Shown here: in pieces, positions 1-64,000 of the stretch | Layout of the letters: every line of letters begins with the position of its first letter | How positions within the stretch are numbered: position 1 is the first letter of the stretch | IMG/VR virus record: IMGVR_UViG_3300032007_000036 | Span: 32,001-96,000 of that record | Strand: one strand, 5' to 3' | From: a virus | Lineage: Duplodnaviria; Caudoviricetes | DNA length: 64,000 nt | Notes under the pieces: generated by a model | Seen by the model: the letters and a program-made list of their open reading frames with translations, nothing else | Told to the model about the DNA's origin: nothing | Database searches by the model: none | Program-made: the position numbers and the translations under genes

Positions 1-147
1 GACGGACTCGGTGAACCTGACATGTACACGGACAACGGATTCCATGGAGACTCCTTCTCCGGATTCGCCCGTGCACCCGGTAACGCTTGGGCTGGCAAGT
101 CTGGTCCTAGTACCATCTCCGGAGCAGACGGCACTGAGAACGTCTAA
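1..147 (+). CDS. 3' end of a gene truncated by the window edge
   Basis: Frame 1 is open from base 1 (DGLGEPDMYTDNGF...GTENV) to TAA at 145-147 and is followed by a strong terminator. Confidence 0.6.
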   Translation, partial: DGLGEPDMYTDNGFHGDSFSGFARAPGNAWAGKSGPSTISGADGTENV

Positions 148-170
148 TACGATGACCGTATCCAGTCGGA

Positions 171-221
171 ACCTGAGTCCATCCCTTGCGGATGGACTCA
201 GGTCCTTCTTCTTTTTTCTTT
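171..221 (+). terminator. Intrinsic terminator
   Basis: ACCTGAGTCCATCC / GGATGGACTCAGGT stem followed by a T-rich tract. Confidence 0.85.
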
Positions 222-279
222 TGTCTTGTGGTTGTTCGACGACAATCCTATGATTTAATTAAAAAGAAAGGTTTACACA

Positions 280-975
280 ATGTTCAAGTGTGATTCCCTT
301 ATCCTCGACAATCCTCAGTACAATCCCGCACAGGAAGGATTGTGGGACAGTATAGTCTACTTCTTCACCACGGACAAATCAATTTCCGAGAAAATAGGAA
401 ATATGCTTTACCAGATGAGCAAGATGGACGATGATGAAAAGAGAGCAATTGAATCTACCCACATCGATTACAAGATGGCTTCTTGCTCTGACTTGAAGAA
501 AGTTATGTCATTCTCTGGTTCTGCAGTTGACTTCGTCATGGCTAAATGTCAGAAGTATGAAGGTAAGTCATACGCTCTTCTCGAAGACGATCGTCAACAG
601 ATGCAGGAAGAGATTGAGGGTGAAGTGAGTTCGTTCAAAGCTTCTCATGACTTTACTGCTATTGGTGACATCGTCAAGAACGTGAATGCTCAGGAAAACA
701 AGACTTACGCTACTCTCGGATACACCTTCAACAATCTGTACGATGTTGCCAAGCAGTTCAAGGATGCTCAGTCCGGAAGGCTTGCTCGTATGAAGAAGAT
801 GAAGTTCATCTCCAACGTACTTGGGTTCAAACCTAAGGATGGAGCGCTCAAAGTTGTTCACGCTGCATCCATCGACATGGCGAATGTTCTCAACTTCGCT
901 ATGACCTGTTACAAGTACACGGACAAGTTCTTGTTCATGACTTACAGAGAACTCGAAAGACAAAAATTAATTTGA
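280..975 (+). CDS. Putative internal head protein
   Basis: 231 aa with SD AAGG. AQE-GLWDSI resembles the S/A/G-x-E processing site plus amphipathic helix of phiKZ-like head proteins. Confidence 0.5.
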   Translation: MFKCDSLILDNPQYNPAQEGLWDSIVYFFTTDKSISEKIGNMLYQMSKMDDDEKRAIESTHIDYKMASCSDLKKVMSFSGSAVDFVMAKCQKYEGKSYALLEDDRQQMQEEIEGEVSSFKASHDFTAIGDIVKNVNAQENKTYATLGYTFNNLYDVAKQFKDAQSGRLARMKKMKFISNVLGFKPKDGALKVVHAASIDMANVLNFAMTCYKYTDKFLFMTYRELERQKLI

Positions 976-989
976 TCTGTTGTATCCCA

Positions 990-1036
990 CCGTAGGGTGA
1001 TGGCAAGAAGCCATCACCCTACGGCAGGTATTTTTT
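990..1036. terminator. Terminator between convergent genes
   Basis: CCGTAGGGTGATGGC / GCCATCACCCTACGG perfect 15-bp stem. Confidence 0.85.
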
Positions 1037-1268
1037 ATCGCTTGATCAGCCACCCGTCTTCTGGACGGCCTCCTGTGAACGACACCAGCTGGTACTCGTG
1101 GAACCGAGAAGCTAACTTGGCAACTGGGCCAGGTACTTCATCGGCATCCATGGAATACGCAATCCTGTCTTCGTTGATTTCCATTGTCATCGGCTCTAGT
1201 TTTGACCTAGAGTCGTTAACCATGGAATTCAATGCTGACGGGATATGGATCCCTAGCACAGTGGTCAT
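1035..1268 (-). CDS. Hypothetical protein
   Basis: 77 aa, coupled to the upstream gene by an ATGA overlap. Confidence 0.7.
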   Translation of the reverse strand: MTTVLGIHIPSALNSMVNDSRSKLEPMTMEINEDRIAYSMDADEVPGPVAKLASRFHEYQLVSFTGGRPEDGWLIKR

Positions 1269-1741
1269 TGTATCCTCACCCTCTCGTAATGTCCGGGTTG
1301 GCGGACATACGAAACCGAACCATCGGGATTAGTCACCGGTACGAGCTGACCAGGAACCCAGACTTGCTGGTATGCCTCAACAGGACGAACCACTGTATCC
1401 AGTGGATAGTACGTGTAAGGCGCAGCTGTCACAGCAGCCGGAGCTACAACCGTTGTCGTGGCAGGAACCACGGTGGTAGCAGGTACAACCGCAGGAGCAG
1501 CAACTACGGTAGTTCCACCGTAACAGTACCCTCCGACCATACTGCCCACAACTCCACCGGCGAACGCCGGCCAGAAGTTGCGACCTCCGCGCCCCCACCA
1601 TGAACCGTGGTGATGATGGTGGTAGCCACCGTGATGCATGGGAGGACCAGGACGGAATCCACCGTGAGGCCCTCCATGAGGACGGGCGAAAGCGGTGACA
1701 GCCGCGATAGCGACTACAGCGAGAATCATTATCTTCTTCAT
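1265..1741 (-). CDS. Secreted or membrane-associated Gly/His/Pro-rich protein
   Basis: Sec signal MKKIMILAVVAIAAVTAFA; PHGG repeats, poly-His, VVPATT repeats, WVPG..PGHYE motif; SD AAGGA. Confidence 0.75.
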   Translation of the reverse strand: MKKIMILAVVAIAAVTAFARPHGGPHGGFRPGPPMHHGGYHHHHHGSWWGRGGRNFWPAFAGGVVGSMVGGYCYGGTTVVAAPAVVPATTVVPATTTVVAPAAVTAAPYTYYPLDTVVRPVEAYQQVWVPGQLVPVTNPDGSVSYVRQPGHYERVRIQ

Positions 1742-1783
1742 TGTTTGTTTCCTTTCATGAGTTTAGTATTGGTTACTATTCTC

Positions 1784-1791
1784 GTAATATA
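1784..1791 (-). promoter_or_regulatory. phiKZ-type early promoter motif TATATTAC
   Basis: Exact TATATTAC about 40 nt upstream of the start codon at 1741. Confidence 0.7.
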
Positions 1792-1819
1792 TAAGCGACG
1801 AGTATTCATGTCCATACAA

Positions 1820-1866
1820 AAAGAACAGAAGGTAAGCAGGGTAGGATTGCCCCACCCTGCTTACCA
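1820..1866 (-). terminator. Intrinsic terminator after the portal gene
   Basis: GGTAAGCAGGGT / ACCCTGCTTACC stem with a U-tract on the minus strand. Confidence 0.8.
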
Positions 1867-1878
1867 ACCGTAGACACC

Positions 1879-4476
1879 TTACATAGGTTCTTCTTCCTCT
1901 TCACCAGTCTCCTCAGGATTAGGGTTCTCTGCGGATGTCGGAATATCTCCTTTAACGAGATGTCCGATGTTCGCAATCCTCCTCTTGAGGTTCTGCAGGT
2001 ACAGGAAGATTCCCTTAGCATAGTCAGCATCAATCGCCGTAGGTTCAGGTATGTCAGCGATTGCCTGTACACCAAGCTTGGGAAGGAACTCACGAAGGAG
2101 TTTGGACGTGATCGTCGCTCTGATAACAGGCATGCTGCCCTTAAGCTCATCATCAATGACAATGTCATCAGAGTAGATGATAGTCACGAGTTTCTCAATC
2201 ATCTCGGCGAACGACTGGATCTCCTCGAAGTGAGCCTTCTTAGCAGCCATCTGCGGAGGAGGCAGATCTACTTCAAGAGACCTGATGACGTCGTTAACCT
2301 GACGCTGTAGCGCCTCGTTCTCAACATCCTCAGTCGTGTTCTCATCGAGGTTCTCAGGTTCACCGTCCTTATCCTTACGGATAGTTGTCCTGATGAGGTT
2401 AAGGAGTTTGGTGTTGGAACTGATATACAGCGAGATGAACTTCTTGTTCGTGGGTTTAATGGCAAGCTGCCAACCTGCAATCGTGTTAGCGAAGTACATG
2501 TTGGTTGTGGCCACAGACCTAGAGAACTCGTTCTCACTTAGCTGATTGAGCACAGATGCCGGTAGACCACCGAGACCCATACCGATCCAGTTGTTCAGCT
2601 TATCCAGGAGGTCAGTGTCAGGAGACTGTGCATTGCCATACACCTTCTCGTAGTTTACGGAAAGGTTGTCTGTAGTACCAGCCATCGACTTAGGAACAAC
2701 TTGAATGTTCCTGTTGACCATGGATTCAGCTGCAGTCTGCACCTCAGTAGAGAACGAAGGTGCATACTTGGACAATGCCTGACGAACAACTGCTTGTATC
2801 GTCTGGATAGGGTTGTTCTCTTTGTCGTCGATATCGACTTCGATCTTCCTACGTACAGTAGCATTCTCAACAGCAGCCATAAGGCGTGCTGTAACTAGCG
2901 TTGTACGAAGGGCAAGCATCTGAGCAACATCCTCAAGGAACGTCTTGCCTGTTCCATTCTCACGATGGTCGAAGCAGTAGTAGACCATCATTGGTTCCGG
3001 AACGAAGATCATAGTGATCCTGTTGTTGGCAAGGAGGTTGGAGAACAGAGCTTTACCAACAGCATTATGCATGTTGATGTCAAGTCCAGTCAAACCATCC
3101 TTGCTGAGACGGGATTCGAGAAGCTTATTAACTGCAACAGTGAAGACTTCTGTCATCTGCTGCAACATGAACTCAGGATTAGACGTCAGTTCGGAGAAAG
3201 AAGTAAGGGTAGCGTTACCGTACACTGCCTTGGCTGCTGACATTGCGAGTCTGTTGGTGACGTCAGTTGATCCTGTTTTGAAGAAGTTGTTTCTTCCTCT
3301 GATAGGTTGTCCGTTTTCATCGACAAGTACAAAGTATCCGATGTGGTTCTTGTTGTCTCCAGGAGCACATACAGGAATGACAGAATCAGAAGGGAGCTCC
3401 AGTACGATAGGAAGATCATCCTCACCTACCTTGATGTTGTCAGAGATTGTCAAACATCTAACAGGAGTCGTCTGGAATCCACCAGACCTCTCAGGATCAA
3501 AGCCAGTAATCTGGGCTTTAGCATCCTTCAGGAGATCCTTCAGTTTGTCTGAGTTGTTCAAGTAGCCCTTGGAAATGTGCGACAAATCTCGGGTAACGAT
3601 GACAGATCCATCATCGTGCTGCTTGAGGAGTTTGAACGTTCCGTTAACCAACTGCTTGACTAGATCTTGCTTGGAGGAAATCGTAACCGTCTTGTTGGAC
3701 TCAGTAGAACCGTCGGTGTACTTGTGGGTTTCGAACCACTTGTCTGCACCGAGACTCTCGAGAGAGGATTCCAACTCAGCTTCAAGACGTTCAGCAATAA
3801 GGTTACGCTTGTCCTTAGGAGGTTCAATGTACAGAGCCTCAGTACTAGAGACGATGCTGTCACGAGACTGCCTCAGATCCTCGTGTGCTGCAAGCACATC
3901 TGCAACTGCATTCTGAACATCGAGCTCGTGTTTAGGAAGAATGAGCATAGCCCTAGCACCTTCCTCGAAGCCTGCAGTAGCAAGCCAGGCATACAGACGC
4001 TGAGCCAGATGGAACTCATTGTTGAAGAAGTTGTTGAGCTTCTCCAGAAGGTCACTCTTGATCTCAGGAGCAAGACCTTCGTAGTTCATCGTGATGTTGA
4101 TCTTGTTAGTCTGCAGATCCTGAGGAGACATGATCGTCGAAACGATAACACGCTTCGACATCTTGATCTCAGGTGCAACTATCGTGAGGTTCTTGAGCTC
4201 TTCGATCTTGGTGTGCGTGTCGTCAGCGACTGACTCAAGATACGAACCAACCGAAGCTTCTGTAGGGACAGTCTTCTTAGGCGGTTTACCTGTCACTACA
4301 GGCGAAATACCAGCCATGTGGCGAAGCTCGTCAGTCGAGAAAACTCCGTAAGTGGTGGAGTCTGCCGGGGTCTTAGTACCCACATCCTGAATCTCAGAAG
4401 AACTCACGATGCCGAGTATTCTAAGGAACCTGGCAAGAGACCTCTTACGAGGTTTATTTTCATCACTATTTGCCAT
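1879..4476 (-). CDS. Probable portal protein (phiKZ gp129-like)
   Basis: 865 aa; recalled motifs (SVIPVC.PG..HIGYFVLVDENG.P, G.GK.FLED, EFSRSV); internal S-x-E sites; divergent from the gp128/gp127-like pair as in phiKZ. Confidence 0.7.
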   Translation of the reverse strand: MANSDENKPRKRSLARFLRILGIVSSSEIQDVGTKTPADSTTYGVFSTDELRHMAGISPVVTGKPPKKTVPTEASVGSYLESVADDTHTKIEELKNLTIVAPEIKMSKRVIVSTIMSPQDLQTNKINITMNYEGLAPEIKSDLLEKLNNFFNNEFHLAQRLYAWLATAGFEEGARAMLILPKHELDVQNAVADVLAAHEDLRQSRDSIVSSTEALYIEPPKDKRNLIAERLEAELESSLESLGADKWFETHKYTDGSTESNKTVTISSKQDLVKQLVNGTFKLLKQHDDGSVIVTRDLSHISKGYLNNSDKLKDLLKDAKAQITGFDPERSGGFQTTPVRCLTISDNIKVGEDDLPIVLELPSDSVIPVCAPGDNKNHIGYFVLVDENGQPIRGRNNFFKTGSTDVTNRLAMSAAKAVYGNATLTSFSELTSNPEFMLQQMTEVFTVAVNKLLESRLSKDGLTGLDINMHNAVGKALFSNLLANNRITMIFVPEPMMVYYCFDHRENGTGKTFLEDVAQMLALRTTLVTARLMAAVENATVRRKIEVDIDDKENNPIQTIQAVVRQALSKYAPSFSTEVQTAAESMVNRNIQVVPKSMAGTTDNLSVNYEKVYGNAQSPDTDLLDKLNNWIGMGLGGLPASVLNQLSENEFSRSVATTNMYFANTIAGWQLAIKPTNKKFISLYISSNTKLLNLIRTTIRKDKDGEPENLDENTTEDVENEALQRQVNDVIRSLEVDLPPPQMAAKKAHFEEIQSFAEMIEKLVTIIYSDDIVIDDELKGSMPVIRATITSKLLREFLPKLGVQAIADIPEPTAIDADYAKGIFLYLQNLKRRIANIGHLVKGDIPTSAENPNPEETGEEEEEPM

Positions 4477-4522
4477 GATATGTCCTTAAATTTTTAGGCC
4501 AAATTCTACAGGAGGAAAGCAT

Positions 4523-7500
4523 ATGCTTCTCACCAAATTGGCGAACCAGGAGGTTGTAAACTTCCTGAGAACCGTTACAATAAAGAATGGTTATTTCGCC
4601 GACCAACTCCTCCAAGTGTTAGTTAGACCTCCGTATAGGGAAGGGCTTCCGATCGAGCGTAATCCGTACTACATGCATCTCACTGGCCAATACATCCTCA
4701 GGGATGAGGTCAATGCGACTCTCACGGATCCGCAGACTGGAGTGAAGTACACTCAGACTTACGGTACCACCTTCTACATCACCAATGAAGACGGTGTGCA
4801 GGTGAAAGTCAAGAACAAGCAAGTCTACACAGACGATGCGTTCGATGAAATGATGTACGTCACATCTCTCGATACCCAGGAAGAGATCCCGTTTACTAGA
4901 GAGAATCTGCACGGTGATGCGGCTAACGCAGCATCAACCGTACATAAGAAGACACTTGAGGCTTACAAGGTTCCTGGTAGGTATTTTGACATGCTCTGCA
5001 AGAAATACCCGAAACAGGTAGATTTGATAAAATCTATAGTATATCTTGTAGATCCGATCAAATTATCTTCAGAGGAGATCGCTGCTTATGGCAGTGATCT
5101 TCCTACCACTAACGATCTTCGTATGCGGGCTGCAATAGAGGCAGAGCATCTTACTCTTCTGCAGTACGACGACAAGATCCTTGAAGACCGCGAACGCTAC
5201 GACATTCTCGACACTGTACGTGCAACACTCAACATCCTCCGTCTGAGGTGGGATGTTAAGGAGTATACCTTCGAAGAGAACTACGCCAATGTCCACTGGG
5301 CAATGATGTGGAGCCTACTTCCGTTGGCTATAGTTGCACAGCGCTACAGCAACATCCGTAGTCCTAGCGTTCATTCCAGTCATGTCTGGGATTACCTTAC
5401 TTCTAAGGGACTCGACTCGTATAGAGGTTATCTTACTCCTGCACAGGAGTTCTTCCTTTACAAGAATTTCCAGTTCTTGAAGGATAACAGTGGTCAGCAC
5501 AGGGTTCTCAACATCCTGATTGACAACCTTCTTACCGAGTACAATCTACACATCGAGTCCAAGACTGTGGTGATGGATAAGACCGGTATCACCAATGAGA
5601 CGGATATTGGTACCAACTACTCTGAGCAGTGCGAGCATTGCTCGAGAAGGTCTATTTGCTACAAGAACATTACCAAGTATGCTTGTAATGAGTTCGTCGG
5701 TATTTCAGAGACTCTAAAGCCGATACCGATTATCCTCAGTGAAGACCTTGCAGGTGTTCGTAAGAAGAAAGTACTTGAGTTGCTCAAGACCAGGTACGAC
5801 TGCGAGGGTGAGGAAGCTGAACAGAGGTATGACCGTTCGTTCATGTGGCACGATGCGGCTATCGACAGCATAACTGCCGAGTTGGATCGCGAGCAGACGA
5901 TCGATACCACAGGAACAGTCGAAGAGCTTGAAGACGTTATTCTCCGTGAACATGAGTCTGGTCTAGAACCAGTCTTCAATGATGGAGTAGTAGAGTCGCA
6001 GAGGACAGATCTTCGTCATGTACGCAGTTCCTACCTCCCGACTAAACTCCTCGAGATCATTGAGGATCCTGTTGAGCCGACATACGACGAGATGTTCACT
6101 AGGTTCGTCACGGACACGTTCCTCCATCTTGCACCTCAGATCATCAACGGCTCTGTTAGTACCAAGGTGTTCGAGTCTTACTCGATGATGATTGGTCAGG
6201 ATGCTCTATCGTTTATCTTCAGCTACGGAGAAATGCTGGCGGCTATGTATCTCGGGTTCATCCGTGAACAGTCGCCTGATATCGTCGTGGACTATCCTGA
6301 TGAGAAAGGCGAGTACACCCAAAGGTCGTTCATCTCCAACTTCAAGGAATATAAGTCCTTTGAGTTCAAGATTCCCTCTACTGCTATCCTTAACACCACA
6401 TTCAAGCTAGGCAAGCCTGTTAAACAGCAGGATCTTGTTGATGCCTGGAGCAACATCGACGAATCACTCAACGAGCTGGGGAACTTTGTCACAACGGAAG
6501 ACGAGTCTCCTGTCGATACCAAGAAGTACTACATCATCTCTGGTGGTGGTTATGTGCTTGCTGGTAACAAGGGATACGTTGCTGAGTGGGAAGATGGAGT
6601 CGAGTACTTCGAGTTCAAGACTCTCAAGGATCTTGCAGTTAACAAAGACGACTCTACTGAGCTCATCACTATCAACGGTGAAATTTATGCCGTTAGTGTC
6701 AGGGACAAGATCTCTGATGAGGACATCGCCAACTGGGAAGGATTCTCCAATGCTTACACCGTACTCGGAAAGTATACGTACAAGAACAACGCGTACATCT
6801 ATTACGAGAACAACGGTGAAATAGCGATCGTTCCCAAGTACTTCAGGTGGCACTCCGATCACTTGAGTGTTCCTTCCTACAGGACGTATGACGAGATGAT
6901 TGCTGGTAATCCAGATCCTAAGCTTGGTGACTTAGCAGTCATCTGGGGAGTTTCTGATGATCCTGCTACCACAAGCGTTGATGAGCGTGTTTACATTTAT
7001 GCCCTCGACAATGTCGGATCAGGCAAGTCCTGGAGACCAGTGATAGCAACCGACCAGTGCGAAGTCATTCAGGTTCCGTTTGAGTATACCTACAACGAAG
7101 CCTCTGGTGACTACAGCATCAAGGTTATGAAGACGACGATTCATGCGCAGAACGATGTTCTCAGTTTTACAGATATAACCTTCCTCACTCCTGAGGATGA
7201 GGTTACCACTGAGGAACTCACTGAGTATCAGAACTTCGTCGCATTTGCTGACTCTGCCAAGGCAACCAAATACGATCTCTGTGAACTGGAGCATTACGTC
7301 AACGTTGACTGGATCATCAACAACTTGTACGTTGAGATGCTAGGACAGATCGACAGCCAGGCTCAGCTTGGAGAGTACATCGAGAAGATGTTCACCATCC
7401 TCGAGAGACTCGACATGATCAGAGCCAGTGCTGGTGATATCAGAACCAAGCTTGCTGTTACTGAATTCCTAAAGGTCATCCTCGTGGACAATAGCAAGAG

Positions 7501-8611
7501 GGAGTTCAAGCTTGTTAACGTTGGAGACAACGCATCTCCTACATACGAGGACTGGTTCCAGTACAACCAGGAGATTGGTAACTCGATCCGCAAGATCGAC
7601 TCTGCTATCAACTCCACGGAGCTCTGGAACGAATTCTCGATCAAGCTGTACGGTGCTCTACTCAAGGGATGCGGACTTGCTTATGCCAACATCTCTACAG
7701 ACAAGACCAAGTACAACAAACTTAAGGCACTCATCAAGAGTCTGAGCAGTTATCTGATCAACTTCACAGACGGCAATTCAATCAGTCGAGTGAGCACTGA
7801 ACTGCCCCACATTGCCGAAGATACACACGATCATGCTCTGTCGTTCAAGTCGTTCATCGACATGTCCGTCGTGACTGAAACAACTGACAGACCCAAGACC
7901 GGAGACATCAATGGTGATGAGTATGGTAGGTTGTTCATACCAGTAAGAGAGAGGTTTGCTGTTGACGACGACGTGATTTACTTCCATCGTCGGTTCCACA
8001 CTGACATGGACAGCAACGGTCAGATCATTCCGTACACCGACGACGAGTTCAACGGTAGCGGAGTTGAGTTCGTGAGAGACGGCACTATCATCAAGGGAAG
8101 TGACCTTAGCAAGCATCCTTACTACTTCTTCGTCAATATGAAGGATCTGGTTGGTGCTTCCGAAGACCAGCTGGTAAGAGCTATCCGCATGGAGAACGAT
8201 GATCCCAGCAGGACTTACAACTGGTACTACCAGATCGGTACTAAGGTTACTAAGACAAAGATGGTTCCAACGTATCCTGCAGATCCCGAGGCAAGTGCAT
8301 CAGAAGCAGCTGTCTACGAGAGTGTTGCTAAGATGACAACATCTTCTGAGGTTGTCAACTCTGTTTCTTACAATAAGGAGATAGAGTATGAGGATATCGA
8401 GTGGAGTGATCCTGATTTCACACTTAGCAGCACAATTGCTGTTCTTGAGAAACTGTCTGCATATCTCAATCTCTACACTAGGAAGTGGGCTTTGACTTGC
8501 AGGTCTGACGTAGAACTGCAGGAGATAGGCTACCTGCTTACCGAAGACGAGAATGGGAATCTCGTGAGAGACAGTGCTCAGAAAGATCATGTCTACGAAA
8601 CACAGTTATAA
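4523..8611 (+). CDS. Large virion structural protein (phiKZ gp128-like) with long insertions
   Basis: N-terminal YY.HL.G.Y, M.V.SLDT.E.I.FT.ENL, YP.Q..LI and VHS.H.W.YL.S.G motifs; synteny with the portal gene. Confidence 0.65.
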   Translation: MLLTKLANQEVVNFLRTVTIKNGYFADQLLQVLVRPPYREGLPIERNPYYMHLTGQYILRDEVNATLTDPQTGVKYTQTYGTTFYITNEDGVQVKVKNKQVYTDDAFDEMMYVTSLDTQEEIPFTRENLHGDAANAASTVHKKTLEAYKVPGRYFDMLCKKYPKQVDLIKSIVYLVDPIKLSSEEIAAYGSDLPTTNDLRMRAAIEAEHLTLLQYDDKILEDRERYDILDTVRATLNILRLRWDVKEYTFEENYANVHWAMMWSLLPLAIVAQRYSNIRSPSVHSSHVWDYLTSKGLDSYRGYLTPAQEFFLYKNFQFLKDNSGQHRVLNILIDNLLTEYNLHIESKTVVMDKTGITNETDIGTNYSEQCEHCSRRSICYKNITKYACNEFVGISETLKPIPIILSEDLAGVRKKKVLELLKTRYDCEGEEAEQRYDRSFMWHDAAIDSITAELDREQTIDTTGTVEELEDVILREHESGLEPVFNDGVVESQRTDLRHVRSSYLPTKLLEIIEDPVEPTYDEMFTRFVTDTFLHLAPQIINGSVSTKVFESYSMMIGQDALSFIFSYGEMLAAMYLGFIREQSPDIVVDYPDEKGEYTQRSFISNFKEYKSFEFKIPSTAILNTTFKLGKPVKQQDLVDAWSNIDESLNELGNFVTTEDESPVDTKKYYIISGGGYVLAGNKGYVAEWEDGVEYFEFKTLKDLAVNKDDSTELITINGEIYAVSVRDKISDEDIANWEGFSNAYTVLGKYTYKNNAYIYYENNGEIAIVPKYFRWHSDHLSVPSYRTYDEMIAGNPDPKLGDLAVIWGVSDDPATTSVDERVYIYALDNVGSGKSWRPVIATDQCEVIQVPFEYTYNEASGDYSIKVMKTTIHAQNDVLSFTDITFLTPEDEVTTEELTEYQNFVAFADSAKATKYDLCELEHYVNVDWIINNLYVEMLGQIDSQAQLGEYIEKMFTILERLDMIRASAGDIRTKLAVTEFLKVILVDNSKREFKLVNVGDNASPTYEDWFQYNQEIGNSIRKIDSAINSTELWNEFSIKLYGALLKGCGLAYANISTDKTKYNKLKALIKSLSSYLINFTDGNSISRVSTELPHIAEDTHDHALSFKSFIDMSVVTETTDRPKTGDINGDEYGRLFIPVRERFAVDDDVIYFHRRFHTDMDSNGQIIPYTDDEFNGSGVEFVRDGTIIKGSDLSKHPYYFFVNMKDLVGASEDQLVRAIRMENDDPSRTYNWYYQIGTKVTKTKMVPTYPADPEASASEAAVYESVAKMTTSSEVVNSVSYNKEIEYEDIEWSDPDFTLSSTIAVLEKLSAYLNLYTRKWALTCRSDVELQEIGYLLTEDENGNLVRDSAQKDHVYETQL

Positions 8612-8624
8612 CTAAGGAACACAA

Positions 8625-9443
8625 ATGAGCGAAGTCGCATACAAAACATCAATCGTCACGACTACAGAGTTGGGGAGAATCAATCAGCTCTCCGCTACGG
8701 TTGCGACGAAGTTTCTTGTTCTCCCTGACACTACTCTCAACAAGAAGTACAATGTCCTTACGGAGGCAAGCATAACGACGTTCCCTCGTATTCGATACTT
8801 CGGTATCGGCATCAAGGGTTACGCCAACATCTCCTCGGAGAACAACATCGCACAGCCGTATCAGCCTTCACCGTCTGACATGGATCTGTACGAACCCATT
8901 CCGTTCAGATGTGTACCAACACCACTCAGTCAGACTGAAGCTGCCAAGTACCGTATGGTGACCAAGGTTACACTCAACGGTAGGACGTACTATCAGTACT
9001 GGTTGAAGTTGCTGGAGTTCGAAACCGATCAGCCCAAGTTGACTACTGTCACTGGTAACCGTGAGGTTGCGCATATACTCAATACCTCGAACCTCTATCC
9101 GACTCCTACCAACCTTACTGGTACGGACGTTAGTAGCTCCATCGGTTCACGCAGCGAAGTGTCGGTAACGGCCATTCGCCGTGTGACTGGTGAAGAGGTC
9201 TGCGAGGTTATCGGTGTTATGTATGGCGGTGATCTCCGTCGTGCACGGATCTCAGAGTTCGGTCTGTACTCTGGCATTGAGAAGGCTCAGTGCACTCTCG
9301 ATGGTATCCCATACACCTACAATGAGGCCGCGTATGTTCAGCTCGCTTCTCACATGTGCATGATCGGTCACGATCTGTCCAGTGTGAACTCGAGCATCGA
9401 CGAACGCTGCGTCATCCAGACCGGTGCTGTGATTCAGATCTAA
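8625..9443 (+). CDS. Virion structural protein (phiKZ gp127-like)
   Basis: TTLN.KY, YFGIGI.G, LY.PIPF, YWLK.L and ISEFGL.SG motifs; synteny. Confidence 0.65.
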   Translation: MSEVAYKTSIVTTTELGRINQLSATVATKFLVLPDTTLNKKYNVLTEASITTFPRIRYFGIGIKGYANISSENNIAQPYQPSPSDMDLYEPIPFRCVPTPLSQTEAAKYRMVTKVTLNGRTYYQYWLKLLEFETDQPKLTTVTGNREVAHILNTSNLYPTPTNLTGTDVSSSIGSRSEVSVTAIRRVTGEEVCEVIGVMYGGDLRRARISEFGLYSGIEKAQCTLDGIPYTYNEAAYVQLASHMCMIGHDLSSVNSSIDERCVIQTGAVIQI

Positions 9444-9451
9444 AAAGACTG

Positions 9452-9511
9452 AAAAAGAATAGGCAGACTGGGTGGCTCGAAGCCACCCAGTCTGCTTCTC
9501 TTTTTTGTTTT
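9452..9511. terminator. Bidirectional terminator
   Basis: GCAGACTGGGTGGCT / AGCCACCCAGTCTGC stem flanked by A-rich and T-rich tracts between convergent genes. Confidence 0.85.
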
Positions 9512-9514
9512 GAA

Positions 9515-11197
9515 TCAGTAGTACCTTCTCGATCCAACCCAGAGTTTACCGTCGGTGGTATTCCCATAGTTGAGCGAGATAGCACCATCTTGAACTTCGC
9601 AAATCAGTCCATAAGGGACAAGCGCAAAGTTGCTGGCATTGGACGCTTTGGTCCTGGCTATCGCCCGCATCAGGAAGTATGCGGTGTCATTGTTCACGGA
9701 CCCATTGTCATAACAGCACGACACGATCTTGCCATCGCTGCTCCAAGAAGCTGCGTCGCTGACAGGCTGGTTACACCAGGTGATGATGCGTGGAACCTGG
9801 ATAACTGCAAAATTCCTGTCAACAAGCTGCAGTTTAGAGGAGAGCTGCTGCTCAACCGTAGTCGCAGTTGTCGTCTTGGATCCATTGATCGTCTTCTGAG
9901 TGGCCAGATACTTCGCGAAGAAGTTATCAGTGGCTTCCCAAGTACCAGACACGTCGTTCTTCCATATCGGCGGAATCGCGCGGCTATAGATGTCCATAAC
10001 AGACGGATCGGATATCGGATCAAGGATCCTCGTAACCGTTCCGTTGATAACGACAGTGTCCAGAACTTTCTGAACGACCGACTTCAGCGCCTGATCGAAA
10101 TCTTTGATCTGATGCAGGGCGTCTCTTGTGTTCTTATCCATGTTACCTGTTACCAGGTCATAGATACCACTCAGGCTGGAAGCCGAGAGTTTCCATTCCA
10201 GATAATGACTAGGTGTCGAGTCAATCAGTTCACCGGACAGAACGTGCTCATTGAACTCATCAACGATCATCTGGTGAAACGCATTAACTGCGCCAGACGG
10301 ATGGTCACCAGACACGGTCATGATCGCTTTGAGACGATCACCTACCCTGTCATCGCTGATGTTGGTCACAGGACCGACCACAGCCTTGATGAGATTCTTA
10401 AAAGCATTACGGTCCACATTCTTCAGGACCTTAAGCTGACGATAGCAGACAGTGATGAACTTCTTGACGTTGTCCTCAGCAGGGAGCAATCCCTTGAACG
10501 CGTTGACTGCTTCTGTTGGAGACAGATACCTAGGACGATCATCTATCACATACGCTTCTGCAATCGGAGAACCATCGGAGCTCATGAACTCCTGAATGCT
10601 GAATCCAGTATTGTTGAGCGTGTGGTTAATCGTCTTGGTCTGATCGAGACCGGGCTCTGCCCATTTCGGCTTCTCCTTAGGTTCAGGAGATTTGGCAGTC
10701 TTATCGCTTGTGCGTCCTCTCGGAGTAGGCGCAATAGTCTCAGGCTGATATCTTCCGGCTACAGGTCCACGTTGGAATGCAGGTGCTCCTGCTCCACGAT
10801 TCCCGGCATACCAGCTGCTACCACCTGCTGCAAATCCACCTCTCTGGACATAGCCACCAGCACCCATCATCGGTCGATACCCAGGAGCTCCAGGATTGAC
10901 TATCATTCCACCACAATATCCGCCACCAACCTGATATGCTGCTTGCTGACGAATATACTGGACCATAGGACCGATCAGGTTATCGTAAATCAACTTCTCC
11001 ATGTGCTGCTCACCCTGTATCGAGGGGAGCGACGCAATGGCATTCTGGACGAACTGAGCGAACTCAGGTCCGTTCACCTTACTCATGATGAAGTTTGCCT
11101 CCACCTGAGTTATCCGCTGCTGAGCCAGAAGGTTGTTGACAACCTTAGGATACATCTGACATGCTAGCTGATAATAAGGATGACTTTGATCAATCAT
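9515..11197 (-). CDS. Hypothetical protein downstream of the nvRNAP subunit, with a Gly/Tyr/Arg-rich low-complexity segment
   Basis: 560 aa with SD AAGGA; same strand and adjacent to the RNAP gene. Confidence 0.7.
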   Translation of the reverse strand: MIDQSHPYYQLACQMYPKVVNNLLAQQRITQVEANFIMSKVNGPEFAQFVQNAIASLPSIQGEQHMEKLIYDNLIGPMVQYIRQQAAYQVGGGYCGGMIVNPGAPGYRPMMGAGGYVQRGGFAAGGSSWYAGNRGAGAPAFQRGPVAGRYQPETIAPTPRGRTSDKTAKSPEPKEKPKWAEPGLDQTKTINHTLNNTGFSIQEFMSSDGSPIAEAYVIDDRPRYLSPTEAVNAFKGLLPAEDNVKKFITVCYRQLKVLKNVDRNAFKNLIKAVVGPVTNISDDRVGDRLKAIMTVSGDHPSGAVNAFHQMIVDEFNEHVLSGELIDSTPSHYLEWKLSASSLSGIYDLVTGNMDKNTRDALHQIKDFDQALKSVVQKVLDTVVINGTVTRILDPISDPSVMDIYSRAIPPIWKNDVSGTWEATDNFFAKYLATQKTINGSKTTTATTVEQQLSSKLQLVDRNFAVIQVPRIITWCNQPVSDAASWSSDGKIVSCCYDNGSVNNDTAYFLMRAIARTKASNASNFALVPYGLICEVQDGAISLNYGNTTDGKLWVGSRRYY

Positions 11198-11214
11198 GAT
11201 GCGTTACTCTTCCT

Positions 11215-12786
11215 TTAGTCGAACACATGTTCCAAGATCTTGGAGTGTTCTTTGTTTTCAATGATGTTGCCTTCGTCGTCTATCTGCAGATACGGATTGA
11301 TGGATCCTGTAGACACCGGAGTACTTGCAGGGATGTCCAGAATACTTGTTACCGCAATATGCGAAGGATGCGACTTCAACAGATGCGGCGGAATCCTTGT
11401 AGTTGTCCGTTTCTTCTTTCTTCCATAACCATACTGAGACTCGACAGAGTCCAAAGACAAGAATCGTTTACCTGCAACCGTGAGAAGGAGATTGTCTCCA
11501 TACACAGATGGCTCAGGCCTGAAGATGGAAGTCATGCTTATCCAAGACGGACGTTGCGATGCCTTCCTACAGAACGTCTTCACTACCTCTGGCGTCAAGG
11601 ACGCCCCGCGTTTTGAGTTGATGATTCCGTACTGCTGTGTTGTGATCCCACGGATGACTCCACCCATGAGTTGATCGAGACTACCGATCATTTTGTCATA
11701 CAGGTTGATCGGATTGTAACTCACAATCAACTTGTCGATGTTGAAGAACATGTGGTGCAGCAAGTCATAAGTGTCCGTCACATCAATACCAACAGACGCT
11801 AGCTTCTTCTGCGCCACACCATCAAGCATCAGGTCGGTCATGTCCAAATGTGTCCAAGCGTTCTTGAGCACTAGTGCGTTCATCGGGACATTACGGTTCT
11901 TAGAACAGATATACCGACCGAGTGTGGTGCAGTAATACTCTGTATCATCTCCGATTACGTCGGCTGGAGTGAAGACTGTATTCTCCAGATAGATCTTGAA
12001 CAGTGACAAGACCATTCTCTTAAAGAAGATGTCATTCTCCAGAAGCTTCTTGTTGGCCTTGAGGAACAACCCGTTAGGCAGCATGAAGTACTCATTAGCT
12101 TTGTCATCAACCAGTCCTTCGTGGACTACAGAGATAGAACCTTCGGGGATGTTGTACCACTTCATCGTCCCTCGGAATCCTTTTCGACATAGAGGATACA
12201 AAACCAGGGGGATGCGTTCCCCTTTCTTGCTTACTTGCCCCATGTAGATCTTAACTGTAACCAGGATGTCCCAGTAATGATTACCACTGATGGCTTCTAG
12301 CTGAACCTTGTCGGTTGACCTTCTACCAAAGGTTATCGGAACTCGCATCACCTTGACGATGATGGTTCCAGAATCAGTCACGTTAACACTACCGCGCTCA
12401 ACGATTGGGAAGAGCGGGTAATATTCCGTGTCGTTATAGACAACGCACTCGTTCTGAAGATACGGGATCTCAACGTAGATGTAATACGGATCTCCCTGGA
12501 ACGAAAATTCAAACCGTACTGTTGAAGTCTCTGTCCGTCGGATAGACACTTGGCCTTTGTGGATACTGTTCTCAATCAAGTAGTCCAGACGTTCTTCGGG
12601 TGTCAGAGTTCTGTACCCGATATACTGGAGCTGGTTGTTGAAGAACGTAACCGTCTGCCTGAACGCTGAGTCCAGGTACTCCGGTATACTTGCTATCTTA
12701 CGCTTCCTGAATCCGTAGATCAGGTCGTCGTTGAAAGGCCGCATGGCAGATGAGATCCGTTGGGAAACCTCATTCAAGATATTCAT
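11215..12786 (-). CDS. Non-virion RNA polymerase beta subunit, N-terminal part (phiKZ gp123-like)
   Basis: 523 aa; C-terminal HPSHIAVTSILDIP..TP..GSINPY resembles the beta conserved region; size and neighbourhood fit gp123. Confidence 0.7.
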   Translation of the reverse strand: MNILNEVSQRISSAMRPFNDDLIYGFRKRKIASIPEYLDSAFRQTVTFFNNQLQYIGYRTLTPEERLDYLIENSIHKGQVSIRRTETSTVRFEFSFQGDPYYIYVEIPYLQNECVVYNDTEYYPLFPIVERGSVNVTDSGTIIVKVMRVPITFGRRSTDKVQLEAISGNHYWDILVTVKIYMGQVSKKGERIPLVLYPLCRKGFRGTMKWYNIPEGSISVVHEGLVDDKANEYFMLPNGLFLKANKKLLENDIFFKRMVLSLFKIYLENTVFTPADVIGDDTEYYCTTLGRYICSKNRNVPMNALVLKNAWTHLDMTDLMLDGVAQKKLASVGIDVTDTYDLLHHMFFNIDKLIVSYNPINLYDKMIGSLDQLMGGVIRGITTQQYGIINSKRGASLTPEVVKTFCRKASQRPSWISMTSIFRPEPSVYGDNLLLTVAGKRFLSLDSVESQYGYGRKKKRTTTRIPPHLLKSHPSHIAVTSILDIPASTPVSTGSINPYLQIDDEGNIIENKEHSKILEHVFD

Positions 12787-12795
12787 TTTGTCCTT

Positions 12796-13992
12796 TCATT
12801 TCTTTTTGGCTTGTAGAGCTAGTGCGGCACTGGTCACGGTGGTTATCGCTGTCAGAACTGCGATGGCGAACTTGAACAAGGACTCTCTACGTTCATGATC
12901 GTTCTTCATTTCAGTTATCCTGCGATCCTCTCGCTGAGCCGCAAGCTTATCCTCTTTCGCATATCTCTCGACGTTCGCTGCATTGACTGAACTCCAGTAT
13001 TCGTTCAGTCGTTTGAATTCATCACGTTCACGGATGCTGTCCGCTAGCTTGGCCTTAAGATCTGCGACGGTAGCGTCCTTGGTTGCGATCTGAGACCTCA
13101 ACCTGTTGTCCGCTGTCTTCCTATCCTCTGCTATTTGAGCTTGCAGATTAGCAACTGTTTGATCGTGAACCTCTTTAGATATCATACCAGTTACTTGAAT
13201 AGCCGAAGAGTTAACTCCAGCATCTTTCTTGGCAATGACTCTCTGCAGAGATTCAATCGAACTGGCAACACAGACAATGTCTCCAGATTGGACACGATAA
13301 GGTTCCTCGAGATCAATGTCTTTCAAGTTGATCGTGAAGACTGGAACAGTCGCACGTTCTTCTTGAAGATGATTACTCGGATACCTTAGGTAACAAGAGA
13401 GCGTAGTGGCTTCAGTGGTTACTTCACCACCTTCACCATCTATCAACGGAACCAATCGGTTGGAATGTCTACATCTGATGCATATGGTTTGACCCAATGC
13501 CTGGACATAGAGAACCTCGAATCGGTTCATCGGATCCTTCACCTCGAATACGAATCGAGGATCAGTTAGCTCAAAGTCTGAAGCAGACTCCTGGAGATCT
13601 GGACAATACTCAGATTCTGCCAGCATGTTCTTGGCGACTAGGGAATGCTCCGCAGTCGACACTGTCAATCCAAACTCTTCCAGCTTAATCGGATAGAGCA
13701 TAAAGTCATCGTACGGGATCTGAATCCGTTTTGTCGGAATCGGAATGTCCTTGGGAGCTCCACCTAGCGTATCTTTAGACCGTCTTCCATTGAACTCTCT
13801 TTGATAGATTTCAACGAACGGTTTCTGTGCAGCTAAAGCTCTTGGCCATTTTGGTATGACTGTTTGTCTTCCCGTATGGTCTGTGATTACTACATCAACT
13901 GGACCCCAGTTGTGTATCTGCATCTCCTTATAGTAGGCAGGATAGAGAGTGGACAGTGCAAGACTGTCCACCTCTTGGGTAGTATAACCCAT
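12796..13992 (-). CDS. Hypothetical protein with C-terminal coiled coil and transmembrane anchor
   Basis: Start reassigned to ATG 13992 (MGYTTQ) on SD GGAGG and an upstream TATATTAC; ends in a hydrophobic helix plus KKK. Confidence 0.75.
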   Translation of the reverse strand: MGYTTQEVDSLALSTLYPAYYKEMQIHNWGPVDVVITDHTGRQTVIPKWPRALAAQKPFVEIYQREFNGRRSKDTLGGAPKDIPIPTKRIQIPYDDFMLYPIKLEEFGLTVSTAEHSLVAKNMLAESEYCPDLQESASDFELTDPRFVFEVKDPMNRFEVLYVQALGQTICIRCRHSNRLVPLIDGEGGEVTTEATTLSCYLRYPSNHLQEERATVPVFTINLKDIDLEEPYRVQSGDIVCVASSIESLQRVIAKKDAGVNSSAIQVTGMISKEVHDQTVANLQAQIAEDRKTADNRLRSQIATKDATVADLKAKLADSIRERDEFKRLNEYWSSVNAANVERYAKEDKLAAQREDRRITEMKNDHERRESLFKFAIAVLTAITTVTSAALALQAKKK

Positions 13993-14024
13993 CTTAATCC
14001 TCCACTTGGGTTGCACGCACTGTA

Positions 14025-14032
14025 GTAATATA
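14025..14032 (-). promoter_or_regulatory. Early promoter motif TATATTAC upstream of the nvRNAP operon
   Basis: Exact motif lying between a terminator and an SD. Confidence 0.7.
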
Positions 14033-14077
14033 TGCGTAGAATCCAAATGGGCACTGGTATAATTTAGGAGGAATATG

Positions 14078-14127
14078 TAATAAAAGAACAAGGCACCACT
14101 CAGGGCCAAAAGCCCTGAGTGGTGCCT
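14078..14127 (-). terminator. Intrinsic terminator
   Basis: AGGCACCACTCAGGGC / GCCCTGAGTGGTGCCT stem plus U-tract. Confidence 0.85.
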
Positions 14128-14131
14128 GTAG

Positions 14132-15625
14132 TTATGCGATGTATCTGTAGCCCGACGGCGTTCCAGAGTAGGTCTTGTACTTGCTATCACTGAAGAGCGC
14201 ATCAGTGACAGACGAGAACGTACTGACCTTGGTGTCTTTCGGCAAACTTCTTCCAGTATTAAGGAAATCCAGAGCGAAACCACGTTTGTACGTACCCATT
14301 GGAGTGGAGTTGCCAGGAAGCATAGACAACTGAGACGAGGTATATCTACCTCTTGTTCTCATGTTGTTCGTCTTCATGGTATCCTTAAGCACGAATGCCG
14401 AGTTGGCAGCATTCGATGCAGTGGAAAGAAGCGCTTTGTTCTCAGACGTATTGAACACGAGAACACGATTACCCTTAGAGTCAACCATGTGTGTTCCGTT
14501 CGTCTGGAACTTGGACAAACCTTGCTTAGAAGTAGGCGTTAAATTGCCCCAAGGCCCGGGATATTTATCGCCATAAGAGTTCCAGATCTTTCCGAGTTCA
14601 GCGGGACCACCTCTGGAGATGGCTGTACCTGCTTTCATCAGTCCGTCTGCTGTCGCAGAGACAGTGACCATGGCTTTCTTAATATCCGCTAATCCTGTCT
14701 TACCAGAAGTGTTCTTCAATCCGGCAAGCAAGCTGTCAGGACCAGTCATGCTCTCAGGAAGAAGTCCTTCAACAGCATTGAACACTGCAGGAGCACCCAT
14801 CTTGAGAGCTGTGTCTCCAAGGGCAGAAAGTCCTTGGTTGAGAGCAGCCTTCTGGATACCTTCGAAATCACCGTTGACGATACCCTGAGCCAAGCCAGGG
14901 CAGCCGAGCATATCGTTGAGAGCAGATGTTAAACCATCCTTGAGTCCCTTGATAGCCCCATCGATGATTCCGAGAATATCAGGAATTGCAAATCCCTTCG
15001 ATCCGGCAGTATTAGGACGTTTGGGGCATCCTCGACACTGCGGGAACGGTTCGCCAGAACAAAATGAATTACAGAATTGATCAATTGCACCCTGAACCAT
15101 TGGACTGTTCATGGTGTCCTTGATCGAATCAAGCCAAGAACTTTCCGTAGGCACGCCTTCTGCATCGGCCATGGTCTGCAGGTCTGCATCTGTAGGATGC
15201 GTCTGCTTTGAAACGTTCTCGATCTTGTTGGCCAGATCAACTGCCTCTGCTGGAGTTGCACCAGCAGCTATTGCTGCCTGATAAGCATCTCTAGCTTTCT
15301 TCTCCGCAATACGTTCAATGAGGTCTTGCTTCTCACTGTCCGTCAAGTCAGCTACTGTTTTGACGGATTTAGCATCCTTAACATCATCGGCAGTAGCTTC
15401 ACCTTTAGCGGCAGCAGCCTCAGCAGCTGCTACATCAGGAACACCTTCCTTACTTACAGGAACAGAGGTTGTCTTCTTATCGTTGAACTGGCCTATCGTG
15501 TATTCATGAAGTTTACTGGTAACCGTCTTGGTGTCAAGCGCTTTCTTGACGGATTCCTCAACCTTCTTGGAGTTGAGTTCAGAAACCCGTTTGAGAGCAC
15601 CAGACAAACTTCCAAATTCAAACAT
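14132..15625 (-). CDS. Ala/Gly-rich hypothetical protein, possibly virion-associated
   Basis: 497 aa with SD AGGAG; central Cys cluster CNSFC...CRGC. Confidence 0.65.
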   Translation of the reverse strand: MFEFGSLSGALKRVSELNSKKVEESVKKALDTKTVTSKLHEYTIGQFNDKKTTSVPVSKEGVPDVAAAEAAAAKGEATADDVKDAKSVKTVADLTDSEKQDLIERIAEKKARDAYQAAIAAGATPAEAVDLANKIENVSKQTHPTDADLQTMADAEGVPTESSWLDSIKDTMNSPMVQGAIDQFCNSFCSGEPFPQCRGCPKRPNTAGSKGFAIPDILGIIDGAIKGLKDGLTSALNDMLGCPGLAQGIVNGDFEGIQKAALNQGLSALGDTALKMGAPAVFNAVEGLLPESMTGPDSLLAGLKNTSGKTGLADIKKAMVTVSATADGLMKAGTAISRGGPAELGKIWNSYGDKYPGPWGNLTPTSKQGLSKFQTNGTHMVDSKGNRVLVFNTSENKALLSTASNAANSAFVLKDTMKTNNMRTRGRYTSSQLSMLPGNSTPMGTYKRGFALDFLNTGRSLPKDTKVSTFSSVTDALFSDSKYKTYSGTPSGYRYIA

Positions 15626-15639
15626 GATAGGTTCTCCTG

Positions 15640-16344
15640 TTAGACGTTACAGTCGATGTGCATCCCTCGGAACAGCACTTTGACCATGTCTGCAGACCTT
15701 ACTCTTGTACGAGGATCTAGAGACTGAAGAGTAACTCGGCCGTTCTCCTGCATCTGACGCTTGAAATCACCGTAAGCAGTTACGTCACCACCACGAACCT
15801 TCACTACTTCAAGCATAGTGTTCTTGAGACCACGAACACCAAGAGACTGAATCTCAGGTGCAGAGATAGAGCAAGCCTTATCCTCGCCTACAACCTGCCC
15901 TGACAAAGCATCAACTGTCTTGTCACGTGCAGGGACTGCAAGCTTCTTGTCCCATTCCTGCTGAGCACGGCGAATAGGAAGAGTAAGGACAAGATGCTCA
16001 TCGTTGGTAAGATACTTGCGACCAGTGACTTTGTCCCTGAGCCACAGACGATGAGCCAACTTGAGCCCAACTACCTTGGAAGCATTCACGAGATCAGAGA
16101 TCTTGAGAACCTTCTTCATGTTGGGAGCAATGAGGTTAAGCTGGTACTCTTTCTTTCGTATAAGTTCCATGAACTCAGCAAACTTGGTATCAGACATACC
16201 TCCAAGAAATTCTTTCCACCTCTTGGTATTGTCACCAGATGGATCCATGGCCGTCATCACCTTCAAGATGTATTCAGTAATCTTCTGACGCTTCTTCTTG
16301 GGATCTTTGACAGCCTCTGTAGCAGCTACAACTTCTTCGGACAT
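15640..16344 (-). CDS. Virion RNA polymerase beta subunit, C-terminal part (phiKZ gp149-like)
   Basis: LSGQVVG...ISAPEIQSL...GL..TMLEVVKVRGGD aligns with the RpoB C-terminus (TQQPLGG...GEME.WAL...L.EMLT.KSDD). Confidence 0.8.
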   Translation of the reverse strand: MSEEVVAATEAVKDPKKKRQKITEYILKVMTAMDPSGDNTKRWKEFLGGMSDTKFAEFMELIRKKEYQLNLIAPNMKKVLKISDLVNASKVVGLKLAHRLWLRDKVTGRKYLTNDEHLVLTLPIRRAQQEWDKKLAVPARDKTVDALSGQVVGEDKACSISAPEIQSLGVRGLKNTMLEVVKVRGGDVTAYGDFKRQMQENGRVTLQSLDPRTRVRSADMVKVLFRGMHIDCNV

Positions 16345-16376
16345 TAGAAACCTCTTTCTGACATAAGCCCTCTCCT

Positions 16377-16604
16377 TTAGTGCCGATACTCTACGTGGAT
16401 AGCCCTTCCGTCACTAGTAACAGTATCGTACTCCTTGACGTTGTGAGAATGTTCGGTAATTGCTCTCTTCTTACGTTGCTTGATAGCATCGTCAATAATG
16501 ACGTAGCACTTACAACTTTCCGACTGAGCTATAAGCTGATCTACGCGTTTCCGCTGAGAACGGGTTAGACTAGCTTCCCATTCCTCCGGAGTAAGATATT
16601 TCAT
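16377..16604 (-). CDS. Hypothetical protein
   Basis: About 75 aa from ATG 16604 with SD AAGGT. Confidence 0.55.
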   Translation of the reverse strand: MKYLTPEEWEASLTRSQRKRVDQLIAQSESCKCYVIIDDAIKQRKKRAITEHSHNVKEYDTVTSDGRAIHVEYRH

Positions 16605-16704
16605 AAACAACACCTTAATTTTAAGTTACAAATGCATAAGATAGAACCCAAAAAATAACGAGCCGGGTTGTGCCCTAAGGCACACACCCGACCCAGTCAT
16701 TTTA

Positions 16705-17094
16705 TCAGCCAAGTTGGCGCTTCCTCTTCCAAGACATGAGCTTGAGAGTAGGAATGTCCGAGGAGAACGAGGTAAGCACCACGTTCTTGTAACGGATCTC
16801 AACGTTGATCACCGGGCGACCGTTGTCGGTCACGTTGGCTACAACGCTGTAATCCGTGAGATCGAGACGATCTGACAAGTCATGATCGAACTCCGACATA
16901 GCGGTTTCGATCCCATCAAGCAGATCATATTCGTTTTCATCAAACATTTCTACTGTCTGCAGCATCAGACTGTAGAGGGACGCTGACAACTTGGCTACAC
17001 CTTGGGCAGGCGCTGCCGACTCAATGTCTCCTGCCAGTTCCGCAACGGCTCTAGCACGAAGTTCTTGAGCGAATTCGTCATTCAATTTCGTCAT
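16705..17094 (-). CDS. Hypothetical protein
   Basis: 129 aa with SD GAGGAGG; hairpin terminator just downstream. Confidence 0.75.
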   Translation of the reverse strand: MTKLNDEFAQELRARAVAELAGDIESAAPAQGVAKLSASLYSLMLQTVEMFDENEYDLLDGIETAMSEFDHDLSDRLDLTDYSVVANVTDNGRPVINVEIRYKNVVLTSFSSDIPTLKLMSWKRKRQLG

Positions 17095-17311
17095 CGTTTT
17101 CCTCCTCTAAATCTTTTTCTGCGTCTTCTGCCTCTTCGAGGGCGCGGACCCCTTCAGGGTCATCGTCTGTTTCCTCCGGAGTGTCCTCCTCTTCATCGTC
17201 ATCCACCGCAGTGTTGCGGAGACATTCGATGCAGAGCTCCGGATCAAACTCGATGCCTTCCGGGTACTCGGACGGGTCGTTGTACCGACCGCATCTTTTG
17301 CACTTCATCAT
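17078..17311 (-). CDS. Small Zn-finger protein with highly acidic tail
   Basis: CKRC...CIEC followed by an Asp/Glu-rich C-terminus; SD AAGGA; upstream TATATTAC. Confidence 0.75.
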   Translation of the reverse strand: MMKCKRCGRYNDPSEYPEGIEFDPELCIECLRNTAVDDDEEEDTPEETDDDPEGVRALEEAEDAEKDLEEENDDEIE

Positions 17312-17348
17312 GTTTTTGATCCTTTCTGGTTATGGTAGATTCACTAGT

Positions 17349-17356
17349 GTAATATA
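17349..17356 (-). promoter_or_regulatory. Early promoter motif TATATTAC
   Basis: Exact motif about 38 nt upstream of the start at 17311. Confidence 0.7.
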
Positions 17357-17382
17357 GATTTGAAATGATTTTAAGAATTAAC

Positions 17383-17545
17383 AAAAAGAAAAGGAACGCG
17401 GGAAGGATCTACCCGCGTTCCAAAACCCTCTCAGTACAACATCCGACGAACTCTATCACACACGTGTCTACCTGTGCGCTTCATCAGACAGCTATGCAAG
17501 AAGATTTTTTGGTAAACAGATTGGATCTGTTGCCCATAACCACAT
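17383..17545 (-). ncRNA. Candidate small RNA with its own promoter-like motif and terminator
   Basis: TGTATTAC at 17548-17555, two hairpins, terminator at 17393-17421, and no credible ORF. Confidence 0.4.
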
Positions 17546-17654
17546 AAGTAATACATACTTGAAATAGCACTGAATATTCTATAAATGTGGAATAGTATTT
17601 GATATTTTGCACTAATATCATTATGTCAAATAAACCCACTGTTAGGAGGAATCT

Positions 17655-18143
17655 ATGGGAAGTGTAACTTATAGGGTTAAGGTTCCAAGCAAAGAATCTC
17701 TTGAACACCTGATGGCCACTTGGAATAGAGCTAGGATGCCGGTCATCAATGGTGAATGCGAATTGCCCGGTGGAACAGACCCGAAGCGCGCGCAGACGAT
17801 TGACTTTGACAAGATGTCGCACGCAATCACAGATATTAAACCAGAGACTTTCGATCCGAAGACAAGCAGTGTCGCTATCGACGTTGTGTTCACAGGAAGG
17901 ATGTCTCCTGTTATTGCAGATGCTCATGTTCGTGGAGACCTTAGGTTCGTTCCGCGATTCGTGACAATGGTACCGGACAACGGAGGTCCTGTACTCCAGC
18001 GCATCATCACTTGGGATGCCGTTACCCGTCCACCTGAAAGCAAGCTCTTCGATCGTCGACTTGAAGTCGAACGGCAGAAGATGCGGGACGAAGAGAACGC
18101 CAAAGACAAAGCAACTGAACTGAGAAAAAAGAAGGGTAAGTGA
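17655..18143 (+). CDS. Prohead protease-like protein, probably catalytically inactive
   Basis: GECELP..R..TID..SHAI and IITWDAV..P motifs recall the T4 gp21 / phiKZ gp175 family; SD AGGAGG. Confidence 0.55.
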   Translation: MGSVTYRVKVPSKESLEHLMATWNRARMPVINGECELPGGTDPKRAQTIDFDKMSHAITDIKPETFDPKTSSVAIDVVFTGRMSPVIADAHVRGDLRFVPRFVTMVPDNGGPVLQRIITWDAVTRPPESKLFDRRLEVERQKMRDEENAKDKATELRKKKGK

Positions 18144-18154
18144 TTACCTAACCT

Positions 18155-18187
18155 CACCTCTGCTGAGCGAAAGCTCAGCAGAGGTGA
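18155..18187. terminator. Terminator between convergent genes
   Basis: TCACCTCTGCTGAGC-GAAA-GCTCAGCAGAGGTGA. Confidence 0.85.
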
Positions 18188-18202
18188 TCTCGGTTGTTCT
18201 TT

Positions 18203-19231
18203 TTACTTCTCGAACACGATATCGATCAGATCATCTGTCGGAACCGGACTGTTATTGTCCATCTTGTCAATGATAGACGTCAAGTTGAACGACATCAGAC
18301 GAATCGGCACTTTCGACATAACATTCAGAACCTTGCTCAAGCAAGCAACATCTCCGTAAGTGAACTTGCCGTCACCTACGATATCGTAACTCAACTGGCT
18401 ATTGATAATGGTAGACAGTAGACCCCATCTGGTGTTGTATCCATCAGGAAGATCAACTGTGTCCCACACCTTCATAGCACGAGCAACGATCTTGGCCATG
18501 TGACTCATCTTGAGAACATTCATAGCCTCATCATTGGGATAGGTTAGCTTATCCAAGTTCTCGAGGTACTTCTTAGCTTCCTCTTCCTCCTTGGCCTGCT
18601 CAGCAGCTTCTCTGATAGCAGCTTCCCTTTCCTCTTTAGCTTCACGGATCTTTGCATTCTCTTCATCGTTGAAATACTTCTGCTCATCCAGAAGCTCAAA
18701 GGTAATAGGAGACTCAGTCGGAAGCTTAGCTGTCATCGAGTACAGAGATTCGGAAATCTCACCATCTGGTTTAATAAGGAGATACATCCCGTGGAGTATC
18801 CCAGACAGGGCAAGATCGAATACGATCAGTGCCCTAGGGAAGTCCACTGGCTGTGACCTTTTCTTTAGTGAGACATTGCACCTGAAATCCGTATCGATCA
18901 GCTCAGACAGGGCCTGCAGATCGAGTATACAGCGGGCATCGAATTTACGGTCATCTTCGTCAGGAGTGCCTTCAAATGTGCGAAGACATTGCTCCATTTC
19001 GGCATGCAACTTCTTGAGGTCATCAAGAGTAGCAGGTTCAAATGGCTCGTTCTGGAACAGAAGAAGTTGCTTGGTGTACTCAGCAACTGTATTGCCCAGA
19101 GTGGTCAGATGGCAGATGTTCGTAAGTCCGGATATCTGGGTAGTAGCTTCGATCCTGTTGAAGATCCTCCCAGCGGTTGAGATCATACGCAGTTCGTAAT
19201 GATACTGCCTGAACGTATCCATTAGTTTCAT
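18203..19231 (-). CDS. Hypothetical protein with central coiled coil
   Basis: Start at ATG 19231 with SD AAGGA; TACATTAC motif at 19269-19276. Confidence 0.75.
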   Translation of the reverse strand: MKLMDTFRQYHYELRMISTAGRIFNRIEATTQISGLTNICHLTTLGNTVAEYTKQLLLFQNEPFEPATLDDLKKLHAEMEQCLRTFEGTPDEDDRKFDARCILDLQALSELIDTDFRCNVSLKKRSQPVDFPRALIVFDLALSGILHGMYLLIKPDGEISESLYSMTAKLPTESPITFELLDEQKYFNDEENAKIREAKEEREAAIREAAEQAKEEEEAKKYLENLDKLTYPNDEAMNVLKMSHMAKIVARAMKVWDTVDLPDGYNTRWGLLSTIINSQLSYDIVGDGKFTYGDVACLSKVLNVMSKVPIRLMSFNLTSIIDKMDNNSPVPTDDLIDIVFEK

Positions 19232-19375
19232 TTGTGTTCCTTTCAGTTTTTGGTTGATGGACACAAAAGTAATGTATAAATAAAAGGATCATGACGGTTC
19301 TCCCCAGACAAAGGGAGAACCGTCATACTGGTCACATTCTCTGTTTGTTGTGATTAAACACTTGTGGATGCGTCC

Positions 19376-19861
19376 TTAGGCCTCTAAGTAGCAATCTTCA
19401 CATTCGTTGTCAGGAAGTGTAACCTCCTCGCCCGCTTCAAGCTTGCGCATGATGCGAATACCCTCACGGAGTTGACGAAGCCACTTTAATGCATTCTCCC
19501 GACGAGCGCTCTCGATCTTGTCGTCCAGAGCACGGGCAATTGCTATATCCACGACCTTCCTGAGAACCTTGAGGACTGTGACCTGCTTCTTGTCGAGTCC
19601 CTTGGCCTGAATAAGCGCATCGAAGTGATCAGCGATGCGGGTGTACACGTTGAAGAGATCCTGGTTCGTATCGATCTTGTCGATGTCTGCCCAAAGAGCT
19701 TCAACCGTCTGCTTGAAAGCATCACTCTGCTTCTCAGCGATCTTGGTGTAACTCTGGTGGATGGTCATACCGGCATAGTAGCCAGTCGTTCCTTTGGGTG
19801 CAGTGATGCAACCAGTGAGTACTGCTGCAGCGGTAGCTGCAATTGCGATGAGTTTCTTCAT
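19376..19861 (-). CDS. Putative lipoprotein
   Basis: Signal MKKLIAIAATAAAV followed by lipobox LTGC. Confidence 0.75.
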   Translation of the reverse strand: MKKLIAIAATAAAVLTGCITAPKGTTGYYAGMTIHQSYTKIAEKQSDAFKQTVEALWADIDKIDTNQDLFNVYTRIADHFDALIQAKGLDKKQVTVLKVLRKVVDIAIARALDDKIESARRENALKWLRQLREGIRIMRKLEAGEEVTLPDNECEDCYLEA

Positions 19862-20652
19862 TTCTTTTCCTTTCTACATTGAGTAGTTTGCATACTACTG
19901 TTTTGTCCGTTTAAATTATTACACAAAGTCATTGAGTTAGCAAAGACAGAATACTTGTCGTACTTGATCTCGGACGAGGCTATCGTAGAGAATATAGTCT
20001 TTGAGATATCTGCAATGACTTCTCTCCTCCACCTGTTGTGGAGCAGACCAACCAGGTCAGGTCCATAGGTAGTCTTGAGGCACATCTTGTCTCTGATGTC
20101 CTTGTACTTGACTAGATGGGTGTAAGGCAGGTTATGGTAGATACCTGTACCAAGTGCGATAGTGATGTCGAACACCTTCAGGATATCTTCACCATCTCTA
20201 CGTTCTTTGGCACCAACGAACATGACATGGTCGTCACGTTTGTCGATGAACCAACAGAACACAGGATAGTCGTAGTCCGATATTCTACACATTCTGCTGG
20301 CGAACGTCTGAAGCTCTCTTTGTGACGGATGGATAAGAATCTCCTCGGCCTTGAGAGTCCGATTCATCACCTTATGGAAATACCTCTGGCAATCCTTGTA
20401 GGAGTAGATGATCTGCTTGTCAAGATCAGCATCATAAAGGTTGCGGTGATCCTTGTTCTTGTTGTAATCTGCCAATCTGATAAGGTAGCATTCATCATCA
20501 GATGTGGCATAGATGAAGTAGAGATCCTCGAAACTCGGGTTCTCATTGAACGCAACTAGGTCGAATGTCCTAAGTCTTGTGGCTTCCCGGATCAGATCTA
20601 AGGTGGACGATTTCCACCACATCTTGATCGCGGTAAAAAATCGCTTGAGCAT
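19858..20652 (-). CDS. Hypothetical protein
   Basis: 264 aa with SD AAGGAGG; ATGA overlap with the next gene. Confidence 0.75.
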   Translation of the reverse strand: MLKRFFTAIKMWWKSSTLDLIREATRLRTFDLVAFNENPSFEDLYFIYATSDDECYLIRLADYNKNKDHRNLYDADLDKQIIYSYKDCQRYFHKVMNRTLKAEEILIHPSQRELQTFASRMCRISDYDYPVFCWFIDKRDDHVMFVGAKERRDGEDILKVFDITIALGTGIYHNLPYTHLVKYKDIRDKMCLKTTYGPDLVGLLHNRWRREVIADISKTIFSTIASSEIKYDKYSVFANSMTLCNNLNGQNSSMQTTQCRKEKK

Positions 20653-20727
20653 AGAGCCCTCCTTATGTTATTGGATAAAAATGTAAAACCAGATCTGGGC
20701 TTTGTGCCCAGATCTGGCCTACAGTCA

Positions 20728-21315
20728 TCACTTTACGTCTTCTTTGGCACTGACGACCTGATTGTAGTTGCTGAGCAACTCATGCAGTCTCGTCATGTAC
20801 TTGATCACGAGCTCAGTGTACGGGACGATCTTGGCTCCAGCGGTCTCGAGGATCTTGGGGTTGTCCTTGACCTCTGGATGATCAGTCACATACCACTTGG
20901 TACCTAGAGCAGCAACTATTCCTTCCATAAGAGCTTTGCTTATTTGAAGCGCAGTGTCATCGTTGAACCATTTGAACAGGTCCACAATGATTCCCATGGA
21001 GATAGTCACTGTCCTGAGGTAATCCATCTCGTCAGGAGACCTAACCTTGTCGTTGTAGAGAGCAGTTGCCTCCTCTTTCCACTTGACATAGGTCTCGTAG
21101 ACTTCCTTGGAAGATCCGTCAAACCTGAACCAGAATCTTGTTTCAGGTTTGTCATCGACACCAAGAAGGATCTGTGGTTCACCACCGTGTTCCTCAACAC
21201 AAACGATTGTCCACAGAGGCTCTGTGTCTTTCAATTTAGGAAGGTCGGCCAGTTTGACTGTCTTAGCTTCCTGGAATCTGATATTCAGGTCTGAAGTAGT
21301 TGACTCTTGTGGCAT
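20728..21315 (-). CDS. Hypothetical protein
   Basis: Probable start MPQESTT at 21315 with SD AAGGAAGG. Confidence 0.7.
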   Translation of the reverse strand: MPQESTTSDLNIRFQEAKTVKLADLPKLKDTEPLWTIVCVEEHGGEPQILLGVDDKPETRFWFRFDGSSKEVYETYVKWKEEATALYNDKVRSPDEMDYLRTVTISMGIIVDLFKWFNDDTALQISKALMEGIVAALGTKWYVTDHPEVKDNPKILETAGAKIVPYTELVIKYMTRLHELLSNYNQVVSAKEDVK

Positions 21316-21919
21316 GATTGCCTTCCTTCTCCCATACAGCAGATGGGTCGTAACCCTCGATAACACCAGTTGTAACCTTGAAGGTGTATACAGGGACATC
21401 CACGTACGCATCCGGATCAACGTAGATCCGCATCTTGGTCATACAGTAGACATCAAACTTGTCCTTCAGGTAGGAGTGCCACCGAGGAAAGAGTTTTACC
21501 ATAAGCCGTGCAAACCTGCCAGCTACAAGTGTTGAAGCCATCACACTGAACACCTGAGCGTAGAACCGCTCTCCAGCATGTTCTACAACAAGGGACATGT
21601 ACGGATTGCCTAGAGTATCGACTCCGTTCCTAGTAACTTCAAGTCTGAACCTAGGATAATGGACATTGCACTTGATCCTCTTGAACCAATAATCCACGTT
21701 CTTGAGAACGCGCTTGGTCATGCTTGTACGGCTTCCTCTGAGTCGTCCAGTGTAGAGACGCTCATTCTTCTCATTGATCAGACTAGCCACAAGTACAGCA
21801 GCGTATCGGAGCTTCTTGTAGTTACTGAGAATGAGAGCGGACTCAGGTCCCTCAAGGGTTAGGTCATCACCTACTTTCCTTGGGAACCATCGTCCGTATA
21901 GATCAGTTATCTGGTTCAT
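21263..21919 (-). CDS. Hypothetical protein
   Basis: 218 aa; ATGA overlap with the gyrA stop. Confidence 0.7.
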   Translation of the reverse strand: MNQITDLYGRWFPRKVGDDLTLEGPESALILSNYKKLRYAAVLVASLINEKNERLYTGRLRGSRTSMTKRVLKNVDYWFKRIKCNVHYPRFRLEVTRNGVDTLGNPYMSLVVEHAGERFYAQVFSVMASTLVAGRFARLMVKLFPRWHSYLKDKFDVYCMTKMRIYVDPDAYVDVPVYTFKVTTGVIEGYDPSAVWEKEGNHATRVNYFRPEYQIPGS

Positions 21920-24180
21920 TTCGCCCCAGCTATTGTGAACAACTGAGAATGCTGACCGAACGTAACGATTGCCTGATCCTTAGATGTCCTGCGCTTGGTG
22001 AGCAGAAGTTTTAGCGTTTCACCTGTCGCTACAAACTCAGTAAGATCCTTGAAGTAGAAGTGTCTGATCGTTGTACGAGACACAACCTCGTTAGGAACCG
22101 TGAACATCAGAGGACCGCCAATACGAAACACGCCGATAACCATCGTTGTCCCGATAGGAACACGTGACAGTTTACCGTTGCCCTTGATTCGGTCAATGTT
22201 GACTACGCTAGGCACCTTAGTGTTGCAGTGAATAACAAACACCTCTTCATCAGTAACAGGAGAGACATGGATAATGTCCTTGATCGAAGGTGTGGACACA
22301 TTGATCGTCTGCCGAACAGCTCTCTTGTCGACATCGATAAGTTTCCTACCTTCTATCCTGTGGATGACAGTGCACTTCTCCCCAACAGGGAGAACTGGCA
22401 TCTGGATGAGACCAGGTTGTCCAGGTTTAGGGCCGAAGGAGCAGCCATCCTTGATATTCACGGCAAGATGCTTCACAGCCCTGCCGATCCTACCGACATA
22501 GGAGGCTTTCATGTACTTCGGAACATCGATGGAAGGATCGAACTCAGGATCATCTGTCCCTATAACCTCTATCTTTCCACCTTCCTGGAACAGAGTGAAC
22601 TCCAGATCCTCAGACGGGAACCGCTTGAGTATCTCGTTAGCTTCCTTGACAGATTCCAGCATGATCCAGCCAGTCTTCTTGTAGCACGCTGTGCCGATGT
22701 AATCGGGCATAGTGCACTTGGCAGGATACTTGTCGGAATACTTCTTGTCGAAGTAGTCAATGTCAGCTATCATCTCTTCAGGGACGTGCTTGAAGCGTTC
22801 CTGGAGAGCACGATTCTCTTCCTTGACATCCTCGATCTCCTTGAGGAGTTCGGCTTTTCCCTTGGCGGTTAGACGCTTGAGAGGAAGTGACTGAAGATAC
22901 CTGGCCTGGAATGCCGTTAGATGGAACGATTTGAATCTCTCCATCAAGACTTTCACAGTAGACTCTTCATCCTTAGCATTACGGAAGATGTCGCATACTT
23001 CCTTAGCATGATCGACAACAATGACGAGAGCCATGAGTCGATGGTGCTGTTGCTTCAGGCTGATGAGTTTCTGCTTGAGTCCACCAAGTACCACGTTGAA
23101 CCTGGCATCGCTCCACTTATCCAGTAGAGATAGAGGATTCTCCCTACCAAGACCAGTCTCGTTGTCGTAATACAACATCGAGGGTCTCCAGGAGGAAGTG
23201 AACTGAACCTCGTTCTTGAACCTTGTCAGGACATCGAACGGGTTCTCACCTCTACGGAGCTGACACACAAACTTGCCTTTGACACAGCCCTGCTCACGAC
23301 CAGTGAAGTCGGACATGTCGATAAAGTGTTCGTGGAACCAGCTTGTTTTCTCTCGGATAGTCTTGACACCAACATCAGTGGTTACCTTGCCGAAAGACCT
23401 GTCAGGTGGAAGAGTTGTTATCGTGATGGAGTCCTTATCAATCTCCATTATGCCGTCCAGTACGAACGGGCAATCCCACTCTCCTTTCCTGTACGATGCT
23501 ACTATCTGCCGAGAATTCCTCAGGTGACAGTACGTAGGAAAGTCAGGGATGAAGTACGGAGCCAAATTGTAAGCTTGCTTGTATAGCAAATCTTTGTGCT
23601 CGTACTTAAGCTCAATGAACTTCCTTGCAGCAATACAAAGGTTCTTGAGCGAGATTGCAGAAGTCTGCGTTTTGAACCCACACGCAATGCCCAACACAGG
23701 GAAACACAACGCGTGAGGAATGGTCGGTGCAAAGTTGGCAGGTTCAACACCTTTCTCAGATTCACAAGGAACAGTCCTAAGACAGGACGAGTCTGTGTGT
23801 CTGAAGAATATGTCTTCTGCCGACTCTGCATGTGCTACGTCGACATATCGAGCAGCAGCCGGATCGTCACCCACATAGGTGCCCAAGTTAGACTGGGATT
23901 CCACCAGCGGGATGATGTTAGAGAACGGCTGTGCAAGACTCGAGATAGCGGCAGCAATAGATGCATCACCATGCGGATGCATCTTCATGACCTCTCCTGC
24001 TACAGTTGCTTCCTTAGGAACATCGTCGTGTTTGTGCATGGTGAGCAAGATACGCCTGTGGATGGGTTTAAGTCCATCCACAGAATTCGGCATCTTGGTC
24101 ATCACCGTATACTCAGAGAACGACTTCATGTTCATGAGGACGCACTCAGAAGCGGTCATCTGCTCTTGGAATAGACTCAT
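21916..24180 (-). CDS. gyrA: Type IIA topoisomerase subunit A (GyrA/ParC)
   Basis: DGLKPIHRRIL, HPHGD, catalytic AAARY, and G.A.G..T motifs. Confidence 0.93.
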   Translation of the reverse strand: MSLFQEQMTASECVLMNMKSFSEYTVMTKMPNSVDGLKPIHRRILLTMHKHDDVPKEATVAGEVMKMHPHGDASIAAAISSLAQPFSNIIPLVESQSNLGTYVGDDPAAARYVDVAHAESAEDIFFRHTDSSCLRTVPCESEKGVEPANFAPTIPHALCFPVLGIACGFKTQTSAISLKNLCIAARKFIELKYEHKDLLYKQAYNLAPYFIPDFPTYCHLRNSRQIVASYRKGEWDCPFVLDGIMEIDKDSITITTLPPDRSFGKVTTDVGVKTIREKTSWFHEHFIDMSDFTGREQGCVKGKFVCQLRRGENPFDVLTRFKNEVQFTSSWRPSMLYYDNETGLGRENPLSLLDKWSDARFNVVLGGLKQKLISLKQQHHRLMALVIVVDHAKEVCDIFRNAKDEESTVKVLMERFKSFHLTAFQARYLQSLPLKRLTAKGKAELLKEIEDVKEENRALQERFKHVPEEMIADIDYFDKKYSDKYPAKCTMPDYIGTACYKKTGWIMLESVKEANEILKRFPSEDLEFTLFQEGGKIEVIGTDDPEFDPSIDVPKYMKASYVGRIGRAVKHLAVNIKDGCSFGPKPGQPGLIQMPVLPVGEKCTVIHRIEGRKLIDVDKRAVRQTINVSTPSIKDIIHVSPVTDEEVFVIHCNTKVPSVVNIDRIKGNGKLSRVPIGTTMVIGVFRIGGPLMFTVPNEVVSRTTIRHFYFKDLTEFVATGETLKLLLTKRRTSKDQAIVTFGQHSQLFTIAGAK

Positions 24181-24192
24181 TGAGTTAGATCC

Positions 24193-24387
24193 TTAATTGC
24201 ATTTCCCTACAAGGATGAGACGCACTTCATGTTCAGGGACTTCACCAGCAACTTCCTTGATGCAATCATCAATGTTGTAGCCGTTCCATTTCTCAACAAC
24301 TCGTCTGTAAGCATCCTCAGGGACAGACAGGTTGTGCACCTTATTGCATACGGCGCAGAACACCTGTCTCTCTATCATAGTCGCCAT
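24193..24387 (-). CDS. Small Cys-containing hypothetical protein
   Basis: 64 aa with CAVC; SD AAGGAG. Confidence 0.65.
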   Translation of the reverse strand: MATMIERQVFCAVCNKVHNLSVPEDAYRRVVEKWNGYNIDDCIKEVAGEVPEHEVRLILVGKCN

Positions 24388-24534
24388 TTTCGAACTCCTT
24401 TTTAAGAGTTTGTATTCCTTATAAAAGTTAATCGGTACGTTGTTTAGAGTGTATCAAATTGTCAAGAATTGTTACAAAATACCTTCCTGAGGTCTGCATT
24501 GAGCAGGCTTCTCAGAATGTCACTAGCGAGACTC

Positions 24535-24948
24535 CTAGCTATTAGGAAGGCTGCTATTGCCTTCTTTTAGCTCTTGTCTCAACTTCTCTTTCCTCTCTTC
24601 TTCAGAAAGATAAGCGTCGTGTTTCCTACGGAGTTCTTTCTTAAGAGCTCTGTAGATATCCATGCAACTATCCACCACCCAAAGAGGAACAGACGGAACA
24701 AGTCGACTGTAGTCGATGTTAACAGTCTGCCTCATGCGTTTGACGTTGGAGATTTTTATCGTGACCTCGAATTCTTTGTTGATCTCCTCGGTTATGAAAT
24801 CTCCAGATAGATCCTCGAGGAACTTCTTGTATACAAGTCCCTCGTTACTTGTCCTTACGGAATCATTGTCATCGTACTCTAGATTGACGAAGGCTCCAAG
24901 CCTGTTACTCTGATTCGTACGACGCCCCATCACAAAATGAACAATCAT
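24535..24948 (-). CDS. Hypothetical protein
   Basis: Probable start MIVHF at 24948 with SD GAGGA and an ATGA overlap. Confidence 0.65.
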   Translation of the reverse strand: MIVHFVMGRRTNQSNRLGAFVNLEYDDNDSVRTSNEGLVYKKFLEDLSGDFITEEINKEFEVTIKISNVKRMRQTVNIDYSRLVPSVPLWVVDSCMDIYRALKKELRRKHDAYLSEEERKEKLRQELKEGNSSLPNS

Positions 24949-25280
24949 AACGTCCTCACTAATACGTCTGCTGCACACGCAATTGCAAATGGCACAAGCG
25001 CGTTCTTAAACGATAGTGAAGTGTTAGACATAAACACTAGGAACCTTCCAGGACCAAGACCTTTGTCATCGTAGAAGTAGATAGTCTCCGTACGCATCTT
25101 GGTTATCAGGAAATACAAAAAGAGAATTACGAACGCTATGAGTTTTCCGCACCACTGAAACATACCGTACGTTGCAGCGGAAATCATAAGCGTTGTGCAC
25201 AATGATCCCAACTCGATCATGAACTTCTCGAGATTAGGATGTCTATACGACTTGTACACCGGTTGTCTGAGTTGATCCAT
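24945..25280 (-). CDS. Putative membrane protein
   Basis: Start MDQL at 25280 with SD GGAGG; two to three hydrophobic segments. Confidence 0.65.
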   Translation of the reverse strand: MDQLRQPVYKSYRHPNLEKFMIELGSLCTTLMISAATYGMFQWCGKLIAFVILFLYFLITKMRTETIYFYDDKGLGPGRFLVFMSNTSLSFKNALVPFAIACAADVLVRTL

Positions 25281-25346
25281 TAAGACCTCCAAAACATGAT
25301 GAACCCTTGTCTGTAGGCAATGCACCTACAGACAAGGATCCGTTGA

Positions 25347-25775
25347 TCATCTGATATCAGCGGTCTCCTGCACACTGAACTTTTCGTCAGCTCCGTGAGA
25401 CGACTTAACCGTGACTTGCATGTCTGCAAGTGTCATTCCCAAGACGTTCAACGCCTCGAGAAACCTGTTGATCGTAATGTTCCCCTTTACCAACGTCCTC
25501 ATCAGGTTGGACCCGAATGTGTTTGCCTGGAGGGGAAGAGTACCTTGTGAAAGCGCATACTCATGGCACTTGGCACTGAAGAAGTCCTTCGATATCCTCT
25601 TAGACACGAATACACTTCTCAGAATGATGTCTAGGCAGTGCTGAGTCGAATGGACATCCTCCTCTGTAAACATTGGAGAACCTGCACTCATCTGAGCATC
25701 TTCAACCGTAGACACCTTCTGCTGACCATAGAGACGCTTACGAGTTTCTTTGTCGATGTCGGCTATAGAAAACAT
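25347..25775 (-). CDS. Hypothetical protein, possibly HTH-like
   Basis: 142 aa with SD GGAG; NL.R.L.KGNIT..RF.EAL.VLG resembles a Cro/XRE-type helix pattern. Confidence 0.6.
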   Translation of the reverse strand: MFSIADIDKETRKRLYGQQKVSTVEDAQMSAGSPMFTEEDVHSTQHCLDIILRSVFVSKRISKDFFSAKCHEYALSQGTLPLQANTFGSNLMRTLVKGNITINRFLEALNVLGMTLADMQVTVKSSHGADEKFSVQETADIR

Positions 25776-25794
25776 CTTTAAACTCCAATTGTCT

Positions 25795-26538
25795 TTATTT
25801 GGTTGTTGTTGCGGTTTGTAACCACTCTACCTCGTTGAGCAGGAAACTCTGCAGAGGGCCGGACCCCTGCATTCTGCTAGCAATCACCAACGATGCGAAG
25901 CACCCTAGATAAGAGACCTCTCGCAGAATCTCATTAGTAGGATACCGCTGACCACATAGTCGGTCTATTTCACCAGCTATCCATGCTGCACAACTAAGTC
26001 TGTCTGATGTAAACTCATCTGCGATCCTGCTGTCTGGGACAGTGAGTTTGTGCTTGGAATACAGACGAAGACATGCGTGTTGTGTACACCCGTCGTAGCT
26101 TCTAATGTCCCTTGTGAAGAGCCATGTTGAAATCAACAGAATAGGCAGTTCTCCTCCATAAGACCAATCACACTTCTTACCGGTGCCTAGATCTGTAAGC
26201 AGTATCATGGTTGGAAACGGATTAACAACTGCCCTTCTGTTGAAGAGAAGCTTTTCGTTTATACGTCCTATCGCACCTCTAAGCATCTCAACCCTTTCAG
26301 GTATCTTGACACTTGCTGGTGGTGGATGTTCGTACTCGACAAGTTCATCAGTGCTTGGCAGGCGTCTAAGTAATAAATACCTCAACACCGCTCGAGCGTA
26401 GTCCTGGATGTCGTCATCTTGCTGTCTGGCATCATCAAGACTAAATATCTCAGTTACAGCCGAAACGAATGCCGATGAATCACGATGATACTTCGGCATT
26501 AAAGTGGGATCCTTGAGCCACTCTAACGTTTCGATCAT
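25795..26538 (-). CDS. Hypothetical protein
   Basis: 247 aa immediately after gyrB; SD GGAGG. Confidence 0.7.
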   Translation of the reverse strand: MIETLEWLKDPTLMPKYHRDSSAFVSAVTEIFSLDDARQQDDDIQDYARAVLRYLLLRRLPSTDELVEYEHPPPASVKIPERVEMLRGAIGRINEKLLFNRRAVVNPFPTMILLTDLGTGKKCDWSYGGELPILLISTWLFTRDIRSYDGCTQHACLRLYSKHKLTVPDSRIADEFTSDRLSCAAWIAGEIDRLCGQRYPTNEILREVSYLGCFASLVIASRMQGSGPLQSFLLNEVEWLQTATTTK

Positions 26539-26540
26539 TT

Positions 26541-29063
26541 CTATTCCTCCAAGAAACCGTTTTCAACGAGTCTCCCGTGAACACTTCGACTGTTAAGCTG
26601 CTTGCGGGCTTCGCTGTCCACACCAAGCATGTTGTAGATGACATTGACGTCACCCATACCACAGATTCTAGACACGCATCTTCCAGCGTCAATACAGGTT
26701 CCCTTGATTGCAGCTTCGTCCATTTCACCTAACCCTTTGAATCGGGTAATGGCAAAGTACTTGCTGTTGTCGGTATCTGTTATGTTCTTAAAGATGGCAT
26801 AAAGCATCATGATGGAACATGGTGCAAATGCATAGAGGTCTGTGTACCTGGTAGAGACATACAAGTTCCACGTTGTCCAATTGATGTCCTCGTACAACGG
26901 GATGATCTGATTTTTTATCGTCTCCTTAAGGTGAGCCAACGAAACCAAGCTGTCCAAACCCTGCTCAACAAGTATGAGTGTGCTAGAAGTCTTATCCCAC
27001 TGGACATCTTCGACTCCTGCCTTCGACATGATCGAGGCAATCATCTTGATGTTAGGACTCTTCTCGTCCAGATAATCTGCACAATGCATCAGCTGCTCAA
27101 GCAAGAACCTGTCGATATTCAACTGGTCTGCTATGAAGCCGACACGATCACCGATCTTCTCGACGATGGCACAGAACGACACATACTCCTCTTTACTGAG
27201 CAGTTTGGGTTTGTTATTGCCGATCTCAATGAACACATCGAGCAGAGTCCTGTAGATCTCAGTCTTCGCTTCGATGAGTGCTCCCTGATCACGAAGATAC
27301 AGAGGGCGCTTCTGTCCCTGCACACGCAGCGAATACAGAGGAGGATTGGCAATGTAAATTCTACCTTCCTCTAGGATCAGAGGATTGATCTCCTTGAAGA
27401 TTCCTATCAGGAGAGCGACGATGTGATAACCGTCAGCATCGGCATCTGCCAGGAGTATGATCTTGGAGAACCGCATGTTGCTCAGGTCTTTGTCTGTCGG
27501 TCTAACACCTATCAACTCCATCAGATCCTGATAGATAAGGTTCTTCAGAAGCTTCTTGGCATCTGCACGAACCGCATTGATCGGTTTACCGGACAACTTG
27601 AACAGTGCTTGGATACGTTCGTCGCGAACAGTCTTTACACGACCAGCAGCTGAATCGCCTTCTGTGATGAATAGTTCAATCTCACTGCTGTCCCTAGAGC
27701 GACACGGGAAGTACGAACCTGTACGGTTGAGCAGATACCCAATACCATTAAGGCTCTTGTTCATCTTGTACTGAGACTTACTGTACCTGGCGAACGCCAT
27801 CTCAAAGTTCTCAGTGATGAGTTCTACAAGTCTTTCCCAGACAGATTCAGGAATCTTGTTCAGGATCCTGCGCAAGAACACACGATAGAACTCACCGAAC
27901 TTGACATCAGTGAACTTGGATTTGTCCTGGCCATCGAACCCAGCACCTTTCCACGTCACTGACACACATCCACTTAGAGGAATCTGATACTTGGTTTCGA
28001 AGAACAGTTTCTTATCCTTGTCCAAGACATAGTCAGTCAGATACAACTTCAATGTGCTCTGCAGCATAGTGAAGTGTGTCGAGTTCAGATCGGAAATAGG
28101 AGTTGCGTTGACAGCACCGATGAGTCCACCTTCACCCTTGAGTGTCTTAGGATCGATGAACACATCAACATCGAATCCTAGACGATCGTCAGGATTGTTT
28201 ATATCGTGTTCTTTCTTAAGTTCTACTCCAGGTTCCCAAACGATTTCCTTGAGATCGAACTTGTTAATCACGTACTCTCTAGGAGACAGAGGGTTGAACA
28301 CAACATCCGACGAATACGTGAAGTTGGACGAATCAGTGAGATACCTCCACAAATCTTCAGGGGGCATCTTGAATGTAGACTGTTTGAGTAGTCCGTCCAC
28401 AACTCTAACATGAATCCTAATGTTCTTCTTGAAGAGCATGTAGAATTCAATCTGGTTGAGATTCTCGGAATACCCTTTAGCCTCTTCACCTAATTCATTC
28501 TTGCCAAAGAAGTCTTTTGTTGCGACTAGGATCGTAGGATCTGGCTGGAACAGAACAGTCGTACCAACTGTATCCTTATTACGATCAATCGTTTTCTTCA
28601 TCACCTGAGAATCTCTGACTTCACCTCTCTCAACCTTGAGAAACGCAAAGCCATCCATCCTCTTGGTAAATGCGTAGAACTGATCTGACAGAGCAGCAAC
28701 GACTTTAGATCCGATGCCGTTAGTTCCGATACTAGACGATTGATATCCGTGAGACTCCTCGTACTTGCCAGAAGTGAATTCCTTTGTGAAGCAGTCAAGA
28801 AGTTTCTCTTTCGGAATACCAAGACCAAAGTCCTGAACGAGAACCTGATATGTCGACTTGTCCTTAGCAACAAAGTACGTGACGAAGATGTCATACATCC
28901 TAGATTGGTCACGAGCCTCGTCGATAGAGTTGTCAACGATTTCTTTTATCTGAATCAGGTTACCGTCTACTGATGATGTCTTAAAGCCGTACATCGAACT
29001 CTTCTTGCGCATGTGCTGAAGAGCCGTGTAATGCTTAATTGACTCAGCATTATAATCCATCAT
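26541..29063 (-). CDS. gyrB: Type IIA topoisomerase subunit B (GyrB/ParE)
   Basis: GHKL motifs EIVDNSIDE, D.G.GIP and GTNGIG; TOPRIM motifs EGDSA, DADADG and RFKGLGEM; long insertion in the TOPRIM tail. Confidence 0.95.
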   Translation of the reverse strand: MMDYNAESIKHYTALQHMRKKSSMYGFKTSSVDGNLIQIKEIVDNSIDEARDQSRMYDIFVTYFVAKDKSTYQVLVQDFGLGIPKEKLLDCFTKEFTSGKYEESHGYQSSSIGTNGIGSKVVAALSDQFYAFTKRMDGFAFLKVERGEVRDSQVMKKTIDRNKDTVGTTVLFQPDPTILVATKDFFGKNELGEEAKGYSENLNQIEFYMLFKKNIRIHVRVVDGLLKQSTFKMPPEDLWRYLTDSSNFTYSSDVVFNPLSPREYVINKFDLKEIVWEPGVELKKEHDINNPDDRLGFDVDVFIDPKTLKGEGGLIGAVNATPISDLNSTHFTMLQSTLKLYLTDYVLDKDKKLFFETKYQIPLSGCVSVTWKGAGFDGQDKSKFTDVKFGEFYRVFLRRILNKIPESVWERLVELITENFEMAFARYSKSQYKMNKSLNGIGYLLNRTGSYFPCRSRDSSEIELFITEGDSAAGRVKTVRDERIQALFKLSGKPINAVRADAKKLLKNLIYQDLMELIGVRPTDKDLSNMRFSKIILLADADADGYHIVALLIGIFKEINPLILEEGRIYIANPPLYSLRVQGQKRPLYLRDQGALIEAKTEIYRTLLDVFIEIGNNKPKLLSKEEYVSFCAIVEKIGDRVGFIADQLNIDRFLLEQLMHCADYLDEKSPNIKMIASIMSKAGVEDVQWDKTSSTLILVEQGLDSLVSLAHLKETIKNQIIPLYEDINWTTWNLYVSTRYTDLYAFAPCSIMMLYAIFKNITDTDNSKYFAITRFKGLGEMDEAAIKGTCIDAGRCVSRICGMGDVNVIYNMLGVDSEARKQLNSRSVHGRLVENGFLEE

Positions 29064-29101
29064 GTTGCTCCTTCTTTACAACGTTAAACCTAGCCAGATG
29101 T

Positions 29102-29109
29102 GTAATATA
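29102..29109 (-). promoter_or_regulatory. Early promoter motif TATATTAC upstream of gyrB
   Basis: Exact motif about 39 nt from the start codon. Confidence 0.7.
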
Positions 29110-29260
29110 TTTCCATATCAAACATGAGACAAGAGTCCAACTTTTAGAGCGTTTCTCTGAGAAAAAGACAGAGTCATAAACTGATAGTGAAAGTTAAAAA
29201 ATAACAAAAAGAAAACCACCCTGCAGCCGGGATTTCTCCCGAGCTGCAAGGCGGAATTTC

Positions 29261-29839
29261 TCAGGCGCACCAATACGACACTTCGGTCGCACGACGCTTT
29301 ACCAATCCCTTCAACGGAACAGGAATCTTCTTCCCATTCGCATCCAGGACGAACTGGCCGTTCTTGTCTTTCTTGTACAATCCGCCGTACACCCAGCGAT
29401 TGAATTCCTTGGTGATCACATCGTCCTTGGAACCGTCGTTGATGCGTTTGAGCAGAGTAGAAGACTGGAACTTCGGAAGACCAAAGTTGTAGACGAAGCT
29501 TATCAGAGCGACCTGCTGACCAACAGTCAGCTCACGCTTGACAAGTCCCTTCACCTGCTTTTGGATCTTCCTGACCTCACGGCCAAGTATGCGGTCTGCT
29601 GTCTTACGATCCATCTTCGTAAGCTTCTGTTCAGCTTCCGTCAAGACGCATTTTGTAAATCCATATCCGATGGTTTTTACACCAGCGGAACAGGAATACC
29701 AGTTCGAGCGAAATCCCTCGAACTGAGCAATCTTAGCGATAGCCTTCACTTCAGCCTGCTGATCAGCCGTAAGCGCGGCATTTGTGTCGCATCCCATCAT
29801 GAAACCTCCGATGAGTAAGAGTGCAATAACTTTCTTCAT
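29261..29839 (-). CDS. GH24 phage lysozyme (endolysin) with N-terminal signal and lipobox-like Cys
   Basis: FEG..Y.C.AG..TIGYG, AL.SF.YN.G, SSTLL, F.RW and GL..RR..E motifs. Confidence 0.9.
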   Translation of the reverse strand: MKKVIALLLIGGFMMGCDTNAALTADQQAEVKAIAKIAQFEGFRSNWYSCSAGVKTIGYGFTKCVLTEAEQKLTKMDRKTADRILGREVRKIQKQVKGLVKRELTVGQQVALISFVYNFGLPKFQSSTLLKRINDGSKDDVITKEFNRWVYGGLYKKDKNGQFVLDANGKKIPVPLKGLVKRRATEVSYWCA

Positions 29840-29916
29840 AGCATTTATCCTTTCTTTGCTTTAGTTGTTGGTTATGGCTAGTTAGTGATAAATGCTTGAA
29901 TTAAGTCGATATACAC

Positions 29917-29969
29917 AAAATAAAAGAAATGTTCTCCAACCCCCAGGGCGCGGACCCTAGGAGTTGGAG
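29917..29969 (-). terminator. Intrinsic terminator
   Basis: CTCCAAC..AGGG / CCCT..GTTGGAG stem; the plus-strand C.A mismatches are G.U pairs on the minus strand; U-tract present. Confidence 0.75.
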
Positions 29970-30317
29970 TTTGATCTGAGTAACGCATCATGATCAAAAG
30001 GAAGGAGGTGGAGATGTCTTTCTTCCACAGATCTGTTGAACACCAAGAAGGGTTAGTTTGTAGACATCACACTTCACAAGCGTAGAAACAGATCGGCAGA
30101 TCAGCCGAACATATCCACCAGTGTCCAGCAAAAGCTTGTTCCGGCGGCTTAGGAGGGACACGAAATCGAAGTGTCCTGTCGCTAATTCAAGTGAGGTCCA
30201 TCTAGGAACCGAAGCACCTGATGGTCTGGCACACAAGAACTTACCAGGCCATATATTTCGATTGACAAAGCTACAAGTGTAATAAACTGGAGCTTAAAAG
30301 CCTGCGCGACAGGACAT
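29970..30317 (-). ncRNA. Candidate structured non-coding RNA of about 350 nt
   Basis: Several nested inverted repeats, no credible ORF, and its own downstream terminator. Confidence 0.4.
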
Positions 30318-30380
30318 AATATGTTAAATTGGGTAGTTTTTAATTACACCCGATCTAACAGAAAGGAAAGGTTATACCCT

Positions 30381-30896
30381 ATGGCTGACGAGAAACCTAA
30401 ATCCCAACTTGATGCAGCTCTGGAATCGTTCGAAGCGGAAGTGTCGGAGTGCAAAGCTATCCGCAAAGAGCTGGTCACTCAGCTTCGTGAAGACGCCAAG
30501 AGAATGAGAATTTCTCCGGAAGACAAAGCGATGATGGTTCAGTCTAAACTGGCCATCGTCAATACTCTTGGCTCTATGCTCAAGGACATTGAAGACTCTT
30601 CTCTCAAGGCTGTCAAGCTTCGTCTTGCTCGTAAGGAGCAGGAAAACAATGGAGAGTACTCCAAGGCTATTGTCGAGATGCTCAAGATGATCCGTGCCGA
30701 TGGCAAGGACACCAACAACGCAGACAAACCGATGCAGAGCGAGGAAGATGTTCAGAAGAGTATCGAAAATCGTGGCAAGGATCTCAAGATCGAGATCACT
30801 CCAGGTGAGATCGAAGAATGCGCAGGTGCTCCAGGAGCACCACCTCCTCCAGAAGAGAAACCACAAGAAGAAAAGAAGTCTGAAGAGACGAAATGA
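30381..30896 (+). CDS. Coiled-coil hypothetical protein
   Basis: Start MADEK at 30381 with SD AAGG; N-terminal ALES is a possible processing site. Confidence 0.7.
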   Translation: MADEKPKSQLDAALESFEAEVSECKAIRKELVTQLREDAKRMRISPEDKAMMVQSKLAIVNTLGSMLKDIEDSSLKAVKLRLARKEQENNGEYSKAIVEMLKMIRADGKDTNNADKPMQSEEDVQKSIENRGKDLKIEITPGEIEECAGAPGAPPPPEEKPQEEKKSEETK

Positions 30897-30958
30897 GACA
30901 TCCCTAGAGCGGCGCACACAAGTTGCGCCGCTCTAGGTAGTTTCTCGCTTTTTTCGCA

Positions 30959-31975
30959 TTATTTGCCTTCGAGACGACGACGCAGGCTGACAATTGCATT
31001 CAGTGCCGAAGTAGACGCCAGCACTTTGCCAACAGCGTTGTTGTTGAAGGTGATCGGTGCACCAGTCTTGGCGTAAGAGACAAGCTGATACATAGCCGTG
31101 TAGAACGTATCGAACTTCAGCGAATCCGTGGGAGTCGGAAGACGATAGTCCATACGGAATAGAGTGCTGTCCTTGAACAGGCTGCCGTAACCCTGCGTCA
31201 GTTTCTTGAAGACGATGTTGATCAACTCAGCGTAGTAGGCAGCATTCTTGTTTCCATTGCGCGGGCAGCAGATAACCATGATGTCGTACAGCTTGTAAGC
31301 TGCCTTTATCATGGACTGCTCATCGTCTTTGCGAGCCTTGGCGCATATCTCCTTGTACTCATCGAACATGCGGATGAGCTGACGACCAGCTGGAGTGTGC
31401 ATGTGGAGGTCATCTGAGATACCAGAGTTGATCGTGTTGACCTTGTTCTTGATCGCATCAGCCGTAGCAGACGATGTACGAAGTTTGGTCTTGATGATCA
31501 CCTTCGGGGCAGTCTTCACAGGTTCCACAGGCTTCTCGAGATCAACAGCTTTCGCTGCAGGTGTCGGTGCAGGAGCAGCGACAGGTTTCGGAGGAGGCGG
31601 AGGTGTAACCGGTTTCGGCTGTTCCACATGTTTGGGAACCTCCTGAGGTGCAGGCTGAGGAGGAGGAATCTTTTCCTTCACCTCTGCCGGTTGTTCCTGT
31701 CGGGGTGGAGGAGGAACTTCCTCTTTCGGCTGCTCTTCAGCGACAGGAGCGGGTTCCGGTGTAGTGGCAGCTTCAGCGGGAGCCTGATGCTCACCGTTAT
31801 CCGCACTTTCGGTACCGGTTGTGTCTTCTGCATCATCACCAGCGTCATCCGCAGGTACTGCAGCGTCACCGCTCAAAGCACTGGCAAGGGCAGCATCATT
31901 GAGTTCAGCGTTTTCTTCACTCATTGACTGGTTTCCTTGTCTGTTTCTGTTTTTGTGACGATTTTTCTTGCTCAT
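30959..31975 (-). CDS. Pro/Glu-rich N-terminus plus helical domain (possibly phiKZ gp79-like)
   Basis: 338 aa; lies directly after the virion beta' gene. Confidence 0.6.
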   Translation of the reverse strand: MSKKNRHKNRNRQGNQSMSEENAELNDAALASALSGDAAVPADDAGDDAEDTTGTESADNGEHQAPAEAATTPEPAPVAEEQPKEEVPPPPRQEQPAEVKEKIPPPQPAPQEVPKHVEQPKPVTPPPPPKPVAAPAPTPAAKAVDLEKPVEPVKTAPKVIIKTKLRTSSATADAIKNKVNTINSGISDDLHMHTPAGRQLIRMFDEYKEICAKARKDDEQSMIKAAYKLYDIMVICCPRNGNKNAAYYAELINIVFKKLTQGYGSLFKDSTLFRMDYRLPTPTDSLKFDTFYTAMYQLVSYAKTGAPITFNNNAVGKVLASTSALNAIVSLRRRLEGK

Positions 31976-32015
31976 TGGGTAAGATCCTTCGTTCGCAACG
32001 TGAAAGTATAAGATA

Positions 32016-33395
32016 TCAAAGAATGATATTCTCGAGCTCGTAGTTCTTAACCTTGAGCGCGGTACCGTGCATGTTCTTCATCGAGATCATCAAGAACTTC
32101 GATGTCAGCTTGACCGTCTGAATTCCGAGACGCTTAGCGTTGAGATCTTGAGCCTTGACACCACAGCACTTGTAGCAGAAGTTGTCCTTCGTCGCACAAG
32201 TGAGAGGCGAGTACAAGCGAATGACCTTACCAGTCACGTACTTGGCCAAGTTCTCTTCGGTGATGACAACATCTTCACTTCCGACCTGGATGGTTCTGCC
32301 GATGAACTTGCGTCCGTCGTAGACAGAGCAGTCAACTGCAATGGTTCTCTTGGTTCCGCAATCAAGCTCAGACACAGTTGCGTCCTGGAACGCACGCATA
32401 ACAAGCTTGGTCTCAGCACCACCCTTAGCAGTTTCGATACCGCGGTCATAAGAACCTTTACGCACTTCATTCACGATGGACGGGAATGCTTCCTTGGTCC
32501 AACCTTCAACAAGCGCGTTCGGGATGAACGTCATCTTACCAGCATCTGTTCCGAACGACGGAATGCCTCCAACAGTCAGGAACATCTTCTTGCGCTGAAC
32601 GTCAAAAGACTTGGAACCGAGACCTGTGAAGAACACAAGTGACGGATCGTCCTTCAAGTATTCCTTGTCCATCGATATCAGAACTTTTTCGAGCTGCTGA
32701 ATGACCAGAGGATCATCCATCTGGTCTTTGTGCTCTTCGATGAACTTGCGCTTAACCTCAGCGACATTAGGATCAGTCTCTAGAGACTTGACTGTCATGC
32801 TGGGAACACTGAGTTCTGTGATGTGTCCGATGAAGTACACATGATCCATGAACGATGTGAACTGATCAACAGTGACTTCTTTCTTGAGAACTTTGTCACG
32901 AACGAGACCAACGAGAAAATCAGGTGTGAACCTCTTGTTCTGGTAAGCGTAGATCTTCCAGTCGAACGGATACTGAAGCGTGATAATGTTCCAGATGAAC
33001 CTACCAACGCTAGTGTCATGCCACTCTTCGCTCAATATCGGTCCAGTAAGAACTGAAGTGTCGCTCTTGGAAGCCTCGAACACGTCATCCGACAAGAAGC
33101 AAGCTTTGTTGGACTCGTTGATGATGCTCAGAGTCAGAAGATCATTCTCGTCGGTGATGACTATGCCAACGAACCTCCTGTTGACACGAACGACATCTCC
33201 ACGCTCTATTCCAGGATACTTGAGTTTTTCAAGCTGGATATCACTGTCCACTTTGACCATGGTGTCACCATACTCGATCTCGTTGGTGTAGTCAGAACAA
33301 ACCGTCATGGCGTCAAGCAGCCACGAACGGTGTTTGAGCTTCCCACAAGCCGCTGCTACCATGAGGCAGCGTATCTGACGTGTATTAAGCCTCAT
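32016..33395 (-). CDS. Virion RNA polymerase beta' subunit, C-terminal part (phiKZ gp80-like)
   Basis: Bridge-helix-like RG.ETAKGG, DCGT, SPLTC..FC..CCG Zn site, and trigger-loop-like MKNMHG. Confidence 0.88.
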   Translation of the reverse strand: MRLNTRQIRCLMVAAACGKLKHRSWLLDAMTVCSDYTNEIEYGDTMVKVDSDIQLEKLKYPGIERGDVVRVNRRFVGIVITDENDLLTLSIINESNKACFLSDDVFEASKSDTSVLTGPILSEEWHDTSVGRFIWNIITLQYPFDWKIYAYQNKRFTPDFLVGLVRDKVLKKEVTVDQFTSFMDHVYFIGHITELSVPSMTVKSLETDPNVAEVKRKFIEEHKDQMDDPLVIQQLEKVLISMDKEYLKDDPSLVFFTGLGSKSFDVQRKKMFLTVGGIPSFGTDAGKMTFIPNALVEGWTKEAFPSIVNEVRKGSYDRGIETAKGGAETKLVMRAFQDATVSELDCGTKRTIAVDCSVYDGRKFIGRTIQVGSEDVVITEENLAKYVTGKVIRLYSPLTCATKDNFCYKCCGVKAQDLNAKRLGIQTVKLTSKFLMISMKNMHGTALKVKNYELENIIL

Positions 33396-34470
33396 TGTAG
33401 TTCAACTCCATAGGTTCCACCATGTTTGTCAACATGGATTTAAAGACTTCGACGATCTGCTTAACTGCATCCGTACCAAGCCGATCTTCATAGCTCATGA
33501 TCTTGTCTGTAATTTCAGATTCGAGGTTGAGCCTGTTGGTAACATCGGCGATGAGAGTAGCGACCATAATCACCTGGATACTTGTTGGGCACTTGCGTTC
33601 TTCTTCGACGCAGTAGTACTCCAAGCAGTGGTTCCAACGCTTTAGGTACGGAGTTCTTGCAGCAGCGATGAACTCACGAACCTTGTTAGCATCGTTCAGG
33701 TCAAGCGCTTCGAGTTTAGCTGAATTGCGCTTGAGGTTCTCACGAGAACCAAGTTCAACTTCGAACTTCCCATCGAGTGCGTTGTTGATCATCGCACGAC
33801 GGGCCGTTCTCTTAAACTCATCCTCGGCAGCGTTAGCCCACAGTGAGTCAGCAATCTTCCGAATAAATTCAACACGCTTACCTAGGATCCCAACGAACTT
33901 GAACATCATCTCCTCGTCAACCTCGGAAGTTACATCGGGAATACCGAGATCGTCAACACGATCACAAGCCAGTTTGATGTGTTCGACAAACTCACGGCTG
34001 TCTCCTTCGAAAAGTCCCTCGTAGAGTTCCTCCATCTGACGAATCAACTCCCAGCCTTCATCAAGCTGAAGCCACTCGATGCACCAATCCAAGTACTTGC
34101 GAAAAGGATCATCGTCCAGAGAACAAGCGATCGTCTCGAAAAGATCACGATGATCCTTCATCGTCTCGAACATGACGTCGTCGTCGAGTTTACGCCTCAA
34201 AGCCAGCAAACCGTACACTACGACTGGCTGATCACACAGCTCATCGACATCACGATTGATCGTGACACCAAAACCATTGAGTTCTTCGCAGATCTTGATG
34301 ATGCATCTGTTCCTGAACCACAAAGGAGTCAGGCTCTCCTCGAGAGCCTCGGACAAGTATCGCTGTTCGACGAACCAAGCATCGATCTCAGGACTGCGCT
34401 CCCGCGCCAGTCTGATGACTTCAGCCGAGTAATCGTCCTCGATGCTTGGTTGATAGTTTATCGCTCCCAT
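33385..34470 (-). CDS. Acidic hypothetical protein
   Basis: Probable start MGAINYQ at 34470; overlaps the beta' start. Confidence 0.7.
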   Translation of the reverse strand: MGAINYQPSIEDDYSAEVIRLARERSPEIDAWFVEQRYLSEALEESLTPLWFRNRCIIKICEELNGFGVTINRDVDELCDQPVVVYGLLALRRKLDDDVMFETMKDHRDLFETIACSLDDDPFRKYLDWCIEWLQLDEGWELIRQMEELYEGLFEGDSREFVEHIKLACDRVDDLGIPDVTSEVDEEMMFKFVGILGKRVEFIRKIADSLWANAAEDEFKRTARRAMINNALDGKFEVELGSRENLKRNSAKLEALDLNDANKVREFIAAARTPYLKRWNHCLEYYCVEEERKCPTSIQVIMVATLIADVTNRLNLESEITDKIMSYEDRLGTDAVKQIVEVFKSMLTNMVEPMELNYNEA

Positions 34471-34550
34471 ACCAAAACCTTTGTTTGAAAATAAAACAAT
34501 TACAAAAAATGGTGTCAATGTGTAATTGCCAGAATAAAATGTGATTTATT

Positions 34551-34740
34551 TAACTCAGTGTTCACTCATCCCCTCATGCTCTGCATCTCGGGGGATGAGT
34601 GAACCTGTGAGTTACAAACTTTCTTTTATATATTTTCTTTGTTTAAGAATAATACTTACTTTATTTTAAAAATATTAATAATTATTTTAAGAATAATTAA
34701 TAAATTCCTTTAGTTTTCTCTTTATGTTACTTTCTCTTTG
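34551..34740. other. Long hairpin plus very AT-rich tract (origin-like or divergent promoter region)
   Basis: TAACTCA-GTTCACTCATCCCC / GGGGATGAGTGAAC-TGAGTTA stem, then about 120 nt that are mostly A/T. Confidence 0.5.
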
Positions 34741-34836
34741 TCTGTCTGAGTAATCTTTGACAAATTGAACTACTGCTCTGCAAGATATTCTGTTACTAGA
34801 TGCTTAACATTTTTTGTTCAATTGGAGAATACCATC

Positions 34837-35649
34837 ATGGCAAAATGGATACTTACTGATCACAGAATCATTTCGAGTGAGCTGACTCCCAATGTTCCTG
34901 TGGCTGTAGTCATCGACAAGTCCTACAGCAAACTGATACTCGACGGAATGAATAAAGGCCGTGACGCGATCCTCAAGATCGAGCAGCTTAAAGACGAACG
35001 TCGTCAGCTCAAGCTCAAAATCGTTCAGCTTGAAGCTAAGCTAGCTCGCTGGGCTAAACACTGCGAGGATACTGGAGTTGGAGTTCCTCATCCTGGATGC
35101 AAGAGGAAGAGCAAAGTTACGACTTCAACTAATGAAACTCAGATCGTCGATGTTCCTGTTCGCAAGAACTACAGGAAAAAAGAGTGTCCTGGTTGTGGTA
35201 CTAGACCTCCTCACATGTTCACTCCCAAGTCTTGTCGACAGGTGATGTGCGATGAGTGCAAGAGAGAACTTGCTGAGATCAAGAAACGTACTGGAACTAA
35301 ACTCAAGGGCAGAGACACTGTCAGAATTTCGTGGAGAGGTCAGGGACCTTACCTCGGTGTTCCGAAGAGTGAATCTCCGAAAGAGGGAGTTATTACCGAC
35401 AAGGATCTTGTTATCAAGAAGAACAAACCTGTTGTTGAAGAACCTCCCAAGAGACTTTCAGTCGAAGAAGTTCTCAGACTTCCTGACGGACCCGAGAAGA
35501 AACAACTCGAGTCTCAGTTCACTGTCGCTGAGAAGATGGAAGCTGCTAAAGTCAGGTACAAGATACAGAGAGAACAGATGCGTGATATGCGCAATAAGGG
35601 ATTTTCTCTTGATAACCCAATCGTTGGAGTTAATGCTCCGGCGATGTGA
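34837..35649 (+). CDS. Basic coiled-coil protein with a CxxC-x17-CxxC zinc ribbon
   Basis: Start MAKW at 34837 with SD GGAG; CPGC-GTRPPHMFTPKSCRQVM-CDEC. Confidence 0.7.
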   Translation: MAKWILTDHRIISSELTPNVPVAVVIDKSYSKLILDGMNKGRDAILKIEQLKDERRQLKLKIVQLEAKLARWAKHCEDTGVGVPHPGCKRKSKVTTSTNETQIVDVPVRKNYRKKECPGCGTRPPHMFTPKSCRQVMCDECKRELAEIKKRTGTKLKGRDTVRISWRGQGPYLGVPKSESPKEGVITDKDLVIKKNKPVVEEPPKRLSVEEVLRLPDGPEKKQLESQFTVAEKMEAAKVRYKIQREQMRDMRNKGFSLDNPIVGVNAPAM

Positions 35650-35681
35650 GTACAATGTTATAAACTACATCGTAGCACTTG

Positions 35682-35956
35682 GTTATGACCAGTTGGGATT
35701 TGGACGGGTCTGTAGCTTGAGTGGTTAGGTCAACGCGTTTAATCGTAAATTCACGCTAAGTGCGAGAGTCTCACGATTCACGAGAACCGTCATGCTTTCT
35801 CAGTCTCTATCTGAGATGGCATCCTGGTCTCGATAGAGCGCAAGCGACTGTCCTGGTAGACTCTCGTGAACATGTTCGTGTGCGCACCTAGTGTGACACA
35901 TGGCCTTACCAACCACTACATTACAGGCAACCCGTCCTCCTACTGTTGGTTACAAC
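35682..35956 (+). ncRNA. Candidate structured RNA or leader upstream of RNase H
   Basis: Long closing stem (GGACGGGT/ACCCGTCC, CTGTAG/TTACAG, AGTGGTT/AACCACT) enclosing internal hairpins. Confidence 0.55.
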
Positions 35957-35994
35957 TTAAACAAATCTGGTGATAACTTTAGGAGCTGCGAATC

Positions 35995-36603
35995 ATGTAT
36001 GACCCTGATATTCATGATCACAACTACCGACCGATAAATGACTCAGCGATGCAGCAGCAATGCGATATGCCGCAGGTCACGATCTACTCGGACGGAAGTT
36101 ATAAGCCGCAGATCAACTTTGGTGGTTATGGCACTCTCATGGAGTGCAATGGACACAGAGCTTTACTCTACGGCGGATCTCCATCGGACTCCAACAACAG
36201 AATGGAAATTACAGGAGTGTTGGCTGGACTTCGATTGCTGAACAGACCATGTGTTGTCACTGTTATCTCCGACTCGAGGTACGTTGTTGATGCCATCAAC
36301 GGCTACATCTGGTCATGGGTGTCGAACGACTGGATGACTTCTCAGAAGAAGCCAGTCGCCAACCGCGACCTTTGGGAAGAGATGCTGCAGTACATACAGA
36401 TCCACAGGATCCATGGTGTATGGATCAAGGGCCATACTGGTCATCCGGAAAATGAACGTTGTGATAGGCTTGCAACAATGGGCGCTTATCACTCGGCCAG
36501 TTTGCCGGTACCCGCTAGTAAGCAGTTACTGTACGACCTGTCGAAAGGAAAGTTTCCAGGTTCTGAGGATGACGACACGATTGAAAGTTACGATCTTCCC
36601 TAA
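35995..36603 (+). CDS. rnhA: Ribonuclease HI
   Basis: YSDGS, NNRME, SDS.YV, N.DLW and WIKGH.G..NE.CD.LA motifs; all four acidic catalytic residues present. Confidence 0.95.
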   Translation: MYDPDIHDHNYRPINDSAMQQQCDMPQVTIYSDGSYKPQINFGGYGTLMECNGHRALLYGGSPSDSNNRMEITGVLAGLRLLNRPCVVTVISDSRYVVDAINGYIWSWVSNDWMTSQKKPVANRDLWEEMLQYIQIHRIHGVWIKGHTGHPENERCDRLATMGAYHSASLPVPASKQLLYDLSKGKFPGSEDDDTIESYDLP

Positions 36604-36843
36604 CAGCACTCTAGGCTCCCGGCGGTTCTTACCGTCAGGAGTCTAGAGCTAACTGTTATCTTGGGTGGGTCTGGGGTACAGTACAGAGTATCTCAAATTT
36701 GAGATGACTGAGAGCAGTTCACGCAAGTAATGTGTGATGATTTTTGGGATTTAGAACTTGATCAAAAAAGAAACACTCTTTGAATTTAGCAAAAAAGAAA
36801 GGACCGCGTTAGCGATCCAGTCTCCGTAACCGGATTTCTCCGG

Positions 36844-37275
36844 TTACTTCTCGACGACCTTGACCAGGTCGTTCTCGAGCAGCTTCCTGATCTGGTCGAT
36901 GTCAAGAGTGCAGTCGATCCCACAGAAGGTACGGAAGAGCGTGATCGTCGTCTCGTACTTGTTCGAGAGAGCGTCCACGTTCGTGACCTCCAGGATCTCA
37001 CCGATGTTCACCGTGTCAGCGCTAGCACGCTTGTCCGGATCGACATCACCAGAAGGAAGGTTGAAGTCGCCGATCACCTCGAGCTTGTCACCCTTGTGGG
37101 CAACGAAGCAACGAGCGATATCACGCTTCCTGTACGCATCGTGCTCATCCTTACGAGACTCCTTCTCGGCAATTTCCTTGTCGATAAGAGCACGGAAGTG
37201 ATGCAGATCATCTGCGATCGACTTCATCGTGTCGTTGAAGGCAGCGAGGCGGTTTTCGAGTACTGTCAGGTTCAT
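36844..37275 (-). CDS. Hypothetical protein
   Basis: 143 aa with SD AAGGAG; terminator-like hairpin and U-tract downstream. Confidence 0.75.
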   Translation of the reverse strand: MNLTVLENRLAAFNDTMKSIADDLHHFRALIDKEIAEKESRKDEHDAYRKRDIARCFVAHKGDKLEVIGDFNLPSGDVDPDKRASADTVNIGEILEVTNVDALSNKYETTITLFRTFCGIDCTLDIDQIRKLLENDLVKVVEK

Positions 37276-37302
37276 TTCTTATTTCTCCTTGTTTGGTTGT
37301 TT

Positions 37303-37383
37303 GTGGAAAGGGTTGCAGACAGTAAAGCGTTATGTGAGTCGCTAGCTCACTTGCTCTCCACGGGCTTCCTGCTTCTGCCTGCA
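37303..37383 (-). promoter_or_regulatory. Structured 5' leader with a possible pseudoknot
   Basis: Three helices, two containing G.U pairs only on the minus strand; details in findings. Confidence 0.45.
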
Positions 37384-37469
37384 TGATTGTAATTAGTACA
37401 TGAAAAAAGAAGAACTACACCAGGTGGAGGGATCAATCCCTCCACCTGGTGAGTATGTTCCAGTCGATC

Positions 37470-39419
37470 TTAACGACGGCTGTTGAGCAGACGACTCATC
37501 TCACGATCCTGGATATCGCCAATCTTGAACCAGCGATCAGGTTCGTTGTGAGTGTTGAGCCAGCTACCCTCGGTGCCACGCTCCATGTCGGTGTGTGCAA
37601 CCCAAACGCGATAGTACGCACCGTTCTTCATCTTGACGATGGAGAATGTGTAGTCCTCGAATGCAATCATGCGCTCGATGGTGTCCGTACCGGTCAGCTC
37701 GTACTCATCGCCGCCAGCGCACTTCTTTAGCATGTTGACGACATGGAGGATAGACGGATTCGGAGTGCCGAACAGCATGTTCATGTATTCGCTCTGGGTA
37801 TGCTCTTCCGAGCATTTCTTCGTGTTCGGCTCTTCGCCGATCGGCTTCATGTTCGTCTGCGGCACAGCGACTTCCGTCTTGATCTCATCGAACCACTCGG
37901 TGGGCATGATTCCCTTGTTGTTCACGACCATCTCCTGCGTGATCTTGCGGTTGGCCTTGAACTTCTTGCCGGGGGCCTGAGGGAACTCAGCCTCATCACC
38001 CTCGTTGTAGATGACGATTTCTTCCATGATGTTTCCTTTCGTTAGAGATTCCTGGATTGGGCTGTCCTTCTCTTTGACCTCCATCAGGAGATCGAACAGA
38101 GTTCCGTTCTTGGTAGCCTCAGCGACCTCGACGTCAGTGAGATCCTTGGTGAGGCAGACGAACTCCTTACCAGGATATTCATCAAGAGTGACGAGTTCGC
38201 CCTTCTTGATAACGACGACAGGTTCCTTGACCTCAGCCTGATGATCAATGTCTGCCACAACAGAGGCAGGCTTCTCAGCATCAGGCTCAGCATCGCTCAT
38301 CTCGAAGGCTTCTTCCTTGAACGCTTCTGCGATTTCGCTCGCCGGTGCGTCAAAGGAATCGTTCCAGAGATCGTAGTCGACGATGTAGATCTTCTCAGGA
38401 TTGACGAAGTTCTTGAACTCGATGTCCGTGAACTCGTGAAGCACTGCCGCCTCCTCACCGTCCTTCTCAGGAACCGAGAGAATCCGGACAACGCCTTCAT
38501 CGCTGATATCGAACTTGACCCTAGTGGACATGAGGAGAACACGCTCGTTCTGAACTTCCTTAGCAGCCGGAGTGTCTGGCTTCTGTTTCTCAACAGGATT
38601 TTCCTGAGTGGTGTTCTCAGCACGCTGCACACGTTCGAACTTCTCGAGGAATGTATCGAGCATGCTCTCAGTGGAGCACTCGAACACATCGTCGATAGCG
38701 ACGTACGTTGCGGCAGAAGCAACCTTGTTCTCAGGATCCTTGAAAGACCAGACATCGACCTTCTGACCTTCCTCATCTTCCACGAAGATGGTGGCATCAC
38801 CGTCCTTGGAGATCGTCGTGACGATATCACCCTTGTGGAAGACGAGGTTCTTTGGAGGCTCATTCTCTTGCTGCTCCTCGGCAGGAGCGTCTCCAGGCTC
38901 AGGCATAGGCGGCTGTTCCTGGTTGATCGGCTTAAGATCTTCCTCCTTCACAGGTTTCGGAAGATCCTCCTCTATGCACATGTCCTGAATGAGACGAAAC
39001 ACGGGAACGTTCTTACCGTCCTTGAGCTCATTGGCGATCGTGCCAACAAGACGAGTCCAGCGCTTCAGGTTCTTCTGGTCTGTGACGACGAAGACGAAGT
39101 TGATAACCGTTCCTTTGCCTTCAGGGATAGGTTCCCTGATGACCTTGAACTGAGCCCATGAGGGATCAGGTCCGATGTCGAACGAGATCACCTCCCCCGT
39201 GAACTTGTTGGAGATGACGTTCGACGAGAACTCCTTGAGCTTGCCCATCAGTGTGGCATGCCGCTGGAGGCTCTTCATAACCTCGCTTGTGTCCACCCGC
39301 TCACCCAAACCGAGAATACGACGGAAGACGACGATAGGGCTCATCGACTTGACCGTGGACTTGTCCTTGGCGAGTGCGTCCAGGAAGACGCTAGTGAAGG
39401 TACTGTTGATGTTATTCAT
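37470..39419 (-). CDS. Large acidic multi-domain hypothetical protein
   Basis: 649 aa, overlapping the DNA polymerase stop; terminator at about 37418-37451. Confidence 0.75.
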   Translation of the reverse strand: MNNINSTFTSVFLDALAKDKSTVKSMSPIVVFRRILGLGERVDTSEVMKSLQRHATLMGKLKEFSSNVISNKFTGEVISFDIGPDPSWAQFKVIREPIPEGKGTVINFVFVVTDQKNLKRWTRLVGTIANELKDGKNVPVFRLIQDMCIEEDLPKPVKEEDLKPINQEQPPMPEPGDAPAEEQQENEPPKNLVFHKGDIVTTISKDGDATIFVEDEEGQKVDVWSFKDPENKVASAATYVAIDDVFECSTESMLDTFLEKFERVQRAENTTQENPVEKQKPDTPAAKEVQNERVLLMSTRVKFDISDEGVVRILSVPEKDGEEAAVLHEFTDIEFKNFVNPEKIYIVDYDLWNDSFDAPASEIAEAFKEEAFEMSDAEPDAEKPASVVADIDHQAEVKEPVVVIKKGELVTLDEYPGKEFVCLTKDLTDVEVAEATKNGTLFDLLMEVKEKDSPIQESLTKGNIMEEIVIYNEGDEAEFPQAPGKKFKANRKITQEMVVNNKGIMPTEWFDEIKTEVAVPQTNMKPIGEEPNTKKCSEEHTQSEYMNMLFGTPNPSILHVVNMLKKCAGGDEYELTGTDTIERMIAFEDYTFSIVKMKNGAYYRVWVAHTDMERGTEGSWLNTHNEPDRWFKIGDIQDREMSRLLNSRR

Positions 39420-41556
39420 CTTGTTGTTTCCTTGTTGTGTTTACCAAACGTGAGAGGATCCGGTGATCACCGTACACCTCGTTGAAGAGAAGTTTTGCGT
39501 TATCGTCATCGACGAACCCACAAGTTACACCGAGTTGCTGAAGGATTAGCCTAATCGGTCTCGTGTTTTCGTGAACGATGTCACGCACCATTACGAGAGG
39601 CATCAGTTCCTTGGGAATGACTGCCACCGTAGGAGCCAGAGCAATCTTGCTTGGCGGTTTCTTGTTCGCTAGGATAAATCCTTCGAACAGCTTTGCTACT
39701 TTAGGACTCGATTTCCTCAGGTCATCGAAATACTCCCTAGTCGGCTCTGCTATAGGAACAACGACGCACTTGGTAGGGATCTGGATATCGCCATACTTCC
39801 ATGCAAAGATTTCCTGCCATGCGTAGTAGTAATAGTACGGACTAGACATGGGTTTAGCATAACCGTCTTTAGATTTGATCGACTGTGGCTGACACCACGT
39901 GATACTGCCCTTAACAACTTCGCTGTAGATCTTGAGTTCCCACTCCATTGCTTTCTTGATGAGCTCGTGACCAGAGATCTTCTGGTTGAGCGAACCCAGC
40001 AGAATGTCCTGTACAATGAAGTTCTCACCGTACTGAGTTGCTGCCTTACAGATATCAGAACCCTTGAGCTGAACACCTTTTATGTCGGTGGATGGATTAG
40101 GCAGGATAACTCCTTCCTGCACAGTAATAACACCAGCGTAGGTTTTCTTGATATCTGCGAGACACATGGTCGGATAGAGGAACTCGTTCTTCATCGCCAT
40201 GTCTTTAACTCGATCTCCCTTAGCTCCGTGGCAGATGCTGTACAGCTTGAGAACATGGGCAACAGCCAGAGTTATCCAGTAGATCATGAGACAGGCGATG
40301 TGGTAAGTGCCGGGAGAGATCTTGTAGATGTCTCCGGTGTACCACTGAACCCAATCCTTGACAGTGAAGATAACCGAGTCTGTGTCGGAAATAACCGAGG
40401 AGTTGCGTTGCATGAACTTACGGTTGAGAACATCCGGGACACAGAGATCTGTGAAGATGAACGTGTCGAAGATGTCTTCCATTTTCTTCAGCTCACTCTC
40501 CACATGTCTGGCGATGTTGACGAACTTGACCGCTTTGTCAGGCATGTGTTTAGGCAGATCGTACACCTGGATCTCAGGATCTCCAGAACCCACAACGTCG
40601 TTGAATGCAACGTTGACCATGGTTACAAGAGCACCGTCGAGTTTGAACAAGTCATCTGCAACAACTCCATGTTCATCCTTGACAGAGCTCAGATCGAACA
40701 TAGCCTCTGCCCACGGACGGAAGATGCCGTCGTTGCCCATGATGATGTGCCGTAGATTCTGGTAGTACCAGAAGAATTGCACTTCCTCATCGGTCAGATG
40801 GCTTACTAGGTCGTCGACCCTTGAAAGTTCCTGTTCTTTATACCTGTGATAAATACACAACATGTCCTTGAAGAACTTGGAAAGCTCAGCCTTGCTGACG
40901 AATCTCATACCGTGATTCTGCAGACAGTTAAGAACTTTCTCAGGATCGATGCTACCTTGCAGGTGTATAGTCACATGGTTGATAAGCTGATCCAGAGAGA
41001 ACCAGCCGAAGTTTCCTCCGAGAACATGCTCGATACAGGTATTGGCATAACCGATCAAAGCTCGACCAGCACTGGTGATGCTATTGTAGTTAGCCTTGTC
41101 ATAGAAGATCGAATAAGAAGAGCCGTAATTCCCAGGCAGGGAGTTGACGCCGATTTTGATAACAGTCTGCAAGTAGTAGCAGATCAGCTGGTTGACAGTG
41201 TCGCCGATTGCTTTGTATTTGAGCATGTCTTTCTTGAACTTCTTCCTGAGCTTCAGTCGGTTCAAGATCATTTGAATCGTCTTACCAGTCTTCTTATCGT
41301 GTTGGCAGTAGAAACTGCCGTTGGGAGACAGGATGTCATCCGCATGTTTGTCAAGGTAAGTTACTAAGTCAACAGCTTTGAGCTGAGGTAGTCCCTCTGT
41401 AAGAGTATCCACCACCACAGCCGTCATCGGGCTGTAGCGGTCTTTACAGGCCAGACGGAATCGCCGATCTGCCTCCTCTTCAGAGAAACCAAACTTCCGT
41501 TGCAAATGGGTGACCATCGTGTCCCTGTACGTTTGTAATATCCTAGGACGTGACAT
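39412..41556 (-). CDS. Family B DNA polymerase, catalytic part (phiKZ gp50-like split polymerase)
   Basis: Motif B Q..IKI..NS..G, IT..GR, motif C SDTDS, KK.Y and KG; no exonuclease domain recognised. Confidence 0.88.
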   Translation of the reverse strand: MSRPRILQTYRDTMVTHLQRKFGFSEEEADRRFRLACKDRYSPMTAVVVDTLTEGLPQLKAVDLVTYLDKHADDILSPNGSFYCQHDKKTGKTIQMILNRLKLRKKFKKDMLKYKAIGDTVNQLICYYLQTVIKIGVNSLPGNYGSSYSIFYDKANYNSITSAGRALIGYANTCIEHVLGGNFGWFSLDQLINHVTIHLQGSIDPEKVLNCLQNHGMRFVSKAELSKFFKDMLCIYHRYKEQELSRVDDLVSHLTDEEVQFFWYYQNLRHIIMGNDGIFRPWAEAMFDLSSVKDEHGVVADDLFKLDGALVTMVNVAFNDVVGSGDPEIQVYDLPKHMPDKAVKFVNIARHVESELKKMEDIFDTFIFTDLCVPDVLNRKFMQRNSSVISDTDSVIFTVKDWVQWYTGDIYKISPGTYHIACLMIYWITLAVAHVLKLYSICHGAKGDRVKDMAMKNEFLYPTMCLADIKKTYAGVITVQEGVILPNPSTDIKGVQLKGSDICKAATQYGENFIVQDILLGSLNQKISGHELIKKAMEWELKIYSEVVKGSITWCQPQSIKSKDGYAKPMSSPYYYYYAWQEIFAWKYGDIQIPTKCVVVPIAEPTREYFDDLRKSSPKVAKLFEGFILANKKPPSKIALAPTVAVIPKELMPLVMVRDIVHENTRPIRLILQQLGVTCGFVDDDNAKLLFNEVYGDHRILSRLVNTTRKQQDE

Positions 41557-41668
41557 GGTTCAGTTTCCTTGTTTATAGTCTAGGTGACCAATTTAGTAAT
41601 TTATATACGTTCAGGTATTGGGAATTGCAATTTTATGAATTGTTTCATCCTAAAAATAAGGAGTTCAA

Positions 41669-42316
41669 ATGCTTATTCCTACAAAAGTCCTTCGCGACGA
41701 GAAGCAGACGGACAACAAAGTGAAACCCGATGACCAGATGTCGGCAGCAGCCATTTTCAAGGCACGTTGCTCAGTTGTCACTGGTATTGTGCGTTCTCTC
41801 GTACTTTACCTGTACCAGAACAATATCGATTCCGATACCGTCGAGAACAAGATAACAACAGTTATCAACGCTTTTGCCTCCACCAAGGAGATTCAGTCCA
41901 ACGATCTCACCTGGCTGCGCAACTGCTACGTTCCATCGCTTGCCTCCATGCGGTGTGCGATTGACTCGGAGTGCCCGTACGTCTCCATCTCGAATCAGGC
42001 TTACCTCTACTGGTACACGATCGTAGGTAACACCCTCGATGATACGTCTGCGTTCGAGTACATGTACGAGTCGGAGAACAACGGCCCGAAGCTCAACGAC
42101 AACGAGAAGTCTATTGTGTCGTCCTACCGTGAGGCTCAGAAAGCCTACTACGAGGCTCGTCGTAAGTTTGAGGATTATTTCCGCAAAGTTACTATCACGG
42201 CTCTCCGTGAAGTCCTTCTCCGTCACGGAACAATGTTCCAGCAGGTTGCTCCCGATTGGTACAAGTACGTTTCCAAGAGCGCAGGCTGCGATGCAGGTGA
42301 AGAGTCGGAGGGATAA
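41669..42316 (+). CDS. Hypothetical protein
   Basis: 215 aa with SD AAGGAG. Confidence 0.75.
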   Translation: MLIPTKVLRDEKQTDNKVKPDDQMSAAAIFKARCSVVTGIVRSLVLYLYQNNIDSDTVENKITTVINAFASTKEIQSNDLTWLRNCYVPSLASMRCAIDSECPYVSISNQAYLYWYTIVGNTLDDTSAFEYMYESENNGPKLNDNEKSIVSSYREAQKAYYEARRKFEDYFRKVTITALREVLLRHGTMFQQVAPDWYKYVSKSAGCDAGEESEG

Positions 42317-42523
42317 ATGCAAACTCAGGCATCCGCAACAAAGCAGATCGATAGCCGTCTTGATGAGTTAGAACGTCAGGACATAACGATTCAGCATGAA
42401 GTTTCGATGCTGCGAATGCATGTCACCCAGAACATAATCAATGTCGTCCCTGTCAGAACTGGCATACGAGCAGCGATGAATCTGGCGACATCTAAAACGT
42501 TACAACTTGTCCCTATGAAATGA
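42317..42523 (+). CDS. Hypothetical protein
   Basis: 68 aa abutting the upstream stop; SD GGAGG. Confidence 0.6.
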   Translation: MQTQASATKQIDSRLDELERQDITIQHEVSMLRMHVTQNIINVVPVRTGIRAAMNLATSKTLQLVPMK

Positions 42524-42545
42524 CAACCTTCAAGGAGGTTCTTTC

Positions 42546-43325
42546 ATGGACAAAGAAGCGAAACAGAAGTTTGCAGAGCAGTTCAACATCGTGAAGTTGG
42601 TTACCTCGTCGATATTTGCGAGGAAACAGAAGTTCTTGATCTTGAACGGCAACAAGCCCGATACGTTCTACTACACGAACATTCCTCATGAGAGGATGGC
42701 ATTGTATCGGGCTGCCCCAGACGATGTCATAAGCAAAGTGACTGTTAAGTCACCTGATGTGATGAATGCTCTCTACGATGCATTTCCGACGTTGAAGTCG
42801 GTTATAGCTGAAGTAGATGTTCAGGATTTGAGTACGAATCTGAACAAAGCCAAAAAAGAATACGGCGATTCGTTTCCTCCGATTGACATTGGCAAACTTA
42901 ATGAAAACAGTTTGTCGATGAATGTTGGTGGAGTGGATAAACCGATAGGAAGACTGTTACCTGAACACGGTCCAGTGTACTATGAAGAAGTCCTGGACAA
43001 CTTCAACAGATTCAGCGACAATGTTGTCAAGCGTCAGTTTAAAGCATCAGAGCAGATTGGTGATGACAAACTTGTTCTGGAGATAGTTGATCTTGAGATG
43101 GGCGACGGATCGAAGTGTGAGTTCGGTATTCCGGTTAAGGATGGAGTAGCGATGGTGTCTACGAAGGAATATGTCAACAAGCGGAATTTGGAGCCTGTGT
43201 ACGACATCCTTCTTCGTGTGAATCCAGAGACAAGAACATCCAGGTCGGCGATATTGTATTCGGATGATTGGCTTGACTCAATGACAATTATGCCAGGATT
43301 ACTCTGGTTCATGACAAAAATGTGA
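42546..43325 (+). CDS. Hypothetical protein
   Basis: 259 aa with SD AAGGAGG; terminator at about 43339-43380. Confidence 0.75.
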   Translation: MDKEAKQKFAEQFNIVKLVTSSIFARKQKFLILNGNKPDTFYYTNIPHERMALYRAAPDDVISKVTVKSPDVMNALYDAFPTLKSVIAEVDVQDLSTNLNKAKKEYGDSFPPIDIGKLNENSLSMNVGGVDKPIGRLLPEHGPVYYEEVLDNFNRFSDNVVKRQFKASEQIGDDKLVLEIVDLEMGDGSKCEFGIPVKDGVAMVSTKEYVNKRNLEPVYDILLRVNPETRTSRSAILYSDDWLDSMTIMPGLLWFMTKM

Positions 43326-43437
43326 CGTTTCTTGGTAGGAGAGAGGTGCCAGTTTGTGGCACCTCTCTCCCAACTTTTTATTTATTTGATACTACCTACC
43401 ATAATACGTTTATCGCATTAAAACATAGGAGATAATC

Positions 43438-45147
43438 ATGAGTGAAAATCCCAGTGCAGTCGATCTTGACAACTCTGCAGTTGAGCAGGTGGCAGCAGAA
43501 CCTGTAACAAGTGAGACTAAAGCTGATCCAGTTGTTCCTGCACCTGGATCAGTTCTTCGTGCTGCTGGAGCCGACCCTACTGCTCAGGCTCCTGATGAAT
43601 CGGCACTTGCTGCTGCTTTGGCTGGTGAATCCGAACAACCTCTTCCCGCAGAGCAAGAGCTCGCTGATCCCGATGATGATGAGGATGATGAAGGACAGTG
43701 GAAGGATCCTGCTGCGGAGTACGTGGACGACAAGTCTCGTGCATCCATCCTCGACAAAGACCTTTACCTCAACCAGGTGACTACTGGCAACCGTGATCCT
43801 AGGAAGGTTGCTGCAGTTCTCCGCAAGTTCTATCCTACTAAGGAAGCCCAGGAGAAAGCAGCTCAGGATCCTGTGTCTCTGTACAACCTTCTCTTGATTG
43901 CATTCAAGCAGGGTTGGGGAACTAACCAGGCTGCTTCGTACAGCAGTGCTCTTACTGCCAAGCAGGAAGACGGTTCTGCAGCTATCGACCATCTCGTTGA
44001 TGTGAAATCTGTTGGTCTTGAGGACAAGACCGCCAAGCGTATCAAGCACACCGAAGTCAACCTCACAGGAGATGCTGCGTACAACGCGTTCATGTCCAGG
44101 ATGTGCGGTTATCGCAAGATCAACCTTCTCAACTCTGGATTCTGGGTATCTGTTCGTCGTCCTGTGATTGACGAACTACAGGACATGTACGACATTATCG
44201 ACATGGAGCAGAAGGAACTCGGTTATGCGATAGGTTCACACTTCGCTCTGTGCACCGACATGTACGTCAAGATGAAGTTCTGCGAACTCTGCATCAAGTT
44301 CAAGATCATCGTGGATTCCAACCTGAAGGGTCTGTACAAGGATGACAACTTCATTCGTGCTCTGTCGATCCATGACTACGATGTTCTGATGCATGGGGTT
44401 CTGTCGCTGATGTCTCGCAAAGGACTTCGTCTCAGGATGGTCTGCCCTGACTGCTTCAAGTCTTCTGTTGTGGACAACATCGATCTGTCGTCTGCACGTT
44501 ATGTGAACCTAAACCTCCTCACTCCTGCTGTTCGCGAATGGTGGAACAAACCTGGCGTGACTCCGGATGGCAAGAGAGTTCTCTACACTCTCAAGGATCT
44601 TGAGAACTACCGTGAGAACATCCTCAACTTCAAGATGACGTTTGAGACGACGATCGGTGAAGCCAAGATCAGGTTCAACATGCGTGTGCCCACCATGTAC
44701 GAGTTCATTGAGGACGGTCGTATCCTTCTTGGACGTCTGCAGGAGATCATCGAGAACAGTTCGGATACTGATACTCGTAGGTCTCAGCAGCTGATGTCCA
44801 ACATCGATGCCCACTTCGTCAAGATGATTTCTCCGTGGGTAAAGAACACAGAGGAACTTGACGATGACGGTAACGTCGTCACTCGTACAGAAGACTCCAA
44901 CACTATTCTCAGCATCCTTGATATTGCCACGCAAGAACAGACGGATGTTCCGTTTGACAAGTTCACGGAATTCCTTGGCAGAAGCAAGATCACTTACATT
45001 GGAACCTACTCTCTCGAGTGTCCTCATTGCCACGCCAAGCCGGACGTCGGCCTTAAGAATCAGTTTTATCCTCTAGAGGTGCAGACGATTTTTTTCGGCC
45101 AAATGTTCCGTCTCTTGCCTGCGGAGCTTACTCAGTCGGCACGCTGA
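43438..45147 (+). CDS. Putative tail/baseplate assembly chaperone (phiKZ gp52-like) with two CxxC motifs
   Basis: L.NSGFW...R.P, CPDC, R.PT..E and CPHC motifs; slippery T7C near the 3' end. Confidence 0.55.
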   Translation: MSENPSAVDLDNSAVEQVAAEPVTSETKADPVVPAPGSVLRAAGADPTAQAPDESALAAALAGESEQPLPAEQELADPDDDEDDEGQWKDPAAEYVDDKSRASILDKDLYLNQVTTGNRDPRKVAAVLRKFYPTKEAQEKAAQDPVSLYNLLLIAFKQGWGTNQAASYSSALTAKQEDGSAAIDHLVDVKSVGLEDKTAKRIKHTEVNLTGDAAYNAFMSRMCGYRKINLLNSGFWVSVRRPVIDELQDMYDIIDMEQKELGYAIGSHFALCTDMYVKMKFCELCIKFKIIVDSNLKGLYKDDNFIRALSIHDYDVLMHGVLSLMSRKGLRLRMVCPDCFKSSVVDNIDLSSARYVNLNLLTPAVREWWNKPGVTPDGKRVLYTLKDLENYRENILNFKMTFETTIGEAKIRFNMRVPTMYEFIEDGRILLGRLQEIIENSSDTDTRRSQQLMSNIDAHFVKMISPWVKNTEELDDDGNVVTRTEDSNTILSILDIATQEQTDVPFDKFTEFLGRSKITYIGTYSLECPHCHAKPDVGLKNQFYPLEVQTIFFGQMFRLLPAELTQSAR

Positions 45148-45611
45148 ACCAACTTCAAGCAATAGCAACGTCTGCGCTGCTTAAGAACTTCGAGCGTATC
45201 TCTAATGAACCAGATGGTAGAGTGAGAGATCTTCTCATTCGCTTCTGTAACTGCAGCGATATGTTCTGGTTCAAGAATCTAGCTACACCGTGGAAACTAC
45301 ACCAAGTTCATGCGTGGGCTCCAAAGGTTGAGGTAGAAGACCCTGTTACGCACAAGATCGTTCTGGATGATCCAATACTTCCTAACGACTGGCGTGAGAG
45401 GGTCCTCAACCTTTGTGAGTATGAGTTCACGCATCAGAACTTCGGTCTAGGGTACAAAGATCTCATGGCGATGGATGTGGCAACATTCGAGGAAATCGAA
45501 GACAGGGTCCACGCCATGGCATCCAGACGAGCTGACGAGATGAAGAAACTTTCAAAGCCGGTCGAACAAGGATCTGGTGAAGACATATTGAAAGGAATTA
45601 AACAGAAATGA
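45096..45611 (+). CDS. -1 frame ORF, probably the frameshift extension of the 43438 gene
   Basis: Frame is open from 45057; first usable start (GTG 45222) has a weak SD; FGLGYKDLMAMD..TF is a chaperone-T-like motif. Confidence 0.6.
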   Translation, partial: RPNVPSLACGAYSVGTLNQLQAIATSALLKNFERISNEPDGRVRDLLIRFCNCSDMFWFKNLATPWKLHQVHAWAPKVEVEDPVTHKIVLDDPILPNDWRERVLNLCEYEFTHQNFGLGYKDLMAMDVATFEEIEDRVHAMASRRADEMKKLSKPVEQGSGEDILKGIKQK

Positions 45612-47662
45612 CAAGGACCGAAATGCCTCCTGCCCAGAGGATGATCCTTAACAGTAATCAGGGGATTGTCAACATCATCGAGAGCGAAACTATCCGCAAG
45701 GACATGTGGAGAATCGTTGATGAGATCTTCTCCAAGCTCAAGGATCACTATGGACCGTACAGTATGTTCGCTGGTCTTGACGACAACACACCTTTGTCTG
45801 ACTCTGTGTTCACAAAGGACGGTGCAAATATTGTCAAGAACATCAGCTACTCCAGTCCTCTTGAAGACTGGATGAGGAGAGCGATCCTGTACATCGGTAC
45901 GAACATCGAGAAGTCTGCTGGAGACGGAACCACGTCTTCGATGATGTTCGCATGCTCTATGTTGAAGCACATGAACTCCAGCATAGATGCACTCAAACCA
46001 ATCAACTACTCGCAGTTCAGGGATGCCTGGGCTGAGTTCGTCAAGGAAGTTGAAGAGCGTACCAAGAAATACATCTTCTCTGCCAAGAACTCCAATGGTG
46101 AGTACGATCCCAAGAAGGTAAGGGATATTGTATACATGCAGGCTTACACGTCATCCCACGGTGACAAGGAGCTTGCTGAGGCGGTAGCAACTATCTTCGA
46201 GGATACTCCTTCTCACATGTGGGCGAAGATGGGATTTGGTCGCCGTCGCTATGAATCCAAGAAACGGTTCGAGGTTATCGAGCAGGAACAGCAGTACCTG
46301 ATGGAAACCGAGATCATGTCCAAGACTGTGTTCAACAAGGACATGGGTCGTTACTTGGAGTACGAGAATGCAACTCTCATCGTCATAAACGGATCGATCA
46401 GTATAGACTCTGTCTGGTGGCCGAAGATCAAGGAAGTTCTCGAGAAGTCGACAAAAGAAAAACCTGCAGTTATTCTGTGCTACAACGACTTCGACAATGC
46501 GACGTTCGCTGAACTCATGAGGATGACTTCCGTCAACACGGAAGAGGAGCATTACTGTTTCGCAGTGTTCGGTAACAAACCGGTTCACCCGACTGTTAAC
46601 GACTTCACTGTCATTCAGGCTATCGCTGGTGCCAATGTCCTTGAGTACACCAACGGTGAGTTCACCGAGAAGCCGATGTTCATTGACAACGTGTACGTCA
46701 AGTACGAGTTCAAGAGACTTGAGCTTGGTAACTTGTACGATGATCCTCGTCCTAAAGCAAGGATGATTCGTGAACGTCCGTTCTACAATGATCCGGCTAA
46801 AGCTTTCTACCGTGAGTTTGCTGACACCATTCAGAAGTTCATCGAGTCTTACGAGATGGCTGACCTTGATGCTCTCAAGCAGAAGGAGCTCAGTAACCAC
46901 AAGGAGATGTACAACAGGCTCCGTTACGACAAGACTATAACGCTGATCATTGGTGGCAACACCTTCGATAACCTTGCGATGTTTGATGTCGTTGACGATG
47001 TCATCCGTGCTTCTATCCGTACGCTCGAGAATGGAGCAGTCCTGTCTAACAACAAGACTACCTATCGGGTTATGGAGGAGATGCTGGAAGACTACTCCAA
47101 GAAGGAGGAGCTTACTCCGCAGGAGAGGACTATCCGTTGGTTCGCTGCCAACACTAAAGCTGCATTCGAAGAGTTCGCTGCTGTTGTGATGGAACAGCTG
47201 TATCCTCATGGTACTCAGGGAGTTAGTGGTGCTGTACCAGCATCGCTCTTCTCTCGTCTCGGTGGGTTCTTCAGTACTGACATTGATCCTATCACTGGAC
47301 TTCCCAAGAACAACTACGAATCTTGCTGCATGAGTGAATTCTTCATGTCTGACAAGGTGAAGTATGCGTTCAGCGAGAAGGACAAACGCGATTTCTGCGA
47401 CTGGTGGTTCCACCATGCTGTTGACTTGCTCAAGTACGACAGCAAGCAGTTGTGGGATTGTCAGGACTGGCAGAACGCTGTTGATGTCCGTGATCCGATG
47501 GCTAACCTTGAGTTCGGTCCCTTCTGGTTCATCATACAGCCGGCCAACGCCGACATTGTTATGCTAGACAGATTCGGCGAGATCGCTCTTAAGTTCATCC
47601 TTACCGAGCGCATCATCGTTAAAGATGCAGCATACATCAACAAGAAGGGCTCTAAGAAATGA
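45608..47662 (+). CDS. groEL: Phage chaperonin (GroEL/Cpn60-like)
   Basis: YGP, TKDGANI, GDGTT ATP-binding loop, and IGG...VDD.IRA (D398 equivalent); no GGM tail. Confidence 0.88.
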   Translation: MTRTEMPPAQRMILNSNQGIVNIIESETIRKDMWRIVDEIFSKLKDHYGPYSMFAGLDDNTPLSDSVFTKDGANIVKNISYSSPLEDWMRRAILYIGTNIEKSAGDGTTSSMMFACSMLKHMNSSIDALKPINYSQFRDAWAEFVKEVEERTKKYIFSAKNSNGEYDPKKVRDIVYMQAYTSSHGDKELAEAVATIFEDTPSHMWAKMGFGRRRYESKKRFEVIEQEQQYLMETEIMSKTVFNKDMGRYLEYENATLIVINGSISIDSVWWPKIKEVLEKSTKEKPAVILCYNDFDNATFAELMRMTSVNTEEEHYCFAVFGNKPVHPTVNDFTVIQAIAGANVLEYTNGEFTEKPMFIDNVYVKYEFKRLELGNLYDDPRPKARMIRERPFYNDPAKAFYREFADTIQKFIESYEMADLDALKQKELSNHKEMYNRLRYDKTITLIIGGNTFDNLAMFDVVDDVIRASIRTLENGAVLSNNKTTYRVMEEMLEDYSKKEELTPQERTIRWFAANTKAAFEEFAAVVMEQLYPHGTQGVSGAVPASLFSRLGGFFSTDIDPITGLPKNNYESCCMSEFFMSDKVKYAFSEKDKRDFCDWWFHHAVDLLKYDSKQLWDCQDWQNAVDVRDPMANLEFGPFWFIIQPANADIVMLDRFGEIALKFILTERIIVKDAAYINKKGSKK

Positions 47663-48051
47663 TTACCGCACTCAACAACGTACAGCTCAACATCAACATT
47701 GAAGTCAAGTTCACCCTCAAGAGCTTGGTGGATAAGCAGGTGTGGAGAGGTCGTATCATCGGCGTCTGCGGCTTTGATGTCGCGATGCAGTACAACGATG
47801 TTGTCGCTACTCACAACAACATGCCCGCAGCAGTTGCCAAACAGGAACCTGTGTCTCTTACATACATCCTGGTCAAGTGCACTGATGGTCAGATTAGACC
47901 GTTCGCTACTGCGTGGATCAATGAGTCTGAGTTCGAGCGCACAGACAACGTTACGGATGTGACTGTTATCATCCACAACGTGACAGACACGTCCAAGGCA
48001 AAGATACTCACTGAGATCCGTGATCTCGGATTCGAGGTTACTGTGGTGTAA
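47659..48051 (+). CDS. Small beta-rich (SH3-like) jumbo-phage protein
   Basis: 130 aa; ATGA overlap with the chaperonin stop. Confidence 0.65.
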   Translation: MITALNNVQLNINIEVKFTLKSLVDKQVWRGRIIGVCGFDVAMQYNDVVATHNNMPAAVAKQEPVSLTYILVKCTDGQIRPFATAWINESEFERTDNVTDVTVIIHNVTDTSKAKILTEIRDLGFEVTVV

Positions 48052-48067
48052 AAGAAACAAACAAGTT

Positions 48068-48104
48068 GACCAGATGGGGCTCCCTTGCGGGAGCCCCATC
48101 TGGT
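48068..48104. terminator. Bidirectional terminator
   Basis: ACCAGATGGGGCTCCC-TTGC-GGGAGCCCCATCTGGT. Confidence 0.85.
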
Positions 48105-48116
48105 TACCTGTTCTTT

Positions 48117-49415
48117 TTATTTCTTATTTGCAGCATCGTTGATCTTGGTAACGATCCTGTTACACAGAGTGCGGATACGTTCCATGTCAGTGACGCAGTA
48201 GCTGATGTGCATGACAACCTCAGCCACCCACTGTCCTTGTTTCTGGAGACCACGTTCAAGATTGGTGTCAGCTCCAGTTCCCATCTCACGGGAAGTCTTC
48301 AGGTTGTTTGCGTGCGCACGAGCAATTTCGCCTACCTGAGTCAGGAACACCTTGGACTCATTAATGTACTTGATGATACCATCCTGGTTCTCCATGCCAG
48401 AGCGGAGAAGAACCGATTTACAAGCGATGAGAAGGTTCTTGTAGTCTTCCTCATTCTTGAACACGGTGGTGTAATCAATGGCAGCAATGCTGGTATCCAG
48501 AACACCCTTGTTGAAGAAGATCGTCCCACCATTGTTCGTGATAGAATAACCAGCTTTCTCAAGCATTGACTTGAGAGGACGAGGATTGTCCAAGAACCGA
48601 GTTCCGATGAATCCAACGATCGGGCTGGTCTTGATGACCTCAGCAGGATTGGACTCAATGTTCTCCATGAGTTTCTTCATAATGGCGTTGGGTGGGTTAC
48701 GACCCTCACCACAGTACTCAAGGAACTTGCTGTCGACCAGATCAGAAGGACCATTGACAGGAGACTTGGTTCCGCACACCTGAGGTGTCGTACGGCAGAG
48801 AGAGGTTGCAATGTTCATGTCAATGCAGAACCTGCTGATGAGCTCACGGATATCTAAGTTTAGACCTCCGCGACTACCAGCATCATTGACGGCTTTACCG
48901 ATACGAAGTATACGTTCTTCAGTCGTTTCACCAGAATTGACAATCTGGAGAGTCTTGATGCACTTGTCGATGATGTGAGTGTCACCTCTCCAAACACGGA
49001 TAAGGCGGCTGAGGAATCCGACGATACGGTTGAACATATCGACGATCCAGTCCCAGATCTTCTTGAGGATGGTTCCGATGGTGGCGAAGAGACCTTCCAT
49101 GCAGACAGCACCCTTTTCCTCGTCAGTACCGAGAAGGTTAACGAGCTCGACATTGGTGTTCTCAAGGAACGAACCGTCTTCGTTGACGAGGTTGAACCAC
49201 TCGTCGGAGTAACCGTTGGCTTCTAGCGAACCCTTGATGGTGTCAAGAGCCTCAAGAGTAGCTACGAGCTGCTTGCCCATGAGGACGTTCTCGGCAAGCT
49301 GTTCTCTCGCCTCAGCGATCTGAACCTTGAGTTCGTCACAGTCCGGAAGTGAGTTGAGCAGCTGAGATGTTCTCTGGTTGATTGAACTCAGAGAAGTTCT
49401 GATTGATAGATTCAT
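48117..49415 (-). CDS. Internal head protein (phiKZ head paralog family)
   Basis: Acidic propeptide with SLE, then MEG-LFATI..ILKKIWDWIVDMF amphipathic helix. Confidence 0.65.
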   Translation of the reverse strand: MNLSIRTSLSSINQRTSQLLNSLPDCDELKVQIAEAREQLAENVLMGKQLVATLEALDTIKGSLEANGYSDEWFNLVNEDGSFLENTNVELVNLLGTDEEKGAVCMEGLFATIGTILKKIWDWIVDMFNRIVGFLSRLIRVWRGDTHIIDKCIKTLQIVNSGETTEERILRIGKAVNDAGSRGGLNLDIRELISRFCIDMNIATSLCRTTPQVCGTKSPVNGPSDLVDSKFLEYCGEGRNPPNAIMKKLMENIESNPAEVIKTSPIVGFIGTRFLDNPRPLKSMLEKAGYSITNNGGTIFFNKGVLDTSIAAIDYTTVFKNEEDYKNLLIACKSVLLRSGMENQDGIIKYINESKVFLTQVGEIARAHANNLKTSREMGTGADTNLERGLQKQGQWVAEVVMHISYCVTDMERIRTLCNRIVTKINDAANKK

Positions 49416-50992
49416 GATTTGTTTCCTGAAAGTTGTTTGAACTTAGCCTCAAAGTATCCGAGGAGGTTATCACTCAGCTGATGGATATCAGTCATGAGTT
49501 CCTCCAGTTCCTGTTCGGCCCTACCGTTGGTGAACCAAGCGATGAACGACGGCAGTGAGCAGTACTTCATGAAGAGTCGATACTTCTTCTGCATCAACTC
49601 GAAGTACTTGTCACTTCTGGATACGTTGTCAATGGTCGTGAGTATCGTCTCTATGTCCTTGATGTACTTGTCGACATACTCAGCCGAAGCTCCGTGGATC
49701 TTGAGCTGCTTGACAGAATGGTTGAGGATCTCTCTGTAACGCTCACTCGTTGGAGGATACGACCTGAAGGTATAATCACCGAAAGACTGCTGTACCCAAA
49801 ACAGAAGTCTGAGTTTAGCATACAGACCGAGAGCTTTACCTTGAGCCTCTTCCTTGAGTAGAGCGGCAATATCTTTCTCAGACTTGCCTATCATTCCATA
49901 GAACTTCGTGATCTTCTCCAGAGCCGTAACTTGGTCTGCGCCGAATCCATGAGTGAATGCGTATTCATCTGCTTTGCGCTCCTGCCAAGTCCACATACGT
50001 TCACTTACAGGAAGATCAGCCAGCTTCTTCTTCTGTCCGTCACGAAGTCTAAGTAAAAAACGCGTTCTGTCAGTAATAAGTAGATCCAGTGCTCCAGACA
50101 GGACAACCGACAACAGATAGAAAGCAGAACCTATCGTGCTACCGATGAACGAAGCACGTGTAGGAGCAGGCATCCTCTGACCAGATGACTGATAGTCTTT
50201 CTCAGCCTGAGTTACAGCCTTAAGTAATCCAGCAGCTTCCTTGGTGTAGCCATTGGAAGAAGCAATGTTCGCAACTCTCTTGCCAAGTTCAATCGACTTC
50301 TCTACAGTAGCAGTCTTCTTGAAGTAGGCTTCAAGAGTCCTGAATGTAGCAGCACGAGCATACAGATCAGCAGCGTGTTCGACGAGGGTTAGGTTGTGTC
50401 CGATCTCGTGAAGCATGATAGCGGTAAGCTCACGGGCAGTGAGGTACTCAGCTCCACTGTTCTTGGGAAGATAGTCAACACTCAGAAATCCGAGAGACAG
50501 ATCGAAACCGATTGCACAACGAACGATCTTCTTGATCTGTTCACGATGCTCAGGTTTGATGATGCCCTTCTCGACATCATAGCTCTTAGCGAGAGCGATC
50601 AACTCATCCACAGTGAATTCCTCACCACGGAGAGAAGTGAACCAATCACTAGCCTGACCATTGAGGCTGTCAACGATCTGACTTGTACCACGTGCAGTGA
50701 GCTCGTCACCCTTCTGTATGCAGATCCACGTGCAGAAGCTGACCTCAAAATTCGGTTTGAAGAACACGGCTTCTATATTCAGTCCAGTGTTCTTGTAGAC
50801 GATGTCGATGAAGCGCTTGGCTATCTTCTTAGCGAAGAAGTTCTGAATCGAAGTCAGTCTTCCCTGGAAAGACACACCGTTCAGATCGTTATCCCGGTAG
50901 TCTATAACTTCCTGGAATAGAGCTGTCAGCTCATCACCGATCTTGGATCGGGTGACGGCCGACATAGCTTCTAAAGATGGTGAAAAACGCAT
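49412..50992 (-). CDS. Virion protein with a zincin (HExxH) metallopeptidase domain
   Basis: ELTAIMLHEIGH and E..AD.YA...GFG; N-terminal SLE-A. Confidence 0.7.
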   Translation of the reverse strand: MRFSPSLEAMSAVTRSKIGDELTALFQEVIDYRDNDLNGVSFQGRLTSIQNFFAKKIAKRFIDIVYKNTGLNIEAVFFKPNFEVSFCTWICIQKGDELTARGTSQIVDSLNGQASDWFTSLRGEEFTVDELIALAKSYDVEKGIIKPEHREQIKKIVRCAIGFDLSLGFLSVDYLPKNSGAEYLTARELTAIMLHEIGHNLTLVEHAADLYARAATFRTLEAYFKKTATVEKSIELGKRVANIASSNGYTKEAAGLLKAVTQAEKDYQSSGQRMPAPTRASFIGSTIGSAFYLLSVVLSGALDLLITDRTRFLLRLRDGQKKKLADLPVSERMWTWQERKADEYAFTHGFGADQVTALEKITKFYGMIGKSEKDIAALLKEEAQGKALGLYAKLRLLFWVQQSFGDYTFRSYPPTSERYREILNHSVKQLKIHGASAEYVDKYIKDIETILTTIDNVSRSDKYFELMQKKYRLFMKYCSLPSFIAWFTNGRAEQELEELMTDIHQLSDNLLGYFEAKFKQLSGNKS

Positions 50993-51091
50993 AAATGCTC
51001 TTTCTTAAAGTTGTTGATTTTAGTTATATTATCGTCTATTTAGTAGGCACTTTTACCAAAAATGACAGCAAAAAATGAAGAGATGAATAGA

Positions 51092-51127
51092 GGTACACAC
51101 GGGGCACCGAAATGCCCCGTGTGTACC
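51092..51127 (-). terminator. Intrinsic terminator
   Basis: GGTACACACGGGGCA / TGCCCCGTGTGTACC stem. Confidence 0.8.
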
Positions 51128-51151
51128 GGTTGACTTGGACGGAGGGACTCC

Positions 51152-51277
51152 TTAGATACATGCTACGAGCATGCACCTGGAGACCATGAGTTTACTTACA
51201 CCGAAGTGCATGATCAAGGGCGTTGACTCAACGCTACCTATCAACATGCTCCCCAACAGTGCCGGTAGACTAATCAT
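51152..51277 (-). CDS. 41-aa hydrophobic micro-protein absent from the ORF track
   Basis: GGAGG-N6-ATG; MISLPALLGSMLIGSVESTPLIMHFGVSKLMVSRCMLVACI; TATATCAC upstream and terminator downstream. Confidence 0.5.
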   Translation of the reverse strand: MISLPALLGSMLIGSVESTPLIMHFGVSKLMVSRCMLVACI

Positions 51278-51344
51278 GTTTAACCTCCATTCTTCAATCG
51301 CTTTGCCATCATGGCTTAGCAAATTAGTGATATATACTCAACCG

Positions 51345-52346
51345 TTAATCATCTTCATTGGGGATCTGACCCTTCTGAAGAGTAGCGGCATCGCGAGCAG
51401 CTCTACCGATAACAGTGTCGATAGTAGCCACACGCTTGGTAAGTATCACCAGACCTGCTTGCGTGAAATTGAGAACTTTGGTCTTGAACACGAGTTTCTT
51501 CTGAGTTTCAGAAAGAGTGACGTCATCTGCTCCATCGGAGACCTTGTTGTTGATCTGCCGTTTCAGTTCATTGATATCACTCTCCAGTTCGCGTTCAATG
51601 TTCTTGAGTTTGACAGCTGCTCCGCAGAGGTTGACATATGCAACACATACAGAGTTAGCCTTCTTTAGAGACCACCCGCATGTGCCGTACGTACCAGAGA
51701 TAACCTCAATGTTCTCGCTATCAGCATCAAGGAACTGTGTACCGTTGAACTTGATTCCGCATCGTTCAGATTCACGAGTGATGTACATATCGACCCCCTC
51801 TGAGTCTCTGAACTCATTTGCGTCCCTAAGCATAAGTACGATTTGGTGTGTGTGAGATATGTACTTATCAAGATCTTCCGGATTGACAGTGTCGAATACC
51901 TCAAGGTTAGCGAACTTGTCCGCTACTCCAGAAGTGGAGTCGGCCAACATGAACATCTGCCTGTACTTGACAGCTGTCGACGCTGCGCGGTACTGGGAGT
52001 TGAACATCCACCTGAAACAGTGCTTAACACCGTCCCAAAGCTTGAGAAGCATACGCCAGAGTTCAGAGATGACGCGCTTGACGATCTCCCACGCAGACTC
52101 TTCAGCTGCGCTGATCTCAATCACGTTCTCAGAGAACATGGAGCAGATATCCTCGTAGTCCTTGATGTAGTCAAGAACTTCAGTAGCAACAGGATCGTTC
52201 ATCTTGTACTGCTTGGATAACCTGTCCGTAATGTCAATGCCTCTGTTGATCGCTTGTACAAGGATGTTAGAGCGACGGAACTCCTCGTCTATCTCTGCAG
52301 CATTGATGCGCAGATAACCGTTGGTTGTGTAGGAAAGTGTCATCAC
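51345..52346 (-). CDS. Internal head protein
   Basis: AEE-SAWEIVKRVI..LW..L.KLWD pattern typical of phiKZ-like head proteins. Confidence 0.6.
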   Translation of the reverse strand: MMTLSYTTNGYLRINAAEIDEEFRRSNILVQAINRGIDITDRLSKQYKMNDPVATEVLDYIKDYEDICSMFSENVIEISAAEESAWEIVKRVISELWRMLLKLWDGVKHCFRWMFNSQYRAASTAVKYRQMFMLADSTSGVADKFANLEVFDTVNPEDLDKYISHTHQIVLMLRDANEFRDSEGVDMYITRESERCGIKFNGTQFLDADSENIEVISGTYGTCGWSLKKANSVCVAYVNLCGAAVKLKNIERELESDINELKRQINNKVSDGADDVTLSETQKKLVFKTKVLNFTQAGLVILTKRVATIDTVIGRAARDAATLQKGQIPNEDD

Positions 52347-53623
52347 TTAGCTCCTTCCCTGAAACGCTTGATACGCTCGACAGCAGTTCTCTTCTGTCCG
52401 TACTGGAACTCGGCTTCACACTTGAGGAACTGACCTACGATGATGGAAGGTTTAGCACGACGAGCCGTCAGGTACTCTGACAACCTCGTAAGCCTGTACT
52501 CCCACGTGATGTAGGTCGAGTTACCGCACATGTTGCCTATGCACAGCGCAGCATCAGGTGTTACTCCCATATAGGTTCCGACGATCTTGGATAGATCGGA
52601 ATTGCCGTTGTAGTCGCAGCTGTTGAACACGCGTTCGCGATCAACTCCATCCTTGAAGCGCAACATGTTGATGTTGTAATTCTCTCCGGAGTGGATGAAC
52701 GCAAACTTGGCGTAAGACCTGCTACCGCTGATCAGAGAGTTGATGTACACCAACACACCGATAATAGCAACGATAGCTTCCCTGAGCTGATTGCATAGAG
52801 GAACGTCACGAGACATAACAGCTTTGCGCATGTCATCAAGCAAACGATCCCTGAGTAAATCAAGGATGTAGCGATGACACTTGGCGAAGGAGTTGCCGAT
52901 GACGTAGTCGTCCTTGTCCTGACTGTAGAACGTAGTGTTCCGCGATGGGTCGTACTTGAGTATCGAGTCCGTGTTCTTGCTGAACTTGCTGTACTCTCTA
53001 CCGATGACCTCAGGTATCGCAGCAGCATAAAGCGCTTTGCAGTTCTCAACTATGGAGTTGAGACTGCTAACAACTGGGTTGAATCCGGATACTGCATTGA
53101 TGACTGCCTTAGGCAGCCTTATCCCTACAGGGATGGCCTGACCGATCTCGCTGTAGCAAGCTACGTAGATGATCCTCTCGATAAATTCGATGGTTCTTCC
53201 AACACGGTAGTTATCCGCCATCTTGATCAGTTCCTTGGGGAACGGATGGTCGATGAGATCGGCAACACCGATATCGGTAACAGGGCAGTTGATTGGTGAT
53301 ACGGCTTTAACTCCCTCAGGGGATCCGTTACACCATCTAGACATGACCTTGTACAGCGGCTCGTCCTTGTTCCAGCCGTAGTAACAGAACGGATCAAGAT
53401 CAAAACTGCATTTGCTGCACAGATAAGTGTAGACTGTGTCGTCCTTGGTTACGAAATCCAACTCTTTAAAGAGCATGAACCAGGACGCGTACCTAGTCCA
53501 GTCACTCCAACCTAGAGTGTCATTGGACGAGTACGGTCCTGGATCCATGGGAGCTTCACAACACCTGTCACACCCACCTGCTTGATCGTCTACCCAATTG
53601 TAGCCTCTTAAGTAGGTGAGCAT
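52343..53623 (-). CDS. Hypothetical protein in the head cluster
   Basis: 426 aa, coupled to its neighbours; Cys/Trp-rich N-terminus. Confidence 0.7.
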   Translation of the reverse strand: MLTYLRGYNWVDDQAGGCDRCCEAPMDPGPYSSNDTLGWSDWTRYASWFMLFKELDFVTKDDTVYTYLCSKCSFDLDPFCYYGWNKDEPLYKVMSRWCNGSPEGVKAVSPINCPVTDIGVADLIDHPFPKELIKMADNYRVGRTIEFIERIIYVACYSEIGQAIPVGIRLPKAVINAVSGFNPVVSSLNSIVENCKALYAAAIPEVIGREYSKFSKNTDSILKYDPSRNTTFYSQDKDDYVIGNSFAKCHRYILDLLRDRLLDDMRKAVMSRDVPLCNQLREAIVAIIGVLVYINSLISGSRSYAKFAFIHSGENYNINMLRFKDGVDRERVFNSCDYNGNSDLSKIVGTYMGVTPDAALCIGNMCGNSTYITWEYRLTRLSEYLTARRAKPSIIVGQFLKCEAEFQYGQKRTAVERIKRFREGAK

Positions 53624-53627
53624 GGTG

Positions 53628-54611
53628 TTAGTCCTCGTTGTAGTACTTGTCGATCTTCTGGTTCAGACGATCGATCATGTCGTTGTAGTTCTTGATGATC
53701 TTGACGATGCGCTTGTAACGCTCGCTGTTCGGATCCTCGCCCTCAAGCGCCATCTGGAGGAACTCTACGCGTGCTTTGTGCTGATCGCGCATCGCACGGT
53801 TCTGACGAGCCTGGTCATCGAAGAAGTCAGTGATGAAATCACCGATGATGCGGAAGATCCTCAGACCACGACAGCCAGAGCTGATGTCTGATTCGTTGAT
53901 CTGCCCGCCGATCTTGGCGAACTTCGTGTTCGACGTGTTGTCAGCGGTAACCAGGGCAACATCGCTACCAGACTTGCGGTAGTTGATAACACCCTGCGTG
54001 AAGATCTTGCGGAGACGACCGTTGATCATCTTGCAACAGATACCGGAAACCGCGTCAACATGGTTGGCAAGGTACTTTACCTGATAGGCAGGAACCTTGA
54101 ACGTGTCAGGTTTCTTGTCGGCGATGATCGCGGCGATGAACGCCTCAGCGAACTTGGAGAGAATACGAGCGTCATCGACGATGCCGTACACAGCAACGTG
54201 ACTGATCTTCGTGTTGTACAAGTTGAAGGACTTGTCGTCACCGAACAGGTCGTTGACGTTGGCAACGATCTCGCCAATAACGGCGGAAGAAGCCTGCATT
54301 GACTCGACAAGAGCACCGAGATAGTTGCTCTCCTGACGATGCTTGGCGATGCCAGTGAGTCCAGCGTTCATCTTGCTCCAGATGACCGTCGTGAGGTTCT
54401 TGTTGTTAGCCTTAGCTCCGGCGACAAGATCGCCCTGAAGTTTGGAGGTGGCAGTACCGAGATCGGTGAAGAACTGAAGGTGAGTGTTGAGTGCCGCAGC
54501 AATAGCCGTAGCATAATCAACGAACTGTTCCTTCGACATGTTCTTGGATGCAGTTCCGTTCTTGACGTCTTCCGCCACGGCTACATCGAGTTTATCCAAA
54601 GCTTTGCTCAT
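53628..54611 (-). CDS. Head/inner-body protein (phiKZ gp90-like)
   Basis: C-terminal coiled coil; follows the gp89-like gene. Confidence 0.55.
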   Translation of the reverse strand: MSKALDKLDVAVAEDVKNGTASKNMSKEQFVDYATAIAAALNTHLQFFTDLGTATSKLQGDLVAGAKANNKNLTTVIWSKMNAGLTGIAKHRQESNYLGALVESMQASSAVIGEIVANVNDLFGDDKSFNLYNTKISHVAVYGIVDDARILSKFAEAFIAAIIADKKPDTFKVPAYQVKYLANHVDAVSGICCKMINGRLRKIFTQGVINYRKSGSDVALVTADNTSNTKFAKIGGQINESDISSGCRGLRIFRIIGDFITDFFDDQARQNRAMRDQHKARVEFLQMALEGEDPNSERYKRIVKIIKNYNDMIDRLNQKIDKYYNED

Positions 54612-54628
54612 GTGATACCTTCTCTTTC

Positions 54629-55747
54629 TTAGAAGCGAGGAGCCTGGCCTGCAGCGAACACCGACATGAGCGTCTTCATGTCAACGGAGTCCTTGCTGCC
54701 TTTACCGACAGATTCTTTAATCTGCTCGACGGAATACTTTCCAGGGTTCTGCAACCCGTTGAAGTAGATGTCGACGGTTTCGTAGTTCGGATCGAATACG
54801 ACAAGCATCATTGCCATGCAGCCAGTCATGATCTTCTGACGAACGTCATAACGACGATAGTCGAGACCTTCATCCTTCATGATCCTGTCGATTGTACGAC
54901 GAGAGATAACGATGATGGACGAAGCCGAGTTGTGGTTCCTCTTGGCTATCGGAGCCATAGCAGCGGCAGCCTTTGTGATCTGGGTTTTCTTGCGATCTTC
55001 CATCTCACGGAGGATACCTTCCTTATCGGCCTTCAGTGCTTTAGCACGCTTGGCCACCAAGTCTGCTTCGAAAATGAAGTCTTTCCAGAAAGAGATCTCA
55101 CCGGCCTTGAACTTGGCCCAACGAGAAGACATCGACGGCGGGAAGTTCTTGCTGATGAACACTTCGAGAACGCTCGTCGGAGTCGTGAACGGAGCCAGCT
55201 GGACATAGAAGTACAGCGGGACAGATCCGCCCTTGCCGTCAGCAACCTTAACCTCAACCAGACGACCTGTGAACAGAGCCTGCTCAAGCTTGGTCTCCTT
55301 AACAGTGTTGCCCTTGTCGTGACCCTTCTCAGTGTTATCGTCCTCAAGGTTGTCTTTGACGTCACGAGCGATCTGCACGACATCTTCCATGCCAGCGATC
55401 ACTTTAACGTTCTTGTCGCCGAACTTCTCCTTGATGACATCGAGGAACTGATGGAAGTCCTCAGTTGAGATCATCGCAGCCATGTCACGAACAGTACGGC
55501 CACCGGCAACCATGTTGCTGAGACCAACAGCCGTGAACACAAATCCACCGAGAAGGTGATTGACGAACTTCATGATTGGAAGCATGCCGTCTTCACGGAC
55601 GATGCTGTCCTCAATGTACGCACGGGAGGAGATCAAGGTCTTCTTCGTGTACTCAGTCAGAGATGTGACCGAACGGTCTTTCATCTCGCAAATGAAGTCA
55701 ACGACTTCCTTGATACTTCCAACTGTATCACTTGCTACATCACTCAT
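54629..55747 (-). CDS. Head/inner-body protein (phiKZ gp89-like)
   Basis: SLTEYTK, G.L.EV, R...K.GEI.FWKDFIF..DL and N.AS.I.V.S motifs; STE and GME sites. Confidence 0.65.
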   Translation of the reverse strand: MSDVASDTVGSIKEVVDFICEMKDRSVTSLTEYTKKTLISSRAYIEDSIVREDGMLPIMKFVNHLLGGFVFTAVGLSNMVAGGRTVRDMAAMISTEDFHQFLDVIKEKFGDKNVKVIAGMEDVVQIARDVKDNLEDDNTEKGHDKGNTVKETKLEQALFTGRLVEVKVADGKGGSVPLYFYVQLAPFTTPTSVLEVFISKNFPPSMSSRWAKFKAGEISFWKDFIFEADLVAKRAKALKADKEGILREMEDRKKTQITKAAAAMAPIAKRNHNSASSIIVISRRTIDRIMKDEGLDYRRYDVRQKIMTGCMAMMLVVFDPNYETVDIYFNGLQNPGKYSVEQIKESVGKGSKDSVDMKTLMSVFAAGQAPRF

Positions 55748-55872
55748 AATAGCACCTTTGTTACTTGTTTTTAGTTGAAATAAGCTATCAAACCATAGTA
55801 TAGTTTTGAGATTTGACCCCTATTTTCAGCGTGTTTTCAGGGGGATTTTCTAAAGAAGAAAGGAGGTTCTCA

Positions 55873-57495
55873 ATGAGTCTAGGATTCGTCGAAATTGACG
55901 GTCGGCGATACCGGATCAAGTACAAAGATCCGGACGAATCTGACATAGATTCGGAGTTTAAGAAACTCAAGAACTCAGCGGGACCGAATTACAACCCAGA
56001 ACTTGACAAAGAACGCTTCATGGCTAGAGCTAGAACTCTTGCCGCAAGTAAGAAATACGAGGAGGCAAGTCGTGAAGCGTACGGATACGCTACGAAAATT
56101 GTCGCCAAATTGGATGAGCTTAAAGCAGAACCTGGTATCTCACAACGCCGTACCGCAACACTTTCAGTTGAAGGTGTGTCGAATGGAGTTCTCAAGTCTA
56201 TCGAACTCGTGTCTACCAATGATTCCGATCCTCCGAATGTCATTACTGATGAGAAGGTGAAGAAGTCGCTTGAGACTCTTGTTGCCAAACTCAACAAAGA
56301 GAACTACGATCATCAGCAGAGCAGCAAGACTCCTAAGGAAGATACATACCTCAAGATTCCGACTCCTGATTACAGCAAACCCATTCCAGATCAGATCGAA
56401 GACCTGGCTTACTGGTTTGCTGGTGCTGGAGACAAGGATCATCAGTTCGCGTTGGAGATGACTCGGATCAATCGATTCAACAAATCGTTCCTTCCTGCCA
56501 ACAGGGAGCTTGTCGGGTACACGTTCATCACCAGACCGCACTGCAACCTTGCCAATGAGAACCTTGCGAATGTAAGAGATTTCGCACCGCTTCTGTTCTG
56601 CCATCCTAACAGCATCCAGATGGCCATCAGACAGAGCCTCGACACCGAGTTCGCTTATCGGCATGGTGGAGAGGACAAGTTCAAGTGTCCTCTTATTGAC
56701 ACACAGAACCCGTTCTTCGTCATGTGCTGCAATAGTCTGAGGTCGTGCAACGGCTTCCCTGACCCTACTCTTGCTATCGAAACTACAGAAGGAGGATTCT
56801 TCTCGGAACAGCAGTCTGGAGTTATCGGTTATGATCGTATGGCCAAGGGACAGGATCTTCAGTTGACATTCCGTGACTACATCGGTGCTCCGGTGATGAG
56901 TGCGATCGATTTTTGGGTCAAGTACATGGGCTACGTCCAGGACGGAACCATGCATCAGTACAAAGAAGACATCGAGCACAATCTCTTTGGTTATTCGGTA
57001 TCGATCTACCGATTTTTGCTCGACTACTCTGGAAGGAGAATAACTCGCTGGGCTAAGGCTACTGGCTGCTGGCCCAAGATGTCTCCGATGGGAACTATCT
57101 TCAATGTGTCTGAAGGCGAAACTGTCGTAAATGCTGCTAAGGATAACTTCTCGGTTCCATTCCAGGCAAGTGTCTTCGAGTACAATGATCCTGAGATCTT
57201 GAGAGACTTCAACATTCTGGTAAGACGCTACTGCGCCAGCATAGCCGACGGTGAACCTACCGGAGGCAAGGGTGATGGCAATGAGCTCCTTCCCGATCTT
57301 CGTACACACATAACGAACAACAGAGCAGGCATTCCGTATGTGACATTCAGATACGGTGCACCTGAGTTGATCTGGAAAGTTCCTGTTGGCCACTCTAGTG
57401 GTAACGGAACTGCAGTCAACACTCCAGTTGTCAGTAATTCAGACTACAAGGAGCCGAAGGATCCTGATAGCGATTACTTGAGATTTCCTCACTAA
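55873..57495 (+). CDS. Virion structural protein (phiKZ gp88-like)
   Basis: Start at 55873 with SD AGGAGG; GYTF.TRP..NL, N.L.S..GFPD, IYRF.LD and EYNDP.IL..FN motifs. Confidence 0.65.
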   Translation: MSLGFVEIDGRRYRIKYKDPDESDIDSEFKKLKNSAGPNYNPELDKERFMARARTLAASKKYEEASREAYGYATKIVAKLDELKAEPGISQRRTATLSVEGVSNGVLKSIELVSTNDSDPPNVITDEKVKKSLETLVAKLNKENYDHQQSSKTPKEDTYLKIPTPDYSKPIPDQIEDLAYWFAGAGDKDHQFALEMTRINRFNKSFLPANRELVGYTFITRPHCNLANENLANVRDFAPLLFCHPNSIQMAIRQSLDTEFAYRHGGEDKFKCPLIDTQNPFFVMCCNSLRSCNGFPDPTLAIETTEGGFFSEQQSGVIGYDRMAKGQDLQLTFRDYIGAPVMSAIDFWVKYMGYVQDGTMHQYKEDIEHNLFGYSVSIYRFLLDYSGRRITRWAKATGCWPKMSPMGTIFNVSEGETVVNAAKDNFSVPFQASVFEYNDPEILRDFNILVRRYCASIADGEPTGGKGDGNELLPDLRTHITNNRAGIPYVTFRYGAPELIWKVPVGHSSGNGTAVNTPVVSNSDYKEPKDPDSDYLRFPH

Positions 57496-57514
57496 CTAAA
57501 TAGAAGGGACATTC

Positions 57515-60500
57515 ATGTCTACGAGTATTGACGATTGGACACTTGACGGTATCAAGAACCCACAAGTGCTCCAGAGTTACATACTGGATAAGTTCAGTGA
57601 GAGCACAGGTGGGAAGCAGGTGATTGTTGACGGCAATAATCCAACCAGCTTCCTCATCGAAGGCTTTTCTAGCTTGACTTCCAAGCTTATCCAGAAGATC
57701 GATGATACTGTTCTTCCTGCCATCTATCCTAGCAGAGCACAGAGTATCACCGACCTTTACAAACATCTGAGCGACTACGACTACCTCGGTCTGTTCGCGT
57801 CCCCTGCATCGTGCACAATCGTGCTGATAGTTGAGCAGGGCTACCTAATGCGCAATGCAGTTGAAGTGGGAACTGTAGATGGCGTTACTGTAAAGCAGGT
57901 CGTTATTCCACAGACCACTCGGTTCAAGATCGGTAATTATGTCTTCGGACTCTACTATCCGATCAGGATCCGTGTGTCTTCAGAGACAGGCATGTTCGTC
58001 GTGGAATACGACAACACTGTCAACAACCCGCTTCACATCCTCAGCCAGAACATCCTCGAACACTCGTTCTACAGGAACGAAGGGTTGAACCTGGCCTACA
58101 TCAAGATTCCTGTGTACCAGTTCGATACCCAGACGACTGAAGAGCCTCTGGTTGACTCGACTGGTTACCGCAGAGTTATCGAGTACACCGACAAGTTCTA
58201 TGCACTCAAGTGCACTGCGGACGTTCGTGATCCTGAGACCGACACCTGGTCTAACCAGGAACTTGCACTTGCTCTGTCTGGCAGAACATACAACCCAGAG
58301 AAACCCACAGTTGTGTTCTCGATTGATCCTGCCAACAAGCAGTGTATCGTGGAGATTCCGTACATCTATTTCACGCAGAACCTTATCCGTGGAAACATCC
58401 GTGTTGACATCTACACGACCGCTGGTTACTTGAACTACCAGATCCCGACTGGAACTAATGATACTGTCGGAATCGACATGTTCACTGTTCCTCTGGACAC
58501 GGAAGTCCGCAAGTACACAGAACCTTTCCGCAAGATGCCTGCCCTTACAGCTATTCCTGTTACTACACAAGTGGTTGGTGGAACTAACGGGTATTCCTAC
58601 TCGGATCTTCGCAAGAAGGTTATCGCTGATGCGTTCGGTGACGCTACTCTGCAGACTCCTGCGGATATCGATGCGTACTTCTCCAACATCGGCTATGTGA
58701 CGTCGCTGTTCAAGGACGGTATAACCGACCGTATCTTCAACGCCCATGCCACACTGCGTGACACGGACGATGCGATTATTGCGGCTGGTTGTGTGGATAC
58801 TCTCATTACCTTGGATACGCTGAAGTCGAGCAACTCCTCGACTATTATCACGACTGGTGAGAACGTGTACACGATCCTCCCGTCTACAAGGTACAAGTTT
58901 GACTCGGACAAGGGAATCTGTGTTCCTCTGACTGACAATGAACTAAACGCTCTTAATGGTCTTGGAGCTGCCGATAAGGTTAATGCGTTCAACAACGCGA
59001 CCTACACTCTCTGCCCGTTCCACATCCAGCTATCGCTCAAAGATCGTTATCCTACATCTGCAACATTCGACATGACTGACTCGGCTATTGAGTCGAGAAC
59101 ATCTGTCCGTACTCGTACAGACGTGGCTCAGCACCTGGCTATCAACTCTGCGTTGCTTAGCATTGTTCCTGTTGATGCCACACGTGATGATGACATGATC
59201 ACGGATAAGTACAGGATCACCCTGAACATTATCCGTTCTGGTATGAACAATGTGGAAGCGATCATTTCGAACGGTGAGTCACAGGGAATTGCCAACATCA
59301 GGTGTATCGTCGGTATCAAGACACTTGACGGAAGTTATGTGTTCGCTGACGCTGAGTACCTTGGTCGTGAGTCCGAGATCGATACCTATCAGTTGCTCGT
59401 ATCTGCTACTGCAGCGTTCACCAGTACTGAGGAAGGTCGTGCTGTGCGTATTAAAGCTCCGTTCTCTGTTAACGGAGTTGATGTGCTTCTCACAACTGAA
59501 ATCCGCATTATCCTCTGTGTACGCAACACAGTCAACGGTATCGCTGAGACGGTTAGCGGCAGTAAGTACAACTCGACCAAGATCCTTGACACCGACTTCA
59601 CGATGGCAGAACTCGATGACATCGGTTCCTACATCGCCCTGTCTGAACATCAGCTGGTAGTTCGCTTCGGCAAGATGGTCAATGAAGTTGACCAGCGTAT
59701 TGCTCTGAGCTACAGTGGCATCCAGTATAAGAAGTATGCTACGACAGAGATGGCAACTCTGGATTATCCGGTCTACGTGACTGATGAGAACGGAGTGCCG
59801 ATTCTGTCGCATGGTGAACTTCAGGTAAAGTATGCTGCTGGCACACTCAAGGCTGCGACTATAGCCGTGACTGAAGACAAGCCTATCTCATACTTCCTCA
59901 GGAAGAACTTGGCTGGCTGTGAAGCAATCTACAACAACAATAGAGTAACTCTGCCCTCGGTAAACAACTGGGTGATCGCAGATGGCAAATACTCTGGAAC
60001 AGATGCTGCCATGCTCACTGATGTGGATGGCACAGCTATTCCTGTGGATGGATTTATTGTTCCGAGTTTTGAGATAACGGCTGCAAGACTTACCCTTGCC
60101 GGTATCAACCCGATCATCGGTACGTACGAGGTAGCAGATGCCAAGAACACTGGCCCTCTGTCCTCGGCTTCCGATGAGTGGTACCGTGTGTTCAAGACTT
60201 CTGAGGTCAACACTTCAGGTGGTACCGATAGTGTGACTAATGTTTACAAGATCGGTGCTATGGACGCACTCAAGTTCGTTGTCAACTACATCCTTACCAG
60301 GAACGGAGCTAAATCTCCTGTTCATGTTGTTGATGCTGCTGAGTATGTGACTGACCTGGTGACAGGTGAAGTTTCCATCATCGGTTATGTGGACAACAAG
60401 ATCAATACTCTCACAGAGTACACTGACGGAATGTTTGTGCTTGTTGAACACGACACTGGGGATGAACTCTCTCATCCTGCAAGGCTGTACCTTCGTAAGA

Positions 60501-61744
60501 ACAACACTTGGAACGTTGTCAAGACGTTCGAGGTTGAAACCTACGACGGAGTAGTTGGGCTTATAGCAGCAGACGAACTTGGTATGATCAAGCCTACAGA
60601 GACGACATATCTGTCCACGAGGAAATACTTCCACATGGAAGGTAACATCTGGGCCAAGATGACAGTTGTTCCTGGCGAACCTGTTGCAAACGATGCCTAC
60701 GTGTACTCTCCGCAGTCCAACGGTTACGTCTATCTCCTTCGTCGTATTAAACCGATGGATCCTAACGGAGTAGACTACGAGTGGAAGTCCACGGAAACCA
60801 AGGTTCAGTACGTCGCATTTCTCACTCAGACAGAGGGCGGTATTCCTGATTTCACAAGGAGACCTACTTCTTCTGATGCACTTATCTTTGCTGCAGACGA
60901 TAACTCCATCCTGGATGGAACGTTCAAGAAGGATGAGTTCTGGAAGAGCTACGTCAACAAGTGGCCTTGGGAAGTTACAGAGTGGAACAGACTTGACACC
61001 TCGTTGTCTATAGACAACGTTCCTGTCAACGCCTACAAGGTTGACGATCAGGTAGTTACCGAGTTTGATGTTGCGCGCATGGAGAAATACTGCGTGCACA
61101 CCTCCGGACAAGTCATTCTGACCAATGGGCAACCCACTCCTGTTGAAGGTAGTGGAAGAGAGGTTCAGTACCTCGTCAACGTGCTTCATGTTGATGCCAA
61201 GTTGGCTGAGACTACGACTAACAAAGTGATCAGGACCTATCCTGGTTCTGTTGTGGAAACCATGAGATCTCACTTCAACAACTTGGGTGCGGTCAAGAAC
61301 AGGTTGTACACAAGCACCAAGCTCTACTTCGAGCCGATGCGTTCACTTGGGTTCGGAAGGTTCTACACTGACGGTGAGACAGTTGCGACTTACCCGTTGG
61401 ATATCTCGATGGCATTCAGGCTGCACGTCAGCCCTGATATCGCCGATGATTCAACGATGCTCGAGTCGCTCAGGGAATCGGTTATTAGGTTGATCGATGA
61501 CCACATGGCTGAAGGCTCTACCAACATGGCTGTTATTGCGCAGCTCATCAAAGACAACAACTCTGACTCTGTCAGGTACGTTGACGTCCTTGGCATCAAT
61601 GGCGACGAATCTCTCCAGACGATGCGTTGTGTTGATCCTGAAGTCAGACCTCACCTAAAGCATGAACTCAGACTGCTGGACGACAATGCGACTATTGACC
61701 TGACTCGTGGATTATCACTCGAGTTCGTCATAGCCGACGTGTAA
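57515..61744 (+). CDS. Baseplate wedge-like structural protein (phiKZ gp87-like) with a large insertion
   Basis: D.NNP..FL.E, YP.RA....DLY.HLSD.DY..LFA.P, YTT.G, GG.NG......R and D.ITDR motifs. Confidence 0.7.
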   Translation: MSTSIDDWTLDGIKNPQVLQSYILDKFSESTGGKQVIVDGNNPTSFLIEGFSSLTSKLIQKIDDTVLPAIYPSRAQSITDLYKHLSDYDYLGLFASPASCTIVLIVEQGYLMRNAVEVGTVDGVTVKQVVIPQTTRFKIGNYVFGLYYPIRIRVSSETGMFVVEYDNTVNNPLHILSQNILEHSFYRNEGLNLAYIKIPVYQFDTQTTEEPLVDSTGYRRVIEYTDKFYALKCTADVRDPETDTWSNQELALALSGRTYNPEKPTVVFSIDPANKQCIVEIPYIYFTQNLIRGNIRVDIYTTAGYLNYQIPTGTNDTVGIDMFTVPLDTEVRKYTEPFRKMPALTAIPVTTQVVGGTNGYSYSDLRKKVIADAFGDATLQTPADIDAYFSNIGYVTSLFKDGITDRIFNAHATLRDTDDAIIAAGCVDTLITLDTLKSSNSSTIITTGENVYTILPSTRYKFDSDKGICVPLTDNELNALNGLGAADKVNAFNNATYTLCPFHIQLSLKDRYPTSATFDMTDSAIESRTSVRTRTDVAQHLAINSALLSIVPVDATRDDDMITDKYRITLNIIRSGMNNVEAIISNGESQGIANIRCIVGIKTLDGSYVFADAEYLGRESEIDTYQLLVSATAAFTSTEEGRAVRIKAPFSVNGVDVLLTTEIRIILCVRNTVNGIAETVSGSKYNSTKILDTDFTMAELDDIGSYIALSEHQLVVRFGKMVNEVDQRIALSYSGIQYKKYATTEMATLDYPVYVTDENGVPILSHGELQVKYAAGTLKAATIAVTEDKPISYFLRKNLAGCEAIYNNNRVTLPSVNNWVIADGKYSGTDAAMLTDVDGTAIPVDGFIVPSFEITAARLTLAGINPIIGTYEVADAKNTGPLSSASDEWYRVFKTSEVNTSGGTDSVTNVYKIGAMDALKFVVNYILTRNGAKSPVHVVDAAEYVTDLVTGEVSIIGYVDNKINTLTEYTDGMFVLVEHDTGDELSHPARLYLRKNNTWNVVKTFEVETYDGVVGLIAADELGMIKPTETTYLSTRKYFHMEGNIWAKMTVVPGEPVANDAYVYSPQSNGYVYLLRRIKPMDPNGVDYEWKSTETKVQYVAFLTQTEGGIPDFTRRPTSSDALIFAADDNSILDGTFKKDEFWKSYVNKWPWEVTEWNRLDTSLSIDNVPVNAYKVDDQVVTEFDVARMEKYCVHTSGQVILTNGQPTPVEGSGREVQYLVNVLHVDAKLAETTTNKVIRTYPGSVVETMRSHFNNLGAVKNRLYTSTKLYFEPMRSLGFGRFYTDGETVATYPLDISMAFRLHVSPDIADDSTMLESLRESVIRLIDDHMAEGSTNMAVIAQLIKDNNSDSVRYVDVLGINGDESLQTMRCVDPEVRPHLKHELRLLDDNATIDLTRGLSLEFVIADV

Positions 61745-61780
61745 CACTTCCTACCGTGTGAAGGTAACAAAAAAGAAGAC

Positions 61781-61830
61781 ACCACCTCGGTGCGGGCTAA
61801 CCGCACCGAGGTGGTAAGTCTTTTATTTTT
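61781..61830. terminator. Bidirectional terminator
   Basis: ACCACCTCGGTGCGG / CCGCACCGAGGTGGT stem with A-rich and T-rich flanks. Confidence 0.85.
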
Positions 61831-61832
61831 GG

Positions 61833-62186
61833 TCACTGCTCCAGTACACTGCTTGGATGAGACAGTTGCAGTTTCGATTTATTGTTCTTGCCTTTAATTG
61901 CTAGTACGTCGTACGGCCAACAGACCGTGTCGACGACAGCTTCAAGACAAGTGTCGACAGCTGGTACAAGTGCCAACGGGATGGTGATGATGTTGATCGG
62001 ATAGAACTTGTCACTGGCGCCAGGGGACATGACCTGTGGCCAAGCGACAATGTAAGTCCACGCAATCATTTCCTGAGTGCACTGATAAGTGTCAACGATC
62101 TCTTTATCTGTTCCAGGACACCTGGTATACAGATTCATGCAGCCACATGTAGCAGCAAGCAAGATAAGACAGATGAGTTTCTTCAT
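61833..62186 (-). CDS. YceK/YidQ-like lipoprotein
   Basis: Start MKKLI at 62186; signal ending TCGC; D..LE.VVDT..WPYD matches the family's D.....DT...PYD motif. Confidence 0.65.
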   Translation of the reverse strand: MKKLICLILLAATCGCMNLYTRCPGTDKEIVDTYQCTQEMIAWTYIVAWPQVMSPGASDKFYPINIITIPLALVPAVDTCLEAVVDTVCWPYDVLAIKGKNNKSKLQLSHPSSVLEQ

Positions 62187-62188
62187 GA

Positions 62189-62710
62189 TCAGTCCTTTAT
62201 GCTGCATTTGATTTTCAGTGGTTCCTGACGGATATCCACCGAGACAATGTCCTCGAGAACGTGTTCGATGTGAAGGTCTTCGATTTCATGCCAAATGGAA
62301 GCGGGGTTCTCCTTGGCAGTTTTGTCGATTCCCCACATAGTGCTATTCGCAGCGTTAAAGCTATGGAACCTGTAGGCGTCCACGAGACGATCTACTAGAA
62401 CACTAGTGGAGTTAGTGTGGTAGAGTTTCTTACCGTTCTTGACACCGGCAATCACGTAGCATACGGCAGTGGTGTCATGATCAGCAACTTTCCAGAGAAT
62501 AGCATCTCCACCAGCTTCAGGACGCTCTGCAAGATGGTAGACGCAGAACTCACGGTCATCCCAACGTTTCTTGAGTTCCTCGATAGTGGACTGAGCAAAC
62601 GCTGGAGTTACAAACACCATAGTGTCCGAGTTGATGTCAACTGTACTTCCAGCGTTCGCAACGACACGGTACTCATCGCCCTTCTTGGAGACGATCAGAT
62701 ACACGTTCAT
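62189..62710 (-). CDS. Hypothetical protein
   Basis: 173 aa; ATGA overlap with the upstream gene. Confidence 0.7.
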   Translation of the reverse strand: MNVYLIVSKKGDEYRVVANAGSTVDINSDTMVFVTPAFAQSTIEELKKRWDDREFCVYHLAERPEAGGDAILWKVADHDTTAVCYVIAGVKNGKKLYHTNSTSVLVDRLVDAYRFHSFNAANSTMWGIDKTAKENPASIWHEIEDLHIEHVLEDIVSVDIRQEPLKIKCSIKD

Positions 62711-62946
62711 TTCTTCTTGCCCTTCTTGGCTTTCTTCCTGGTCGGACGGTTCTTCTTGCGAGCCGCCTTGGCAACCTTACGAGCCTTATCGCTCTTGGCT
62801 TTCACATTGCTGTCGTGATTAGCGACGTCTTTCGGCTTGTAGCAGAAGGCAGGCTGAAGGTCACGGATCCGTTCCCTTAGCCTCTGCTCTTCAGTGACGG
62901 CTTCCACCATTTCGGGGAAGGTCGTTATTCCTTCAGGTATGTGCAT
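62707..62946 (-). CDS. Small protein with Lys/Arg-rich tail
   Basis: Start MHIPE at 62946 with SD AAGGA; KARKVAKAARKKNR. Confidence 0.7.
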   Translation of the reverse strand: MHIPEGITTFPEMVEAVTEEQRLRERIRDLQPAFCYKPKDVANHDSNVKAKSDKARKVAKAARKKNRPTRKKAKKGKKK

Positions 62947-63019
62947 TGTGTTTGTTCCTTGTTGAGGGTTGTTGTGTGTACACATTTAGATAATAAATAC
63001 TTGACCTCTAGTCGAGATC

Positions 63020-63673
63020 TTAAGCGTGGAGGAAGATTCCTTTGGACTGTAGGAACTCTCCTGTGATAGCAAGACCAACCCTGGACCCGAATTCCTTAGC
63101 AGTAGGTGAGTCATTGACAAGAGTGTAATCTACTTCAATCTTGTCGATGTAGGCTTCAGACTCATGCTTCTGCCAGTCTGCAGTCTCGAGTCCTTCACGC
63201 TTGACTCTGACGAGGAATCCTCCGTGCTTCTTGATCATCTCAGCTTCATTAGGGAACCGGACATCGGTAATGATCCTGACATGAGTTGGATTTCCATTAG
63301 GTTCGATCTCGTTCTTCGCCTCTTCGATATCGTCAAGGAGAACCTTCTCCACGATCTTGACCCAACAATCCTTGTCAAGGTGGTTGCGGAACATCTCGGA
63401 ACCGACAAGCTGCATGAACTTTCGAGGTGTAACCATCGGGAACATTGGATTGCAAAATGTCTCCTTGAGAGACTGATCCGACATCTGCTCTTTCGTGTAG
63501 CCGAACAGTAAACCTATCTTTCTAATAGTGTCTGCAAATGCAAGATTGCTAACAGGTATCTTGAATAGATCCCAAACACATGTCTGAATGCCACGTGCAG
63601 CAGTGTCTTTTCCGGACTTTGCGTACCCGACAAGACCGATGAAAACAGGATAGTTTTTAGGACGATTTTCCAT
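63020..63673 (-). CDS. Deoxynucleoside monophosphate kinase
   Basis: P-loop GYAKSGKDT, FAD, TPR..MQ..G.E..R, ITDVRFPNE and HESE motifs. Confidence 0.92.
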   Translation of the reverse strand: MENRPKNYPVFIGLVGYAKSGKDTAARGIQTCVWDLFKIPVSNLAFADTIRKIGLLFGYTKEQMSDQSLKETFCNPMFPMVTPRKFMQLVGSEMFRNHLDKDCWVKIVEKVLLDDIEEAKNEIEPNGNPTHVRIITDVRFPNEAEMIKKHGGFLVRVKREGLETADWQKHESEAYIDKIEVDYTLVNDSPTAKEFGSRVGLAITGEFLQSKGIFLHA

Positions 63674-63742
63674 GGATTACTCCTTAGTTTTGTGCTATTT
63701 TATGTGTTCAAAACCATACAAAAATAAATAGGAGTTTACCCT

Positions 63743-63928
63743 ATGCCAGGTTGTATAACGAAGCGGCAGGTTCTGGCTTTCCTTGCCGTCTATGCTATCA
63801 CCAGAGGCGTGATAGATGAAATCAAGCCTGTCGATGACGGGACGACAGAATCGTCCACCTTCGACAAAACCGCGTTCGACGCCACTATGGGCGCAATCGA
63901 AGCTAAGACAAACTGCGAAGGAAAGTAA
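63743..63928 (+). CDS. Hypothetical small protein
   Basis: 61 aa with SD AGGAG. Confidence 0.6.
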   Translation: MPGCITKRQVLAFLAVYAITRGVIDEIKPVDDGTTESSTFDKTAFDATMGAIEAKTNCEGK

Positions 63929-63938
63929 AGGTTAAGCT

Positions 63939-64000
63939 ATGGCAGATCTTACTGGATTTCGGCAGATGCTTGCCGATAGGGCTGAGGCCGATAAGGGTCT
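63939..64000 (+). CDS. 5' end of a gene truncated by the window edge
   Basis: ATG at 63939 with SD AAGG; frame open to the end of the window. Confidence 0.5.
   Translation, partial: MADLTGFRQMLADRAEADKG

Follow-up and report, generated by a model that had tools for sequence, protein, structure and literature searches.

The 345-nt gap in front of the RNase HI gene (rnh) of a jumbo phage encodes a real, conserved folded RNA of about 325 nt, which lies outside every catalogued family. The structure covaries between phages, belongs to the plus strand, is linked to rnh, and pairs with the Shine-Dalgarno sequence of that gene. With a probability of about 0.55, the gap is the 5' leader of the RNase HI mRNA, which would limit or time translation by sequestering the Shine-Dalgarno sequence. 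The preliminary description of this DNA had proposed a novel non-coding RNA or a conformational switch controlling rnhA; the novel structured plus-strand RNA that it described next to RNase H stands, and the switch that it placed on segment 35858-35870 does not.

The window analysed here is a stretch of 64,000 nt corresponding to bases 32001-96000 of a 131-kb IMG/VR virus record. CheckV estimates the record to be about 49% complete; at 131 kb, it is therefore a fragment of a jumbo phage. rnh (35995-36603) encodes 202 amino acids and is identified by Pfam RNase_H (2.6e-35) and PHROG 531 (3.2e-47). It is on the plus strand, as are the RNA segments, the promoter-like motif, and the terminator-like hairpin described below. 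The gap separates it from an orphan 270-aa ORF (34837-35649), for which no family is found in Pfam or PHROG. Other genes in the neighbourhood encode an RNA polymerase beta-like subunit (32016-33395), a DNA polymerase (39412-41556), and two topoisomerase II subunits. When the GenBank phages are searched with DNA in near and distant mode, there is no match to the locus; when they are searched with protein, only RNase H genes are found, all with less than 48% identity. The element is present in a single copy in its own genome, and no tubulin gene with a similar leader is found in the record.

The RNase H clade has about 21 orthologues with 56-93% identity. The loci used for comparison are L002 (from IMG/VR; RNase H identity of 57%), L003 (71%), L004 (63%), and L005 (60%). 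A recognisable homologous element precedes the orthologous RNase HI genes of three uncultured relatives, L002, L003, and L005. The upstream gaps of L002 and L003 align blockwise to the window and that of L005 aligns partly. The shared blocks are the 16-mer CAATGTTATAAACTAC, G(G/C)ATTTGRACGR, GCTTGAGTGGTTAG, AYGMTTTCTCAGTCTC, GCAYC, GGAGCGCAA, and the ribosome-binding site GGAGCTG. Across the loci the element and rnh are always found together; the upstream genes differ and the synteny of the neighbours is only partial. A pattern scan of IMG/VR with the 16-mer returns 18 loci, among which only L045 (on the same contig as L002) is genuine, and all 11 loci returned by a scan of GTDB genomes with the core pattern are chance matches.

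Two other kinds of content were considered for the gap. No frame, start, or peptide is conserved among its small ORFs: L002 has ACG in place of the ATG of ATGCTT, and the ORFs that begin at the leader ATG near 35685 are 3-18 codons long, lie in differing frames, and have no Shine-Dalgarno sequence. The small-ORF reading was rejected because frame and start are not conserved. tRNA, tmRNA, and tRNA-like (YrlA-type) RNA were rejected as well, since ARAGORN finds no tRNA or tmRNA in the window, L002-L005, or L045, and a T-arm-like hairpin (UGUAG-UUCGAUC-CUGCA) is confined to L002 and is not conserved.

The whole leader, from the end of the promoter-like motif to the RNase H start codon (35669-35994), folds with a minimum free energy (MFE) of -128.7 kcal/mol (z -5.77), and none of 100 dinucleotide shuffles is as good. 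The minus strand reaches -111.3 kcal/mol (z -3.49). The plus strand is the stabler one in all five related loci, by 2-25 kcal/mol, in agreement with the earlier argument that G.U pairs favour this strand. Other long intergenic gaps of the same genome often reach z-scores from -3 to -7.5, mostly on account of terminators and otherwise of unannotated ORFs. With strong structure so common in its long gaps, the z-score alone is not distinctive. In the relatives, the z-score of the whole element is modest (-2.3 in L002, -2.5 in L003, and -1.7 in L005), and the L004 leader of about 350 nt is strongly folded (z -6.7). The weight of evidence is thus in the covariation, and the gap is set apart by its strand asymmetry and by comparison. 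The layout of promoter motif, anti-Shine-Dalgarno segment, rod, and Shine-Dalgarno sequence is found in none of the genome's other long gaps. Rfam 15 gives no match in the whole window at gathering thresholds. At E<=10, region 35550-36100 has only chance-level eukaryotic matches, mir-1911 (17.9 bits against a threshold of 88) and CLRN1-AS1.

Covariation was counted over seven helices aligned by hand (P1, P2, P3, P4b, P5, P6, and P7), where 116 of 122 cells pair (10 of the 116 as G.U). Compensatory double changes are found in 15 of the 38 columns, a statistic below R-scape grade since only three homologues can be aligned and two more share just the architecture. For the tip there is also a tool-made alignment (A5); the other helices were aligned by hand.

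The predicted fold is a rod, in which the helices are ordered P0, P1, P1b, P2, P2b, the side hairpin P3, P4, P4a, P4b, and P5, followed by the tip, P6 and P7. The comparative rod model carries -99 of the -129 kcal/mol in the window and -78 of the -102 in L003. P1 is an 8-bp helix between GGACGGGT (35702-35709) and ACCCGTCC (35930-35937). It covaries in a RNAalifold run, with the variants GAACGAGT/GCTCGTTC in L002, GGACGGAT/ATCCGCCC in L003, and AGACGGAA/GTTCGTCT in L005. The 5' strands of P1b, P2, and P2b (35710-15, 35720-26, and 35727-32, within 35710-35732) pair with 35921-26, 35911-17, and 35901-06 (within 35901-35926); these helices are in the MFE structure with pair probabilities of 0.77-0.99. 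P2 has one compensatory column, GTGGTT/AACCAC in the window and GTAGTT/AACTAC in L002, and is only 4 bp long in L003. The long-range pairing of the two ends is as it was first described: P1, CTGTAG/TTACAG, AGTGGTT (35720-26)/AACCACT (35911-17), and TGGGA/TCCTA are all present.

P3 (35735-35746), GCG-UUUAAU-CGU, is retained as GCG/CGC in L003 and as GCAUG/CAUGC in L002, with a similar 6-nt loop. P4 pairs TCACGCTAAGTGCG (35751-35764) with CGCACCTAGTGTGA (35883-35896) in 13 of 14 positions and is found both in the MFE structure and in the evaluated model. At the place of P4, L003 has a helix of different sequence, GGCGTTG/CGACGCC plus CAGGT/ACCTG, with a pair probability of 0.96-0.98. P4b is a perfect 9-bp helix between TTCACGAGA (35777-35785) and TCTCGTGAA (35862-35870), and three of its five homologous columns have compensatory double changes among the window (CGAGA/TCTCG), L003 (CGGAA/TTCCG), and L002 (CAGAA/TTCTG). 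The proposed switch concerned this helix. Segment 35858-70 is indeed perfectly complementary to both CGAGAGTCT (35763-71) and TTCACGAGA (35777-85). However, the pairing CGAGAGTCT/AGACTCTCG is not conserved in L002 or L003 and only TTCACGAGA/TCTCGTGAA covaries; the CGAGAGTCT partner is a window-specific repeat of CGAGA. Next to P4b is the largest internal loop, a one-sided bulge in the 3' strand, TGTCCTGGTAGAC (35849-35861; consensus about yTGT..GG.TGrA), the letters of which are kept in the tip alignment A5. It has 13 nt in the window, 16 nt in L003, and 27 nt in L002, with 0-3 nt on the opposite side (3x13, 0x16, and 1x27, respectively). No partner was found for the conserved bulge. Since there is no two-sided central bubble and no 6S match at E<=10, the resemblance to 6S RNA suggested in the preliminary description is not borne out.

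The conserved tip module (35793-35846) is defined by alignment A5 and covariance model R1. It consists of P5 (35794-97/35842-45, plus U.G 35793/35846), the invariant junction UCUCAGU (35798-35804), P6 (35805-10/35833-38), and P7 (35813-17/35827-31) with the loop GGCAUCCUG. All three helices covary: GCTT/AAGC against GATT/AATC of L002 in P5, CTCTAT/ATAGAG against CTCCGA/TTGGAG in P6, and GAGAT/GTCTC against GGGTT/GACCC in P7. When the P5/P6/P7 model is placed on A5, 93.3% of the cells pair and six of the 20 pairs change on both sides, compared with 34-44% and 0-1 two-sided changes for slid controls. The element GCGCAAGC is present in the sequence, yet the GC-GCAA-GC tetraloop read from it earlier is refuted. 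Its AAGC is the 3' strand of P5 and pairs with GCTT; the hairpin would break in L002, where P5 covaries. Covariance model R1 matches only the window, L003, and L002/L045 (84-110 and 71 bits). Stretches of 12-16 nt within the tip are invariant in phages that share only 57-71% identity in RNase H. It is a lineage feature, present in the window, L002, and L003, truncated in L005 (without P6 and P7), and absent in L004, which lacks the whole conserved interior and has no R1 match.

The hairpin TCTCAG/CTGAGA, noted from the start, is also present in the sequence. This alternative hairpin H1 (35798-803/35811-16, within 35798-35816) excludes P7. It stays pairable in the window, L002, and L003 only through one-sided changes involving G.U; by contrast, the double changes in P7 are genuine. 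The pair probability of H1 is 0.50 in the window and 0.92-0.99 in L002 and L003; in single-sequence folding of these two relatives, P5-P7 have a pair probability of about 0 and other tip pairings are preferred. H1 and P6 together could form a candidate H-type pseudoknot.

The outermost helix, P0, connects the rod to translation. In all five loci, the segment just past the promoter motif pairs with the Shine-Dalgarno region of RNase H some 300-380 nt downstream. In the window, the 5' strand (35670-35693; the anti-Shine-Dalgarno segment with TCGTAGC, CTT, and ACCAG blocks) pairs with 35966-35991, which holds the Shine-Dalgarno sequence AGGAG (35981-35985). P0 is present in the MFE or centroid structure of all five loci, with pair probabilities of 0.86-0.99 (0.98-0.99 in the window). 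The window pair has a duplex energy of -27.0 kcal/mol, where shuffles average -12.2, and 2 of 1000 shuffles are as good; over four loci, the numbers as good among 1000 are 2, 3, 25, and 25. Cognate 5' and 3' strands beat non-cognate combinations in every row. A scan of about 480 upstream positions places the promoter-proximal site at the top in three loci; in another it comes second, and in the window third.

The partners in P0 vary in sequence and register between phages while complementarity is kept. The pairing is UCGUAGC.CUU with AGG.GCUGCGA in the window, GUCCCUAUUGC with GCAAUAGGAGC in L003, GUACUUCACUCAG with CUGGAGCUGGAGUAC in L002, and UCAUUUCCA with UGGAGGUGG in L005. L004 has a perfect 9-bp anti-Shine-Dalgarno/Shine-Dalgarno pairing, ACCUCCUGA/UCAGGAGGU, across about 350 nt despite its unrelated interior sequence. 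The group-wide feature is hence a long folded leader closed over the Shine-Dalgarno sequence. As in MS2-type leaders, which are a functional class and not a homology family, an upstream complement of the downstream Shine-Dalgarno sequence is found and its pairing is conserved among relatives.

The promoter-like motif TATAAACTAC (35659-35668) lies inside the 16-mer CAATGTTATAAACTAC (35653-35668), of which L002 and L003 have identical copies and L005 a near-identical one. In its own genome, TATAAAYTAC (with up to one mismatch) has 20 copies, and 14 of them lie within the intergenic 7.4% of the DNA, an enrichment of about ten-fold. The intergenic copies are mostly 5-45 nt upstream of start codons. 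In the relatives, the motif is found upstream of ORFs with good ribosome-binding sites and, in L005, upstream of a tRNA 5' end. Jumbo phages that encode their own RNA polymerase have AT-rich early-promoter motifs of about 10 nt centred near -10 (PMC7598289), and TATAAACTAC fits these motifs. The copy at 35659-35668 is 327 nt upstream of the rnh start, far past the usual leader length in this genome; 5' UTRs of phiKZ are typically 31-40 nt (PMC8244752). No terminator-like site is found between the RNA and rnh, and a terminator-like hairpin followed by a T run lies downstream of the gene (36719-36737), so that sites of this type do occur at gene ends in this genome. The element is read as the rnh leader because the promoter motif is upstream of it and no terminator precedes rnh. 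From this arrangement we infer that the element and rnh are probably one transcript, starting a few bases past TATAAACTAC. If the start is 5-6 nt past the motif, the TCGTAGC portion of P0 is lost and the pairing to AGG of the Shine-Dalgarno sequence is kept. The (T/C)ATG that is conserved some 20 nt from the 5' end of the leader, near 35684-35687 in the window, could be a putative internal start of the phiKZ type (TATG), skipping the anti-Shine-Dalgarno segment. P0, the promoter-like motif, and the competition between H1 and P7 are absent from the preliminary description.

In the proposed mechanism, transcription from TATAAACTAC, in a phage with its own RNA polymerase, would run terminator-free into rnh, and the leader would fold into one long irregular rod. 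P0 would close the 5' end of the transcript onto the Shine-Dalgarno sequence, so that the fully folded mRNA would be closed to ribosomes. Closure of P0 would bury the 5' terminus as well, since the anti-Shine-Dalgarno segment lies at the very start of the transcript. A buried 5' terminus tends to stabilise bacterial mRNAs. Long-range sequestration of this kind would keep RNase H synthesis low or within a time window. RNase H would then be made only from nascent transcripts before P0 closes, after cleavage of the duplex, or after a factor opens the fold. The near-invariant tip P5-P7, perhaps switching to the pseudoknot of H1 and P6, may serve as a nucleation or recognition module. A conserved metastable hairpin that would delay P0 closure, as in MS2, was looked for and none was found.

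A short hairpin suffices to hide a ribosome-binding site; a 250-nt covarying interior capped by an invariant tip suggests a further role. Sequestration does not explain why the interior is so large and so conserved, and this keeps two further readings alive. In one of them, the rod is mainly a stable trans-acting RNA (a decoy or sponge for a host or phage protein, 6S-like or otherwise, or the partner of a phage protein recognising the invariant tip) cut from the rnh transcript, for example by RNase III in P0 or P1; the same cut would free the ribosome-binding site. In favour of such an RNA, the interior is by far more elaborate and better conserved than is needed for hiding a ribosome site, tip stretches of 12-16 nt stay invariant at the protein divergence given above, and the long near-continuous basal duplex resembles processing stalks. 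E. coli 6S RNA, for example, is co-transcribed with a downstream ORF. Against a trans-acting RNA, neither 6S nor any other Rfam family matches at E<=10 and the bubble is one-sided (13-27 nt). Moreover, L005 and L004 retain the closure of the anti-Shine-Dalgarno segment on the Shine-Dalgarno sequence but not the tip, and the element is always linked to rnh. On balance, a mainly trans-acting role is a minority reading, one that we consider rather unlikely. The combined form, a new phage non-coding RNA excised by a basal-duplex cleavage that also unmasks the RNase H ribosome site and so couples both outputs, is somewhat less likely still.

In the other, the RNA is a switch that senses a ligand or a protein, as riboswitches and autoregulatory operators do; the nested P6 and P7 would alternate with the H1 and P6 pseudoknot and the change would be relayed to the closure. 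In the window, L002, and L003, the GAGA/GGG strand can pair in either H1 or P7, and H1 stays pairable through G.U while P7 has its compensatory changes. The geometry of the pseudoknot is classical (S1 of 5-7 bp, L1 of 1 nt, S2 of 6 bp, L2 of 0-1 nt, and L3 of 16-21 nt), and the junction UUUCUCAG and the loop GCAYC are invariant. However, some 150 nt of helix lie between the tip and the Shine-Dalgarno sequence and no relay is evident, H1 does not covary on both sides, and the module is lacking in L004 and incomplete in L005. No known aptamer family is matched in Rfam, and three sequences cannot tell a switch from a coincidence of repeated UCUC. A sensing role is accordingly improbable.

That the RNA is a primer or R-loop RNA of a replication origin, similar to ColE1 RNA II and cut by the neighbouring RNase H, is very improbable. 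The element adjoins RNase H and is near the genes for DNA polymerase, topoisomerase II, and an RNA polymerase subunit. However, the cumulative GC skew has no extremum here and follows gene orientation, and what lies downstream is the rnh ORF and not an AT-rich unwinding element. The pairing with the Shine-Dalgarno sequence suggests a role in translation, and the gene of an enzyme does not have to lie next to that of its substrate. Finally, a DNA-level palindrome (a cruciform or a protein-binding site), a retron-like msr/msd, or chance complementarity can hardly be credited. The two ends do form long inverted repeats, and the minus strand, too, beats its shuffles; but on the opposite strand the G.U cells would read A.C, every locus favours the plus strand, compensatory changes preserve RNA pairs, and a miniature transposable element (MITE) is excluded because the element is single copy. 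The likeness to retron a1/a2 that had been raised for the terminal repeats fails as well, as no reverse transcriptase is found in the 131-kb record (about 49% complete; no RVT_1 match at E<=1, while control genomes scored), and the retron msr/msd candidate was rejected on this ground and because the gene next to the element encodes just RNase HI.

No description of a structured RNA upstream of a phage RNase H was found in the literature searched. Jumbo phages that carry RNA polymerases are usually described as regulating their genes by promoter class, and their 5' UTRs tend to be short. A conserved leader of 300-390 nt lying over the ribosome site of a replication enzyme suggests that these phages also control expression after transcription. 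The dosage of RNase HI matters for primer removal and for the control of R-loops, and tight translational gating of the enzyme is plausible. The analysis also defines an RNA that can be tested, with its P0 helix, its invariant tip, and its possible pseudoknot switch.

Among known RNAs, the rod shape and the paired ends are like those of 6S RNA (RF00013), while the present RNA exceeds 6S by about 100 nt, lacks a two-sided central bubble, and pairs its ends with a ribosome-binding site. In phage T4, hairpins are found at the ribosome-binding sites of genes e, soc, 49, and I-TevI, and autoregulatory leaders in genes 32 and 43, the gene 32 leader having an H-type pseudoknot. Structure in these T4 cases amounts to a short hairpin formed locally or to a pseudoknot at the 5' end with an unstructured tract behind it. 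As in these leaders, translation of a phage replication or accessory gene is predicted here to be gated by leader structure; unlike them, the structure is a 300-nt rod, and there is no homology. In the rpoS leader and in the type I toxin mRNA hok, which folds back between its 5' and 3' ends, inhibitory long-range stems lie over the ribosome-binding site and are opened in trans or by processing. The aapA1 type I toxin mRNA has an inhibitory fold-back of its 5' and 3' ends (PMC6733600). Like aapA1, hok, and rpoS, the RNase H leader has a long-range pairing that would hide the ribosome site of a potentially harmful or tightly dosed protein, with activation requiring an extra event. Unlike these three, its gene encodes RNase HI, neither a toxin nor a sigma factor, and no antisense or small-RNA partner or processing site is identified.

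A precedent is the leader of the maturation gene of MS2 (Levivirus), where an upstream complementary sequence pairs with the Shine-Dalgarno sequence across intervening arms (PMC4615214). Both are phage leaders with a 5'-proximal complement on the Shine-Dalgarno sequence, covarying helices in between, and a closed equilibrium fold (PMC4615214), and in both the protein would be needed in small amounts. MS2 has an RNA genome and a cloverleaf of 130 nt, whereas here a DNA jumbo phage has a rod of 300-390 nt with a conserved tip, and the two share no sequence homology. The mechanism proposed for the RNase H leader is an unusually large form of a known kind of translational control, and the sequence family is new, with three alignable members so far.

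Beyond the end of the window, the whole 131-kb virus record from which it was taken (G000:C1) carries several copies of a longer cassette, near 109334(-), 117701(-), 118568(-) and 124999(-). Each consists of the AT-rich TATAAAYTAC-type promoter motif followed by a common leader, TATAAATTAC-AGATGTAGTCT-TAACCACAAA-GGA, and lies 30-45 nt upstream of a start codon. On the opposite strand, near-palindromic partners are found at 109329(+) and 117696(+). The cassette looks like a repeated promoter-plus-leader unit. The promoter motif also occurs in L005 (2161-2198), a locus from an uncultured relative, where TATAAATTTC is followed after a 3-nt gap by an apparent tRNA-gene 5' end, GGGGGTATAGCTCAATTGGTAGAGC. 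This putative tRNA gene is incomplete, being interrupted by the contig end, and in this truncated form ARAGORN does not call it.

Further long gaps with strong folding (z ~ -7) exist in the window at 50993-51344 (minus strand) and 13689-14131. Because their GC-rich hairpins of 15-16 bp precede T runs, these gaps are probably terminators, not leaders.

In L004, a perfect 17-bp hairpin, CTGAGGTAGACTGGG-AGAAACA-CCCAGTCTACCTCAG (2636-2676), stands immediately 3' of the anti-SD segment, and the rest of the RNase HI (rnh) leader around it is unrelated. A T-arm-like loop caps a hairpin in L002 (TGTAG-TTCGATC-CTGCA, 2678-2694); this hairpin overlaps the 5' strand of the rod helices P2/P2b and has no conserved counterpart in the window or L003.

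Typical RNase HI proteins are about 145-155 aa long and lack a C-terminal tail such as the one conserved in this clade (window gene 35995-36603; alignment A1). The tail comprises, in order, an invariant P..PG, an acidic E/D-D-D run and Y.IP. At the N-terminus, the proteins of the clade are extended by 25 aa.

About 20 nt into the rnh leader, a (T/C)ATG is kept at 35684-35687 of the window and at the equivalent sites of L002, L003 and L005, as TATG in the window and L002 and CATG in L003 and L005. If transcription began there, the resulting transcripts would lack the anti-SD segment. The core of the phiKZ late promoter is TATG (PMC7598289), and the leader (T/C)ATG resembles it.

Follow-up and report, generated by a model that had tools for sequence, protein, structure and literature searches.

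A candidate programmed -1 frameshift in the gp77 family of phiKZ-like jumbo phages

Frameshifted and paired assembly chaperones

The systems closest to the locus described here include: (i) the lambda G/GT and P2 E/E+E' pairs, in which the rate of the shift sets the ratio of two protein forms, and (ii) the E. coli dnaX and IS911 cassettes, in which an upstream SD sequence and a 3' hairpin are placed around the slippery heptamer. The gene of a lambda G/GT-type pair lies between the tube and tape-measure genes, and the pair binds the products of both and is absent from the virion. Among long-tailed phages, a conserved -1 frameshift is described for the tail assembly chaperones (Xu, Hendrix and Duda 2004, as relayed in PMC9024508 and PMC3091744), and P2 E/E+E' has TTTTTTG as its slip sequence, with no 3' structure (PMC3091744). 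The hub assembly chaperones listed for phage T4 include gp26 and gp51 (Leiman et al. 2010, PMC3004832). The Pfam family PF12322 (T4_baseplate) matches T4 gp26 at 215 bits and gp51 at 178 bits, and homologs of gp51 have an additional domain, PF28602, at the C-terminus.

The locus compared here with these systems is found in a 64-kb window (the whole stretch of DNA that was analysed) from a metagenome-derived virus record. It is best explained, with a probability of roughly 0.8, as the counterpart of phiKZ gp77 in an uncultured phiKZ-like jumbo phage, in which a partial -1 slip gives proteins of 569 aa and 724 aa. The expression logic is that of lambda G/GT and P2 E/E+E', as the two forms share a start, ribosomes would leave the short ORF by a -1 shift close to its 3' end and the long form gains a new C-terminal domain. 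The P2 heptamer TTTTTTG is likewise very close to the TTTTTTC/T of the gp77 family.

The gp77-family gene and its slip site

The frame-0 gene of the window (43438..45147, plus strand) belongs to the phiKZ gp77 family (phrog_4585) and encodes the short form of 569 aa. Its N-terminal ~120 residues are acidic and disordered, and a folded core spans residues ~210-520. Two Cys pairs are encoded on the same strand: C336-x2-C339 (44443..44454), which is (nearly) invariant in the family and is presumed to form half of a zinc site, and C528-x2-C531 (45019..45030, within ECPHCHAKP), which is invariant and lies ~20 residues ahead of the Phe-Phe of the slip site. The slippery heptamer T TTT TTC (45090..45096, plus strand) is in phase and covers codons F552-F553 in the series ACG ATT TTT TTC; the T7 run itself occupies 45089-45095. 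The -1 frame opens after a TAA at 45054-45056 and remains open from 45057 to the TGA at 45609-45611. Its extension (45096..45611, plus strand; 171 codons and the TGA) is proposed to be reached via the shift only, and the first ATG, GTG or TTG in this frame is the GTG at 45222, 43 codons past the slip. The extension contains FGLGYKDLMAMD..TF, and its conserved core reads DRVLxLCExExTHxxFGLxxxDLMxLDxxTFxxIExRVH.

The end of the -1 ORF abuts a GroEL-like chaperonin gene (45608..47662, plus strand), the ATG of which overlaps the TGA of the extension in an ATGA at 45608-45611. The other neighbours in the window are a DNA polymerase gene (39412-41556, minus strand) and two genes of unknown function, and those of phiKZ gp77 are gp78 and small ORFs. 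The absence of an adjacent tape-measure gene, noted in the preliminary description of this DNA, is thus agreed. Re-reading of the sequence also bears out the coordinates given there for the ORF, the heptamer, its phase and the -1 frame, and translation recovers the FGLGYKDLMAMD..TF ascribed to the extension.

In the proposed mechanism, most ribosomes would terminate at the TGA at 45145-45147 to yield the 569-aa protein, and a fraction would slip by -1 at 45090-45096, with the P-site tRNA-Phe moving from UUU to UUU and the A-site tRNA-Phe from UUC to UUU. The slipped ribosomes would then read the -1 frame to 45611 and release a protein of 724 aa (553+171), in which the first 553 residues are joined to a mostly helical domain of 171 residues through the junction ..VQTIFF/RPNVPS... 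The corresponding junction in phiKZ would read ..STFF/YFGGLEVK... That products of 569 aa and about 724 aa arise from the locus, as first proposed in the preliminary description, finds support in this anatomy and in the conservation described below, and the shift is probably ribosomal and partial, with both forms probably needed.

Candidate stimulators of the dnaX/IS911 kind are seen in the window. An SD-like GAGGTG (45076..45081, plus strand) lies 8-9 nt 5' of the heptamer, its GAGGT at 45076-45080 being 9 nt upstream, and a hairpin (45105..45127, plus strand) begins 8 nt 3' of it, in which GTTCCG (45105-45110) pairs with CGGAGC (45122-45127) to form a stem of 6 bp with one G.U pair and a loop of 11 nt. 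Both elements stand where they were first reported; their status as a general feature does not hold. Across the gp77 family as a whole, neither is conserved. The SD-like motif is a possible stimulator of the window's clade, present where the protein reads Glu-Val and missing both from loci that have Asp-Val there and from other genera. The hairpin has a predicted stability of -8.6 kcal/mol, which is not significant in the window, as 13% of the control windows from the same region give equally stable folds. Within the TTTTTTC clade the stem is retained while the sequences of its arms differ, with apparent compensatory changes as judged by eye and with the 3' arm displaced by one codon in two loci, and the hairpin is absent in phiKZ, Agricanvirus and others. 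Both elements are therefore clade-confined and weak, and the hairpin is possibly a weak stimulator. A family-wide 3' stimulatory structure was also considered and was rejected, the median fold in 22 loci being no more stable than that of controls. The outcome of the shift differs as well: in dnaX it truncates the protein, whereas in the gp77 family it extends it.

Conservation of the site and of the -1 frame

The locus was compared among 29 homologous loci, drawn from a related-locus search (IMG/VR and metagenome contigs) and from phage records, with protein identities from 93% to about 17%. The groups covered include phiKZ and the Erwinia (Agricanvirus), Klebsiella, Salmonella, Vibrio, Bacillus and Pseudomonas (DT01) jumbo phages. 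All 29 loci have TTT TTY in frame 0 at the same two Phe codons; 27 of them carry the canonical X XXY YYZ in the form T TTT TTY/A, with a T as the last base of the codon before, and the other 2 read G TTT TTT. The fixed phase of the run could partly reflect the conserved Phe-Phe residues. A -1 ORF of 144-173 codons follows the site in the 29 loci, with one of them (L042) reaching the end of its contig after 48 codons. The slippery site and -1 overlap, whose conservation in homologs had been set beforehand as a check on the proposal, are thus retained in 29/29 loci, phiKZ included. Because the site, its phase and the -1 ORF are conserved throughout, T TTT TTC is very likely a real recoding site. 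Rarity points the same way, as the T7 at the slip site is the sole homopolymer run of at least 7 in the window and only 3 such runs occur in the 131-kb contig, compared to ~25 expected from base composition; this scarcity, together with recurrence in the 29 homologous loci, indicates that the slip site is more than chance.

The peptide encoded in the -1 frame is conserved from the first post-slip codon (FF-x-P...), upstream of any start codon. Sequence comparison thus shows family-wide conservation of four features: the slip site, the phase of this site, the -1 ORF and the peptide that it encodes. The -1 frame opens just 6-51 nt 5' of the site in 18 of 22 loci, with no start codon between. The frame-0 tails past the site vary between loci, from 5 to 44 codons. 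Database homologs are all 564-592 aa (15/15), which indicates that the frame-0 stop is conserved.

Genome records treat the extension differently. A separate small CDS in the -1 frame is annotated in phiKZ (gp076.4), Desertfox (gp268), AgentSmith, SPLA10, KpLz-2_45, FBKp24, pir03 and DT01, and the window itself offers the GTG at 45222; both fit two separate genes, with the downstream ORF translated from an internal start or by reinitiation after the frame-0 stop. The first ATG, GTG or TTG of the -1 frame, however, lies anywhere from 3 to 88 codons past the slip, at positions that are inconsistent between loci, and conservation of the peptide already begins at the slip site, far ahead of these starts. 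The annotated calls also leave apparent 'gaps' of 78-218 nt in which the -1 frame is open and conserved; phiKZ gp076.4, for example, follows a gap of 218 nt and corresponds to the final 80 codons of the extension. In a comparison with the 93% identical relative, the substitution counts for positions 1/2/3 of the -1 frame codons are 6/2/9 from the frame-0 stop to GTG 45222, and 12/5/36 past this GTG; both stretches are, by this measure, evolving in a coding-like manner in the -1 frame, including the 74 nt ahead of the GTG. An internal start at the 45222 position, raised earlier as a condition under which the frameshift would fail, is contradicted as a general rule because the distance to the first start codon varies between loci, and a two-gene arrangement is quite improbable.

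A profile of the extension retrieves 199 clusters at 50% identity, in which the true matches are ORFs of 62-192 aa. As these ORFs start at varying positions of the profile, they resemble truncated gene calls. No fused form was found among the 199 clusters with the extension. One candidate, P0155 (789 aa), was ruled out as a fused form, its match being spurious by hhalign. Separately, a 686-aa protein of phiEaH2 is among the fold matches (BFVD) and is a possible fused form; the family profile had no match in the phiEaH2, SPN3US and EL records. Searches of phage records by megablast with the locus and by tblastn with the extension alone likewise returned no match, and the pir03 protein had no relatives in IMG/VR.

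Since T7 runs are error-prone on some sequencing platforms and the window is derived from metagenome data, two further readings were weighed: a homopolymer error within one gene of 724 aa, and recent breakage of a gene. The same break is seen in independently sequenced cultured isolates and in unrelated metagenomes, the frame-0 tails differ in length and the 199 clusters include no intact fused gene. A homopolymer error, named at the outset as a finding that would undo the recoding proposal, is excluded because independent isolates and metagenomes agree, and the chance that artefact or decay of either kind accounts for the locus is negligible.

The run of T residues invites a further explanation, in which the RNA polymerase of the phage or host adds one U by transcriptional slippage and the 724-aa form is translated from the edited mRNA. 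Consistent with this, the run is T7 in the window and T7-T9 in most loci (phiKZ, 71939-71945), runs of at least 7 are otherwise avoided in the genome, no ribosomal stimulator is conserved in the family and phiKZ-like phages use their own RNA polymerases. By contrast, three loci have T6 only, namely Vibrio phage pir03 (TAT TTT TTC) and two 320-kb contigs (ACG TTT TTT ACG), and still keep the -1 ORF; the length of the run is thus not conserved, which favours ribosomal over transcriptional slippage. A phase of the run that is fixed in 29/29 loci, with the canonical X XXY YYZ in 27, is also not needed for slippage by a polymerase. Transcriptional slippage is thus unlikely, although less so than two genes, and a -1 shift of the ribosome remains the preferred reading.

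Relation to known chaperones and presumed role

The comparison with lambda G/GT and P2 E extends to a presumed role in tail assembly outside of the virion, which the two described pairs have in common with the present reading of the gp77 family. The proteins themselves differ: the short form is 470-615 aa in the gp77 family versus about 90-140 aa in G/GT and P2 E, and the gp77-family gene, unlike that of lambda G/GT, is not located between tube and tape-measure genes, nor is a sheath gene adjacent. A Pfam search of the gp77-family protein, with Phage_P2_GpE and its relatives included, gave no match. The HK97 chaperone 2ob9 is the top Foldseek row against solved structures (E 0.72, TM 0.33), and an ESM Atlas GpE cluster for the extension scores 0.86, below the lead threshold. 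The original designation of the locus as a G/GT-type chaperone pair is therefore retained in part: the shared N-terminus and the -1 shift stand, and a detectable membership of the lambda G/GT or P2 E families and a position by the tube and tape-measure genes do not. The lambda G/GT comparison holds for expression logic and does not extend to a detectable family membership.

A second likeness is to T4 gp26 and gp51, likewise a short and a long protein, the longer of which has a further C-terminal domain beyond an FF motif. In the gp77 family and in T4 gp26 alike, two Cys pairs precede an FF-x-L motif close to the C-terminus (C82/C84, C187/C190 in CPECGK, and FFELL-stop in T4 gp26; C336/C339, C528/C531 and F552-F553 in the window). 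T4 uses two separate genes, whereas the gp77 family uses one gene with a -1 ORF, and the end of T4 gene 26 has no slippery run or -1 ORF. The jumbo phage proteins are also two to three times larger than T4 gp26 (208 aa) and gp51 (249 aa); they have an acidic, disordered N-terminus of considerable length, and their extension is 145-173 aa versus about 45 aa in gp51.

Sequence profiles give little sign of this relationship. PF12322 has no match to the gp77-family protein at E 0.1, and none even at E 10 in the window's genome, phiKZ or Desertfox. By hhalign, the broad family alignment matches the gp26 family with a probability of 0.6% and the gp51 family with 17.8% over 77 columns, in which the order of CxxC, strand-Pro and helix is consistent and the first Cys pair of the window is placed on the CxxC of T4 gp51 (a weak match). 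The extension profile matches the gp51 family at 2.9%, aligned to gp51 208-234. Profiles of both parts of the gene had no match among PDB sequences, and the extension had no family in Pfam or PHROG.

Predicted structures are more suggestive. The AF2 model of the gp77-family protein has a pLDDT of 58, with the core better. Against predicted viral structures, Foldseek returns homologs from jumbo phages first, followed by models of gp26 or T4-like hub assembly proteins, with E values of 7e-4 to 5e-2 and TM scores on the target of 0.4-0.6 for the gp26-named models. In the ESM Atlas, 8 of the 30 nearest clusters carry PF12322 (score 0.92). Solved structures gave generic helical matches only (Foldseek and VIA-align, Z at most 6.4); the fold comparison with gp26 and gp51 is one between predicted models, as a solved structure of neither exists. 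Structure searches against gp26/gp51 and tail chaperones, as recommended in the preliminary description, thus provide a predicted-fold link to gp26/gp51 and no significant match to a solved structure. On these models, the gp77-family protein appears to resemble T4 gp26/gp51 by predicted fold only, with homology not demonstrable at the sequence level.

Whether the pair serves as a non-virion chaperone of tail or baseplate-hub assembly, as a larger version of the T4 pair of gp26 (short) and gp51 (long), stands at about even odds; the phiKZ structural atlas does not mention gp77 among virion proteins. The fuller proposal, that phiKZ-like (nucleus-forming and allied) phages have their tail assembly chaperone in the gp77 family, as a frameshifting form of the T4 26/51 module, is offered tentatively and is somewhat less likely than not. 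If true, the slip rate at T TTT TTY would set the short:long ratio for the initiation complex of hub, tape measure and tube, and recoding would count among the core and essential features of the group as a whole, phiKZ included, and one that has so far gone unannotated.

A frameshift annotation is absent from the genome records examined, that of phiKZ among them, and literature searches yielded no relevant account of a frameshift in phiKZ-like phages, consistent with the earlier remark that the shift is not known to have been described for the group. The site corrects a recurring annotation error, in which a truncated small ORF such as phiKZ gp076.4 follows an apparent intergenic gap, and would add one protein of ~650-810 residues to every phiKZ-like genome. 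It also links the frameshift logic of G/GT to the gp26/gp51 pair of T4 and suggests that T4 genes 26 and 51 derive from one frameshifted gene or have taken its place. For phiKZ and related phages, which serve as the principal models of nucleus formation and are considered for use in phage therapy, the site points to a specific protein pair as the candidate chaperone of tail or hub assembly.

A conserved, probable slip site near the end of gp77-type genes

The gene at 43438–45147 (plus strand), a frame-0 ORF of 569 residues, reads ACG ATT TTT TTC near its end, which places a slippery heptamer of the X XXY YYZ type, T TTT TTC, at 45090–45096. The -1 frame is open after a TAA at 45054–45056 up to a TGA at 45609–45611, an SD-like GAGGT lies at 45076–45080, and the arms GTTCCG (45105–45110) and CGGAGC (45122–45127) are able to pair. 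The preliminary description, which proposed a -1 frameshift here, agrees with the window sequence in all of these features (ORF, heptamer phase, -1 frame, GAGGT and hairpin arms). The predicted -1 product joins residues 1–553 to 171 new residues (724 aa).

The encoded protein belongs to phrog_4585 (E 2e-32), and its phiKZ counterpart by profile search is PHIKZ077 (gp77). All 15 database relatives are 564–592 aa long; thus, the frame-0 stop is conserved. DNA of the relatives was taken from IMG/VR and metagenome contigs, phiKZ and phage records (Erwinia AH06 and Desertfox, Bacillus AgentSmith, Salmonella SPLA10, Klebsiella KpLz-2_45 and FBKp24, Vibrio pir03 and Pseudomonas DT01), giving 29 distinct loci. 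The slippery heptamer and -1 overlap, whose conservation was a check named in the proposal, are kept in these homologs: TTT TTY falls on two invariant Phe codons in 29/29 loci at identities from 93% down to ~17%, the preceding codon ends in T in 27, and a -1 ORF of 144–173 codons follows. In L037 and L038 (loci of IMG/VR contigs of 320–325 kb, near position 2560), the codons are ACG TTT TTT ACG and the -1 ORF is intact; this slip site, G TTT TTT with six T's only, would imply single-tRNA slippage or a tolerated P-site mismatch. The comparison of loci is the main evidence that the slip site is more than chance, and on this sequence evidence the candidate gp77 frameshift site is regarded as solid.

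The T7 run is the sole homopolymer of at least 7 bases within the 64-kb window, and 3 such runs occur in the 131-kb virus record vs ~25 predicted by base composition. Homopolymer runs are strongly depleted throughout this 131,442-bp record (of which the window is 32,001–96,000), in which C or G runs of at least 6 number zero; this could stem from selection acting against slippage or from base composition.

The extension as a probable part of the gp77 gene

The -1 ORF is very unlikely to be a gene of its own with an independent start. The earliest start that such a gene could use in the window is a GTG at 45222, 43 codons beyond the heptamer, whereas conservation of the -1 peptide begins directly past the slip (FF-x-P...), at the first codon, and extends to a strong motif, DRVLxLCExExTHxxFGLxxxDLMxLDxxTFxxIExRVH. 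Across loci, the earliest ATG, GTG or TTG of the -1 frame lies 3 to 88 codons past the slip, varying by locus, and in 18/22 loci the frame opens just 6–51 nt 5' of the site with no intervening start. Compared to a 93% relative, the 74 nt from the frame-0 stop to GTG 45222 carry 6/2/9 substitutions at -1 frame codon positions 1/2/3, the same pattern as in the remaining -1 ORF (12/5/36).

An extension profile matched 199 clusters among 1.84 billion representative proteins, none of them a fused form of ~700 aa; one long match considered as such a form was spurious. The real matches are ORFs of 62–192 aa with match starts that vary along the profile, which is the pattern of gene callers choosing the first available start. 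In phiKZ (L025, the locus at NC_004629 71442–71945, minus strand), the 165-codon -1 extension of gp77 shares its exact stop codon with gp076.4 (PHIKZ076.4, 80 aa). This annotated gene represents the last 80 codons only, and the apparent 'intergenic' gap of 218 nt that precedes it has an open, conserved -1 frame. In Desertfox, gp268 lies in the -1 frame and overlaps gp269 over 136 nt, and a like mis-annotation is found at Desertfox gp268, AgentSmith gene 12, SPLA10 gene 12, KpLz-2_45 gene 191, FBKp24 gene 030, pir03 QNI21075 and DT01 gene 172. The small downstream ORFs of the GenBank records are a gene-calling artefact. All genome records examined lack a frameshift annotation at the gp77 site, and a search of the accessible literature found no published account of this frameshift in phiKZ-like phages.

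Probable slippage and its proposed stimulators

On T TTT TTY, both Phe tRNAs could re-pair after a -1 move. The P2 E/E+E' pair uses the slip site TTTTTTG without a 3' structure (PMC3091744). Transcriptional slippage could yield an identical protein, but is rated lower than a ribosomal shift because the T run is only six long in three loci (pir03, L037 and L038) and because phase and heptamer, not run length, are conserved.

The stimulators proposed for the ribosomal shift are real sequence features in the window but are not general across the family. The SD-like GAGGTG falls on the codons for Glu-Val and is missing in Asp-Val proteins and other genera. A hairpin 6–8 nt 3' of the site recurs in the TTTTTTC clade of the window with differing arms (GTTCCG/CGGAGC, CCTTCCA/TGGAAGG, TCCTGTC/GGCAGGA and TCCTGCCG/CGGCAGGG), which looks like compensatory change. 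The window hairpin reaches only -8.6 kcal/mol, matched by 13% of control windows, and a comparable hairpin is absent in phiKZ, Agricanvirus, Klebsiella and Bacillus phages.

Gene neighbourhood and likeness to tail and hub chaperones

The -1 frameshift principle of the lambda G/GT tail assembly chaperones is long known. The suggested G/GT-type pair shares this expression logic but not the gene position: G/GT lies between the tube and tape-measure genes, whereas the window gene stands beside a DNA polymerase, unknown genes and a GroEL-like chaperonin. The DNA polymerase gene (phrog_2927, E 9e-110; 39412–41556) is ~1.9 kb upstream on the minus strand, so this chaperone-like gene has a replication neighbourhood rather than a place within a tail module. 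The chaperonin (684 aa, Pfam Cpn60_TCP1, phrog_5725; 45608–47662, plus strand) overlaps the extension TGA with its ATG (ATGA, 45608–45611); thus, ribosomes ending the long form could couple into the chaperonin gene, a neighbour not common to phiKZ or other phages examined. A 130-aa gene of unknown function (phrog_3235; 47659–48051, plus strand) follows with a 4-nt overlap of the chaperonin stop. No significant similarity to the G, E or HK97 chaperones was found. A frameshift and phiKZ gp77 both go unmentioned in the phiKZ virion atlas and in the Goslar structure paper; this silence, as absence of evidence only, fits a non-virion factor.

The gp77-type protein has no Pfam family and no solved-structure match by sequence or by fold. 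AF2 gives a model of moderate quality (pLDDT 58, higher within the core, 210–520), and the extension model consists of helices plus a small hairpin (pLDDT 71). Among predicted viral structures, the best core matches are jumbo-phage homologs, followed, at E 7e-4 to 5e-2, by models labelled gp26 baseplate hub subunit or T4-like hub assembly protein; independently of this search, PF12322 occurs in 8 of the 30 nearest ESM Atlas clusters. PF12322 matches both T4 gp26 and gp51, which are thus paralogs, encoded by divergently transcribed genes (L027, the T4 locus at NC_000866 115811–117081); gp51 homologs have an additional C-terminal domain, PF28602. PMC3004832 counts both T4 proteins among the hub assembly chaperones. 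Like gp26, the jumbo family has two Cys pairs and ends its short form with an FF-x-L(L) motif. By contrast, PF12322 has no match in the genome of the window or phiKZ even at E 10, profile-profile probabilities are weak (0.6% vs gp26, 17.8% vs gp51 and 2.9% for the extension vs gp51 residues 208–234) despite a sensible order of aligned segments, and T4 gene 26 has neither a slippery run nor a -1 ORF. With fold and layout for, and profile scores and T4 gene 26 against, the best functional reading, that the protein may work like a gp26/gp51 pair made by one gene, is given a probability of roughly 50%, and it is at most a putative member of the gp26/gp51 family.

In the small myovirus Leptospira phage LE4, a 290-aa gp26-like protein (A0A343LED6) matches the window core and the adjacent 71-aa protein (A0A343LED7) matches the extension in BFVD. 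These model matches suggest that a division into two parts reaches beyond jumbo phages, perhaps together with the shift.

The proposed gp77 frameshift would be a further case of the known G/GT-type principle, and its site lends itself to testing in phiKZ, a model phage.
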